64,000 nucleotides of DNA from Selaginella moellendorffii (lineage: Eukaryota > Plantae > Lycopodiophyta): the NCBI RefSeq assembly GCF_000143415.4, contig NW_003314272.1:1150184-1214183 (forward strand), read 5' to 3'. The notes beneath the pieces were generated by a model that worked only from the letters and a program-made list of their open reading frames with translations, was not told the origin of the DNA and made no database searches. Of this stretch, positions 1 through 64,000 are shown in pieces; positions within the stretch are counted from its first letter, which is position 1; each line of letters starts with the position of its first letter. The translations under genes and the position numbers were made by a program.

Positions 1-495
1 AAGCCCTAAATCCCAGCACAGAATATTCCACACAGCATCACCGAATATTCGTAAAACGCCCTTTCGGAAAAGGTGAAAAGTAAAGTAAAGAAAAGAAAAG
101 ATTGCCACGAAGGCAATGTGATTCATGCAACGCAGGTGGGCGCAAAAATATCAACGTGTGACATGGCGCGAGGCTGGCCATTCTCGCGCTGCCACGAAGC
201 CCCCACCGTCCATGCTCCGCGTTGGACCCGGGGCATCTCCACGCGAATATGCTTCGCCCTCATGTCCAGTGTCGCGTTGCGCCATGCTGGGGCGTATCCC
301 GGATTCCAGCTGGGACCCTTCGCCTCCTTCTCCACACATTGCCCCGCGCTATTGATATTTTTTTCTACCAGGCCTAGTACTTAAGCTACCACCCATTCTT
401 CTCTCTCTCACTCCACTCTGTCTCTCTCGCTCGCTCCGCTCGAGGAGGAGGGAATCTGATCGAGAGAGCGGATAGAGGGAGAGGAGCGAGGAGCA

Positions 496-1450
496 ATGGC
501 AGCAACAGTAGCCAGCACCGGCGCTGCTTCTTCCTCTTCTTCTTCGTGTCCTTCTTCTTCGAATTCCTGTACTAGAGCTCTTCCCAGATCCACCATCGTG
601 AGGATGAGGACGAGGGCGGTCGAGTGCTGCGCGGCCTCGAGCAAATCCGCCGCTGTTGGGTCGAGCGTGCGCTGCCCAATCTCAGCTCCGGTGCCGTCCC
701 GATTCGTCCTTCCGCCGCAGATGATCCCAATTCCGGTGGTGATCGAGGTAACGTCTCGGAAGCTATGTCTTGTTCGTTGAGTTCCGTGCTTATGTCGGTG
801 TGCGCGGTTTGTCGGTGGTGGCTCAGGTTGATCAAGACGAGGAGGACGAGCTCACTTTCCTGGATTACGACGACGACAATGAAGGGAAGAGGAAGTCTCC
901 TTGGCTTACGTCTCAGTACTTGAGCTTGAGGCTGCGATGTTCCTCGTAAGTTTTCTCTCTCGGCAGGCTCTTGGATTGGAGCTCACAAACGAGTGCTCTG
1001 TCTAGGTTGATGATGAAGGAAGCGAAGGATGCTCTCAGTCGCCACTTCAAGGGACGAGAGCCGACCGTCTCCGTGAACTCCATGCTCAACACCACCGCTG
1101 ACAAAGTCTCGAGTTCTTCCGCCGGTAGCAACAAGAAGGCAACCGACAAGGTAGGAGTTTTCGCGTTTGATCGATCTTTTCTCGTCAGTGCCCCTGACTG
1201 ACTTGAATTGCTCGAAAAACTTTCCAGAACCGCCACCTCCAGCTGAATCTCATCAGCGAAAGCTACCACGGGGATACCGTTAAGTTCATCACGGATGTGG
1301 TTCTTTCCGACGAGCAGGGAGGTTACTTTGGAGACCGGGCCGTCAACTCCACCGTTGCTTGAGGATCGAGCTTGGGAAAAAGCGAGAATCTTCCTCTTCT
1401 TCATCCTCATCGAAAGGATAGAACACAATGGTGGAAGCGTTTTGCTAGGC
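496..1450 (+). CDS. Hypothetical spliced gene, possibly decayed at its 3' end
   Basis: ATG at 496 with a Ser-rich transit-peptide-like start. GT-AG introns near 748-826 and 946-1005 join in-frame exons (…VVIE|VDQDEEDEL…|LMMKEAKDAL…). Downstream frames hit stops and no family is recognised. Confidence 0.3.
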
Positions 1451-2807
1451 CCTGCTTCTACACTCCCATCCTGATCTGATGAACACCGGAACTTGGATGA
1501 TCTGTGCGAGGATGATCTGCTGCCTGGAAACTCTATTAAAAGCTTGGATCAAGAGAAAAATACGACTTTCGAGGATACATGATCGCGGCAGAGCACAGTT
1601 GGATCGTCGTCGTCTTGCTCCGGAAAAAAAGATAGAAAAGAGAATGCTTGGCTCGAGATGGCTGTAAAATAACAAGCGGAGGAGAAGAAACCAGAGAATA
1701 GAATACTCTCTCATATCACTCTCACTTGTTAGTGTGTGTCGAGTGATTGCCCACAATGTCAGGAATAATTCGAAGGCAATCACCAACAGGAATCCGGGAT
1801 AACATCGAAAACGGTTGACAGTGCTGTTCTCGAGATCTCCGGATGAGAGAAGGGAAATGCAAAGACGAATGTTCAAAGTGGAAGTCCAATTGAGGAGTCC
1901 AGCTCCATCGCAGTTCATGGCCTGTCAGTGAAGATTCCATCCTCGTTGAGCACGGAACTGTTGCAAAACAGCCAAGAAGTTGGGAAAAGATAAGACAGAA
2001 TCACGCCCATGCTCCACGGATGGATGGATCCATCCAGCTATTGTTTTAGCCAAAGCAAAGTATTTGATGGTTTGATCGCTAACCAGAAGCTCGACTACGG
2101 AGGTTCTTTCCACCACAAGAACTCGGTAGAAAAGTTGCAATGTAGCAAAAGCCAAAGGTTGTCGCTGGCACGAGATGCCTGGCGAATCGAGTAAAGTTCT
2201 GGCCCTGCACGTCTGCTCGAAAGCTCGCAAGAGACGAATAGCGGTGGCTATTCTTCTTCAAGAGATTCCCAAACTGTTTTGTTTGGTGTCCCGCTGAGCA
2301 ACAGAGGGATCCGCGCTCTCGCCTGCTTGTTTGCGTGAGGCGGTTCTTTGTACATGATTCTGGCATCAAGTTGCCATTGATCGTGCAAAGTACTTCCAAG
2401 TGTGGTCCTTGTGAGCGAATGAAGGATGGAAACTCGTACAAGCCTCTCCACCATTGTTCTCGAGAGAGCATACATTAAGGAACGGTCAGACTTCCAGTAT
2501 TTCTCCTCAGACTGCTGTCCTTCTGAATGTCGACAGCTTACCATTCTTCCTGCAACAGAGCTAACTTGAAAGCTCATCTATGAAAACTCAAAGGGAACGT
2601 GGATTTAAACTCACCAACAGTGCACACAACTCCAAAACACGTAGACTATCCCACACAAAAACCATGGAGCGTCAGTGCCGATTGCTCTTCAAGCTACCCA
2701 AGTGCCGCTAATTCTGGTGGTCGAATGCTGGCTTTATTGAGGAAGTGTTCAACGAAGTTCTATCCATAATTCGAAGGATAGATGCGAGTTGAGCTTAATT
2801 TCACGTC

Positions 2808-2898
2808 AGTCAATGAAAGCCATCGCAGTCTTTGACTCAATGGAAGTCAATAAATGTCAAAGAAGGTCTTCAAAAGACTGGATTGACTACTATTGACC
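2808..2898. promoter_or_regulatory. W-box (TTGACY) cluster upstream of the CRK gene
   Basis: AGTCAA 2808, TTGACT 2832, AGTCAA 2845, TTGACT 2883, TTGACC 2893, plus TGTCAA 2855. A TATA-like CTATAAAA lies at ~3359. Confidence 0.6.
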
Positions 2899-3399
2899 TT
2901 GAGCTCAAATTAAGCATGACTAGCTGATATCTTTAACTATGGGTAGAGAGTGCATGGTTCAACTTTACCAGAACTTCTAACTCCATGATTGGAAACGTGG
3001 ATCATTGCATTGTTTACAGGTCTGAAATCTTTGCGAGGCCAGGAAAGATGGAGATTTGGGGCATTGTGGAGGAAAGTATAAATACAAAGTCAGGAGGGCT
3101 ACGAGTGATGTTGTGGCGATACTCTCTCTACTTTGGCCGCTAAGCTCCACCACGTGTCTTGCATACGACCCCTGCTGTCCGAAACAGAGTGTCAATCCCG
3201 GTGACTTTAATTACATTAACTTGGTGCATTTCATTCCTTAAACTAAGAATATTTCAGGTGTTACAGGCATGCCATCTGGAGGCGTCCCGCCTCACAAGCC
3301 AAGTTCTGACTTCCAAGGAGGTTCACAACTGTTTGTATTGCTGCTCATGAAAGCCCACCTATAAAACCAAGGGGGCAAATGCTGTCTATCAGACAAGAA

Positions 3400-5149
3400 A
3401 TGGCTGTGGAGATCCTCTTCTTCTGCTGGTTCCTGATCGCAACCCGCGTTGATCAGGCTGCGGCACAGGCCACACCAGGCATCTACTTCAACAGCAGGAG
3501 AACCACCGCAGGGAGCCAGCTCCAAGCCAACATAGACTTCGTAGTCGGGTTCCTCGCAGATCACTCCTCCCAATGGCTACGCGACATGTCCCGGCTATGG
3601 CAAGACCCCGGACACCATCTACGCGAACACGGGCTGCTACAACCGGCCGGATCAACAAAGCTGCACCGTTTGCATCAACATCGCCTACTCAACGGCCCAA
3701 ACCTCGGCTCCACTCACCATCGGTGCTGCTGTCTGGCTCAATGAAACCGCGCACCAGTACGCATGCAGCCTGACCTTCGAAGTATACAACTTCACGGACT
3801 CGTTGCTCGCTTCGCGTAAGTGCTTCCAAAGCTCTAAAGTTGTGGTTTCTCTCATCTTGGAAACTATGCCACTAGATATGCTCGGGGTCTTAGGTCCCAG
3901 CGGCGTAGTGTTTTTCGTCTTGAGATGGAGATGGAGGCCACGGAGAAAGGTCTCGGATTCGGAGAGCTCTGTCTATAACATGGGGAATCCAAGGCTGTTT
4001 ACGTACAACGAGTTGTCTGTGGCCACGGATAGTTTCAGTGAGGAAAACCAGCTTGGTCAAGGTGGCTTTGGAGTTGTGTACAAGGTAATCTCGTCCAAAG
4101 GTGTCCACTCATAAGCGTTGATTGCCAGGCCAATCTCAAGGATGGGACGCAAGTGGCAGTGAAGAAGCTCTCGCTCCACTCCAAGCAGGGAAAGCAAGAG
4201 TTTGTCAACGAGCTCAACATTATCACAGGGATTCGCCACCGGAATCTTGCCATGCTCCACGGATATTGCGTCGAAGCCAATGAGAGGCTCTTGGTTTACG
4301 AGTTCCTGGAGAACGGCAGTCTCGACAGTGCGCTCTTCCGTTAAGTGTTTGTCTCCACTTTTATTAAGATCTTATTTTCTCCTCACAGAAAGTTCTTCGG
4401 CCTTGAATTGGCAGTCTCGGTTCCAGATCACGATCGGGATCGCTCGGGGCCTTGCTTACCTGCACGAGGAGTCACACTTTCAGATAATCCACAGGGACAT
4501 CAAAGCCAGCAACGTTCTCCTCGACGCCAAGTTACAGCCAAAGATATCGGACTTTGGCCTCTCCAAGCTCTTCGATCTGGATGGAAAGCACGTCGTCTCA
4601 AAAGTGGCTGGAACATTGTAAGTTCTCTTCTAGTGGAAGATATGGTTGACAGATTTGCCTCGTTTTTGCAGCGGATATATGGCACCAGAATATGCGGTTC
4701 ACAGGAGATTGTCACCGAAAGCCGACGTCTTCAGCTTTGGGGTTCCCGTCCTGGTGATCTTGAGCGGGAGGAAGTGCGTGGATCTGGCACGATCATCTGG
4801 CCAAGAACACATAGTGCAAATGGTGAGCATAAAAATAAATAAATCTTCTTACGGTTGGTTTCTCCAGACTTGGAAGCTCTGCGAGGCTGGAAAATTGGAC
4901 GAGTGCGTTGACTGGAAGCTTGGCAGTGATTATGATCCCGACGAAGTCTACAGGATGGTTCACATTGCTCTGCTGTGCACTCAAGAGCGTGAAGAGCTCC
5001 GACCAGTAATGAGCGACGTTGTGACAATGCTACTGGGACGTCTTGACCTCCACCCTCTCCCTACTCATGCCCCCGGTACTTATCTTAAGACCAGGACCAG
5101 CTCCAGTACTGGTAATAGGTGTTCCATAGAAGTTTTCAGTGCTCGCTAG
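3400..5149 (+). pseudogene. Cysteine-rich receptor-like kinase with a single DUF26/Gnk2 ectodomain; apparent frameshift near 3571
   Basis: Signal peptide MAVEILFFCWFL. In the shifted frame, CYNRPDQQSCTVC matches C-X8-C-X2-C. A short TM is followed by the basic stretch RWRWRPRRK. Kinase motifs across GT-AG introns: GQGGFGVVYK, VAVKKL, HRDIKASN, DFG, GYMAPEY. Confidence 0.75.
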
Positions 5150-5283
5150 TCCGCTGTCTGTTTCGATTTACAAGTCGTTTGTAATTGCGTTACTGCAATA
5201 GAGAGTATAACTGACTCACCGTCAGAAGCCAAGAACATTAAGACACAGTCGCAAGTGTGTCAGGACTACAGAATATATGATCC

Positions 5284-6831
5284 TTATACGAGGAATTCCA
5301 ATCCCTTTGCAGTAGGAAGGAGGCCATGAGTTGATAGATATTCTGCATTGTAGAACTTGCTTAGATGGCGTGAACCACTATCGCAAAGAATGGTGACGAT
5401 GGTGTGGCCGGGACCAAGCAAGCGAGCAACCCGCACAGCGCCTACGCAGTTCATCGCCGAGGAGCTGCCGACGAAGATTCCATCCTCTCTCAATAAGAAC
5501 CTGTTGCAGGAAAGGCAACCAAGCTCAAAAAGGAAGGCCAAAGAATACAAAACTGACCTCGACATCTCTACGGCTTCCTTGTCAGTGCCTCGGATGGCTC
5601 CATCAAGTTTAGCCAAAAGGAAATTTTTCGTCAGACGGTTAATGCCAATTCCCTCCGTTATGGTATCGAATGGATTTTTAAGTCTCTTTCCTTCTGCTTC
5701 TTCTCTAGCATACAGGACACCTCTTGAAACCCTGTTATAAAGTCCAGAACCAGGCGGGTCTATCAAGTAACACTTGACTTCTGGCCTTTGATCCTGCAAG
5801 AAGGAAAAAGAACTCTTTGACAAATGCAAAGCTTGGAGCTTGGAAATTACCTTGAGATAGCATGTAATGCCCGCGATTGTGCCACCGGTGCCAGATGCCG
5901 CTACAAAAGCATCAACTTTGCCTCCAGTTTGCTTCCATATTTCTGGCCCCGTTCCTTGGTAATGAGCCCGAAAGTTTGCCAGGTTCTCAAACTGGTCAGC
6001 AAAATATCCCCCTTGCGCTTCATCTTTGCTGTCGACGTTATGTGTACCATTTTTCGTTTGATTCTTGTCATTTTTATCGAAGGGGCAAACGATCATTCGC
6101 TCTTTGTACTTTGCTTCAGCTTCCTGTGCTCTTCGTCGTGCAATGTTTACGAAGTGGTCCTTATGCGTTATGGAAACCGGTCGAACTCTCTCCACAGTGG
6201 CACCTAGCGCTTCCAGAAGTTGAGCCTACAACGAATGCGTTTTGAGTCATACAAGTGAGAACGAATTCCAAAACCAACCTTTTCGATTGCTGCATCATCT
6301 GGAATCACTACATGGCACTTGCAACCACACGCCACGGCAACCATAGCCAGGCTAATGGCAGTGCTTCCAGCGCTTCCTTCGGTGACCACACCTCCAGGAC
6401 GTAGCTTTCCGGATTGCAAAGCCTGCAAACACGAGAAAAACGAAAGAAGGAAAGTGACAAAGTAGAGAAAAAAATACAAACAGACCTCTTTGATGACTTT
6501 CACAGCTACTCGATCTTTGATACTTCCTCCAGGATTTAGAAACTCCGCTTTGGCATAAATCTGGCAACAAACACTGAGCGCTGCTCAAGGTCGGTAGAAA
6601 AACATTCACCTCGCAGCCTGTTGCCTCGGACAAACTCCGAATTCTCACCAGCGGCGTGTTCCCGACAGCTCCCAGAATCCCGTGCGCGTGTTGCCGATCG
6701 CAATGCGCCGCGCTCCACACGATCTGAGAGCTGCGCCGCCGCCGCCGCCGCCGACTGGAGCTCACAATCGCGATGGCGCCAATGACGAGAGCTCCTCCGG
6801 AGATCACCACCGCGATCGCGAGCTTCCTCAT
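5284..6831 (-). CDS. Cysteine synthase-like PLP-dependent enzyme with N-terminal membrane anchor
   Basis: Spliced exons give GNTPLVRI, KAEFLNPGGSIKDRVA (PLP lysine), DQFENLAN, SGTGGT, EGIG, VGSSSAMN and TILCDSGSRH. The N-terminus is hydrophobic and followed by poly-Arg. Confidence 0.9.
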
Positions 6832-6910
6832 ATTGACCTAAATATTTTCCCCCTCTGGTGGAATTTAACGGGCAAATGTACAAAGATCGCAGTAAAAAAG
6901 AGAATCTAAT

Positions 6911-9386
6911 CTATGCCAGGTATTGGACGGCCTGGATTTCTTGGTTCCGTCGCTCTTGCCTGAGGCGCTTGGAGTACGATGGAAGATGTAATCTCTTCGT
7001 TCTCGTGGCTTGTTTCATAGTCTCGAAAGTCGGCATGCTGTCAAATCCTCCAGGAGGAGCCATGGATTTTCTGGAAAGATCACTCGAGCAATATAAGTTC
7101 TTGACCACTCTGGATTGAAAAGCTTACCGCGCAAGGACTGGGAGCTTGAACGGATCCTCGGGCTTTGGTATTTGTTCTCCTCCTTCACCACCAGCAGCAG
7201 TGGCATCAGGAGCTCCAGGAGCCTGTTGAAGATATGCCGAGAGAGATGAGTAAGTTATAGATTGGAACGCTCCGTTACCTGAGGAGGAACGATTTCGGCG
7301 GGAGGAGCAACGACGGACTTCTTCGGGGACAGAGTAACAGATTTTCTGGGAGCAGCGGCAGCGGCAGCAGCAGCATCGATTGTTGGAGCGGGGACAACCG
7401 GTGGTAAAGTCACTACAGTCGTCTGATCCTCGGGAGATTTTTCATCTCTGGGTGGCTGTTCCGGTGTTGGCTTCGTCACTGCTGGTTTCAGGATTGGCAG
7501 AGTCCTTGTGGCGATGCCGGGAGGATCAGCAGGCATGAAACTCTTGAATGTCATTTCTCGTTTAGTGTTTTCTTCCTCAGATAGCTGCTCCAAGTAACTA
7601 GAGATTAAGAAAATACTGTCAGAAATGAAACCAGATAAACGACTTTGGTACCTCAAACACAGCATTTCTCTTGGTGGAACAAGCGGACTTCCTTGCTTCA
7701 CTAAAGGATCACCAGTGATGACATTGACCAGGTGATACTGATCCTCCACCCTACGTTGCAAATTAAGTACATCCTAGCGCTGCTTAGAAAGATATCACTT
7801 ACTCTTTCATTTGCCTTTTGCCAGTCCGACCCGTCTCCTCCAAAAGGACTTGCAAGCCCTGACCCAAGTTGCCGTATACGCCTTCCCACTGATCTTGGCC
7901 ATTTCTCTTTGCCACGATCTTTTCAAGCCTGCTTGGACAGCTTACATTACAAACAGAGACCATAGAAAAGATAGTCATACCCGCTGGGCCATCTCAGGCA
8001 CTTCGCAAATCTCAAAAATCTGCAGAGGTAACAGAATAGCTCAGCAGAGTTATAATCAGAAGAAAGTATACATACGGCACACATCCTTCTCCCTCCTTAT
8101 CCGCATAAGGAATCAATCTTCGAAACTCTTCGTCCGTGTAGTATACACCAAACTGCTCTAAACTAGTACGCAAATCCTCGTAACTAACCTGCAGAGACGA
8201 AACAATGAAATTAGTTCTAGAAAAAAAAAACAAAGTAAAAGAAAACACCCATGTAATACTAGTTATATCATACCCTGAGCATGAGGAAGAGCTGACCCTA
8301 TCTGTACTGTTTGGATCAAAATGTTTGCACGCATCTGGAAGCTGGCCTGATTTCCAATACAACTGCACAATCGAAAAAAAGAATTTAGAAAAAAGAAGAA
8401 TGTAAGAAGAGTTCGAATGCAAGACGTACTTTCTCCATCAATCTGTCGATTACAGGCTCTCCTCCGGATTGCCATAACCGTTTTCGAGGGGCTATCATTT
8501 TCCTCTTGAGCCTCTTGAACTCTGGAGCGTTTGTTTGTAAGTAAATAGTCATAATGTAAACTTTCTATAGGAAACTTACTTTGTTCGGCTGTCTCCTCAG
8601 GCTCAGTGGGATATAGCGGTTCCAATGGATTCGATCTGGGATTTCTGTCGAATCCAAATCTCTTCTTCCCGATATTGATGTCGAAAAGCTCAAGCCCCGT
8701 GCCAACCTTGCACCGAAATCGTCTATGAACATAAAGAATTCAGTCAGTAAAGAAACACGCAGAATAAACTTAAGCAGCTCACTCGCGAGTCCATTTTGCA
8801 GGATGAGACTTCTTATCAAACAATATGTCCTCGAGACGAACACGCACGGGGCCTTTGAAAAGAATCCTTGGTTTAGCACCAACAATGTCGCTCACATCCA
8901 GGAGATCGGTTACTCTGTTGGAAAATATCTGGAGAAACCACCACAGCCGAACGTAAGGAATAATCTAAGCAGAGGAGAAAAGCACCTGATCACCAGCTGG
9001 GAGGAGATTTGGACCCTCAGGAATTACGTAATCTGGATCCAAAGGATTGACGCAGCGATCAGTAATAAGTCGCCTCGATGGCCGCTTCTTCCTGTAAAGA
9101 TCTTGCGGCAGCCATGTATCTGGAAACATTTTGCTGGCGTCCTGCATTCCAAAACCTGTGCTTCGTGAGTTTGGTGGATGAAATTTTCAATCGAAGTCTA
9201 AGAAGAAGATCTAGGAAATAATTTTTTCTTTCTTACTTCTGGATGTAGATACGTCCTGATGGTGGGAGCAAATCTAGCTCCTTCGATGTCGTCCGTGGTG
9301 AGCGAAAGAGGAATGCCCTTGGGCACCATGCACCGGTGGACATCCCCATGGTTGGCGTAGGGCGCCCAATCGATCGTCTCCGCCAT
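6911..9386 (-). CDS. EF-hand protein with duplicated DI-x-GA / NPL-x-P-x-Y repeats (candidate flagellar protein)
   Basis: Multi-exon gene. Repeats LTTDDIEGARF…VNPLDPDY and LDVSDIVGAKP…SNPLEPLY. EF-hand pair HFDPNSTDR|VSYEDL and ADKEGEGCVPY. The C-terminus ends RNQEIQAVQYLA*. Confidence 0.6.
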
Positions 9387-9787
9387 CGCGCGCCTCCCTC
9401 TTCTTCGTCCTCTCCCCTTTTCTCACCTGTGTCTCCAAAATCCCCTCATCTTACTCGAGCTGTGAAGCTCCAGACCGCCCCAGGAATCTCCTCCCAACGC
9501 CAGGAATCAAGGCGAGGTGCTGCTGATCGCATTGTGCTCGCAAATTACCTCCGCATCATCCAAGATTTCGAGGGATCGGGCGCGCTTCCATCCTTCCACT
9601 GCTCTCTTGCTGTTCATTCCTCCAAGAGGTGCGCGGCCACGCTGCTGACGCGGCTAGGGCTTTGCAGCTGACGCGAGCCACTACAACGTCGCCCAGTGTA
9701 CGGCCAGAAATGGGCGGGAGAGTTTTCAAAAGTTCAAAGCCCTAAGAACTAAACTGGTAATTAGGGCTAAGGTTTATGTTCTGCCCT

Positions 9788-9830
9788 ATCCCACATGCCC
9801 TGGCGCACGCGAAGAGGGCCAACATATAAG
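9788..9830 (+). promoter_or_regulatory. Plant snRNA-type promoter: USE plus TATA with Pol III spacing
   Basis: ATCCCACATG at 9788 (USE consensus RTCCCACATCG) and TATAAG at 9825, about 26 bp apart. This is the short spacing used by Pol III genes. Confidence 0.8.
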
Positions 9831-9852
9831 AAGCTCCATGACGAAAGCTTTC

Positions 9853-10066
9853 ACGACTGTACTTGAACAGGATCTGTTCTCTAGGTCGTACTTCAGTCCA
9901 TACCGAGAGGTATAGACAAACCGATTTACCCGGACGATGAGACTGAGCCCACCGGCTTGAGCGCGACCGTACGGTGCTTGGTACTATTGTGCCATGCGGC
10001 CCATAGATGACCGTTCACTCCGAGCTTGCTCGGTTGTGAAGGCCGGGCGGGCAGTCTGACGGGTCC
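9853..10066 (+). ncRNA. U3: U3 snoRNA
   Basis: 5' ACGACTGTACTTGAACAGGATCTGTTCT matches the plant U3 GAC/A'/A boxes. Also box C' GACGATGA, box B GAGCGCGA, box C-like AGATGA, box D AGTCTGA and a terminal stem ACCCG/CGGGT. Confidence 0.92.
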
Positions 10067-10071
10067 AAAAC

Positions 10072-10077
10072 TTTTTT
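10072..10077 (+). terminator. Pol III oligo-T terminator of U3
   Basis: TTTTTT immediately after the U3 3' stem. Confidence 0.7.
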
Positions 10078-10170
10078 ATCTTTAGATAATTACCTTTTCA
10101 GATATAACATGACGTAACTTCTTACAGATACATTACATCGTCTAACATTGATTTCTCGCTATAAGGTATA

Positions 10171-11067
10171 TCAGCTATTCTCGCTTGGAACACCAAACGT
10201 TATTCTATTGGCGAGCTTTCTCAAGTTGGTCATCTTATATTTTTCCTTGGTCTTGCGAACCCTCCTCCCGCCGCGTTTCTTCTTTGATTCTCCAATCCGG
10301 GGAACTGGCAAGGGCGTGGCGGACTTTAGAAGTGGCCGCTCTTGCCACTTGTTGATCGTCTTAAGTATCTCCTCGCGTAGAGCTCTCCCAATCTCGCCAC
10401 CTTTAGTGCTGTTGATCGTCGTGGTAGCATCCACACGAGCTGCTAATGCTGCCTTTGAACAAACGAGGCGACACGCCCTCTTTCGAAGCGGCGGTGGCGT
10501 GGACTGTACAATCTCACACTCGAAAACATGCCCCATCCCATTGTTCTTCACCGTCGCTGATGAGAATCCTAATAGATCGTCGATCTCCTCCCTGCCTAGA
10601 AGCTTTACGTTGCATGCCGGCATGCTAGCCAGCGACGCGAGCCCGCCAGCTTCTTCGACGAGCTTTGCGGTTATGGAGCTCCCCAGAATGGCTGACAAGT
10701 TTGGAGCGGCAGAGCTCGTCTCGCTCTCCAAGAACCCTAAAACCTCCTTTCTCGTCTCCGTGAGCTCGATAATCCTATCGCATGCATCGAGCACGCGCTG
10801 CAAATCAGATTCCTCCAGTGTTGGCATGTCCATTATCGAGAAGAGCATCGAAATCGCCAGCGCTGTTGGAGCTGGAAGATCTTCCAGACTAACTTCACTA
10901 AGATCCATCTTGTTCCCAATCTTTTTCACTAGCCGCGCATAATCCAATGGATCCCTCACCATTAACTCTAGTTCTTTGAACCTCCTCCCGTACATAGTTT
11001 TCACGAAATCATACAAGCTTTCAATCTCCTTCTCCATTCTGATTTGCCCTAAGTCACAATCCTTCAA
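10171..11067 (-). CDS. PRP31: PRP31-like Nop-domain protein, intronless and truncated (possible retrocopy or pseudogene)
   Basis: PNLSAILG…AGGLASLASMPACNVKLLG, EIVQSTPPPLRKRACRLV…LAARVD and KKKRGGRR…RKLANRITFG. The ORF stops just after FGVP and the N-terminus is short. Confidence 0.8.
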   Translation of the reverse strand: MKDCDLGQIRMEKEIESLYDFVKTMYGRRFKELELMVRDPLDYARLVKKIGNKMDLSEVSLEDLPAPTALAISMLFSIMDMPTLEESDLQRVLDACDRIIELTETRKEVLGFLESETSSAAPNLSAILGSSITAKLVEEAGGLASLASMPACNVKLLGREEIDDLLGFSSATVKNNGMGHVFECEIVQSTPPPLRKRACRLVCSKAALAARVDATTTINSTKGGEIGRALREEILKTINKWQERPLLKSATPLPVPRIGESKKKRGGRRVRKTKEKYKMTNLRKLANRITFGVPSENS

Positions 11068-11221
11068 TTTATAGTACTACTACAAAAGGTAGATAAAACT
11101 AATTACAATCCTTTATTTTCATGTATTGTTTAATGAAAACCCCTAAAACCCTCGCATAGCTGCCACGTCATACGAAGATGGAGTGGCATTCCAGTTTCTA
11201 GGTTGAGGAGGAGCGCCCGCG

Positions 11222-14200
11222 ATGGATCAGCGCCCCGCCAGTACGTCTTTCTCTCCCTTTCTCGCGTCGCAGTTCTTCCTCCTCTCGATCGAGCGCCATT
11301 TCCGAGCTGATCGCCAGGAGGATGAGAAATGACAGATCTTTCTTCTTTTTTCGTTTCCTCTTCGCGATCGAAGCTAACATCGTTCTTCTCCAGCGGCGCC
11401 GGCGTCATCGCTCTCGGAGATACGCTTTGGATTGCTGTCCCCGGCGGATATTGTGAGTTTCAAGCGCTTTGTTTTTTTTTCTCCCTCTGACTCTTCCTCT
11501 CCTCGTTGTGTTCCAGGTCAGTCTCTCCGTTCGCTCTATCAGCAAGCCTGCAGATGTTAGCGATCCCTGCCTCGGACTTCCTTGCATTCGTGGGAGCAAG
11601 TGTTTATCGTGTGGAGCGAATGAGCCAAAGGAATGCCCGGGTAGGCATTCTTTTCATGTTTTCTTTTCTCTGTTCTTTCTTTGTCTAACTGGATCCTTTT
11701 TCCAGGCCATTTTGGTCGCTTGGAGCTCGTAACCCCGGTCTACCACCCAGAGCATTTGCGAAAGCTTTGCAAGGTTCTGGGGATGGTTTGCTTGAAATGT
11801 GGCAAACCGAGGAAGAAGCCCGGGAGGAAAGAGGAAGAACTGGACGTAAAGGAAGAGAAAGACGAAGAGGATGAAGCGAAGCAACAAGAACAGACGGCAG
11901 CTGAGAAGGGAAAAGCTATAGTGAAACATAGCTCGTGTCCCGCTGAAGCGAAGCAACAAGAACAGACGGCAGCTGAGAAGGGAAAAGCTATAGTGAAACA
12001 TAGCTCGTGTCCCGCGGGGATCAACGATCCAACTATTTCCTACTTCACCATATCCGATAGCGAGGACGAAGGGCTTTTCATTGTGGACATAATGGCTGAA
12101 GATGCCAAAAGGGTACTTTCAACTGACCTGCATTCCTTGTTCACTGTAACGTAACATCTTTACAGGCCCGCTGCGAGTTTTGTGATGGAAGCTACAAATA
12201 TCCCAACGTTAGAGTCCTTTCAATGAAGTTCCAGAAGTATCGGATTGAAGGAATTCGTATGGAGTGTCCAGGCACGAAACCTCCTCCGAATGGGTACTGG
12301 AACTTTCTGGGAGGAGCTTTGAAGGGACGTCGGAAAGTGAAACTGACTCCCATTCAGGCAAGTTTGCTGTGATTATTTCTAGTCGTTTATGTTACTGTTA
12401 TTATCTGTGGAAACTCTAGGCACTATCAATCCTGAAAAAGGTCCCAGCGAGGGTCTTACCCGGCGTAGATGTTGAGGCGTTCGTGCTGGAAATGCTTCCA
12501 GTTCCTCCAAACTGCATGCAGTCTTTACTAGACGTGAGTAGTTCCTCTATTCGTCTTTCTTGTGTTTGCAATTAACAAAGCAACAGCCGAGGACTGGAAA
12601 CGTCTCATTTTCAAGCAGTGGAGCGATTCAGACACTGCGGAAGGTCGTGATGGAGAATGCAAAGTTCGTTGACAGCTCGCCGAAAGCTTTGAAGACAAAA
12701 TGGAAGACTCTGCAACACCTCATCTCGCAGTATCTGCGCCTGAAAGGCTGCCCAAAGGTATTCCTCTTGTGTATTTTATCCGTTGACACTATTCGCTGAT
12801 AAACATTGATCTATACAGATACGTAATAATCTCGAGCCTTTAACGAGGCCAGGAGTGACTGTGAAATGCGCCGAAATCTGGAAGAATAACGTGACTGACA
12901 CTATCTTGTCGAAGATGACACAGTACTGTGCCATTGCGCTGCTCACTGGCGACGCTTACCTTGGTGTAGAGGAGATTCTCATCCCGGATGAGATATCTAG
13001 GCAGGTGACGCTGCCAGAACGAGTGACAGGTTTCAACGCTGACAAGCTTCAAGCAATTGTCAACGACTTACAGGTATGCTTAGCATGTTTGTATTGTTTT
13101 GGATTCGATTTTCGTAAGTACCAGGTCGGTTTCATCGAGCAAAACGGCGTCACTTGTGACCTGCGAGGCCAGTCCGCTGAGAGAAGGCAGTTGGAGATTG
13201 GAGCTGTCGTTCATCGCCCTGTGCGGGACGGGGATCTTGTTTTCGTGAGCAGGCACCCGGCGGTTTACAAACACTCAGTCATAGCGCTGATTGCAAGGAT
13301 CCATCCCGGGAAGTCTTTCAGAATCAACCCTTTGGTGTGCTCTCCTCTCAAAGGAGACTTTGATGGAGACCGGCTGCACGTTTACTTCCCGCAGGCCGAG
13401 GATGCAAGAGTGGAGACGAAAGAGCTTATGGGACTGAAGCAGCAGTTTCAGGCGTTGTCAAGCGGAAATCCGGTGATAAGTTTGACGCAAGACATGCTAG
13501 TTGCAGCGTACATACTGGTTTCGAGGCACATCTTCTTTACAGCTCCACAAATGCAGCAGCTGGCTCTTCACGCTGATCGGTGGTCGCTACCAGATCCAGC
13601 GATTGTCAAGCCACTGGCGCTGTGGACAGGTTTCCAGGCATTTGGACTGTTACTGCCTTCGGAGTTGGCATTCTCCACGAGGACGGGAGTCTTGATTTCC
13701 GACGGGGAGCTTGTTACAGCCGGTGACGATGGTAGCTGGCTGGGAGGGGGAACCGACTCTTTGTTACGTGCTATCCACGAGAAGTTTGGTGTCGCAGAAG
13801 CAATAGGGTACCTTGATTCCTGTTGCTCGATGCTGAAAGAGTTCCTACATATCGAAGGCTTCAGCATTGGCTTGGGAGACTTCAACGTCAGCGACAGGCA
13901 GAGAGAAGCGATCTCGGAGCTTCTGGCGTATGCTAAAGAAAATTACGTGGAGGAGCAGGACTTCAGGGACGTTGAGCGGTGCCTAGAAGTTAAGATAAAG
14001 AACCAGACGAGGAGAGGGAACAGGCTGCATATGATGATGAAAGCAGGCAGCAAAGGGTCCGCGTCTTCGGCGAGAATTCACGTCGCCTGTTTAGGCGTCC
14101 AGGTTGTTCACGGTCGCTCGGAATTCATCGACAAGTCGTTTTGGAGTGGATTAGACCCGTCAGAGTTTTGGCAACACAGCGTGTGTACCCGAGCTACACT

Positions 14201-17200
14201 CTTGAAGTCATTGACGATGCACGACGCGGGGACGCTGGCATCGACCCTGATGAATCATCTGGAAGACGTGTATCTTGCCTACGATGGCACGGTTCGTCAC
14301 CGACAGAGTGAGCAAGTCGTTCAACTGGTCTATGGCAATGAGTCGGCTCAACCGGGTGAAGCCGTAGGGGCCCTTGCAGCGAGCTTCATTACGGAGCAAG
14401 CTTACGACACTGCATACGAGGATTTCAAGGTATAGATTTTGGACATTCATGTCTAGCGACTGAACTTTTGAAATTTTATCACCAGAAAACGCTGCAGTCA
14501 AGTGTTAACGAGGACAAAGTTACGATTTTAAGACTGGAAAGGTGTGGCATCAACAACTGCCACTGTTTGGAGAGGAGATTGTTGGAGCTCAAGGAACAGC
14601 TACAACCAGTTCACTTGAAGGAGATCACGAAGGAGGTGAAACTTGAGTACGCACCGACCATCGTGACTTATTGGCTTTGCCATTTCTCTCTGGACCTGGT
14701 ACTTTTTACTCTTTCTTTGAGCGTCTCTCGAAGTGCCGGTGTTTGGCAGGAGCGTGTCGAGGAGCTAAATTTGAATCTGGAATCCATTCGGCAGTTGATT
14801 CTAGGCCTCGATTTTTGCTGTGAAACTGTTCTGTCCTGTGGCAGTGAAGAAGCGTGCTTGCACGTTGCAGCAGCAGCTGACGGTGATGACATGGAAGACT
14901 CCTTGAACGTCTGGAACTACAAGCTCATACCGAAGCTCTTGGAGGTCTACGTTGCAGGTGATATGCCAAGTGTTTTGCTACCACGTTACAGATTTTTTGT
15001 GTTTTCAGGCAGCAAAGATGTTCAGTCCGTCACTGTCACTCGTGACGATCGTCAAGAGTTAGTTCTACAAGTGGCTGCCTCGTTTCAAACACTGGCAGGA
15101 CTCGGCCTGGACACTGTAGATTGGCAGCGATCTTCTCCATTCACTGTTCGGGAAGTATACGATACGTTTGGTGTTGAGGCAGCTTGTCAGTTTATCTATG
15201 AGGTGAGCTGATTATATTTATTTTTCAATTGCTTGTCCTTAACGCTTAGCAATCATGTAGAGGCTGATGACCATCACGAGCTCGGATGTTAATCCCAGCC
15301 ATGTTCGTCTTCTTGCGGATTATGCAACGCATACTGGAAATGTGCTTGGCTATACAAATTCAGGTTTTAAGGAATTTCTCAAGAGTACAGGCTCGTTGGC
15401 ACCATTTCAACGTGTAAGCACAATTTATACTTGTTTTTCTTCGTCTCTAACACTTGGCGAACAGGTTGCGGTGAATGAACTTGAAGCCGCCGCACAAAAT
15501 GGTCTCTGTGATCGTTTAAAAGGCGTGGTTTCGTCTACGGCTTGGGGAAAGCGTCCACCGATTGGAACATCCACCGACTTCAAACTTGTTTGGAAGGTAG
15601 GCAAGTTCGTCATCAAGCTCGTCATTTGACATTTGTTTTTGAAGATGGATGATCCGAGCTGGGTCAACGTAGACCTTTACAAGTTCCTTGAAGGAAATGT
15701 ATGCAAGCAGCCGCTCACACCAGCCATTGCCGAAGGCCGTAAAATGCTAAACAGTGAATGGGAGTCGCAGCCGCAGGGAACAACAGAAACTAATGGCTGG
15801 GACGTGCCATCAACAACTGAGAACCTGGACAGTGGATGGGGATTGTTAACCACGACAGCGAACGTTGACAATGGCTGGGGATCGTCAACCGCGACAGCCG
15901 ACGTTGACAATGGCTGGGGTTCTTCAACGACAACTGCTATTGGCGGAAGTGACTGGGGATCATCAGCGACTGACACTGTCAAGAATGCGACGTCGACTGT
16001 TAATGCCGACAATGGCTGGGAGGCACCAAATTCCGGTAACTCTCCTCATTATTGTTCTTCATAAAGTTTGAACAAACGCGTTTGCCTGAACTTAGGTGCG
16101 GATCAAGGCAATGGCTGGGAAACATCACGTTCAGGTAAATGTTTTCTCAATCTTTTAGAAAATTCAAACGAATCTACTTCTTCGAATTTAGGTGTGGATC
16201 AAGGCAATGGCTGGGGAGCATCAAGTTCAGGTAAACACCATTCATGGTTATTCATGTTAGAATATTGAACGAATGCATTCGTTTGAACTTCAGATGCGGA
16301 AGTTCAAATTGGCTGGGCGTCAATTCCCAGTACTGATCGTCCGGATGTAGCTGAAGGTCGCGAAGAAGTCTCCTGGAATACGGCCTTCAAGGATGACTCC
16401 AAGTTGGAAGAGCAGAGATCAAAAAGATCATTTGCTCCTCTTGGTTGCAGAAGGATTCCGAATCCCCATCTCTCAGGTTTCGTCTGATGCGTGATTTTGA
16501 GTTCAAATTATTTTTTCTTGTTTTCAGAGGTATGCAACGATGGCTGGTCGTCGGAACCTGCGAACAAGGATGAGGGAGGTGGTTGGGGACAAAGCTCAGG
16601 TACAACTTCCATGGTATCAAAGGAATATAGACTACAACTATGTTTTTGATTGTTTCAGAAGTGATCAATGGAAGTACCTGGGATTCAACCAGCTTTGACG
16701 CTCCTGCTCCTGCTGCTCAAGGTCGTGACAGCAGCGACTGGCTACGAAATGACGACCTGGAGCTGCAAGAAGAAAGACCCAAGCGTAAGTTTGCTCCTAC
16801 AGGAGCAAACACGATTCCTCTTGGCAAAAGAAGAGTTTTTCCAAAACTTGGCGTTGACAGTGCTAAACAGGACTCAGGTTAGTTTTCTTATTCTTCTACA
16901 CTTTCGACGGTTCCTCCAACATTTTTCTCCAGGCACCGATGCCAAAGATGTGGAAAATAACGAGGAAAAGAACGTAGACCACGGCTGGACAAACTCCGGT
17001 TAGTTTATTGCGTATATTGAAATAATATTGATGTTAAATTGACTTGGTTTTCGCGAAGGCTGGAGCCCTGTGAAGAACGACGACCAAGTAACGGTTGCAG
17101 CTGACATTCAAGTTGACGGCTGGGGAGAAGCTCCAAACTCAGGTCAGACTTCTATTCAAGATGACGGCTGGGCAGCAGCTCCAAACTCAGGTCAGCCTGC

Positions 17201-17974
17201 TCTTCAAGATGACGGCTGGGGAGCAGCTCCTAGCTCAAGTCAGTTTTCTACTCAAGATGACGGCTGGGGAGCAGCTCCTAACTCAGGTCAGCCTTCTATT
17301 CGTCTGATTTAGTCTTGTTCTTATGAAGCTGTTTGCGAAGGTGTGACGAGCAACGACGAAGAAGCCGCGCAAGCTCAGGGCTGGGGATGTAGTGCACCAC
17401 AAGAAATCGAAGGTGCTCCAAAGACTAGCGCATTGCACGCCCGGGACCGTCCCCCTCCGGATCCCTTTAAAAGAAAGTTCTGGATGGAGGTGGTGGAGGT
17501 CGTGAATCAAGCCAGAATTGTGCTGAGAAGGTAAGGAAAAACTCTCAATTCATCCATGGTGTTCTTATCTGCTCGAGCGTTCTCTCCAGTTACCGAAACG
17601 GCGATCGACTTTCCGAGGAGCACGAGACGGCCATCATGGAGAAAATTCTCGTCCATCACCCCTCGTACGACCAGAAAGCTGGAGCTGGTATCGATTTCTT
17701 GAAGGTAGAGTGACTCTCTCCCTCTGGATTGTGTCTGAACTTTAGACGCTATGTCTCCTCTCAGGTCGATCGCCCAGCGAAATTCTCCGACTCGAGCTGC
17801 TTCTTCGTCGTCCGGAAAGACGGCAGCGAGGACGACTTCTCGTACCACAAGTGCCTGCGATCGCTGGTCGAGAAGAGCTTCCCAGAGAACTATCTCGCCA
17901 AGTATGACGCATCGTGCCTTCCCAAGGACTGGATCAAGAAAGTGGACGATTCAAGTGGAGACAATGCAAGTTAA
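11222..17974 (+). CDS. NRPE1: RNA polymerase V largest subunit (NRPE1-like; Pol IV/V family)
   Basis: LSEIRFGLLSPADI; zinc site CLSC…CPGHFG; metal A loop CSPLKGDFDGDRLHVYFPQ; AGSKG; LEDVYLAYDGTVR; PGEAVGALAA; FGVEAA; WGKRPPIGT. The CTD has more than 15 GW/WG motifs and a terminal DeCL domain (HHPSYDQKAGAGID…CFFVVRKDGSEDDFSYHKC). Confidence 0.88.
11873..12015 (+). repeat. 72-bp in-frame tandem duplication within NRPE1
   Basis: EAKQQEQTAAEKGKAIVKHSSCPA is encoded twice, starting at 11873 and 11945. Confidence 0.95.
17113..17300 (+). repeat. Four 48-bp GW repeats in the NRPE1 CTD
   Basis: GACGGCTGGG..G.AGCTCC.A.CTCA.GTCAG repeated four times, encoding DGW(G/A)xAPNSGQ-like units. Confidence 0.9.
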
Positions 17975-18021
17975 GTTCTGAGACAATGCAAGTAAGTTTC
18001 GAGACAATGCAAGTTAAGTTC
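17957..18021 (+). repeat. Triple ~21-22 bp tandem repeat spanning the NRPE1 stop codon
   Basis: GAGACAATGCAAGT(T)AAGTT repeated three times. Confidence 0.9.
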
Positions 18022-18064
18022 TATCTTTGCTATATCACCTCCTATAGAGAAACGCGAGATCTCT

Positions 18065-19147
18065 TTAGAAGTAGAGGAAGCACAGGATCATGACACCGCC
18101 GACGAACAAGAGCAGCCGGGAGAGCAGCGTTTCCTGCTGGTCCGGGCGGAGCGGCGGCGGCAGGGGCCTCAGGTGGTGGTGGTGGTGGTGGTGACTGGCC
18201 GGCGGCGGCGGCGGCGTGTGCAAGCTCCCATACGGCAGCATGGCCGGCCCGGGTGGCGGCGCGTCGGGGAAGCCATGGAACTGGAGCCGGAAGAGCGATG
18301 GAAATAATCCAAATCCCGCGGAGAAAGTCACGTTGCCGAATCGCGCCGACGCTCCCGGCCCCGCGGCAGCTCCAGCCACGAAACCAATGCCGTATGGATC
18401 GTAGAGGCGGCGGGCGTGGTGGTGCCAGGCCGCGAGGCTGGCCTGGTGGTGGGGGTCCGAGGAGGAGCCCGACCTCTGGCCGGGGGGCCGAGATGGGATC
18501 TCCATCTCGGGCACCGAGCTGGTGGCGGGGTCGCGGTGGTCGGAGGAGGACTCCACGCAGCCTCGGCCATAGAGGGGGATGACTTTGTCCTCGTGGACGG
18601 GGGCCTTGCAAACCGGGCACTCCTTGCAGATGGATCGCAGCTGCGTCCACTTGTAGAGGCAGGGCCAGCAGAAGAGGTGGCCGCAGAGGGTGACGACGGG
18701 ATCTTGCGCGAGCTCCAGGCAGATGTTGCAGTCGAAGCTCCCGGCGGCTTGGTCGCGATCGTCGCCCTCGTCGTCCTCGTCGTCTCCATCGTCGCAATCG
18801 CGATCGCGGTCGAGGGTGGTGGAAGCTGTTTTGCTGCTGGCTGGAGGAGGAGGAGGAGGAGGAGGAGGAGGCTTGGTTCTTGATCCACCCGAGGTTCCCG
18901 GATGATCGTCGAGGCCTGGATGATCAGCTCTTACTTGGGCATTGCCTTGTGGATCTTCTTCTTCTTCTTCTTCTTCTTCCTCGCGATCGTGTTCCACTTC
19001 GTCGTCTCGAGCTCGTAGCTCCGCCTGGGACTCACCTGGCTTTGGGCGATCGCGAAGCTCTCCCGATCGATTGGAGGAAGAACTGGAATTGGACACCGCA
19101 GTGCTGCTGCCGCTCGCGTCCTCTGCTCCGGCGGGACTGTTCGTCAT
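18065..19147 (-). CDS. Tail-anchored C3HC4 RING E3 ligase (RMA/RNF5/RNF185 type)
   Basis: FDCNICLELAQDPVVTLCGHLFCWPCLYKW…CPVCKA…VIPLYGRG, IPSRPPGQR and a C-terminal TM. Intronless. Confidence 0.92.
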   Translation of the reverse strand: MTNSPAGAEDASGSSTAVSNSSSSSNRSGELRDRPKPGESQAELRARDDEVEHDREEEEEEEEEDPQGNAQVRADHPGLDDHPGTSGGSRTKPPPPPPPPPPASSKTASTTLDRDRDCDDGDDEDDEGDDRDQAAGSFDCNICLELAQDPVVTLCGHLFCWPCLYKWTQLRSICKECPVCKAPVHEDKVIPLYGRGCVESSSDHRDPATSSVPEMEIPSRPPGQRSGSSSDPHHQASLAAWHHHARRLYDPYGIGFVAGAAAGPGASARFGNVTFSAGFGLFPSLFRLQFHGFPDAPPPGPAMLPYGSLHTPPPPPASHHHHHHHLRPLPPPLRPDQQETLLSRLLLFVGGVMILCFLYF

Positions 19148-19485
19148 CCTCGCCCGCCGCCGCTACCATCGCTAGAGCTTCTCGTCCTCTTCCATCGCCA
19201 CGGCATTCTATCCTTCTTCGTAGATTTTTTTTTCCTTTGCCCCTTCAGCACAAACAGACGCATTTGACTGGCACGTCAGCGCTTGACTTCGCGGCGGTTG
19301 ACCGTGCAATACCGTTTATTTTGTCCAAATTATAGGCATTTCGAATATGCCCCTGGAGAGAGAGAAGGTAGCAATTAGGGTTCATGGTTCTCGCCCAGTG
19401 GCTCGCGATGGTGCTAGGTCGCGGGCCAGCGCCGAAGCGCCGATCGACCAGGTGATTCTGTGAAAGGTCGCGGCTTGGCAGGGCG

Positions 19486-22400
19486 ATGGCGTCGGCGGGC
19501 TTCGTCCTGGGCTGGAAGGGGGACGAGGACGAGGAGGTGGATATTGGCGGGTCGGATGAGGAAGCGCCAGGGATCGAGAGCGCAGGCGCTATTATTCCAG
19601 CAGGGGTCGAGAGCGCAGCCGCGAGGAGGATTCCAGCCGAAGATTTTGAAGCTGAGAGGAACAAGAGCGCGCCGAGTCCGTCGATATTTCGGGGAAATGA
19701 AAGGGAGCTCCCGCTTCCTCCTGGCGGTAAGCAGCGTCTCGAGAATCGTGCTCTTAATGGCGCTCCAAAGCTTGGAATGGAAGCTCAGGATAGTCGAGGC
19801 TGCAAGAAGGAAGCTGGCGCTGCGAGGCGGGCAGAGAATGCTAATGGCACGGCTGCTTCGATCAAAGGCAAGGAGCCAGTGGTGGAAGAGGAAGACGAAA
19901 CCATGGCATTTAAAAAGAGAAAGGTCGAATCTAGCAGCCTCCGGGATCTCAAACGCCGAAAAGACGGAGACTGGAGATCCAGCCAGTGGGTAGCTTGCGT
20001 GCTCTGCAAAAAGTGGCGAAGGTATGGCCAGAGTTTTATTTTTTTTTTCCATCTCTCTCGGCTGTACCAAACTTCTTGTCGGCAGGATTCCATTCGAGCT
20101 GACTGTGGAGAGGAGTACGTGGCACTGCAAGGAAAACGTCTGGAATTCCTCCATTGCAAGTTGCGAATGTCCACAGGTAGTTTGTTGTGCCTAAGATGTG
20201 ATTAAATTCTATGATGTGCAGGAGGAGGCGAGCACCTTTGACAACATGCCTACGATGCGGGTAGATTTCCCAAACACATTATGCATATCGGATGGCGTTT
20301 TACGGAGAACCTCCACGCCTCTGGACAAGTCTGCTGCTCCTGTACCAGATGATATGACCGTCGCAAGCGAGACGATCATCGGCAGCGCTACTGATGCCAC
20401 TGATAGAGCCGCCTCTCCTGCTGAAAACGGTGCCGCCGCTTTGGACGTTTCAAAGTCTGCTCTCAAGACGCTCACCCCTGAAGAAGGTGAAGCTGTAGCG
20501 AACCAAGATGTGAGCCCCTGTCAAGTCTGTGGTTTGGGGGGTCAAACCATGTAAGCTTGATAATTGATTTCTAATCTCGCCTCTAACTTTCAGTTCTTGC
20601 AGCTCCTGCTCTCTAACAGGATGCACGAGTAGATATCACTTTCACTGCTTGGTTCCTCCACTGACTTCTCGTCCTAGTGGAGGGTGGTATTGCAAGAATC
20701 ACAAAGTTGAATCAATATGGCTCTCGAGTGCTGAATGCGGGGATGGTGGTCAGATGTACTACGTGAAGTGGAGAGGTCGTGCTCACCTTTATGATAGCGT
20801 GCTCAGTGAAGCCGTAGTAGCGAAGCTGGCATCGAAGAAGCTGACTCATCTAAAGAGGAATGGAAAGGTATTTGCTTGTTTTTTGGATGCTTCTAAAGTC
20901 TGACATGCAGCATTGCAGTTGCTAGAGTGGCAGCCGAGCTGGACAGTGCCAGAACGAGTCATAGGAATGCGACAAAATGATTCGCAAGAGATAGAATGGC
21001 TTGTGAAATGGACTCAACTCGGTTACGAACAATCCACATGGGAGTCTGCCTCTGCAAGATTTTTATTGGAGGAAAAAGGGCGGCTTTTGATCGATGTGTA
21101 TGAGAAGTGGTGTGAAGTAGCGCGGCTGCGGGCTCGAGCTCCTCAGGCCGACAAGGTAACAATGTTTGCGTTCATACTAATGATAATATTTTCTCTTACA
21201 GGTTTCTGAAAAATGTGCGCGGCTTATAAAGCAACCTTCTTGGCTACAAAGTGTTTCTTTGCAAGACCATCAGCTGGAAATGCTAAACAATCTTCGCGAT
21301 TGCTGGTGTAAGCAGAAAGGAGGCATTGTCTTAAGTAATCCAATCCAGGTACATGGGCTATTTGTGTCCCGGCGTGATTAACTCGTTTTGCAGGAAGAAC
21401 CAGTTCCGGTTGTAGCCTTCTCAATCTCTTTGTGTCGGGAATTCAGAACAAAGGAGCCCATACTGGTGGTGACTTCTCCAGAGATGCTGCCGTTTTGGGA
21501 GAAGAAGCTTAAAGAGTGGACTCTTGATCTCAACGTAGTTATGTACTGTGGCACTCCTAATAGTAGGTACTTCATTCGACAGCATGAGTTCTCTCTGATC
21601 GAAGGCTGCGTCAAGCTACACATCGTGGTAACCACGTTGGATGTTGTGGGCTCGGTAAGCTTCCCCTTTTTATTTTTTAATAACCATTTTCATAATCAAT
21701 GCAGGATGTGGATGTGGACTTTCTTAAAGGGTTTAAGTGGTCCTGTCTATTAATTCATGACTCTCGTCGAGCTCGGAGAAGTATATACAAAAATTTGGCG
21801 AAGGTGTCTTCCAGTTTTTGTTTGCTTTTCTGTCCAGAGCCTTGGAAGGTAGTGTGTGCGTTGTCTCATTGTGTATACTCATTATTTCTTATCGTTCTTT
21901 CAGTGGGATTCCGAAGAGCGTCAACTTATTGCGGAAGTTCTTGGAAAAGATAAAAGCGTTGACTGGAAGGAGCTTGTGGCCTGCCAGCACAATGCTGAAC
22001 CTGTGAATGATCTAAGGGAATATTGGGTTCCGGCGCAAATGTCCCCTGTGCAGGTTCATCAGTATTGTTTGCTCATTGTAAAACACTTCGAGCTTCTGCG
22101 GTCTGGCAATATGTCTCAGGGGGATAATATTCTTCACGAACTTGTTTCTGTTCTTCGAGATGTAAGTTTTTTTATGTAATTATCTTCTGATAATATTCTT
22201 CTGTTTCTAGAGCAGTGTTGTAGTCATCCTTATTTGGTCTCGGAAACTTTGGTAAAATCTATCGGGGAGCTCGTTCCTAAGGGGGAGTGGCTTAATGCGG
22301 GGATAAGAGCGAGTGGCAAATTGGAGCTTATGCACAAGATGCTCTCGCACTTTTATCTGAACAAAAAGAAAACCCTTATCATTGTCCAGGTATCAAAAGT

Positions 22401-25400
22401 TCATCTGCTTGAGTATTGTTTCATAATTTATTTATTTTCTTTTTCAGAACACACGTTCCAAACAGCTCATGAACATTATTGATGATTATCTAAAGCAACA
22501 ATTTGGCTCATATGGACGCATTGAGCGAGGAATGGATGCACAGGTTCGTCAGGCATCTCTCACAAGGTTCAACTCGCAGGACTCTAGCTGTTTTGCACTT
22601 CTTCTCGAGCGCGGTGCTGCTACATCTATTCCAAATCAGCTCACGGCCGTCGACGCGGTTTTTATCTACGACAGCGACTGGAACCCATGGAGTGACACAA
22701 CGTGCATCCGAAAGCTTGGTCTCAACAACGTGACCGTGTATAGACTGTACAGCTGCCTCACTGTGGAGGAAAAGATTCTTGATGGAGCACGGGAGGATGT
22801 GGTGTCAATCGAACGCCAACTTAAGAATTTGAGCTTGAAAGCAATGCAAGAGATGCTTCGTTGGGGTGCGGCGGCTCTACTACAGATGGACGACTGGTGT
22901 ACACAAAATGATGCAGTTACGGATCCAAGGAGAGGATGGAATGGTGCAACGGTCCCAAACGAGATTGGCAAACAACTGTTTTCTCTAGATGACGATGAAG
23001 TGAAGGCTGTTTCTCTTGGCAACCACGGAACACATCTCAGCGACAAAGCTCGAGCGATTTTGTCACACAGAGATGCGTCGTCCAAAGGAGTTCCTCTTTA
23101 TGGTGTATCGTCCAAGGCTTGTGAAGACGGAAATTCGACGGCGGCGGATGAGTTCTGGTCCCCGCTTCTCAAGGGTAAACGCGAAAAGTCGCTCCAGTTA
23201 CAGGGACAAAGAACGCGAAAGCCAGTTGAATATCGAGATTTTGAAGACATATCAAAGAGAAAGAAAAGGAAACTTACGTCACCAAGTTACCTAGCGGCCC
23301 ACGGCGGTAAGATAAGTGTTTTGATGCTTGGGCTAGAATCGTACTCTTTTGTTGTTTATTACAGAGCTACGGCAAGTGGATGCTTCTGATACAGTCCGTC
23401 CGACTCCTGATGCTTCAACCCAGGTAGCAGCACCTCCAGTTTCGCAAAGTTCTGGAGGTCGTGTAACAACTTCGAGCAGCCAACGAGAGGAGCAGCTTGA
23501 GCGTCTCAGCAGTTTGCAGGGAGAGCTGATGTCCCTGGGCGAGTTCATAGAGTTACCAGTAAGCAGTGCTTGGGCTTTAACTGTTTGCAGTTGTCTCACT
23601 CGACTTTCTTTCGTAGGAGAATGTACTAAAGCGCGCGTTGGAATTGCTCACTTTCGTGGTAAAGAACCTGCGGATGAATAATAATTTCCGTCACGAGGTG
23701 GAGTTGTCCTTGGTATGTTCTATATTTAATATTCGTGTTTTTAGCTTCTGAAAGACTTATGCCTTCTTCTTGGCAGTGCTGGATTGCAGCAGAACAGATG
23801 GGCGTTGACTTCGACAAAGTGGTGGCGACTTTAGCGGCAACGAGCGAGGGGTTTAATGTGGACGAGCAGTCGCTGGAGGCTGTTCACAACAAGCTCAAGA
23901 TAGCTTTGGGGGCCTTTCCTGCGTCTCGTTCACAAAACGGACAGTCTCCAACGGTAGCTGCCACGGAAAAAACCCAGCCAGCGGCTGTGTCACCACGGGC
24001 TTCTTTAGATTCTCCTCCCGGGGGATGTCGTGTATCGGTAGAAAAAAGGGACCTGTTGGAAGAAAAAAAGCAGGAACTGAAGACGAGGAGGAAAGCCCAG
24101 ACTCAAAAGCTCCTGAACTCTCAAAAGCGAGTGTGGTGCGAGCTTATGGAGAACGAAACCAAGCAAAAGGTCCACCTTGAGAAGGTTTACGAAGCTGAAT
24201 GCAGAACTATTCAAGCGTTGGGGACGGCTGAGAGTAGCCGGCTGCTAGCAGAGAAAGCCGAGGAACACAAGTTACGGGTGAAAGAACTTCAGACGCGGCT
24301 AGATAAGGAGAGAAGGGAATTGGGAGAGAGACAAACGTTCACGAGGAACAGGATGGGCGCGTTCTTTGCTGATCGGCTAAAGCAGCTGGACAACGGTGTT
24401 ATGCCAATTGATACTACTCCGGCAACCGACAATACCGCTGAATTGCGGGAATGTCAACCTGAAAGTTCCGCCAACTTTAGCCACAAGGAACAGCAACTTC
24501 CGCGAGAAAGCGATGATCTCGGGCGTGGAAATTCTCGTGGTGTCCGTCAACAGCAATCTCCATGTGAGCAGCAAGCAGATCCTCCCATGATCCAGAGTGA
24601 AGACACTCCTGCTCGACCGCGAGTTTCTTCCGTTTCTATGACCACTGCGGAAGCCTCGCATCCTGTGCTTCCTGAAGCCCCCGTTCCAGCTCCTGAAATT
24701 GGTTCTAGCACAAGAGAAGAAGTCTCCGTTCCTGCTATCAGAAGTAAAGTAACTCAAGTTTATGCGAGCAGAAGCGAAGAAGTTCCAGTTCCGAACGTTC
24801 CTGCGAGCAGAAGACAAGAAGTTCAGCCTCCAAGCATTCCAGCGAGCAGGACAACTTCCATTGCTGCGAGCCGAAGAGAGGTAGTTCCGCTTACACGGGA
24901 CGCTGCTATTGCTGCGAGCGGAAGAGAAGAAGTTCCAGTTACACGGGATGTTTCTATTGCTGCGAGCGGAAGAGCAGAAGCTCCGGCTGTTCCGGCTCCT
25001 GCGAGCAGAAGGGAAGAAGCCCCTCTTCCTGCGAGAACAGTAGAGGAAGTTCCACTTGCAAGTGACGTCGTCCCACCGCCAGCCAGCAGAAGCCAAGTCC
25101 CACCCGAGATCCCAGCGAGTAGAAGCCAGCAAGGACCAGCGACCGGGAGCCGAGCCGCAGTCGTTATTGCGTTACCAGCCAGCAGAGGCCAGGAAGAATT
25201 TCCACGTACTACTAGTGGTCGGGCCAACGAAATCTTTGCAGGGAACAGAAGTCAAGTTGTCGTTGCGCTTCCTGCAACGGGTCAGATTCATGCTGAAGCT
25301 CCTCTTCCTCTTGGCCAGAGTCCGCGGGTTCCACAGCAGCCGGTTTCCAACTTTGTGCCGCCAGCGCGCCTGTCTTCGCACTACGATCCACTGTCGCTGG

Positions 25401-26426
25401 AGGAGACGAGGCTGCAGAAAGAGATGGAGAAGATCAAGAAGGCGCGCGACGACGAGGTTGGTTTCATCAGCCTTTCTTTGCTCAACTTCCTCGTATTTGA
25501 GTTCAGGTGGCAAGGCTTTCGAAAGAACTGGAGGCGTTGAAACGGAAGCTCGAGGACGAGTGCAAAGCGTTCGCCCAGAAGGCGGAAGCGTTACAAGGCA
25601 ACCTTGCAGCGGTGGCTGCCCAACGCCGCTTATCCGAGGCGCTAAGGCTGAAAGACAGCGTGCGCCTCAAAGGTACTATTTCATTTCTCCCTGTTTCTTT
25701 ACAGCCATGCGTGGTTTCTCAGGATCTCCCGGACCGCCAGCTCCGGCAAGCGTGTGGCACAACTCCGTCATGGACTTCGCCGCCATCGCGGGCGCCAACT
25801 CGCGGCCGCAAGCTCTGGCCGGCTCCTCCTCTCCAATGGCCGCGATCTACAACACGCAGCATGGGATACTCAGAGTCCCAGGGCAGCACTTTGGCCAGCA
25901 GCAGCATCCTCAGCAGGTGATGGTCTTCCCGCCGCCATCGCCAACCAACGCGACACGAGCTCCAGATCTCCTCCGGCCAATCTCTCCCAGCTTCGCCACC
26001 CCATCAACGCAGCAGACGCATCACCATACGAGGCTCCAGTTCGTGCCAGTCTCAGCTTCTACGATGATGATGACGAGTCCAGCAGTAGCACCGCCTTCTC
26101 CCACGGTGGTGGCCACGACTCAAGAGCTCATGAACGCCCGCGTCAGCTCGCAGGTAATGTACAGGAACATAAGCGAGAACCTGCGGCTGTCCTGGTTGAA
26201 CCAGGCTCACACAGGGACAGGCGGCGGCGGCGGTAGCTTTAGTAACACAGGAGTAGTACCAGCTGCCGCGGCCACTGACGTAGCTGTGGATCACGCGGCT
26301 CAAGCTAGCGCCAGTTCTGTAGCACGAGTTCTAGCCGGAGGCAACGCATTTATCGCCCAGCACCCTCTGGACTCCCGGGTGAGCTTGGGACACGCTGACT
26401 ACATCTGCTTATCAGACGAGGAGTAG
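19486..26426 (+). CDS. MOM1: MOM1 transcriptional silencing factor (CW, PHD, two chromodomains, degenerate SNF2, CMM1-3)
   Basis: PHD CQVC…YHFHCLVPPL…GWYC; chromodomains YYVKWRGRAHLYD and WLVKWTQLGYEQSTWE; SNF2-like ASGKLELM and YDSDWNP; CMM1 …VELSL|CWIAA; CMM2 DPLSLEETRLQKE…LSEALRLK; CMM3 DYICLSDEE*. Confidence 0.88.
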
Positions 26427-26613
26427 GGAAAGAGAAAACTGTTCGAGTGACTTACTAGGAGAACACAAGGGGACATAGGAAAACGAACAAACGCTGTTCG
26501 CAATTTTGGCTTTTACACTTCTGGAAGATCTCTGAAAGAAGCACGAGAGCGAGGTTTAGAGAAGATGTGATAATAGTAGTAGTAAAAGAAGCTACGAACC
26601 TTTTCACTAGCTG

Positions 26614-29460
26614 TCAGTCTCCAGTGATCATGGCGTCTGCGTCCCTGTTTGCTGCAGCCATGGCTTCTACGTCGACAAACTCGGTTGGATCTTGCTGTGC
26701 TACTCCTGCTGCTGATGATGGCGGCGATGAGCCATGCTGACTCCAAGCTGCCTGTTCTTGCGGTGTTTGTTCTTGTTGTCCGGCTTGGACAACGCCTTGC
26801 TGGTTCCAGGAAGCGTGAGCGTGAGCTTCCCACGGCGCTGGAATGGGACGAGTTGCCGGAGGGAGGAGCTCCATGTACGAAGGCATTGCTGGATCGGCCG
26901 CTAGAGAGCCACTGCCGTTGAGAACTCTGGGACTGGACAGGGAGCCGCTCTTGCTGTACACGAGCTCCGTCCTGCCGGCAGAGTAGATGGCGGACGTCGT
27001 AGTTTCCGGGAGTCTCAGCTCGATTCCAAAGCCGCCGCCGCCGCTACCGTTTCCACCACCGCTGCCTCCGCCATCTTGCTCCATCCCGCCAGGCGAGCCG
27101 TTTTCGTAGCACCCCGGTGGCAGCTCGCCAACGCCGACGCCGCCACCTTCAAATGCGTCCTTTTTCTGCCTCTTCCACCGCTTGGTCGACGAAGTACCGT
27201 CGTCCTCAAAGTCCTCTTCGCTCCTCTCCGTGTGGAGGTAGAGCCAGAGCTTCCTCTCGCCGTCGTAGCGTACGCACGGATCTCTCTCGTAGTGAAGCCT
27301 GTCCAAGGCACCACTCACCACCTGGTGAACTTGAGCCTCGGAAACGTCCTCGACAACGAACTGTGAGTCCCGGATCAATGCACACACGTCCGCCCGTGTC
27401 CCCACGCCACCAGGAAGCCGAGCAGCAGCGTCCCTCACCAGGCACAGAATCGTGACGTGCGGAGGCCGGTCCGGCTTGAGCATGGAATGGTCCCTGGCTT
27501 TGGAGTTCGGCTTTCCCCCGCCTCTTCTCAAAGGAGCCACCACCGACTTTTGCCCGTCCGAGCGCGTGTAAGCAAACGCCCGGTCTGGTACCGAGTAGCG
27601 AAGTATTTCCTCCTTCCGGAAGTAGGACCTCATGTCTTCCGAGCTCGGCGCGATGGTTATCAGACTCTTCTGCGCTCGCATGTCCCTGAATCTCTCCCTC
27701 TCGTCCACGGCCGCCGAGGCAACCGGAGGCGGCGGAAGTTGCAACTGGACCATTTGCTGCCGAGTTTCTTCGCCGTGCTTGTACCACGTCGCAAACGCTT
27801 CTTCCAGCTTCGAAAGGATCTTGGACGGTACACCCCAGTCGTCCGCCAGCATGTTGCCAGACTCGTCCACAGATCCCTGGGGGCCGATCCAGTACCAAGA
27901 CTTCGACTCCTTCTCGTAAGTCGTGAGCGGCTTCCACCCCTTGGCTCCGGCAGGAGCAATCTTGGATGATAGGACTTTCAATGCTCCCCACGCTAAGTCT
28001 TGCAGTGGCTCCTGAGCCTGGAGGACTTTTCGATCCCCTGGATTTTCCTGCACTCTGCTGACAACCTCCGAGAAGGGAACGCAGAAAAAACCAGCTTTTG
28101 CTGCGCCATCGTCACTGCCGTTGTCATCAGTCGGACTCGACGGGCCACTGCTGGCATTCTTTGATAACGCTGCGTCAACGTTGGGGCCACTGTCCTTGGC
28201 CGGCGTCAGCAAAGCTCGCCTCAGAGCCGACAGGAACAAGATGATCGAAAATGGGAAGGTGACTCCCAGTTTCTTGATAACCTTCGACGGTGGTGGAGAT
28301 TCCGAAACCTCTTTCTCAGCCGCCACCTTTTTCTTCGTCTTCTTCTTCTGCTCTGCCTCCTCGTTCCCTGGCTCGGCCTTCGCCACTCCAACGTCCACAA
28401 GAGCTTGCATTCTCTGCTTTCCCACACTGGAAGCCTTCTTGTCACTATCTTCCGAGCTCGTCATACTCTCATCCTCCCTGGTCCGCTTGGCCACCGAAGC
28501 CCTCTCCACATTCGACTTCCTCTTCTTCTCGCCACTCGTCAGCGAGGAGCTTGTATTCCCGCCACCACCACCACTGTCATTTCCAAAGGCCTCCGGATCA
28601 TCCGAGACTGGAGACGCCGCGTTCTCAGCCTTCCCAGGAACAGACTTCTTCACAACACCACCTTTGGAGGCAGCTCTCCCAGCCTTTGCTAAGCCCGGCT
28701 TAGCTACAGCTCCCTTCGCTACCATCCTCGTGTTCCCATGCACGGCTTCAGCCACTGGCTCGGCAGCCTTGCTCTTCAACGCATCCTTCACTGTCTCGGG
28801 CATCTTCGCCTTCTGGACAGCCTTGAAAGTCTTCTCAGCCACCTTTGGGAGCTGCGGCTTCACCTTGGTGTCCTTCCACTTCCTCCAAATCTCTAGCCTC
28901 CCCTCGATCTCCACGTCCGGATACTCCTCCCACAGCTTTTGCATCTCCACGAACGAGCTCACCATGGAATTGTGGTACTTTCTCAGCAGCTGGTAGTGCT
29001 CTTTCCTCTGGAGACACTTAATCCCGTCCGAGTACTGCACCACATTGGGCTGGCAATGTCCTCCTTTCAAGCTCTCGAACAACTGGGCCATTGGATTCCC
29101 GAAGAAGATATTGCTAGTGCCCGAGAGAAGCTCCTTGAGCGTCGTCGCAAATGCCTCCTGGTCGATCTCCGGGGGCATGAAAGCCATGAGCTGCTCCCTC
29201 TCCTCCTCGGACAAGTAGAAATTCCAAGTCTCCAGGGACAAAATGTTCTTCAAGTCGGGAAGATCAAACAGCTCGAATGGGAAGCTGGCGATGGATTCCC
29301 CGACCTGGCAAGTCTCCATACCCTTGTCCGAGAGCTCCGATTCCGTAGAAACCTCCGAATCCTCGAGCTTCACCGCCAGCATTCTCCGGGGCGCAGCGGC
29401 GCCGGCATCGCTCGACGATCTAGCACCGCCAGCCCTGTGATTGTTGGCGAGAATCGCCAT
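26614..29460 (-). CDS. NFRKB: NFRKB-like INO80 complex subunit
   Basis: 948-aa intronless ORF. DEUBAD-like ILSLETWNFYLSEEEREQLMAFMP. Winged-helix region ARDHSMLKPDRPPHVTILCLVRDAAARLPGGVGTRADVCALIRDSQF…SGALDRLHYERDPCV. Confidence 0.9.
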   Translation of the reverse strand: MAILANNHRAGGARSSSDAGAAAPRRMLAVKLEDSEVSTESELSDKGMETCQVGESIASFPFELFDLPDLKNILSLETWNFYLSEEEREQLMAFMPPEIDQEAFATTLKELLSGTSNIFFGNPMAQLFESLKGGHCQPNVVQYSDGIKCLQRKEHYQLLRKYHNSMVSSFVEMQKLWEEYPDVEIEGRLEIWRKWKDTKVKPQLPKVAEKTFKAVQKAKMPETVKDALKSKAAEPVAEAVHGNTRMVAKGAVAKPGLAKAGRAASKGGVVKKSVPGKAENAASPVSDDPEAFGNDSGGGGGNTSSSLTSGEKKRKSNVERASVAKRTREDESMTSSEDSDKKASSVGKQRMQALVDVGVAKAEPGNEEAEQKKKTKKKVAAEKEVSESPPPSKVIKKLGVTFPFSIILFLSALRRALLTPAKDSGPNVDAALSKNASSGPSSPTDDNGSDDGAAKAGFFCVPFSEVVSRVQENPGDRKVLQAQEPLQDLAWGALKVLSSKIAPAGAKGWKPLTTYEKESKSWYWIGPQGSVDESGNMLADDWGVPSKILSKLEEAFATWYKHGEETRQQMVQLQLPPPPVASAAVDERERFRDMRAQKSLITIAPSSEDMRSYFRKEEILRYSVPDRAFAYTRSDGQKSVVAPLRRGGGKPNSKARDHSMLKPDRPPHVTILCLVRDAAARLPGGVGTRADVCALIRDSQFVVEDVSEAQVHQVVSGALDRLHYERDPCVRYDGERKLWLYLHTERSEEDFEDDGTSSTKRWKRQKKDAFEGGGVGVGELPPGCYENGSPGGMEQDGGGSGGGNGSGGGGFGIELRLPETTTSAIYSAGRTELVYSKSGSLSSPRVLNGSGSLAADPAMPSYMELLPPATRPIPAPWEAHAHASWNQQGVVQAGQQEQTPQEQAAWSQHGSSPPSSAAGVAQQDPTEFVDVEAMAAANRDADAMITGD

Positions 29461-29658
29461 TTTCTCTACATCTACCTGAGCTCCACTCGCCTCCTCGATT
29501 TCTCCACTGGAGCCCTAGCTCCTAACGAACCGGGTTAGGGCTTGAGCGCCCAAAGGAATGATGACGTGGCGCTCGCCAGGCCGTTGGATAGGCCACTCCT
29601 TCTCCCTCCTCCCGGAAAGATCTTCCGCGAATGGTGCAAGCCTTCTTCCTCCTCCCGG

Positions 29659-31275
29659 ATGATTAGAACAGAGTCCAAGAGAAAGAGGAAGCTCGCCAGC
29701 GGCGCTGCCAGCAATCTCGAGTGGATTCTCGCCGCAAACGCCAATCGACAGCCCGATCTCGACACCGCTAGCTGCGCCGACCTCATCGCGGCCTGTGGAG
29801 CGGCCAGAGATCTCAATCGCGGCAAGCGCATCCGCGATTCCATCATCCAGAGGAGCCCAGCGCTGCGAGAATGCGCCTACCTCTCTACCCGCCTGATCGA
29901 GATGTTTGGGCAGTGCGAGAGCGTGGAGGACGCGCGCAGAGCTTTCGACTCCATGGCTGGCCGGGACAAATACTCGTGGAACGCGCTCCTCCAGGCATAT
30001 GCCCGGAATGGGCATCTGGAGAGCGCCAAGAATCTCTTCGACCGGATGCCACACAGGGATATTTACACGTGGACGGCGATGATGAACGCATCCGCGCAAT
30101 CCGGACAGCTTCAGCTATCCACATTTCTTTTCAACCAGATGCCGTCCAGGGACATCGTTCCATGGACGGTGTTTATCACTGCACTTGCCAAGACCTGGGA
30201 TATTCCTCGAGCTGGGGAATTACACCAAAAGATGCCCCAATGGAGCATTTTCTCTTCCACAGCGCTAATCTCTGCATACACGGAGAAGGGTTACGTTTCC
30301 CAAGCTAGAGAAATTTTTGATACTATGCCATACAAGACCGTCGTAACATGGAACGCTATGGTAACAGCCTATGCCGCAAACGGGCATATTGTTGACGCTA
30401 AGTGGGTGTTTGACAGTGCCACGGAGAGGAACGTAGTGACGTGGACTGTCCTCGTGGCGGGACTTGCCGAGTTTGGCCATGCTGACGAGGCTGCCCGGAT
30501 GCTGGAAAAAATGCCACGTAGAGACACCGTGACTTGGAATGCCGTGATGGCAGCATTTGCCCGCCAAGGGCATTTAGATGAAGCACAGAAACTATTTGAA
30601 AAGATACCCGAGAAGAACACTGCGTCTTACAATGAGGTTCTGGCAGCATTGATCGAGCAAAACCGGATGGACGAGGCGAAGAGATTGCTCGAGAGGATCC
30701 CAGATCCAGACGTGATCTCATGGACGACGCTGCTAGCAGGATTTGCCCGGTTGGGGCATCTGGGCGAAGCTCAAGCTCTCTTCGATCGGATGCCGCTACA
30801 AAACGTGGTTTCGTGGACTACCATGGTCGCGGCCTATGCCAGAAACGATCGCGCAAGCGACGCAGTGGAGATCTTCCAGTCTATGGATCTGGAAGGGATC
30901 AAACACGACGAGGTAACGTTCTTGGACATCCTCACGGCGTGCGCGCATCTCGGCCTCGTCGATCATACCCGGTTCTTCTTCCTGTCAATGTGCCAGAACC
31001 GAGGCATCGATCCGCTGCTCCACCACTACCTCTGCGTTGTGGACGCTCTCTCTCGCGCCGGGAGGCTGGGAGAGGCCGAGGAGCTTCTCTGGAGCATGCC
31101 TTTCGAGCCCGAGACCGAGGCGTGGACAACACTGCTGGGAGCTTGCCGGATCCACGGCGACGCCAATTGTGGAGCTCGGATCGGGCTTCTGATCCTCGAG
31201 CTCAATCGCGATCGAGAAGCCCATCGAGGAGCACCTTACATGCTCCTGTTTGGAATCCATGCCGAGGGAACGTAA
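29659..31275 (+). CDS. PLS-class PPR protein with truncated E domain
   Basis: Tandem 31-aa motifs (SWNALLQAYARNGHLESAKNLFDRMP). Ends HYLCVVDALSRAG…WTTLLGACRIH…APYMLL*. No DYW domain. Confidence 0.9.
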   Translation: MIRTESKRKRKLASGAASNLEWILAANANRQPDLDTASCADLIAACGAARDLNRGKRIRDSIIQRSPALRECAYLSTRLIEMFGQCESVEDARRAFDSMAGRDKYSWNALLQAYARNGHLESAKNLFDRMPHRDIYTWTAMMNASAQSGQLQLSTFLFNQMPSRDIVPWTVFITALAKTWDIPRAGELHQKMPQWSIFSSTALISAYTEKGYVSQAREIFDTMPYKTVVTWNAMVTAYAANGHIVDAKWVFDSATERNVVTWTVLVAGLAEFGHADEAARMLEKMPRRDTVTWNAVMAAFARQGHLDEAQKLFEKIPEKNTASYNEVLAALIEQNRMDEAKRLLERIPDPDVISWTTLLAGFARLGHLGEAQALFDRMPLQNVVSWTTMVAAYARNDRASDAVEIFQSMDLEGIKHDEVTFLDILTACAHLGLVDHTRFFFLSMCQNRGIDPLLHHYLCVVDALSRAGRLGEAEELLWSMPFEPETEAWTTLLGACRIHGDANCGARIGLLILELNRDREAHRGAPYMLLFGIHAEGT

Positions 31276-31284
31276 CCCGGATCA

Positions 31285-32712
31285 TCAAAAGGTGGCGGTC
31301 TTGGTTCCTCCATAGATGTTGGAGAGAAGAACATAGCTTGGAGCACAGCCAGGATCCAGCGCCAGTATGATTGTCTCAATCCTTGCCGCGCGCTTGGAGT
31401 CCCGGTGGATCTTGCAACCCGCTAGGAGCGTCGTCCAGGTGATGATCTGGGGGACGAAGGGCATGGAGTTGACGAGCTCCTCAGCAGCGTCCATTCTCCC
31501 AGCACGCCCAAGAACGTCGATCACGCAGTGGTAGTGCTCCAGGATTGGGGTCACGCCGCGGTCCAGGATCATCCACAGGAACTGCTGGACGCTCTCCTTG
31601 ACGAGCCCCGTGTGGCTATGCGCCGTGAGGACGCTCACGTATGTGATCTCGTTGGGCCGCGACGATCCATCCTGCTCCATGACCTTGAAGAGATCGAGAG
31701 CTGCAAGGAACTCGCCGCTCTGGACGTATGCCGCCAGCATCGCGTTCCAGGAGATAACGTTACGATCGGGCATGGAATCGAAGAGCTTCCGAGCTTGCAG
31801 CAAATGCCCCTTTTGAGCATACGCTGCAAAGATCACGGTCCAGGAGACCACATTGCGATCTCGCATTGTATCAAAGAGGTTCTTAGCCTGTTCCAAGTTT
31901 TGGGTGTTGACATAGAGCTGGATCATGGAATTCACAGCTTGGAGGTCCTGTTCCGGCATTTCAAGAAAGAGGTTTTGTGCTTGTAGACAATGCCCACACT
32001 GGGCAAATGCGGTGACCATAATTGTCCAAGCTATCACAGTTCTTCCCGGCATGGCATCGAAAATTCGCTTAGACTCCTCTACTCTCCTGTGCTGCGCATG
32101 GATCTGGAGGAGCGCCGTCCAGGAGATCGAATTCCTCTCGCCCATGATCTCAAACAGCGCTCGCGCCTCGCCAAGATGCCCATTTTGGGCAAATCCCACC
32201 ATCATCGTCGTCCACGACGCCCCATCCTGATAAGGCATTCGCTCAAACACCGCCACAGCCTCTAGGGTTCTTCCAGTGCCCATGAATGCCGCGCACAGCG
32301 CGTTCCACGACACGAGATTCCGGCGCTCCATGCTCGCGAAGAGGCGGCGCGATTCCCCCAGGCGGCCTCGCTGGGCATTGGCCGTGATGAGCGAGTTCCA
32401 CGACACCAGATCCCTGTCGGGCGAGCTCTCCAGCATCTCGTGCGCGCGATCGAGGTCGCCGTTGATCGCGTAGGCGTGCGTGATGATGTTCCAGGAGAAT
32501 CGATTGGGCGGCGCGATGCCGTCGAACACCATGCGCGCCTCGTCCACGCTGCCGCACCGGCTGTACATCTCGATGAGGAGATTCGCGAGGTAGCGATTGG
32601 CGTGGTGCTCGCCCTGCCGGATCCGTGCGTGGAGCTTCCGCCCCTCGGCGATGTCCTTGGCCCTGCCGCAGATCTTGACAAGCTCCGCCAGGGACTGCAC
32701 GATTCTCCCCAT
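31285..32712 (-). CDS. PLS-class PPR protein with truncated E domain
   Basis: Tandem PPR motifs. Ends EHYHCVIDVLGRAG…WTTLLAGCKIH…SYVLLSNIY. No DYW domain. Confidence 0.9.
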   Translation of the reverse strand: MGRIVQSLAELVKICGRAKDIAEGRKLHARIRQGEHHANRYLANLLIEMYSRCGSVDEARMVFDGIAPPNRFSWNIITHAYAINGDLDRAHEMLESSPDRDLVSWNSLITANAQRGRLGESRRLFASMERRNLVSWNALCAAFMGTGRTLEAVAVFERMPYQDGASWTTMMVGFAQNGHLGEARALFEIMGERNSISWTALLQIHAQHRRVEESKRIFDAMPGRTVIAWTIMVTAFAQCGHCLQAQNLFLEMPEQDLQAVNSMIQLYVNTQNLEQAKNLFDTMRDRNVVSWTVIFAAYAQKGHLLQARKLFDSMPDRNVISWNAMLAAYVQSGEFLAALDLFKVMEQDGSSRPNEITYVSVLTAHSHTGLVKESVQQFLWMILDRGVTPILEHYHCVIDVLGRAGRMDAAEELVNSMPFVPQIITWTTLLAGCKIHRDSKRAARIETIILALDPGCAPSYVLLSNIYGGTKTATF

Positions 32713-32968
32713 TGCTCGCCATGCTCCCCAAGAACACCAAACGAATCTGGGCCGTCTATTCTCAAGAACACCGCGAATCCGAGCCGTCCATTTTGAAAGG
32801 AAGGGGCCGAGCACCATGGAAAAAGCCCTAGAAGCGGGAGACTAGCTCACGGCCGGCATGGAGGTAACGCGTCGTATTCTCGTTCTTTGCAGGGTGAGGG
32901 TGATCTCCCACTATTCCAGCACAGTGCTTCCAGGATTCCATGATCGATCTTCTTTCTTCTCATCCGCC

Positions 32969-34811
32969 ATGACGGTCGTCAGGAGCAAATCCTTCGGCGG
33001 CTTTGCCTGCAAGGAGACTAAGGTCGAAATCCCGGATCAGCAGCAGGATGACGAGCTCTCGCGGCTGATTTCTCCTTCGGAATCCTTCTCCTTCGGCCAC
33101 CAGCAACAGAGGCGGCGGAGGAGTCCGAGCAGCGAATTCTCGGGCCAGATCCAGTCGCAGCATTCGTTCCGCGAGGATGTCTCTCACGCAGCATCCGAGA
33201 CATATCTTCTTACCAGGCTCACGTTCAAGCTCTTGAGATACTTGGGGTAAAGTATAGCGTTTTCATTGGTTTTTCTTCTTCCTCTTCATCTTTTCTAACT
33301 TCTAGATTCCAGGATTGGCTATCGATGGATGGTGAAATTCATTGCCTTGAGCCTGTACGCTACCTTTCTTATGCCAGGATTTATTCAAGGTAGCTCATTC
33401 AATCTTTCTTCTTCATTTTTTTTTCTCTGCGCTAAAATCTGGCTTTTCTTTGAGTTTTTTTATAGTTTCTTGGTACTATTACTTCTCAAAGCGAGTACAT
33501 AGAAGCATCGTGTATGGTGATCAGCCGAGAAACAGGTGAGAGTTTCAGTTCTCGTTTTTCCTTGATTATAGCATTTTGGTTGTAGATTGGACCTTTACTT
33601 ACCAGAGAAAACTGACGGATCTAAGCCTGCAGTGGCTTTCGTTACTGGTGGCGCGTGGATTATCGGGTTGGCCTTCACCCCTTTTCTTACACGTGGAGCT
33701 GATAACTTTTACAGATACAAAGCGTGGGGAGCTCTTCTGGGTCGTCAGCTTGTCGACAGAGGGGTAATTGTTGCGTGTATAGATTACAGGTCAATCTTCT
33801 ATGGTTTAAATTAAAACATAAAAAAACAAGTTCTGATTCTTGTTGTTTGATTGAACAGGAACTTTCCTCAAGGTGGGATAAGTGACATGGTTGCCGATGT
33901 ATCAACGGCACTTTCGTTTTTCTGCAATAACATTTCGAGCTATGGTGGGAATGTAGACAGGTAATTTGCTCCCTATCCATATGCATAATAGTCTAATATT
34001 TTTTTTTCTGCGTGGCATAGGCTGTATCTAGCTGGTCAATCTGCTGGCGCACACATTGCTTCCTGCGCTCTCGTCAACCAGGCTAGGAAAGAGGCCATCC
34101 ACGGAAAATGCAATCTTTTGTGGAGTGCCACCCAGTTCAAGGCCTTCTTTGGCATATCTGGAGGATACAATCTTTTCAAGCTTGTAGATCACTTTCATAA
34201 TCGAGGCCTGTACAGATCGCTCTTTCTGAGGTAAGTGCTTTCCGCTTTCTTCACTTCAAAGTTAAATCTCTGATGCCTTGGTTTTTAATCCAGTGTAATG
34301 GAAGGGGAAGGATCGTTAGCACAGCATTCTCCGGAAATAGTTGTTAGCAGCAGAGAATTTCAGCCGGCCGTGCCTTTGCTACCGACCATGGTTTTGTGCC
34401 ATGGGACGGCCGACTACTCAATTCCTCACAGCTCGAGGTACGCATTGCTCCTTACTGGAGAAAAACTCACTTTTATTTTTTATTTTTTTCCTTTCTGCTG
34501 GATTGCAGTGTTAGCTTTGCCGAGGCACTAGGACGTGTAAATGCGAATGTGGTCACTAATTTTTACAAGGACAAGACCCACACCGACATCATCATACAGG
34601 TAGGCCTCTCTTTCGATTGTTTCCCGATGGCACGAAGCGATTACCGAATGCATTCCAGGACCCAATGCGTGGGGGCAAAGATGAGCTTCTTTACGACATA
34701 CTCGAGGTGATATACCGAGACAACGAGGCCGAGGTTGATCGAGGGCGGCTGGATAGACGGATGCTGCCAGAGATTTTGCTCAAGCTCGCGAGGAAGGTGA
34801 GTCCCTTCTAG
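32969..34811 (+). CDS. ICME: Isoprenylcysteine alpha-carbonyl methylesterase (ICME family)
   Basis: [53 protein letters not shown] nucleophile, HGTAD, KTHTD and QDPMRGG across GT-AG introns. Confidence 0.92.
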
Positions 34812-35440
34812 CAGCACCTCCGTGATACATATGTACAATATACGAGTGTATCTATCAAAGAAATCAATAGAGATGTTTGGTTTTCCTGGCGTCAAAGTGG
34901 CCCCCAAGCACTAGAAGTGAGGTAGATGCTCGCAGAATCTAGCACCACACGCATTCGTGAAAAAGAAGGAAGACGAAGGGTATGATGATTATAGCGGCGT
35001 TGTGGGGGTGTTTTTCGATGACTATATGGGGTTTTTGGAACGACAGATACGTGACGAATGGTGATGAAAGCTGGTCTTGACAATAACTCTGTCAATTGGC
35101 CACTAGAGGCTTAGACACAATCAAGGAAAAAGGTGGAAGAAAAAAGTCACGCAGGACTTTTATGTATAAGTCGCCGCTGCTACATGAAACCTCTCTCCAC
35201 TTCCATTTTGCGTGTGTTTCTTGACAACACATTCCATTGTGCCAACTTGAGGAGTTTCCAAGTCTCTCCTAGAAAGGCTTTCTGGAGCTATGGTAAACAA
35301 CGGCACAGCTGACGGGAGCAAAGCGTCACGTTTGGATGGATTTGCCTATAAATTGCGGCGACAAGGCGATCCGGATCATCATCCAGCCAAGCCAGCCTTC
35401 TCTAGTCGAGCAAAGCAAAACGAGCCAAGCCGAGAAGGAA

Positions 35441-36614
35441 ATGGCCGCGTTTCACAAGCTCGCGATTCTTGTTCTTCTTGCTTCTCTTGGCGCCACTGCC
35501 GATGCGAGGAAATGGAGTCCCAAGAAGCCACCGGCGGTTCCCCCGATGGTCTTTGGCACCATCTTCTGCGACCGATGCATGGACAAGACCTTCTCGTTCG
35601 CAACCATCGCCATTCCAAGTAAGTTATCTAGTGTGTTCTTCCAAGAAGTTCGGAACTAGATTTGCTCTAACGCTCTTGCTTGATCACAAAGACGTGACCG
35701 CGATCATCCAGTGCGGTGACTTCCAGGCATCCAACACCACCTCCGAGTTTGGCGTCTTCGCCATCGCCATCCCGGCGGAGGTGGCCAGCTCCCCGGCGAA
35801 GCTGGCGTCTTGCTCTGTCAAGGTGGCCAGCGATTTCTCCAGAGTCGAGGGCGATCTCGGCACTTGCAACACTCCCGTCAAGTTCCAGTTCCAGCCTTGG
35901 AGCCCGCCATCGCCACCATCGATGCCCGCATTTCAGTCGTCGCTCAAAATTGCCCGTCCATGGCCCTTCTACAGCGCTGGGCCTTTCTTCTTCCAGCCGC
36001 CGGAACCTCTTCCATCCTGCAACGAGAATCCTTTCCGCCATCCAAAACCAGCAGTAGCCGATGATCAGGGCTCGAGCGCGGCTCCCCCTCCACACCCTGC
36101 TTTTCCAGGATTTGGAAACTTCCCACCATTCTTTCCTGGAGCCATTCCTCCGACTGCCAACAAAGTCGCTCCTCCTCCACACCCTGCGTTCCCAGGATTT
36201 GGAAGCTTTCCACCGTTCTTTCCTGGAGCGTTTCCTCCAGTAGATCACTCGACTGCCAGCAAAGTAGCTCCTCCTCCACACTCTGCGTTTCCAGGACTTG
36301 GATGGAACTTCCCACCATTCGTTCCTGGAGCATTTCCACCGGTAGATCACTCGACTGCCTTCAAAATGGCTCCTCCTCCACACCCGGGATTTGGATATCC
36401 TCTGAAACCAGCACCACACGGCTCCAACAAGGCGGCTCCTCCTCCACACTCGACTCCATTCCCAGGATTTGCAAACTCTCCACCATCCTTTCCTGGAGCA
36501 TTCCCTCCACATCCAAGCTCCAGCAAACCAGGAAGCGCTCCGCCAACGCATGGATCTCACTCCACTCAAGCACCGCCACCTTTCCACGGAACCAAGAAGC
36601 ATCATCACCCATAA
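35441..36614 (+). CDS. Secreted Pollen Ole e 1-domain proline-rich protein (A1)
   Basis: Signal peptide, VFGTIFCDRC, one intron, G-x-F and CSVKV motifs, and APPPHPAFPGFG repeats. Confidence 0.8.
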
Positions 36615-36767
36615 AAGCTCTGCAAAAGTATATGGAACTTTAGATCATCAAAATAAACAAGCAAAGTTTTGGAGTTTACCTTGTGACCGTTTCCTCACTG
36701 ATTCTTTCTCCCTTCCACTTGGCGAATCTAATAAATCCTCCTCTTCCTGTCCAAATGTCCAAAAAGA

Positions 36768-37680
36768 ATGGCGATGCTGCTACTTCTCGCCATGCTACTC
36801 TCGCCACAACTCCTCGCGGCCAGCGCAGCGAGAGACCTCTACATCGCCGAGCTATCGTCTCCCTCGTCCACTTTCCTGCCGAGGATCGTCCTTGGCCACG
36901 CCATCTGCGACACCTGCTGGGAGATGCAAATCACCGCCAACTCGATGCCTCTTCCCATCCTGAGCTTTGCTTGTTCTCCTCTTTTTCTTGTGTGATCTGT
37001 GCAGACGTTACCGCAGCTGTCGAGTGCTTCGATGCCGGCGGCCGGATCATCCTCCAAGAGACGAGTAACACCCGACAAAACGGGAGCCTTCACGGTGGAG
37101 CTCCCGCTCCAGATCGCCGACTCGGTTAGCATGCTCTCGACATGTACGAGTCGAGTGGTGAGGGGGCCACTCAATCACTGGTTGCCGGATGGACGGCAAG
37201 TCTATGGAGTCGGGCCCTTCATGTTTCGTCACCGAGCAAAAGCTCCCGCATTGCAGTGGCGATCACTGGCAGCAGCAAGCCGCAAACGCAATCCTCAATC
37301 CCTTCGCCTTCGTCGTCAGTTTTCCCTCGACTGCTACCATCGTCTGCATGGAGCGCTTCCAACACTGGAAGCGGTGGTCTCCAGGTCAACCTCTCCCTCC
37401 AAATCAGCACTTCCTCGTGTCTTCTCCCAGTTCTTGCAGCAACTTTTCCCCGTCCACTTCTTCGTCATCTCCATCTCCGGGAATTCCAACCTTCCCATCT
37501 CCACTGTTTCCATTCCAGACTATTCCAATGAGCACTCCCTTCACCATTCCTTTCCCAAACGTTCCCAGTATTTCTTTCCCAAGCGTTCCCATCCCTACGA
37601 GCATTCCTTTCCCGAAGATTCCCCCAATAACCATCGGTCCGACCACTCCAAGTACACCAGCCTTACTGTTGTGAAAAGTT
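36768..37680 (+). pseudogene. Ole e 1-domain Ser/Pro-rich protein (B1), disabled
   Basis: Relative to the copy at 47001: the GT donor is lost (~36959), there is an extra C near 37071, and a ~50-bp deletion removes a conserved Cys. Confidence 0.75.
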
Positions 37681-37750
37681 AGTGACTGATCGGGATTGTC
37701 CAATACTTACAGGATCTGTATTTCAGCAAACCCCTTTCCCTGATAGATGA

Positions 37751-40700
37751 TCACAAAGCCTTGTACTGCTCGATCAACTTCGAGGCGTGAAGACGTGAAG
37801 ATGGATTCACAGTGCAACCGAAGCTCCGAAGAAACGCAATCTACAATCAGAGTTTTAGAGGGTCTATCGGTGCACATCCACAACCTGTTTAGCTGTTGCT
37901 GGAACGGAGCCCATTGTACGCTCAGAACATTTTTGCTGGAAGTACTCCTGGAGAGGCGCCTTATCAGACGAGTAAAATAAAATAATGTGAGAACAAACCT
38001 GTCGTTCAGCCATGTGTACTGAGCGCTCATGTGCAGGAAGTTTTTCCCACTTGACAATCTTATACAAATACAAACCGAAACAGCTTGCTATACGTATTTC
38101 CGGCCAGTAAAACTTACCTGGTCGGCGTACGCAAATGCTGCATCATCTGTCAATGAACGTTTCAACGCGTGCAATGTATCCTGGGTAAATTACGAAATAA
38201 AAGTTGATAAAGCGTATTTCTATGAATATAAAGACCTTATTCTTCGCAGTTTTTGATCGCAGCCGCTCGTCTATAGCCAAACCAACCTACAATTGAAATG
38301 ACCACCATCACAAAAGCGTGTAAAATTGGTCTTACTTTCATGAGCAGACGTTTTGGATCTTGAAAAGCAGACTTCTTAGCCCATTGATGAAATATAGACG
38401 CGATGGTAGACCTGGCTTCGATATTGAAACTACAAAAACAGCTTCGTTAGTTGCACAAAATTGATCTATCAATATTTTCACCTTCTCAAAAACGCGGACG
38501 AATCCGTTAACGCGTTCTCGTCCAAAACATCCTTGCTAGACGAGTTACACACTAAGCCTGGAGGTTGCAATAGCTTAAATTTACCAGGACAGTCAGATAA
38601 CCCCTGAAAAAAATCTATGAGAACAATGGCAAGCACAAGCAGGACCTTGCCTCGAACTGCAAATGCTGTCGCGGCAATTCACTTAAGAATCGCGATGGCT
38701 GCAAGATCTGAAAGAACAGCATAAAAAAATATTGAAAATAAATGTTTTACAGACCTGTCTTTGTGGGCTAACCACTATATATACTATATATAATTTCTTC
38801 CTTGCGCGAGTCATTGCAACGTAAAACAATCGCCTCTCTTCCTGTAACGGAATGCCAATAAATCTACAAAGACTGCTTAGAAGAAATAGCCATACCTCCA
38901 AAGATGAAGACTCGTGAAGCAGTGGCGTTTCCATATCGTTGGCCTAGAAAGATGAAATCAAAGCTAGCAAGAAGAGGGCAATCTTACCTTCACAATGAAG
39001 ACGCTGTCCCACTCCAGTCCCTTCGACTGCAAACACAGAGAAAATGCTAAAAGAAACATATAAAGACGATAGGTTCACACCTGATGCATTGTTGTCAACG
39101 TTACTGAATTATGATTTTCTTCTCTGCGAGTTCGAAAGTTCTCGGTCTCTCGAACAGTTATATGGTCCAGAAAATCTTTAAGAAGCACTGAGCATCCCAG
39201 CTGCCGAGAATTTGGTTTCACTTCCTCTTGAAGCCTAATGTGCTTACACAGAAATTCGGAAACATCATCCAAAAGATAGTCCAACACCTGGAATCCAACA
39301 CAAGTTAGACATATTTTAAAGAAGAATGTTTGCTCACAGTCCGACAATCTTCATCCTCGTTCAAGAGCTTTCCCCCCGATTCATCCACGACTGCACGAGA
39401 TTCAAAAGCGCGTCTCTGCATAACAGGATAAGCATCTTGTTGAGAAACTTACTCTCACCTGAGGTAGCATATTCAATACAGCGGTCACTAGGCTCGACAA
39501 AGATTGTTCCTGGTTCAAAATGCAATTCATCGTAAAAATCAGATAGCCAGGGACTGCAAACCTTGGCAGCCAAGCGTTTCACCATCTCCACGGTAGTCAA
39601 TACTTTCCGGCCTTGGCTAAGTTGGCGCCTGAAAAAGAGAAGAAATTTTTTTTGCACGCATTTATAATGCTTATGCAAGACCTGCTAAAGGTACCCGAAA
39701 CTTTTGCCGTAAAAATAATCTCTGCTGCTTCAAGAAAACTACACTTTTCATTTTTTGCGTACTTTTCCACGTACTCCACTGCCTGAAAAATCCCAATGTC
39801 TGTATAAGATAGAAAACAGATATCATACCTTCTTTGTTTCCGTTTTATCACCACCATATAACGCCTTAAATACTCTTCTTTCAAACACGGTCCCACTTCT
39901 TCCTAAAGATGTCCACAATAAAGCAATCACGTCTTTAACCACCTACAATATGCAATGAAAGTCAGCCAACTAGAAAAGAAAGTGAGCATGGAACCTTCTT
40001 GCGGTAGACTGCTACTCCATGCATATTGAACGGAATCTTTCGACTACGGAAAGCAGATTGAAATATTTTACCTGTGACCTGCAAGCGAAAATGACGATAG
40101 AGAGAAAATAAATCAAATACACACCTGTCGTCTGTAGAGTATAGCAAAGTTTGCAAACACCGGCTTGATGTCACTGGCAATTGATGCCTTTTCCAGGATT
40201 TCATCAACCACAAATGCGCACTGTGCTTCTTCATTTCGGCACTCCATAACAACTATCTGGTGAACCAAAAACAGTCGGCAAAATATGTTCTGAATTCCTG
40301 ATACCTTTTCTCCAAAATCGTTATCCGTTCGCACAACTTTAGCGCTGCAGCCTGAATCATTATGTTGAATGACACATCTCGCTGCTTCTACAATACAGCC
40401 AGTGGAGCGATAATTTTGGTGTAGTCTCACCTAAGCACGCAGACAACAAATCACATGACTACGTTATTTATTTCAGCTTTTTAGACCTCTTTGTGGTTTG
40501 GAAAGTCATTCCGGAATGTGGAAAAACCGAGAGAGTTGGCACCATTGAAGCTGAAAATGGACTAGCAAAAGAAAATATTAGCAGAACGTAGAGATGTCTT
40601 ACTTGATCATCGTCCCCAACCACAGTGACCCTCCCGTGCAGAGAAAGAAGCCGCAAAAGCTTGTACTGCATCACACTCGTATCTTGGAATTCGTCAACCA

Positions 40701-42082
40701 GTACATATGCCCAAATGTTGTGACATTCCGCTAACACTGAAAAAAGGGTGTGAAAACGCATTGCAGTACACTGCACGCTTCTACCATCAGGATGATCAGT
40801 TAAAAGCTTTACAGCAAATCCAATGAAGTCATGGTAGTCCAGCGAATTGCAGGATGCCAGTATTCTTTCGTAATGCCTCAGAATAGCTGCCTGCACGGGT
40901 TTCGCTAGTAACAAGTTGTCCAAACATAGAGAGGAGCAAGAAATACCCCAAGATGATTTCCTGATTTCTCAATCTGCTCAGAATCCTGTCCGGAAGCTTT
41001 TACCTGCGACAAAATTCTTAGCCTCCGACATATCATTATAATTTTCGAAACAACCTGCGTTACGAACTGCTGCCATTTTTTCGCCCGTTCTCTCCACACT
41101 TCGGGTTTCTGAGCGTCACAGCTTTCTGTTGCTTCCAAAGCTAACCGTGTTGCCTCAATCACGGCCTTCCGTTGCTGGCTAGCTCCATAAACTAGAAACT
41201 CAGATGTCCTGTTCAACCTGCGAATCTACTGCTTAGCAAGCAGCATGACACAGGAACAGCTTACTTCTCCGCATGAGAGCGACAGAGTTGCAAGCAAAAG
41301 GAATGAAACGTCGAAATCATAAGTTCCTTGGACGCCTCCTTCCCCACCACAGCAGCGACACGGTCCATCATCTCCGTTGCAGCAGCTGTCGTGAAGGTCA
41401 TTCCTAGAATGTTCTTGGAGTCTACCCCCTGTGCCGAACCCTTCAGCTTTTTAACAAAAAAAAACAAAGAGAGGACTGCATACCTCGTTTAACAATGTCA
41501 GAATACGTGCGACCATTGTAGAGGTCTGATAAACGAATCGACGTAGTCAGAAAAAACTAGGAATGAAAAAAAAAGTGTGTACCTTTCCACTTCCCGGCCC
41601 GGCAACAATCAGAAGTGGCTTATCAATGTTGCTCAGCGCTGCATCCCTTTGGGACACATTGAGCTTCCGGAGATACGTTGGCATGTCCGCTGCAGAACCT
41701 CCATCGCGAGCGTCTTCATTCCTCTTGCTACAAAGCCTATCAATCTCCTCGAAAGCGTCATCATCAAAATCGTCGAAGTCCTCAAACGCCCCCAATGAAG
41801 TATGGGGACCAACAGTGGATACTTGTGCTTTCCCTCCACCCACAGCAGCATTCACATCCACATCCGCGAGAGGCGGCCTCACCCCGCATACCTTCTTCCT
41901 GTCAGGGCTCTTCCTGCCACGATCTCTCACCACATTTTTCCGAGAGCAAAAGCAATCAATCGATACCTCTGGTCCAAATGAGCGCCGGCGCCGACGGATT
42001 TCCGAGCCAGCCGCGCCTTGGCAGCGCGATGGCTGGCCAGAATCCGTGCTCGCTGCTCCTCGCTGGGCACGCATCCCTGCAT
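37751..42082 (-). CDS. SRS2: SRS2-like UvrD/REP DNA helicase
   Basis: N-terminus [22 protein letters not shown]; AGPGSGK|T; TFTTAAA; STFHSF; VDEFQD; VGDDDQ; QNYRST; TMHQ|SKGLEW; [14 protein letters not shown]. Many short introns; ends IEQYKAL*. Confidence 0.92.
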
Positions 42083-42369
42083 TTCAAAACCCTAGAGCGG
42101 GAAAAACCTCCAAGGGTGTTTTGCTAGAGACCCATAAACCCTAAAAGTAGAAAAGAGGAGAGCAATCATGGCTTCTGCTTGAAGCAACGGATCTTTGAAA
42201 GGTATGAAATTGCATTCTCGATTGACACAGTGATCTTTTTTACGTGCTATATATGAAATTTTTCCAAGTGGTATAATTCTAATCTTGCAAGTGGAGTGGA
42301 GTCTTGATCACGACGCCTGTGCACATAGGAATCGCTCCTTTCCCAAATTTCAACAGGGAACGATTCCGT

Positions 42370-42822
42370 TCAATCCAGGGACCAGATGAAAGCCCCAATT
42401 GCATACTGGCGCTTGGCTTCCAGGCCTCCCATGCTCCGCGCGGGCAGCCCATACTCCTCGAGCAGCCGATCCAGCAGCCACTCGGGCATCTGCTCGTACT
42501 CTGCCTTGGTGTACCTCGGGTAGTGAAGCGGCATCCGGAACTCGTATGGCACCGATGGATTGTGGAGCGAGATCGCCGAGTAGGGGCACCGCTCCTTCCT
42601 CGCCCTGTTCAACTCCCGATCCTTGTGCAAATTTGCCGGGTGAGACGATGGCGATGGCGGTGGCGATGGCGATCCATTGAGAGAAGCAGAGCTAGTAGGA
42701 GAGCTCCCGCCGCATCGAACGATCTGCCTCAGCCTCGCGAAGGACGACGATCGCCGTAGCTGGAAGATCTCGGGCGGCGAGTCTCCTCCTCCAGCGCTCA
42801 CGGAGCCCAGCAGCATCACCAT
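42370..42822 (-). CDS. Small FxMPLHYPR-family protein (DUF7722-type, named from memory), copy A
   Basis: CPYS…FRMPLHYPRYTKAEYEQMPEWLLDRLLEEYGL…KRQYAIGAFIW. Confidence 0.8.
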   Translation of the reverse strand: MVMLLGSVSAGGGDSPPEIFQLRRSSSFARLRQIVRCGGSSPTSSASLNGSPSPPPSPSSHPANLHKDRELNRARKERCPYSAISLHNPSVPYEFRMPLHYPRYTKAEYEQMPEWLLDRLLEEYGLPARSMGGLEAKRQYAIGAFIWSLD

Positions 42823-43461
42823 ACCTGGATCTGACAGTGCGCGGGGCAGTGGGTTTTAAATCGGAAAAGGTGCGGTCGAATATTCTCTGGACTGGGAGTT
42901 ACGCGCGAATGCAGGGAGAATCTGTGTCCCCACTTTAGGAAGCCAACTAGACTCTTCTACCACCACAGCAGAAACACTCACTCATTTCTAGAATAAAATT
43001 TCGTCGTGGATGATGGGATTCCTGGTCAGAAACAATGCGAAATTCATGGGTTTTTGTCGCAAGAGAGAGGGGGGGAGAGGGGGAGATTTTGGCCGCCTTG
43101 GATCGCATCAATCCGGTCCTCGCATCCCAGGCTCCAAAACGAGAGCGGAATTCGAACGACCGAGAGGACTCTTAATCGATTGCATATAAGATCGTCGCGA
43201 GTCCCTCCAAAACCACTGGTTTTGTCTCGATCGTGAAGCTAGGCTGTCATATGAAACACCACGCACCTCCACACGCGGCGGCAAATCCACGTCCGTGTTC
43301 GTCCGGGAGTGGCCGCCACCCTCTCACGAGCGCCACACAAGCCCAAGACTTATATAAAATCTTTTGGCCCTCTCCCTGGCCGGCCCTCTCTGGGCTCTCC
43401 ACATTTCTCTCAGCCCCATTCAAGAATTGATTCTCCCCCTCGCGAGAATCATACAAACACA

Positions 43462-43785
43462 ATGCCTGTCTATGCCGAGGATCATCACCACCACGCGTTT
43501 CCCGCCTCCTGACTCTCCGCCACCAAGGAGGTGTCCGAGCCCGATAGGTTGTTCCATTTTTTCGACAAGGAGGAGGAGAAAAAGATGGCGTCATCATTCT
43601 GCCACCCGTACTCGCCGGTGACCAAGAACCCGGCGGTGCCGTACGTGTTCCCAGATGCCTCTCCACTACCCGAGGTACACCAAGGCCGAGTACGAGGCTG
43701 GCAGCTCGACCGCTTGTTCATGCTCCTCATGGGAACTCCCCGTGACAAGCGGGACTACGCGATTGGCGCGTTTCTCTGGAAGTGA
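43462..43785 (+). pseudogene. FxMPLHYPR-family copy B, frameshifted
   Basis: Matches 60486-60914 but has deletions and frameshifts around GTTCCCAGATGCCTCTCCACTACCCG. Ends KRDYAIGAFLWK*. Confidence 0.8.
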
Positions 43786-44034
43786 GATCGATTATGATCG
43801 AGTTCTTCCAAGGTTGTAGGAGAGAGATCTTAGAGCTGCGAGAAGTTTCAGGAATTTGAGCACCCACAAAACATGGTGAACATCGGTTTGTGTCTAAGCT
43901 CTTGTATAAACTGTATGTGAATCTGGAAGTTCGCTACCACTCAAAATGGAGGACGCAAGTCAACACAAGGAAAGAACACATCCCCCTTCCCTCTAGTTGC
44001 TCTGAACGCCAGATGAAGGTGCCCATGGCGTACC

Positions 44035-44190
44035 GTCTCTTCCAGCTGATTGCTCCGCCCTAGTAGATCCACCATCACGGTGTAATGCTCCGGAGCCCAT
44101 ACTCCTCGAGCAGCCGATCGATCTACCACTCGGGCATGGTGGCGTTCTGCTGCTTGCTAAAGATTGGAGTGGCATCTGGAACTCATGGGA
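44035..44190 (-). pseudogene. Fused remnant of FxMPLHYPR copy C and a PPR fragment
   Basis: The minus strand reads EFQMPL…ATMPEW*IDRLLEEYGL and runs directly into PEHYTVMVDLLGRSNQLEE. Confidence 0.7.
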
Positions 44191-45851
44191 TGACGAATAG
44201 GAGGCGAACGTTTGTGTATTTCAATTGAGTGGGCCATTGAAGCCGAAGGACGTAGACGCGTTGTGGTTGAGTCCCGGATCAACTTTTGAGCAGATAGTGC
44301 AGTGTCCTTCTCCTACATCGAGGATGGTCGATCCGTGGCGAAACACTGGAACAGATAGTCGAGAGCGGCGTACGATCCGAGAGCTGTCGTGCCCACCATC
44401 GTCGAGTATCCCGAGCTCCACACCAACTTCAGGAGAATCAACGCCAAGCTGCCCTTGTTTCGTGGTGACCATCCAAGCAGCTGCCCTTGGCCCGGAATCT
44501 TTCGAACGCACGGCCTGGGATGTGAAAGAGTTTGGTGTGAGTCTTCGTTTTGGGTCAGTTGCTGCTCCTCGAGCTAAACCAAAACCAAAGGACGACTGCG
44601 AAGCTGTTACGCTTCGTGATGGTCCCGAAGTGACTCATCTCAGTCACTCTCCAGCCAACCAAGTGTACAAAGTGCAGTACTACACTCGCCATGGTGGAGA
44701 GATGATCATGAAGATAGGAAATCACAAAAGAGTCATTCAACTTTGCATTGATTCCAGGTTCTGGCATCAGGTGCGTAAAGCAGCTTAAATCAGCTGCGCC
44801 GCTGGCCAACACGGAACAATCGTCTTGCAGGTTGAAACAGAGACAGGGGTGCTCCGATGCTCTGGTTAGGGGAAGACGGCGCTACTCTCATCGCTTGACG
44901 GATCGCCATTGGCACAGGGATACGACTCTTGGGCAATGCCAGCGATGGACGCGCAGTTGCTGTGTAGGGACTTGACGCATGCTATGCTTGAGCTTTACGT
45001 AAGTTGATCTTCTTGGATGTTATAGCACCACGCCATCTCCTGGGCAGGACCACGGATACTTCCGCTGCTACATACGGGCGCACAACGTCGGAGCACGCCT
45101 CGTGCCGAAGGCCGCCGCTTCTACCTTGTCGGGATGTGGTTCCTCCGCTGCGAGGTGCCAAAAGGTGGGGATTTTCTCTTGAGCTTGCTCAGTTGCTGAC
45201 TGTGCATTGCTCTTGTTCTAATCCTATTTACGGGCATTGGATATTATTGTTTATCTATAATAGACGTGGATCAAGGGCAGATGATTTTGCTCAAGCTTGC
45301 AAAAAAGTGAGCCCCTTATAGTAGCAGGAGCACCTTCTAAGTAAAGATTGAATGGAGATTTTTGGTGTCAAAGTGGCCCCCCAAGCACTAGAAGTGAGGT
45401 AAAAGTCTTAGCACCACACGCATTCGAGAAAAAGAAGGAAGCTGAAAGGTATGATTACGGGGGTGTTTTTCGGTGACTATTGGGTTTTGGGAACGACAGA
45501 TACGTGACGAATGGTGATGAAAGTAACACTATCAACGGCTCAGACACAATCAAGAAAATGGTGGAAAAAAAAGTCATGCAAGACTATTATGTACAAGTCG
45601 CCGCTGCTACATGAAACTTTTCTCCACTTCCATTTTGCGTGTGTTTCTTGACAACACATTCAACTTTAAAGGAGGAGGAGGAGGAAGGAGTTTCCAAGTC
45701 TTTCCTGGAAAGGTTTTCTGAGCTTACAGCACAGCTGACGGGAGCAAAGCGTCACGTTTCGAAGGATTTGCCTATAAATTGCGGCGAGGGGGAGAGATCA
45801 TCCATCCATCCAGCTTCAATCTTCTCGAAAACGAGCAAATCCGAGAAGAAA

Positions 45852-46842
45852 ATGGCCGCGTTTTACAAGCTTGCAATTCTTGTTCTTCTTGTTTGTCTCG
45901 ACGCCACTGCTGATGCGAGGAAGTGGAGTCCCAAGAAGCCACCGGCGGTTCCCCCAATGGTCTTTGGCGCCATCTTTTGCGACCGATGCATGGACAAGAC
46001 CTTCTCGTTCGCAACCATCGCCATTCCAAGTAAGTATCTAGTGTGTTCTTCCAAGAAGTTGAAGTTTGGATACTTAACGCTCTCGCTTGATCACCAAAGA
46101 CGTGACCGCGATCATCCGGTGCGGTGACTTCCAGGCATCCAACACCACCTCCGAGTTTGGCGTCTTCACCATCGCGCTGCCGCTAGAGGTGGGCACCTCT
46201 CCCGCGAAGCTGGCGTCTTGCTCTGTCAAGGTGGCCAGCGATTTCTCCAGAGTCGAGGGCGATCTCGGCACTTGCAACACTCCCGTCAAGTTCCAGTTCC
46301 AGCCTTGGAGCCCGCCATCGCCACCATCGATGCCCGCATTTCAGTCGTCGCTCAAAATTGCCCGTCCATGGCCCTTCTACAGCGCTGGGCCTTTCTTCTT
46401 CCAGCCGCCGGAACCTCTTCCATCCTGCAACGAGAATCCTTTCCGCCATCCAAAACCAGCAGTAGCCGATGATCAGGGCTCGAGCGCGGCTCCCCCTCCA
46501 CACCCTGCTTTTCCAGGATTTGGAAACTTCCCACCATTCTTTCCTGGAGCAATTCCTCCGGTAGATCACTCCACTGCCAACAAGGCGGCTCCTCCACACC
46601 CGGTTTTCGGATATCCACCATTCGCATTTCCTCCTCCAAGCCCGAAACCAGAACCACACGGCTCTAACAAGGCGGCTCCTCCTCCACACTCGACTCCATT
46701 CCCAGGATTTGCGTGGTTTCCAGGAGCATTCCCTCCACATCCAAGCTCCAGCAAACCCGGGAGCGCTCCGCCAAAGCATGGATCGCCCTCCGCTCAAGCA
46801 CCGCCACCTTTTCACGGAACCAAGAAGCATCATCACCAATAA
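45852..46842 (+). CDS. Ole e 1-domain proline-rich protein (A2)
   Basis: Paralog of A1 with an intact intron and fewer Pro-rich repeats. Confidence 0.8.
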
Positions 46843-47000
46843 AAGCTCTGCATTTAGAACTATGGACATCAAAGAAAAGCAAAGTTTTGGAGTTACCTTG
46901 TGACCGTTCCTCAATTCCAGGCACTGATTCTTTCTTCCTTCCACTTAGCGAATCTACAAATAAATCCTCCTCTTTTTGTCCAAATGTAAAAAAAACGGCG

Positions 47001-48111
47001 ATGCTGCTACTTCTCGCCATGCTGCTCTCGCCACAACTCCTCGCGGTCAGCGCCGGGAGAAACCTCTACACCGCCGAGCTATCGTCTCCCTCTTCCACTT
47101 TCCTGCCCAGGCTCGTCCTTGGCTACGCCATCTGCGACACCTGCTGGGAGATGCAAATCACCGCCAACTCCATCTCTCTTCCCAGTACGTGCCTCTCTAG
47201 CTTTTGCTCGATCTCCTCTTTTCCATCCTTGTGTGATCTGTGCAGACGTTACCGCGGCTGTCGAGTGCTTCGATGCCGGCGGCCGGATCATCTTCAGAGA
47301 GACAAGCAGCACCGACAACACGGGAGCCTTCAGGGTGGAGCTCCCGTTCCAGATCGCCGACTCGGTCAGCATGCTCTCGACATGCACGAGCCGAGTTGTG
47401 AGGGGGCCGCTCAATCACCTCTGCACGTATCCCTTGGCCCACGCTTACAACCCCTTCCTGTCTCCACGCTCGTTGCCAGATGGACGGCAAGTCTATGGAG
47501 TCGGGCCCTTCGTGTTTCGTCCCCGAGCAAAGCTCCCGCATTGCAGTGGCGATCGCAGGCAGCAGCAGCCGCAGCTCGTCAGTAGAGCAGTTTCATTGCA
47601 GCCGCAGACGCAATCGTCAATCTCTTCGCCTTCCTCGTCAGTTTTACAGTCACCTTCCTCGACTGCTACTACTCTTTCCAATCCATCGTCTGCATCGAGC
47701 GCTTCCAACACTGGAAGCGGTGGTCTCCAGGTCAACCTCTCCCTGCAAATCAGCACTTCCTCTTCTCCCAGTTCTTATATCAACTCTTCATCGTCCTGTC
47801 CATCCCCTTCGTCATCTCCATCTCCAGGACTTCCAACCTTCCCATTTCCACTGTTTCCATTCCCGACTATTCCCAGTATTCCTTTCCCGTACGTTCCAAC
47901 CATTCCTTTCCCAAGCGCTCCCAGTCCCACCAGTATTCCTTTTCCGACCATTCCTTTTCCGACCATTCCCCCAATAACCATCACTCCGGTACCAATTCCT
48001 ACCACTCCACAAGCACCAGCTGCTTACCCGGCTCCATCGAAATCGCCATCGCCTCTATCATTTACTCCACCAAGTCCTGCTCCCTATCCTACACCGTCCC
48101 CGGCACGCTAG
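47001..48111 (+). CDS. Ole e 1-domain Ser/Pro-rich secreted protein (B2), intact
   Basis: Signal peptide, VLGYAICDTC, GT-AG intron, AVEC…TDNTGAF…CTSRVV…LC and a PTIPFP-rich tail. Confidence 0.8.
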
Positions 48112-48138
48112 GACACCATCCTGGTTGGAGTTTTTGTA

Positions 48139-48335
48139 CAGAAAAGTAAGATATACGTACACTGTAGGAAGGAACTGTATTTCAGAACCAGAGCGAATGA
48201 TTAAGTACGCCTTTCCTTGATCGATGATCACGAAGCACAGAAAGTAAGAGATACGAACACTGTAGGAATTAACTGTATTTCAGAACCAGAGCGAATGATT
48301 AAGTACCTCTTTCCTTGATCGATGATCACAAAGCC
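48139..48335. repeat. ~100-bp tandem duplication
   Basis: CAGAAAAGTAAGA…ACTGTATTTCAGAACCAGAGCGAATGATTAAGTAC…TTCCTTGATCGATGATCAC occurs twice. Confidence 0.9.
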
Positions 48336-50295
48336 TTGTACTGCTCGATCAACTTCGACGCATGAAGACGTGACGATTGTTTCACAGTGCAACCGAAAAC
48401 AGAAAAAAAATACAAAAAGATACGACTTGATCTACGTAGTTTCGACCAATTAATCTCACCTGATCGGGGTACACTATCTGTCAATGAACGTTTCAACGCG
48501 TGCAATGTATCCTGTGTAAATTGGGAAACACTTACAGTTAATAAAGCGTATTGCTACGAAAAATAACAGACCTTGTTCTTCGCAGTTTTTTATCGCAGCC
48601 GCTCGTCGATAGCTATACAATCAAACCTACAATTAAGATGGCCACCATCACAACAGCGAGTACAATTGTACTTACTTTAGTGAGCAGACGTTTTGGATCT
48701 TGGAAAGCAGAATATAGACGCGATGGTAGACATTGAAACTAGAAAATCAGTTCGTCAGTTGCACAAAATTTCTCACATATTTTCACCTTCTAAAACGCGG
48801 ACCAATCCACTAACGCGCTCTCGTCCCTTCTAGACAAGTTAGACACGGAGCCTGGAGGTTGCAATAGCTTAACTTTGCCAGGACAGTCAGATATTCCCTG
48901 CAAAGAATCCGTAAAAACAATCGCAAGCACTGCCTGGAACTGCAAATGCTGACACGGCAATTCACTTAATAATCGCGATGGCTGCAAGATCTGCGAAAAT
49001 AAAAGCATCTCAGAATAGATGTTTAAAAAAAATTCACGGACCTGTCTTTATGAGTTTACCACTATATATACTATATATAATTTCTCCACAAGTCATTGGA
49101 ACGTAGAACAATCTCCTCTCTTCCTGTAACGGAATGGCAATTTAAATACAAAGTCCTATTGAAGAAATAGCGATACCTCAAAAGATGACGACTCGTGAAG
49201 CAGTGGTGTTTCCCAACTCGTTGGCCTAAAAAGGTGAAATCAAAGCTAGCAAGACGAGGCCAATCTTACCTTCAAAATGAACACGCTGTCTCACTCCCGT
49301 CCCTTCGACTACAAACGCAGAGCACATGGTAAAAGCATATAAACACAATAAGAAGCAGAAACCTGATGCATCGTTGTCAACGTTACTGAACTATGATTTC
49401 TTCTCGGCCGAGTTCGAAGTTCTCGGTCTCTCGAACAGTTATATGTTCTCTCAGAAGCACTGAGCATCCCGGCGGTCGAGGATTTTCTTTCACTTCCTCT
49501 TGGATCCTAAGGTGCTTACTCAGAAATTCCGAAACATCATCCAAAAGAAAGATGAAAAATTTGCTCGCAGTCCAACAATCTTCATCCTAGTTCAAGAGCT
49601 TTCCCCCCGATTCATCCACAACTGCACGAGCTCCAAAAGCCCGTCTCTGCAAAACAGGATAAGCATCTTGTTGAGAAACTTACTCTTACCTGCGGTAGCA
49701 TATTCAATACAGCAGTCACTAGGCTCGACAAAGATTGTTCTGGTTCAAAATACAATCGACCATATCAGATTGCCAGGGACTACAAACCTTAAGCGTTTCA
49801 CCATCTCCAATGCGTACCTGTCAGAATACGTGCGACCATTGTAAGGGTCTGATAATTGAATCGATGTAGTCAGGAAAAACTAGCAATGAAAAAAAAAAAG
49901 TGTGTACCTTTCCACTTCCCGGCCCCGCAACAATCAGAAGTGGCTTATAAATGTTGCTCAGCGCTGCATCCCTTTGGGACACATTGAGCTTCCGGAGACA
50001 TGCTGCAGAACCTCCATCGCGTCAAAGCTATCAATCTCCTCGAAAGCGTCATCATCAAAATCGTCCAAAGAGTCGGGACCAACTCCTGCTTTCCCTCCAC
50101 ACACAGCAGCGTTCACATCCAGATCCGGCCTCACCCCGCACACCTTCTTCCTGTCAGATCACTCACCACACATTGTCGAGCAAAAGCATCAATCGATACC
50201 TCTGGTCCAAGTGCGCGCCGGCGCCGGCGGATTTTCGAGGCAGCCGTTCCTTGGCAGCACGATGGCTGGCCCGCTGCTCCTCGCTGAGCGCGCGT
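48325..50295 (-). pseudogene. SRS2: SRS2 pseudogene
   Basis: Collinear with the intact SRS2, including introns, but with many deletions. Most of the helicase core is missing. Confidence 0.88.
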
Positions 50296-50373
50296 CCGAG
50301 ATGCTCCAACTTTTAAACTTTGTCATTCTGCCCTAAAGTTTCGAGTTTTCGTAGGATTTTGCTTTCTGTGGAG

Positions 50374-51311
50374 ATGGAGAGGCTGGTAGCGCGGTGTAAA
50401 AGCATAAGTGCAGCCGAGAAGAAGCTGTTTGGGCGGAGCAAGCGCAAGAAGAAGGAAGAGCTCCAGAAGCAGCTGGATGACATCCAGAAGATACTTGAGG
50501 TAAGTAAATAGCTTGGATTGGCATGAGAGCTTTGCTTCCTTCTATAGCGAATAGAGGCGCTTATGAAGGCCTCCTGTTCTTCCTCCTCTGTGACGACGGC
50601 TGCGAACCCTCCTCCTCCTGCGAATCCTCCTCCTGTGAAGCCTCCTCATGGCGCTTTGAAGCTGCTGCAGTTTGTGGGCACCTGTAGCGATAAAGGGGTC
50701 GCTCTTTTCATCGGAACTCCACCTTCGACTCCAGCGTTAAGCCCACAGCCAACGTGCATCGTCGTGGGTTACAAGGAGACCATGGTGTGGAAGGAAGGTG
50801 AAGAAGTTACTGTGACGATCAGTGGGCAGACTATGAAAGGTGAGGTTGTTTCCCTGTTTCGCAGGATGCCTTGGGTGGCTGCTGTTGAGCTCTTCAAACC
50901 GGTAAGCTACTGCTTCAATATCCTGACTCATCCTGATTGGGTGTTTTTCTGATTCAGTTGGAACTACCTCCTAAGGTGCCTCTTATGGTTGGTCTGCCTC
51001 GAAATGAAGAGGTGGTTTTTGTGCGGCGGGCTGGGGAAGTTGAACTCCCTGCAATCGTCAAGGAGCACTACTTACCAGATGAAGTGGCTGGCATCGTCCC
51101 TGGTGTCCAAATGGGTGATGTTATCGTTGAATGGGATTCAGATTCAAGGAGCATGCGGGTGAGTGGGATTGTTGTCAAGACGGAGGAAGATGGTGCTGTG
51201 GTGGGGCTGCCCGTGGATGACGCCACGCTATTCTTTATTGAGGCGGACAAGAAGAGCTGGTACCGAACAAAATACCCAGGGCGACTCTTGGCGGTGCCGA
51301 AGTATGGGTAG
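50374..51311 (+). CDS. Orphan three-exon protein (coiled coil, Pro linker, beta-rich domain)
   Basis: Exons 50374-50499, 50548-50901 and 50958-51311 are joined in frame by canonical GT-AG introns. Confidence 0.6.
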
Positions 51312-51390
51312 TTGGAATGGTATGTGGCTGGATAGCTATTGATAGTTAGTGACGATTTTTTGTGTGAGAGTGTTCAGAGTGAACACAGAC

Positions 51391-51693
<303 letters not shown>

Positions 51694-51859
51694 TAAATTT
51701 TAGACTTCTAGATTAATGGAAGCTGCTTTTGCTAGGCTCTGCAAATTCGCGCTACGTCTTCAAAATGATGCATTTGTTTCTTCTTTTCTATCTATTACTT
51801 GTACTCTCTTAAAGTATGTTTTATGTTAGCCGTTTAGGGCACCCAGAGAAAAATATTCT

Positions 51860-53165
51860 CTGGATGCCGCGCCACGTGCCACGAGGATCGATCGGCGGCG
51901 GTGAGAATGGGGAGCCTTGTATCGTCGTCGTCCAAGAGCTAGCAGCAGCAGCAGTCCGGCGGATGTGGCCCGCGGGGGACGTGGAGGAGCAATGTGAGCT
52001 GGAATGCGCATCTTGCTGAGGCTTGGCATGTCTTTGACTGATGTTATTTCCTGGAACTCAATTCTCTCAGCAAATGCCCAAAGCGGGGATCTGGAACATA
52101 CGAAGTTTCTGTTTGATACAATGCCTGTCAAGGGCTTGGTTGCACTAACCACCATGCTAACAGGTTACGGGCGAAGTGGTCGTGTTACAGACTCCAAGAA
52201 AATCTTTGATCAAAGCCCAGATAAAGATCCGATTGCCTGGGACGCCATGATTTCGGCTTATGCGCATAATGGGCATTTTCAAACGCGCTGGATGTGTATG
52301 GTGCGATCAAGGTTGAAGAGGAGAGACCGGGCTCCACGTTGTGTGGACTTCTCGTGGGAGGCTGGGGACTTGCATGGAGCGCAAAAAGTATTTGATTCCT
52401 CTCCCGCCAAGACATCGTGTGCTGGAGCGCCATGGTAACCGCGTATGCCCGGCGTGGGTATTCGGAAGATGCTAAGTGCCTGTTTGACCGGATGCCTGAA
52501 TGGAAAACGGTGGCCTGGTCGGCCTTGATCGCGGCCTACGGCCAACAGTTCCATCTCGAGGCAGCCATGCAGGTGTTCTTCGTGGTTTCCTGCAATGCAC
52601 TCTTGACCGTTTACTCCAAAAGCTGCAGACGCTCTCGACGCAATAGCCTACCGTCGTGTGGGATCCTGGAGCTCGCTGCTCGCAGCTTACGCCGATAACG
52701 GGAGTCTCGAAAACTCAGCAAAGGTATTTGCAATGATCCCCGACCGGGATCCCGTGTCCTGGAGCTCCATGATCACAGCCTATGCTCGGTCTGGGCGCTG
52801 TAACCAAGCCACCAAACCACCCAACTAATGCAGCTCCAGGGCTTCGCGCTGGACAGCATCGCATTCCTGGGCATTCTCAACGCTTGCAAGCAAAGGGGGC
52901 TCTTGCGGGAGGCTTACTCATGGTGGCGGAGCACGACTATGGAGCGGTCATCGACGCCCTTGCCGGATCGGGGCTCTTGGGCTGCGGCGAGGAGGTCGCT
53001 GCCAGCCTGCCGCTGGGATTGGACGCTGCCGGTTGCGCGTCACTGCTGGGAGCTTGCCGGATCCACTGGGACGTGAGCCTTGGAAGGCGGGTTGTGCGAA
53101 GGATGACGTCCAGCAGCCTCGCACTCTACGTAACACTCTCCAATCCATATAGCTCCGCCGCAAAA
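51860..53165 (+). pseudogene. PPR pseudogene
   Basis: Fragments in different frames: VISWNSILSANAQSG, WSAMVTAYARRG, FLGILNAC, LLGACRIH, LYVTLSN. Confidence 0.8.
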
Positions 53166-54049
53166 AAATGGTGGATGTCGTCAAGATTTTACTCGTCCTC
53201 ATCGTGTCGTCGTAGTCCCAGGAATCGTACCGCAATTGCTGGCTTCGCGCCTGCTGCGGGAGGCGATGATTTCAATCTGTCGCTTGGGCCTGGATTGAGC
53301 AAGCGTGGCGAACAAGACGGAAAGTCCAGTACTCCGTAAATGGTCCGACTGCTGTTGCTGTCCTTGCTCCTGTGTATGACTTAAGGTGCGAGTCGGCGCC
53401 CCAGCGGCTATCTGAGGATGCGGGCGTTATGCTCTTGAGTGCAGTTTGGCCTCGTCGACGCGACCTTGCTTCATCAAGAAAATGCCCAGGTTACACATCT
53501 TGTTGTTGTCCGGTTCCATGGACGGAGCTTTCCTGCCAATGATTCACAGCTTGTGATTAATGGATTCGTCGAGCGGGCGATGGGATTGCGACTGCATCTG
53601 CTGCAGTGTAATCGGATTGATGCAGATTCCCATGTGGTTTACTCTTATCGTCCACAAAGGTTGTCAGGCGTATCCACAAAATGCAGGGGAGCAGGCATTA
53701 CCAGCGTTTGACTTGATCTGCCTAAGTGCAGCTCAAGTTCAAGCCAGTAGCGGAAAGCAAATCTGCGACTGCATTCTAAGGATGAATATCTCATCAATCT
53801 GCGAAACAATCATTCCCTGATAGAATATTCTAGCTAAGAAAACTAGTTGGTCCAGGGTGGCGTCTTCTCGCTAGGTCACATCTGGTTGCGGTTGCAGCAA
53901 GTGGGTTATGAGTGGAGATGTCAAGGGTTTATTTTCGGCGAGCAAAGGACTACATTCTCCACAGTGGAGATCGATCTTGTGGCTTTATTATCAGTCCAGA
54001 GTAGGGTAGGAAGTGGAATTGGATGGCATAGAAATAAAGTTTAAAAGGT

Positions 54050-57000
54050 GAATATGGTTGGTTGTTTTTGCAGTTGATGCCATTTTTCTAAAGTCCACTT
54101 AACAGATGGATTTTCATTTTACATTTTATATATCAAATTAATATTTATACACTTATAATCCATAAATATTTTGTATTTATTAATAATTATTGCAGATTAT
54201 CACAGGAGAAAATAGAAAACTTAAATCCTTTAATCTACTCCCTCTAATCAATCAGATTCAGGCCACCTTTCATTTTCTTCCTCGCCAGTCCACAACAAAC
54301 TCCACACTAGTCATATCTAGTCGGATTTGGTGTAATTGAGCACTTTGAATCTTTGGAGCTGTTAGCTTAGGTCACTTGTAAAACTCCATAATATAGACAG
54401 ATTTTTATTCATTTCTTTTTATTTTTAAACTCAAAAAACTTAAGTTAAGTTTTATTCATATAAAAATCATACAATACAACAGCATAATAATCACATAATG
54501 AAAATATTAATTTTGATCAAGCATGATTTGAATCCCTTTGCACAGTGTGCATGCATATTAGTTTTCCCTCCTCTTAAAAGCTTCTTTAGAGTTTGGAGGT
54601 TGCATCTCAGCATAACTCAAAAGTGTGGCCATCATTCTCCTTGTCATGCTCACTCTCATTGTTGTCTTCCATTATTGTAGGTTGCTTTGCCTTGAGAGTG
54701 CAGATTTTACTCATGAAACTCTATGTTTTCTTTAGCAAGCTAGTCGTTGATGTGCTATGTCTCTGCATCTAGAAAGACCTCAAATACTCCTTTTGAGCTG
54801 TTGGATGTCACTTTAGATCTTGTTGAGCTTTGCATCCAAGGGTTGGAAGACAATGGTGTTAATCATAGCTTGCACCCTGTCACGTAGAAAGATGCTCATC
54901 TGTTTGTTGTGGAACTACCATGCAAAGTCTACCAGGATTAGCATCTGTGACTGGAGGCATTAGACTTCATCAACAAACTGGAGGAATGCCGAGTTAGCAG
55001 CTAGTGTGGTAGCTTTGGTTCATGTCATCGCTCTTGCTCTGGCTCTCTATGTCATTCCTGGTTTGGATGCTCCCTACTGTGGTGCTTGTGATGCTGTGGC
55101 ATGGTGTTGTCATTAACTAGCATTTCTATGAGTGAGGTTGCTGGCCCTTCTTTCTTAGTGTGAATTGCTACACCATTGGTTGGGGTAGTTATAGAGTCAA
55201 GATTGATTTCTTGCTTTGTTCTTGACTCTATTTTTGAGTGTATTCCAGTTCTTCTTTAGAGAGGATTCTTTTAATTTGGCTTGTGGTTGATTTCATCTTG
55301 TTCTTTGGAGGTGAGATTATTGTTATCTTGGTCCTTTTTGCTGGTGGAGTCGCTATCAATGGCAAAAGCCCCTTCTCATCCTTTTCTTCTTCTTCCTCTC
55401 CGTCTTCTTTGTTAGATTTGTAGAGTAGATCCTTCCTTCTCTTTGATGCACATTCTCACTTTCTTTTTGCTTGTGGTGTTGTTGGAGGTACTTTCACATT
55501 GAGTGGAAATGCTATATCAAGAGGTGGCACAAATGTAGTGACATAGGAGAGTGCGAGAATTTCACATTTCTGGCCATTGTGGATCATTTTTGTAGCCAAA
55601 TGTATTTCCTTGATGAGCTTTTTATGGAAGTAGCTTGTGATATCCACTTCAATTTTGTGTTATAAGTTATAAAGAGTTGCGATGGCTTTGCTGGTGGAGC
55701 TACTTGACTTGTGCATCTCGAGAGTTGAGATGAGGAACTTGAGCCTTGGCTTGGCCTTGTCAATGACATTGCTCATTTGCTCATTTGAAGTGAGCTTCCA
55801 GAGTTATAATTCTCAATAATCTTGATGCATCTTGGTGGCATTCCTTTTGTGTGTGACATGGATGAAACTTGCTTTGTGCCTAATAGTGGTGAGTCCAAAG
55901 AGCATAAATCTTCTCTTTGCCTACAATCCAACATGGAAGAGGACAAGGGCATCACAAATGGCTATGTGAAGTCGGCCTCTACGAATTCTCTTGCATCATG
56001 GAGAAAGAGTACAAGATCTACATTGCCAAGAAGATGCTTCCAGCTTTTCAAGAAAAAATGGTGTGTGCCCAAGAACACAAATATATCTTCACCACAAGCT
56101 ACATCACATGGGTATTCAATTCAAAGATGAACTCCTTTATGAGAGGGCACATTGCTGTGCTGCATTGCTTCCCTAATGCTTGATCTTGGTGCTGTAGATC
56201 TTGATCTCAATCCTTGGAGGTACAGTTTTGCCCTAGAGTAAGTCTCTATTATAACTTTCTTCAATTTTTTCTATATTGGTTGGAGAATCTTGCTTTGTGT
56301 TGGTCTTTGGCAAGTTTGTTGATGAGTCTTGAGAGATTTGTTGATCTCCAAGTCTCATTTTTTGTCAAAATTTTTGAAGTCATTGTTTTTCTTCATTTTG
56401 AATTCTTGAGCTTGAATTTTGTAAACTTTGAGCGTGTTGAATTCTTGAGGTTGAGTCTTCATAGTCTTTATCTCTTTTCATGCTTATAGCTCTTTTTGAT
56501 GTTTTATTCTTGAACTTTGAAGTTAAAACCTTCACTTCTTTCAAGGTTGTTGTTGATGACATTTGAGTCATATGATTGATATTTTTTGAGTTTATTGAAG
56601 TTGACGGCGTAAAAATGTTCACCATCAAGTGTTAAGATTGTTAGCATTCCCAAAGCTTTGAATTCTTGAATGAGGAATAGTCCTTCCCATCTTGACTTCA
56701 CTTTAGAGCTGATTTTCTTGATATTTCCTCGAAACCAAAGTACTTGATCATTTGTTTTTTTACCAGTGGCAATGAATGAATTGGAATCCTTGACTCCATA
56801 TATAATAAGCAGAATGTGCCCTTGCATTTTTTATTTCTTTGTTCTCCATGGCAGCAAGTTACACAAGCTAAGATAGTGTGAAGAGTTAACTAAGCTCTTT
56901 GTGTCAAAGTATTTTGACTATGCAGCATATGTCTCCTGGTTAACAGGTAATCACACATGTCTAACTTTCAATAAGGTAAAGAATCCAGTTCATTGTCTAG

Positions 57001-58170
57001 CTTTATTGAATCACAATTTATTGAGTGTGGTTTTCATTTGATTCAATTGTCTTATTACAGTTTTCCAACAACATACTATAATTTTATAAGTCACACATAC
57101 AATACAGATAATTATAGTTACTGGGATCATAAGTTCATCACTACTATAGAGAAGAGAAACCATTCCAGGTTTATGTGCTTCCTTAGCCATCATAAGTTTG
57201 TACTTCCTGATATTGTGGCTAGATGTGTCAATTTCCAGTGACAAGGTCAGCATTTCAATGACTGAGCTTATGCTAGATCCACTTAAACCTACAGCGTGAA
57301 GATTACTTTGAAAGAGAGCACTAGAATAACTAAAGTTGATGTTGACGAACTTGATTTCTTCAATTGCCAAATAAATGGATTAACTCTTCTACTTGTTCTA
57401 CCTTTTGTATGCTTGCAAGGAAGAATAGAAAAAAAGTCACTGCATTTCCAGTTGTGGCATGTCCCCAGCGTGAACTTTGAACTTAAAAGAAAAACCGAGT
57501 GAAGAGCCTTTGGTGATATCTGGGAAGACCCTCCGTGACAACATGAACTCACATTCCTTCTCTTGAGCAGCCTTGATTCAGACCAGTTCCATGGTCTCTT
57601 CCTTATACTGGCTGTCTCATGCATCCTTATTGCTACGTACCTTGAAAGCATCTCATAACTTGGAAACATAGGCCTCACAGAGCATTGTCCACGAGGAGCA
57701 TAACTTGGACCATCTAGGAGCTTTTGAGTCAGGGAAAATCTTAAGAATATTCAAGTAAACCAAGCACAAATTATTATAGGTGACAATTCACTTAACAAAA
57801 ATATTTTAGCTTAGAAATTGCATCATTTGCTTCTTGACATTCTTCTGAATAATTTTTAGGAACAACAGATCTTGAAAATCAAGACTGTAGTAAATCAAGG
57901 CATAACTCCCAGAATTTCTTACTATAAGCATAGAGTGATAGATCTCCTTGCTCAAAGATTTTTAGTGAAGCTTTTGTCAACAAGCTTGAGGAGGTTGATA
58001 TTTTTACTCAAATACTTGATTTCAATCACCTCACCCCTGAAATTGGCATAGTACTGGTCTTCATAAAACTCTTGCACACAAAAAGCTGGACTTTATGTGG
58101 TCATCAAACCAGAGAGTCTTTCATTTCCTCTCTAAACTCCTAAACAATATTGCATGAACACTAAGAATAT
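54050..58170 (-). mobile_element. Decayed Ty3/gypsy-like retrotransposon remnant
   Basis: AT-rich. Minus-strand relics run in gypsy order: gag-like QGDLSLYAYSKKFWEL (~57950), protease-like LHAVGLSGSSIS…YKLMMA (~57280), integrase-tail-like KSRWEGLFLIQE…LDGE…VNFNKLKKY (~56650). Boundaries are approximate. Confidence 0.55.
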
Positions 58171-58431
58171 TACGTTAGTTGTCGGAATCTCCTCCTAGAG
58201 CATATGCGCATTCCTCGCGGCATTTACGCGGTGCCCTAAACTTCCGGCGGCCAGGTCACCGAGTTTGGAAGCAAAAGCGGTTCCCTTTTTTGGGAAACCG
58301 CAGTGGGAAGAACGCGGTGCCCTAAATTTCCTACGGCCCAGGCGCGGCCACGTCAGCGAGTCCAGGGTTCTATAAGTACTGCCCTTCTCTCCTCCGTTGA
58401 TCATAGGGAAAAAGAAAAGTAAAGCAAAGCA

Positions 58432-58908
58432 ATGCCAGCGTCTTCAGCGTTTGATTCGTCTCCAATCCGCGATGGTGCTCCGCCCGTCCGGAACTTCAGC
58501 CTCTCCAATCTCCCTGTGGTGCGCCAGATCGTAGATCTCGTCTACGACCCCGACAAGAAGGCCCAGGTCGATCGCGATGGCTACGCGGAGGAGATCGATC
58601 TCGGCGAGAAGCCCGCGATGATGCGGCGGCAGTGGTCCGTGGAGGATTTCGCCACCATCAGCGATGGGCAGCATCTTGGCCGCTGCCCCTACTCGTCCGT
58701 GGTGAAGAATCCGGGCGTGCCCTACGAGTTCCAGATGCCGCTCCACTACCCGCGCTTTAGCAAGCAGCAGTACGCCACCATGCCCGAGTGGCAGATCGAT
58801 CGGCTGCTCGAGGAGTATGGGCTGCCCGCGTCGGCCATGGGCACTCTCGAGGAGAAGCGCGAGTACGCCGTGGGCGCCTTTCTCTGGCGCGATCAGAGCA
58901 GCAACTAG
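58432..58908 (+). CDS. FxMPLHYPR-family protein, copy C
   Basis: CPYSSVVKNPGVPYEFQMPLHYPRF…MPEWQIDRLLEEYGL…KREYAVGAFLW. TATAAG at ~58371. Confidence 0.8.
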   Translation: MPASSAFDSSPIRDGAPPVRNFSLSNLPVVRQIVDLVYDPDKKAQVDRDGYAEEIDLGEKPAMMRRQWSVEDFATISDGQHLGRCPYSSVVKNPGVPYEFQMPLHYPRFSKQQYATMPEWQIDRLLEEYGLPASAMGTLEEKREYAVGAFLWRDQSSN

Positions 58909-59029
58909 AGGGAAAGTATCCCTGATGTGTTCTTTCCTTGCGAGTGGATTCTTTTTGTTTGTTTGAGTGAAAGAAGGTTTCAAAGGTTTAGGTCGATTTT
59001 CGGCCAGTGTAAATTCCTGAGAGATGAAT

Positions 59030-60305
59030 AAAAGGATCCGTCTCGACCTTGCTGTAGATGGTGTTCTTTGATGAATTAAGGGCCGGAAGCGTGAGCGACG
59101 CATGACGCCATCACCACGTATGCAAACCATGGTCGGCTTGAGGATGCGAAAAGTTTCTTCGACGCCATGCCGGAGATTTCGTGGAACGCATGTAGAGCAT
59201 TTTCTTGGCGAGTGAAATACCGTGGCAAATTTGGTAACGTGGAATACCATGTTTGCAGGGTATCCCGCGGCCGGTCAAATTCATAGCGCAAAACATTGCT
59301 TTGATTCGAACAAGATACCGTTTCATGGACGATGCCCAAGCCGGAAATTCCATAGCTGCGAGGTAACATCAGACATAATCTCTTGGAACTCTTTTCTAGC
59401 TTCGTTGCGCTGCTTGGAAACATGCCGTGTGTTCCATGCAATGCCATGGCGTGACGCGGTTTCATGGAACACACTCTTGGCAGGCTATGCCGAGCTCCAA
59501 TCAAGCAAAAGGTGTTTACACGTCTATGCTATGCTCAAGAAGTATGGGTCTTCTACGCGAGGCAAAGGAGCTCTTTGATTCCGTGCCTGGTGTGGTTCTA
59601 ACGCTGGCAAATGCGATGCTTGTGGCGTTTGCTGGCAATGGGAGGTTCGAGCAGGCGATAAGCTTCTTCCACGCACTTCCACGTCGGGACTTTCTTCTTG
59701 CGGCTTGTGGCTTACGGCTCGAGCGGCAGCGTGGAAGATGTGAAATAGTTGTTTGATCGTCGCATGCCCGAGTGGAGCGATTGTTCATGGGTTTCAGTGA
59801 TGTCTTCTGATGCCCAAGATGGATTGCTCGACGAAGCAAGAGAAATATTGGACAGAAATGCAGTGCCTATGGAACACGATGCTAAGATGGTTACGGCCAG
59901 AAAGAGGGAATGCCGCCATAAGCAGGACACCTTTGTTGCTTCACTCTTACGGCCGCTGTGGTTTTCCTCGCTCCAAGCAAACGCCGTGTTTGATCGAATG
60001 CCGTCGCGAGATAGAGTGTCGTGGAACGCTCTCCTGTTTCGAGAGGCGATCTCCAACCGGCATGGATATTGCTGGAGAGAATGCCGGAAAAGAAGAGTGT
60101 GACATTCGCGTGTGCTTCGTCCCTGGACGCCGGGTGAAGCTCCACGCCTTGCAAACTTAAGGATTCAAGCCGGACCACGCCTTTCGTCTCGCTTCTCCCA
60201 AGCTTTATAGCCGCCGTGGCGACTGATCACGGCCTGGAAGCGAACAAGCAAGCTGCAAATCGAGTTCTTGAGTTGGATCTTACCAAGGCTTCACCGTATG
60301 TGATT
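59030..60305 (+). pseudogene. PPR pseudogene
   Basis: Frame-broken motifs LVTWNTMFAGY, AVSWNTLLAGY and VFDRMPSRDRVSWNALL, with an E-like tail VLELDLTKASPYV. Confidence 0.75.
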
Positions 60306-60485
60306 TGACCTCTCGAAAAACGAAACCAACGAGGATTTGTTATAATGGACACGGGTGTTCCATTTCTAGATTGACATACACTCTATACAAGAGCTACACA
60401 CACAAACCATAGCTCATTACCACAGTCTTGGGACTTCTCGCAGCTCTAAAAGATCTCTCTCCTAAAACCTTGGAAGAACTCGATC

Positions 60486-60914
60486 TCACTTCCAGAGAAA
60501 CGCGCCAATCGCGTAGTCCCGCTTGTCACGGAGAGCTCCGGTGATGAGCGCCGAGAGACCATACTCCTCGAACAAGCGGTCGAGCTGCCACTCGGGCATG
60601 GCCTCGTACTCGGCCTTGGTGTACCTCGGGTAGTGGAGTGGCATCTGGAACACGTACGGCACCGCGGGGTTCTTGGCCACAGCCGAGTACGGACACTTCG
60701 CCGCTGGAAGAATGGTGGTGAAAGCCGCTGCCGACGACGCCATCTCTTTCCCTCGCTCCTCCTCCTCGAAAAGATGGAACAATCTATCGGTGGTGGCGAG
60801 CTCGGACTCCTGCTCCTTGGGCTTCTTGTCGATCCAGCCCAGCACTTGGCGGAGAGTCGGGAGGCGGGGAGAAGCGCGATGATGATGGTGATGATCCTCG
60901 GGGTTGATAGGCAT
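60486..60914 (-). CDS. FxMPLHYPR-family protein, intact copy B'
   Basis: KCPYSAVAKNPAVPYVFQMPLHYPRYTKAEYEAMPEWQLDRLFEEYGL…KRDYAIGAFLWK. Confidence 0.8.
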   Translation of the reverse strand: MPINPEDHHHHHRASPRLPTLRQVLGWIDKKPKEQESELATTDRLFHLFEEEERGKEMASSAAAFTTILPAAKCPYSAVAKNPAVPYVFQMPLHYPRYTKAEYEAMPEWQLDRLFEEYGLSALITGALRDKRDYAIGAFLWK

Positions 60915-61694
60915 TTGGGCGAGATGGCAGTTATATGATTCTCGCGCGGGGAGAGAGGAGAATCAAATCTGGGAATGAGAAGCGACGATCCCTGCGAATG
61001 CAAATGGGGCGAGCCGGGCCGGAGAGAGGGCCAAAAGATTTTATACAAGTCTTGGGCTTGTATGGCGCTCGTGAGGGAATGGCGGCCACTCCCGGACGAA
61101 CACTTGGGTATTCCCGGGCATGGATTTTGCAAGCGGTGGTGTTTCATGTGAGAGCCGGGATTGGTTGGTTGCGAGTTGATCTTTCACGATCGATCGAGCC
61201 AAAACCACGCGATGGCTTTGGAGGGACTCGCGACGATCTTATATTCAATCGATAGACGGATCGAATTTCCCCTCTCATGGTTGGGAATTTTGGAGCCTCA
61301 ACCAGCGCCAGGCGCGGCCGCGATTGGCTATCATTTGAGCTCATGTGATCCAAGCCCGGCCGGGATCTCTCTCTCGCGACAAAAAGCATGACTTGGTCCT
61401 TTCCGCGCAGAGATTATATCATTGTTTCTGGATTGCGTGAATGATAGCCGAGAAGCTATCATCATCCACGACGAAATTTTCCAAGAATTTTAGAAATGCG
61501 TGAGGTAGTAGTCTAGTAGAAGAATAGTGGCTTCCTAAATTGGGGACACAGGAGGCAATGATTCTCCCTGCATTCGCGCGTAACTCCCATGCTTTTATGC
61601 CCGCGCAGTGATATGGTCCTGGATCTAGCAGAGAATATTCTATAGCATCTTTCCGATTTAAACCCCACTGCCCCGCGCACTGTCAGATCCAGGT

Positions 61695-62141
61695 ATGGTG
61701 ATGCTGCTGGGCTCCGAGAGCGCTGGAGGAGGAGGATCGCCGCCCGAGGGCTTCCATCTCCGGCGACCGTCCTTCTCCGCGAGGCTGAGGCAGATCGTTC
61801 GATGCGGCGGGAGCTCTCCTACTAGCTCTGCTTCTCTCAATGGATCGCCATCGCCATCGCCATCGTCTCACCCGGCAAATTTGCACAAGGATCGGGAGTT
61901 GAACAGGGCGACGAAGGAGCGGTGCCCCTACTCGGCGATCTCGCTCCACAATCCATCGGTGCCATACGAGTTCCGGATGCCGCTTCACTACCCGAGGTAC
62001 ACCAAGGCAGAGTACGAGCAGATGCCCGAGTGGCTGCTGGATCGGCTGCTCGAGGAGTATGGGCTGCCCGCGCGGAGCATGGGAGGCCTGGAAGCCAAGC
62101 GCCAGTATGCAATTGGGGCTTTCATCTGGTCCCTGGATTGA
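61695..62141 (+). CDS. FxMPLHYPR-family protein, copy A'
   Basis: Near-identical to 42370-42822. Confidence 0.8.
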   Translation: MVMLLGSESAGGGGSPPEGFHLRRPSFSARLRQIVRCGGSSPTSSASLNGSPSPSPSSHPANLHKDRELNRATKERCPYSAISLHNPSVPYEFRMPLHYPRYTKAEYEQMPEWLLDRLLEEYGLPARSMGGLEAKRQYAIGAFIWSLD

Positions 62142-62502
62142 CCGGAATCGATGTCTCTGTCTTTCCCTGTTGAAATTTGTATCGATTCCTTCCACCTCAA
62201 GGTGGAGAATTATGTGATTAAAGGCCGACATCGCTCAAGACTCCACTCCACTTGCAAGACTAGTATCTATATCACTTGGAAAAATTTCATAGATTAGAAA
62301 GTAGAGTACATCAAAGACCACTGTTTCAATCAAACTCATGATTTTCCAATAGAGAATGCAATTTTCACGTATCTAATACCTTTCAAGGATCCGTTGCTGC
62401 AAGCAATTGGAAGAAGAAGCCATGATTCCAAGCACTTACTTTGCCAGAAGCCCTCTTTCTGCTTTTAGGGTTTATGGATTTTTCCCGCTCTAGGGTTTTG
62501 AA

Positions 62503-62940
62503 ATGCAGGGATGCGTCCTCAGCGAGGAGCAGCGAGCACGGAGCCTAGGCGCTGCCAAGGCGCGACTGGCTAGGAAATCCATCGGCGCTGGCGCGCATTT
62601 GAATAAGAGGTATCGATTTTGTTAGCTTTTGCTCTCGAAAATGTGATGAGAGATCGCCTTGACAGGAAGGAGGTGTGCGGGGTAAGGCCGCCTCTCGTGG
62701 TTGTGAATGTGAAAGGTGCTGTGTGCGGGGGGAAAGCAGAACTATCCACTGTTGGTCCCCATACTTCATTGGAGGACCTCGACGATTTTGATGATGACGC
62801 TTTCGAGGGGATTGATAGGCTTTGAGGAAGGAGGACGCTCGCGATGGAGGTTCTGGTTCATGTCAACGTATCTCCGGAAGCTCAATGTGTCCCAAAGGGA
62901 TGCAGCGGTGAGCGACATTCTTCTGATTGTTGCCGGGCCA
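62503..62940 (+). pseudogene. SRS2: SRS2 5' fragment
   Basis: MQGCVLSEEQRAR…, [14 protein letters not shown] and [14 protein letters not shown]…LIVAGP, after which homology ends. Confidence 0.85.
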
Positions 62941-64000
62941 CTATTTGAGAAGCTCGCGGATTTAGAAGTAGCTCCAGCAGCCATGGATTGCCTCTTTTAG
63001 GTTGACTGGTATTGTAATCACATCAATGATGTTTGGCTACTCTGACTCTGGAAAGGACGTGGGGAGATTATGTTTTGCTTAGAAACTGTTCCAGATGCAG
63101 GAAAAATATAAGAAGTTTCATCAAGGCCTTTCTAATGTAATTCCCTTGGATGATTGGAGGTGCCATCATCCAAATCATTGATTTTTTTCTTCTCCTTAGT
63201 CACTTCTTCCCACAGGTGGACAGACAAACTTATGGTAGCCAAGAGCAAGATGAGAACACGTGAGAAAGCAATGTGTACTTATCCAGATTCTTGAGTGTAG
63301 TTAAGGTTACAGGGTGATGCTGCTGGCTAGTGGTGGATGCCAGGCACAAGTCAGATCTGTCACTAGGCCAAATTGCAAGGCAAAGTAGAATCAGTTAGAT
63401 GGGTTTGCTAGGGTGGCTGCTGTCAATGGCCAATACATCATTGGAGTATGCTCTATGACCAATATAAAATTAATTTTCAATTATAATCCTGCTGAAGGAG
63501 GTGAAGTTTGCTCTCTTCCTCTTTGTGATTGTGCAAGAATGACTCATTGTTTTACAGAGAAAAGAGGAGTATAGCAATTTTATTTTATTTATTTGGAAGC
63601 TCGTATTGTCATGAGAGCTATCTTAATCTTTCTAGTGTGTAAGTGGAGATTCACAAGATGTTATCATGAGATAGGGGGTGTTGGATTAAATGGTATGTTG
63701 GATTGGTTGTTAAAATATGGCTTGACTGGTATGTTTTAAGTTTTAAACTTAGATCTCAACTCATATTTTTATAGGTGGAGTTTATGAATCTGGAATGCCA
63801 ACTACTGCATAAGAAGTGCCAAGAAGAGGAGAAAGGATGTAAATTTCTCATATGAACTTAGCAGAGTCGACTTTTGAAATTTCATTAAAGGAGTCTTTGG
63901 AAGTTTATAACCCATACATCTGGTAAATGATCCTTTTTTCCTTTTCCTATTTTTCTTTCTTTGTATTCTTCTTTTTGTGATAGAGTTTTCTTCTGCTGGT

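What the first reader, a model, noticed from the sequence alone, without database searches (positions are those of the whole stretch)
19984..20230. Hidden CW-type zinc finger at the N-terminus of MOM1
Seen: removing the introns at 20022-20085 and ~20177-20221 gives WVACVLCKKWRRIPFELTVERSTWHCKENVWNSSIASCECPQEE. This matches the zf-CW pattern (W-V-x-C-x2-C-x-K-W-R…W-x-C-x2-N…S-C-x2-P-Q-E) with all four Cys and the cage Trp residues. Known: CW domains read methylated H3K4; MOM1 derives from CHD3 and retains PHD/chromodomains in some plants. I know of no description of a CW domain in MOM1. Inference: this MOM1 has four histone-reader modules and may sense H3K4 methylation directly. The domain is invisible in the ORF track because it is split across exons.
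Basis: partly seen in the sequence, partly recalled or inferred. Interest (0 to 1): 0.78.

Follow-up and report, generated by a model that had tools for sequence, protein, structure and literature searches.

The report
CW zinc finger on spikemoss MOM1
The spikemoss (Selaginella moellendorffii) version of the plant gene-silencing protein MOM1 carries a real, expressed CW-type zinc finger, a module that reads methylated histone H3 in other proteins; a clubmoss relative shares it, all other MOM1 relatives examined lack it, the public protein record already lists it, and what it binds is untested.

Summary
Window 19984-20230 (+) encodes a complete zf-CW domain split by two GT..AG introns (20022-20085 and 20177-20221).

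- **Transcript evidence:** Spliced contigs from four runs in four studies cover the region. All four remove the first intron exactly and three remove the second. One 3.1-kb contig runs from the CW exons through the PHD, both chromodomains and the helicase exons.
- **Identity:** The gene is Selaginella moellendorffii MOMa (SmMOM1), public protein XP_024529348.1.
- **Domain score:** Pfam zf-CW scores 37.6 bits (E 2e-9, full model, cut-off 27.5). All four zinc cysteines and the three signature tryptophans are present.
- **Family:** The protein is a true MOM-clade member. It has CMM1, CMM2 and CMM3, and it sits in the MOM clade of the tree. Its SNF2 ATPase motifs are all destroyed.
- **Distribution:** Among the best 150 relatives, only the Diphasiastrum complanatum homologue also has a CW, followed there by a PWWP. 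Liverwort and seed-plant MOMs have none, so a gain in lycophytes is the simplest reading.

Methyl-H3K4 reading is plausible but untested. No paper found links MOM1 with a CW domain, but automatic Pfam annotation of the public record already carries it. This scan reached the same verdict on the other haplotype (s1-334509). It is a modest novelty: an undescribed domain-architecture variant of a known family.

The parts
19486..26426 (+). Coding region of Selaginella moellendorffii MOMa / SmMOM1 (16 exons, 2046 aa; ATG 19486, stop 26424-26426)
   Evidence: Thirteen introns between 20022 and 23776 are confirmed by spliced contigs. The last two introns (25457-25506, 25673-25722) follow the public model P0152 laid on the window by tblastn and the sequence read.
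19984..20021 (+). CW part 1 (end of exon 1): QWVACVLCKKWR. Pocket Trp W168 (19987-19989), Zn Cys C171 (19996-19998) and C174 (20005-20007), pocket Trp W177 (20014-20016).
20022..20085 (+). Intron 1, 64 nt, GT..AG, phase 2, inside the CW domain
   Evidence: Removed in contigs of X1, X2, X11 and X12
20086..20176 (+). CW part 2 (exon 2, 91 nt): (R)IPFELTVERSTWHCKENVWNSSIASCECPQ. Core Trp W191 (20120-20122), Zn Cys C193 (20126-20128) and C205 (20162-20164).
   Evidence: Pfam zf-CW positions 23-45, 21.4 bits; alignment to MORC3 CW
20177..20221 (+). Intron 2, 45 nt, GT..AG, phase 0, at the C-terminal edge of the CW domain
   Evidence: Removed in contigs of X1, X2 and X11
20222..20230 (+). CW part 3: the first codons of exon 3 (EEA). 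The Pfam envelope ends at residue 211. The same exon continues to 20550 and carries the first half of the PHD finger.
20519..20696 (+). PHD finger (residues 309-350), split by intron 20551-20602
   Evidence: Pfam PHD 25.2 bits; 23.4 bits on exon 4 alone; junction
20706..21053 (+). Tandem chromodomains (first 20706-20822, weak; second 20946-21053), with intron 20868-20918 between them
   Evidence: Pfam Chromo 19.4 and 38.3 bits exon by exon; 45.6 bits in P0152
21229..22819 (+). Degenerate SNF2 ATPase (residues 496-938). Motifs I, II, III and VI are all lost.
   Evidence: Weak Pfam SNF2-rel 31.9 and Helicase_C 24.8 bits; alignment with active CHDs
23487..23968 (+). CMM1 / Pfam MOM1-like domain (residues 1142-1261), spanning introns 23559-23616 and 23713-23776
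   Evidence: PF25029 68.2 bits, E 7.8e-19; exon 14 alone 21.6 bits
25382..25659 (+). CMM2-like coiled coil (residues 1733-1808), with intron 25457-25506
   Evidence: Local phmmer to the C-terminal coiled coil of other MOM proteins: E 2.6e-12 (P0015), 2.8e-10 (Taxus), 4.6e-10 (Adiantum)
26400..26423 (+). CMM3-like C-terminal motif YICLSDEE
   Evidence: The same [VI][VI][CY]LSDD[DE] end occurs in Marchantia, fern, Taxus and angiosperm MOMs

Best explanation
Shown:
- Residues 167-211 of the S. moellendorffii MOM1 orthologue (MOMa) form a genuine, transcribed CW-type zinc finger encoded across three exons.
- It sits N-terminal to a PHD finger, two chromodomains, a catalytically dead SNF2 ATPase and the MOM-specific CMM1, CMM2 and CMM3 motifs.
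- The finger keeps the four zinc-binding cysteines (C171, C174, C193, C205), the two tryptophans that wall the methyl-lysine pocket in known CW domains (W168, W177) and the core tryptophan (W191).

Inferred:
- It binds the N-terminal tail of histone H3 in a K4-methylation-sensitive way.
- That binding helps to place, or gates as in MORC3, a non-enzymatic MOM scaffold on chromatin, alongside the PHD and chromodomains.
- The module was most likely added in the lycophyte lineage. Selaginella and Diphasiastrum MOM-clade proteins share it, while liverwort and seed-plant MOMs lack it.
For: - **Sequence and splice sites:**
- **Transcripts:** both introns are removed in spliced contigs. One contig runs from 19412 to 23033 across the CW, PHD, chromodomain and helicase exons.
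- **Domain score:** Pfam zf-CW 37.6 bits, E 2.2e-9, full length, on the public protein of this haplotype; 36.1 bits on the other haplotype.
- **Solved relatives:** MORC3 and ASHH2 CW domains are hit at E 6e-6 and 1.5e-4, with Cys and Trp columns aligned.
- **Residue roles from the literature:** four Cys bind Zn, two Trp form the pocket and the third Trp is core (PMC9043364). MORC2 lacks one cage Trp and does not bind histones, and the MORC3 CW releases autoinhibition on binding H3K4me3 (PMC7596504).
- **Conservation:** the Diphasiastrum homologue P0005 has a CW 54% identical over 48 aa, with the same Cys and Trp residues. The Selaginella and Diphasiastrum lineages split early in lycophyte history (general knowledge).
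- **MOM membership:** CMM1 68 bits, CMM2, CMM3, dead ATPase motifs, and a MOM clade with support 100.
Against: - No binding experiment exists.
- The C-terminal element that closes the pocket in known CW domains (Trp303 in ZCWPW1, Glu453 in MORC3, the alpha1 helix in ASHH2) has no clear counterpart. By ungapped extension of the MORC3 alignment, Glu453 falls on Ala212, although E210 and E211 lie beside it. Specificity, and even binding itself, therefore remain open.
- The single-sequence AlphaFold model was unusable (pLDDT 53), so the fold rests on sequence evidence only.
- The case for a lycophyte gain rests on two lycophyte proteins. It also rests on N-termini of gene models elsewhere that may be incomplete: only 65 of the 150 relatives have 400 or more residues before the ATPase.
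Confidence: 0.6

Rival explanations
1. The CW finger is folded and conserved but does not read methyl-lysine. It would instead dock within the molecule on the dead ATPase, bind DNA (as the MORC4 CW does) or bind a partner protein. It would then be a structural or regulatory module, as in MORC2.
For: Known CW domains differ widely in function (PMC7596504). The pocket-closing C-terminal element cannot be identified here. MOM1 silencing in Arabidopsis needs only CMM2, and the PHD and chromodomains are dispensable there (PMC2507757).
Against: CW domains that fail to bind histones are reported to lack a cage tryptophan (MORC2). Here both cage tryptophans are kept in Selaginella and in Diphasiastrum.
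Confidence: 0.3
2. The CW finger is ancestral to vascular-plant MOM1 rather than a lycophyte gain. It would survive in angiosperm MOM1 as a cage-less Cys4 relic, the conserved motif G-T-C-x2-C-S-K-R-x-R-V-x-Y-D-S...E-L-C-S-C.
For: The motif lies about 300 aa upstream of the ATPase, the same relative place as the Selaginella CW. hhalign of the motif against the lycophyte CW gives probability 79% and E 1.6e-5. The reciprocal local HMM hits the lycophyte CW at E 0.015-0.03.
Against: Only 16 columns align. Pfam zf-CW finds nothing in 10 such segments at E up to 10. The motif profile finds no CW domain in the PDB. No CxxC lies upstream of the PHD in P0015, Marchantia, Riccia or Victoria, so several losses would be needed.
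Confidence: 0.15
3. The pattern is a chance match, or the CW exons belong to a separate transcript from MOM1.
For: None found.
Against: Pfam E 2e-9. The third CW piece and the first half of the PHD share one exon. One contig spans the CW through the helicase exons, and both junctions appear in runs from three independent studies.
Confidence: 0.02

Closest known systems
CW domains of human MORC3 (PDB 5SVI, 4QQ4) and Arabidopsis ASHH2/SDG8 (PDB 6QXZ, 5YVX)
   Same: The Cys4 zinc site and spacing are the same, and so are the three signature tryptophans. An acidic stretch follows the fourth Cys (CPQEE here, EVPEEP in MORC3). Sequence E-values are 6e-6 and 1.5e-4.
   Different: The host protein is a dead SNF2 scaffold, not a GHKL ATPase or a SET methyltransferase. 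There is no ASHH2-type alpha1 helix and no assignable counterpart of MORC3 Glu453. Binding is untested.
Arabidopsis MOM1 and the MOM clade of CHD subfamily II (Caikovski 2008, PMC2507757; the 2022 GBE paper on CHD diversification, PMC9113485)
   Same: CMM1 (PF25029), the CMM2 coiled coil, the CMM3 C-terminal LSDD/EE motif, a degenerate ATPase, and a PHD plus tandem chromodomains as in most non-Brassicales MOMs.
   Different: It carries an extra N-terminal CW finger that neither paper mentions. It was absent from the other 148 of the best 150 relatives, of which about 65 have enough N-terminal sequence to tell, including liverworts and angiosperms.
Diphasiastrum complanatum KAJ7544078.1 (P0005)
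   Same: It is a MOM-clade pseudo-ATPase with a closely similar CW (54% identity), a shared N-terminal 25-aa motif, a PHD and chromodomains.
   Different: Its CW is followed by a PWWP domain, a ZCWPW1-like cassette. It has a second PHD-like finger and a weak DUF1087 match. The 104-kb gene model is cut short at the C-terminus: only a partial CMM1 and no CMM3.
Animal ZCWPW1 (zf-CW + PWWP dual reader of H3K4me3 and H3K36me3)
   Same: It combines a CW with a second histone-reader module. The Diphasiastrum relative has exactly the CW-PWWP order.
   Different: The rest of the protein is unrelated. Selaginella has no PWWP after its CW.

Membership tests
zf-CW (Pfam PF07496) | Full-length match to the family HMM above the gathering score | tested here: met
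   P0152 residues 167-211, profile 1-47/47, 37.6 bits against cut-off 27.5, E 2.2e-9. Exon pieces score 7.7 and 21.4 bits and are collinear.
zf-CW (Pfam PF07496) | Four conserved zinc-binding cysteines | tested here: met
   C171, C174, C193 and C205 align with the MORC3 cysteines. Definition from PMC9043364.
zf-CW (Pfam PF07496) | Three conserved tryptophans: two form the pocket and one is in the core | tested here: met
   W168, W177 and W191 align with the MORC3 tryptophans and are conserved in Diphasiastrum.
zf-CW (Pfam PF07496) | C-terminal element that completes the methyl-lysine pocket | tested here: inconclusive
   Acidic residues E210 and E211 lie next to the position of MORC3 Glu453, but there is no exact counterpart.
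zf-CW (Pfam PF07496) | CW fold (a beta-hairpin around the zinc) | tested here: inconclusive
   Single-sequence AlphaFold2 model with mean pLDDT 53; not usable.
zf-CW (Pfam PF07496) | Binding of methylated H3K4 peptides | not testable with these tools
   Needs ITC, NMR or a peptide array.
MOM1 clade (CHD subfamily II) | CMM1 / MOM1-like domain | tested here: met
   PF25029 at 1142-1261, 68.2 bits.
MOM1 clade (CHD subfamily II) | CMM2 coiled coil | tested here: met
   Residues 1716-1815 hit the equivalent region of MOM proteins at E 2.6e-12 to 1e-5, sharing DPL..E..R..KE and RRLAEAFRLK. There is no direct PDB hit to the AtMOM1 CMM2.
MOM1 clade (CHD subfamily II) | CMM3 C-terminal motif | tested here: met
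   YICLSDEE here against VICLSDDD, VVCLSDDD and VIYLSDDD elsewhere.
MOM1 clade (CHD subfamily II) | Placement inside the MOM clade on an ATPase-region tree | tested here: met
   The MOM clade has support 100 against the Walker-A-positive PKR1/CHD rows. Selaginella lies inside it on a long branch (quick IQ-TREE search).
MOM1 clade (CHD subfamily II) | Transcriptional silencing activity | not testable with these tools
   Needs genetics.
Active CHD3/Mi-2 remodeller | Intact Walker A (GxGKT), DExH, motif III and the motif VI arginines | tested here: not met
   DEMGLGKT becomes S--NPIQEEP, DEGH becomes HDSR, LLTGTP becomes LLFCPEP, and motif VI is lost.
Active CHD3/Mi-2 remodeller | PHD plus tandem chromodomains N-terminal to the ATPase | tested here: met

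The most novel reading that the evidence does not exclude
The CW finger was already present on the MOM protein of the first vascular plants as a methyl-H3K4 sensor. Lycophytes kept it intact. In angiosperms it decayed into the conserved, cage-less Cys4 motif (C-x2-C-S-K-R-x-R...C-S-C) that sits at the same place in MOM1. If so, MOM1 began as a histone-mark-guided factor and later became mark-independent.
Probability: 0.15. Interest if true: 0.55.

Novelty: new variant of a known kind. Interest (0 to 1): 0.36.

Why it matters
MOM1 is a puzzling plant silencer: it acts largely without changing DNA or histone marks, and how it is guided to chromatin is only partly understood.

An early-diverging vascular plant keeps MOM1 with a full set of reader modules: CW, PHD and two chromodomains. 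These sit on a catalytically dead remodeller. That points to an ancestral mode of recruitment through histone marks. It also gives a simple, testable handle: peptide binding by a 60-residue domain.

The value is comparative and moderate. The domain is of a well-known type, it is already present in automatic annotation of the public record, and so far it is confined to lycophytes.

Tried and rejected
- **Exon 2 alone against the PDB:** no hit. At 30 aa it is too short.
- **Word-indexed protein searches:** the CW region of P0001, the CW+PWWP region of P0005 and residues 150-520 of P0152 found no further CW-bearing relatives. These searches are limited by length and by word matching, so the blanks mean little.
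- **CMM2 region against the PDB:** no hit to the Arabidopsis MOM1 CMM2. CMM2 was shown by local phmmer instead.
- **AlphaFold2 of the CW without an alignment:** pLDDT 53, discarded, and no fold search was run.
- **CW-relic idea for the angiosperm Cys4 motif:** the hhalign result is suggestive, but Pfam, the PDB profile search and the taxon pattern do not back it. It is kept only as a low-probability lead.
- Exons were searched one by one by reference. The spliced protein was tested through the public records P0152 and P0001, which match the exons.
Full report
**What is in the sequence.**
Reading 19500-21000 on the + strand shows an open frame from ATG 19486 that ends an exon at 20021 with ...SSQWVACVLCKKWR plus two bases.
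- A 64-nt GT..AG intron follows (20022-20085).
- A 91-nt exon (20086-20176) completes the Arg codon and encodes IPFELTVERSTWHCKENVWNSSIASCECPQ.
- A 45-nt GT..AG intron follows (20177-20221).
- The next exon begins EEASTFDN at 20222 and continues without a stop to 20550, where it carries the first half of a PHD finger (SPCQVCGLGGQT).

The last piece of the CW and the start of the PHD finger lie on one exon.

**Is it more than chance?**
- Pfam on the exons: the exon 1 tail matches zf-CW profile positions 1-12 (7.7 bits). Exon 2 matches positions 23-45 of 47 (21.4 bits, E 2.5e-4). The matches are in the right order.
- An exhaustive HMMER search with the helicase exon 22448-23305 returned the public protein of the other haplotype, P0001 (XP_024520221.1, 98% identical). 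Its cluster also holds P0152 (XP_024529348.1) and P0151 (EFJ29853.1, UniProt name 'MOMa'), all from Selaginella moellendorffii.
- tblastn of these proteins on the window shows that the window is the P0152/P0151 haplotype. Exon 1 is 100% identical, and exon 11 begins at residue 815, as my exon arithmetic predicts.
- Pfam on P0152 by id gives zf-CW at 167-211, full profile 1-47/47, 37.6 bits, E 2.2e-9, against a gathering score of 27.5. P0001 gives 36.1 bits.
- A PDB sequence search with P0001:160-222 finds the CW domains of MORC3 (E 5.9e-6) and ASHH2 (E 1.5e-4), with the cysteine and tryptophan columns aligned.

**Is it expressed and joined to the rest of the gene?**
Contigs of four public runs from four studies were laid on 19100-24900.
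- All 13 introns between 20022 and 23776 are removed at GT..AG borders, so these are transcript assemblies.
- The 64-nt CW intron is removed in all four runs and the 45-nt intron in three. In the fourth run the contig ends there.
- One 3102-nt contig (X2, record 10) runs from 19412 to 23033 across the CW, PHD, both chromodomains and the helicase exons.
- The rival 'separate transcript' is refuted.

**What gene is it?**
Pfam on P0152 finds these domains:

| Domain | Residues | Bits |
|---|---|---|
| zf-CW | 167-211 | 37.6 |
| PHD | 309-350 | 25.2 |
| Chromo | 417-452 | 45.6 |
| SNF2-rel_dom | 509-646 | 31.9 |
| Helicase_C | 791-895 | 24.8 |
| MOM1-like domain PF25029 (CMM1) | 1142-1261 | 68.2 |

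- **CMM2:** the coiled coil at 1716-1815 matches the equivalent C-terminal region of other MOM proteins. E-values are 2.6e-12 (P0015), 2.8e-10 (Taxus), 4.6e-10 (Adiantum) and about 1e-5 for many angiosperms. The shared motifs are DPL..E..R..KE and RRLAEAFRLK.
- **CMM3:** the protein ends in YICLSDEE. Marchantia, fern, Taxus and angiosperm MOMs end in [VI][VI][CY]LSDD[DE].
- **Dead ATPase:** in an alignment with active CHDs, motif I DEMGLGKT reads S--NPIQEEP, motif II DEGH reads HDSR, motif III LLTGTP reads LLFCPEP, and the motif VI arginines are gone.
- **Tree:** on a tree of the ATPase region (83 rows, 449 columns, quick IQ-TREE search), all 76 rows that lack GxGKT form one clade (support 100) against the Walker-A-positive PKR1/CHD rows. 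Selaginella lies inside it on a long branch.
- **Literature identity:** this is the SmMOM1 of Caikovski et al. 2008 (PMC2507757), who drew a PHD, chromodomains and an 'N-terminal homology region' for MOM1 homologues but no CW. The 2022 survey of CHD proteins (PMC9113485) lists PHD, chromodomains, ATPase, CMM1 and CMM2 for the MOM clade. The words CW and PWWP do not occur in its text.

**Who else has the CW?**
- Among the best 150 representatives of the exhaustive search, a permissive CW pattern and a local HMM find the finger only in the Selaginella protein and in P0005.
- P0005 is KAJ7544078.1 from the clubmoss Diphasiastrum complanatum. Pfam finds zf-CW 694-737 (40.2 bits), PWWP 796-882, PHD, chromodomains, SNF2 (72 bits), Helicase_C and a weak DUF1087.
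- Its CW is 54% identical to the Selaginella CW over 48 residues, with the same Cys and Trp residues. Its Walker A is lost in the MOM manner, and it sits at the unresolved base of the MOM clade.
- Its gene model spans 104 kb and is cut short at the C-terminus.
- The liverwort MOMs (Marchantia P0166, Riccia P0128) have PHD, chromodomains, SNF2, Helicase_C, DUF1087 and CMM1 but no CW.
- No seed-plant MOM has a CW. About 65 of the 150 proteins have at least 400 residues before the ATPase and are therefore informative.
- One gain in the lycophyte stem explains this with fewer steps than an older origin with losses, but the sample of non-seed plants is thin.

**How it most likely works.**
- Literature definition: the four cysteines bind zinc, two of the three tryptophans form the pi-cation pocket for methylated H3K4, and the third is in the core. 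A variable C-terminal element closes the pocket and sets the preference for me1, me2 or me3 (PMC9043364).
- MORC2, which lacks one cage tryptophan, does not bind histones. The MORC3 CW releases autoinhibition of its ATPase when it binds H3K4me3 (PMC7596504).
- Here C171, C174, C193, C205, W168, W177 and W191 are all in place, and they are conserved between two lycophyte lineages.
- I therefore think it most likely (about 55-60%) that the finger binds the H3 tail in a K4-methylation-sensitive way and helps to place or gate a non-enzymatic MOM scaffold, next to the PHD and chromodomains.
- Presence, expression, conservation and the key residues are shown. Binding, specificity and any regulatory docking are inferred.
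- The pocket-closing element cannot be assigned: MORC3 Glu453 falls on Ala212 by ungapped extension, with E210 and E211 beside it. The single-sequence AlphaFold model was too poor to use (pLDDT 53).

**A side lead.**
- Angiosperm MOM1 proteins share a Cys4 motif, G-T-C-x2-C-S-K-R-x-R-V-x-Y-D-S...E-L-C-S-C (alignment A1). It lies about 300 residues before the ATPase, the same relative place as the Selaginella CW.
- hhalign against the lycophyte CW gives 79% probability over only 16 columns.
- Against this, Pfam zf-CW does not see the motif, the motif profile finds no CW in the PDB, and P0015, the liverworts and Victoria have no CxxC before the PHD.
- I keep a 'decayed CW' reading at about 15%.

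**Novelty.**
- Three full-text searches found no paper that holds both MOM1 and a CW term. A 2026 review of plant H3K4me readers names only SDG8-type CW domains.
- The public protein records already contain the spliced domain, and the precomputed Pfam list for the record includes PF07496.
- This scan reached the same verdict on the other haplotype (s1-334509). I re-derived each point independently here.
- It is an undescribed domain-architecture variant of a known family, of moderate comparative interest.

Noticed in passing
related proteins, alignment A1 (e.g. P0032:328-385, P0007:314-373, P0010:402-455, P0047:391-422): Angiosperm MOM1 proteins share a conserved Cys4 motif (G-T-C-x2-C-S-K-R-x-R-V-x-Y-D-S...E-L-C-S-C) about 300 aa upstream of the ATPase. 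Lineages that lost the PHD and chromodomains still keep it. It shows a short local similarity to the first half of the lycophyte CW (hhalign 79%, 16 columns). It may be the 'N-terminal homology region' of Caikovski 2008; this was not checked against Arabidopsis MOM1.
   Followed up: partly
window 21229-22819 and the 76 MOM-clade rows: No MOM-clade representative, liverworts included, has a canonical Walker A GxGKT; liverworts still keep DEGH. Published descriptions speak of 'complete' or 'full-length' SNF2 domains in poplar and rice MOMs. The domain may be full length yet catalytically dead across the whole clade.
   Followed up: partly
P0005 (Diphasiastrum complanatum KAJ7544078.1) residues 694-882: The clubmoss MOM-clade protein carries a CW immediately followed by a PWWP. 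This is the same two-reader cassette as animal ZCWPW1. Its gene spans about 104 kb, and the annotated C-terminus looks wrong: CMM1 is only partial and there is no LSDD end.
   Followed up: partly
window 19486-19563 (residues 1-25): The extreme N-terminal motif MASAGFVLGWKGDEDEEVDIGGSDE is shared with the Diphasiastrum (64% identity), Riccia and Marchantia MOM proteins. It is a small conserved element of unknown role.
   Followed up: no
window 20134: Run X11 (organism B) reads C instead of A. This changes Glu195 to Asp inside the CW (KEN to KDN), the residue that Diphasiastrum has at this position.
   Followed up: no
window 18065-19147 (-): A RING-finger ORF ([28 protein letters not shown]) lies head to head with the MOM gene. 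Only about 340 bp separate the two start codons, so they may share a bidirectional promoter.
   Followed up: no
window 26614-29460 (-), 29542-31275 (+), 31285-32817 (-): A 948-aa intron-free ORF converges on the MOM 3' end with under 200 bp between the two stop codons. Two pentatricopeptide-repeat-like ORFs follow it.
   Followed up: no
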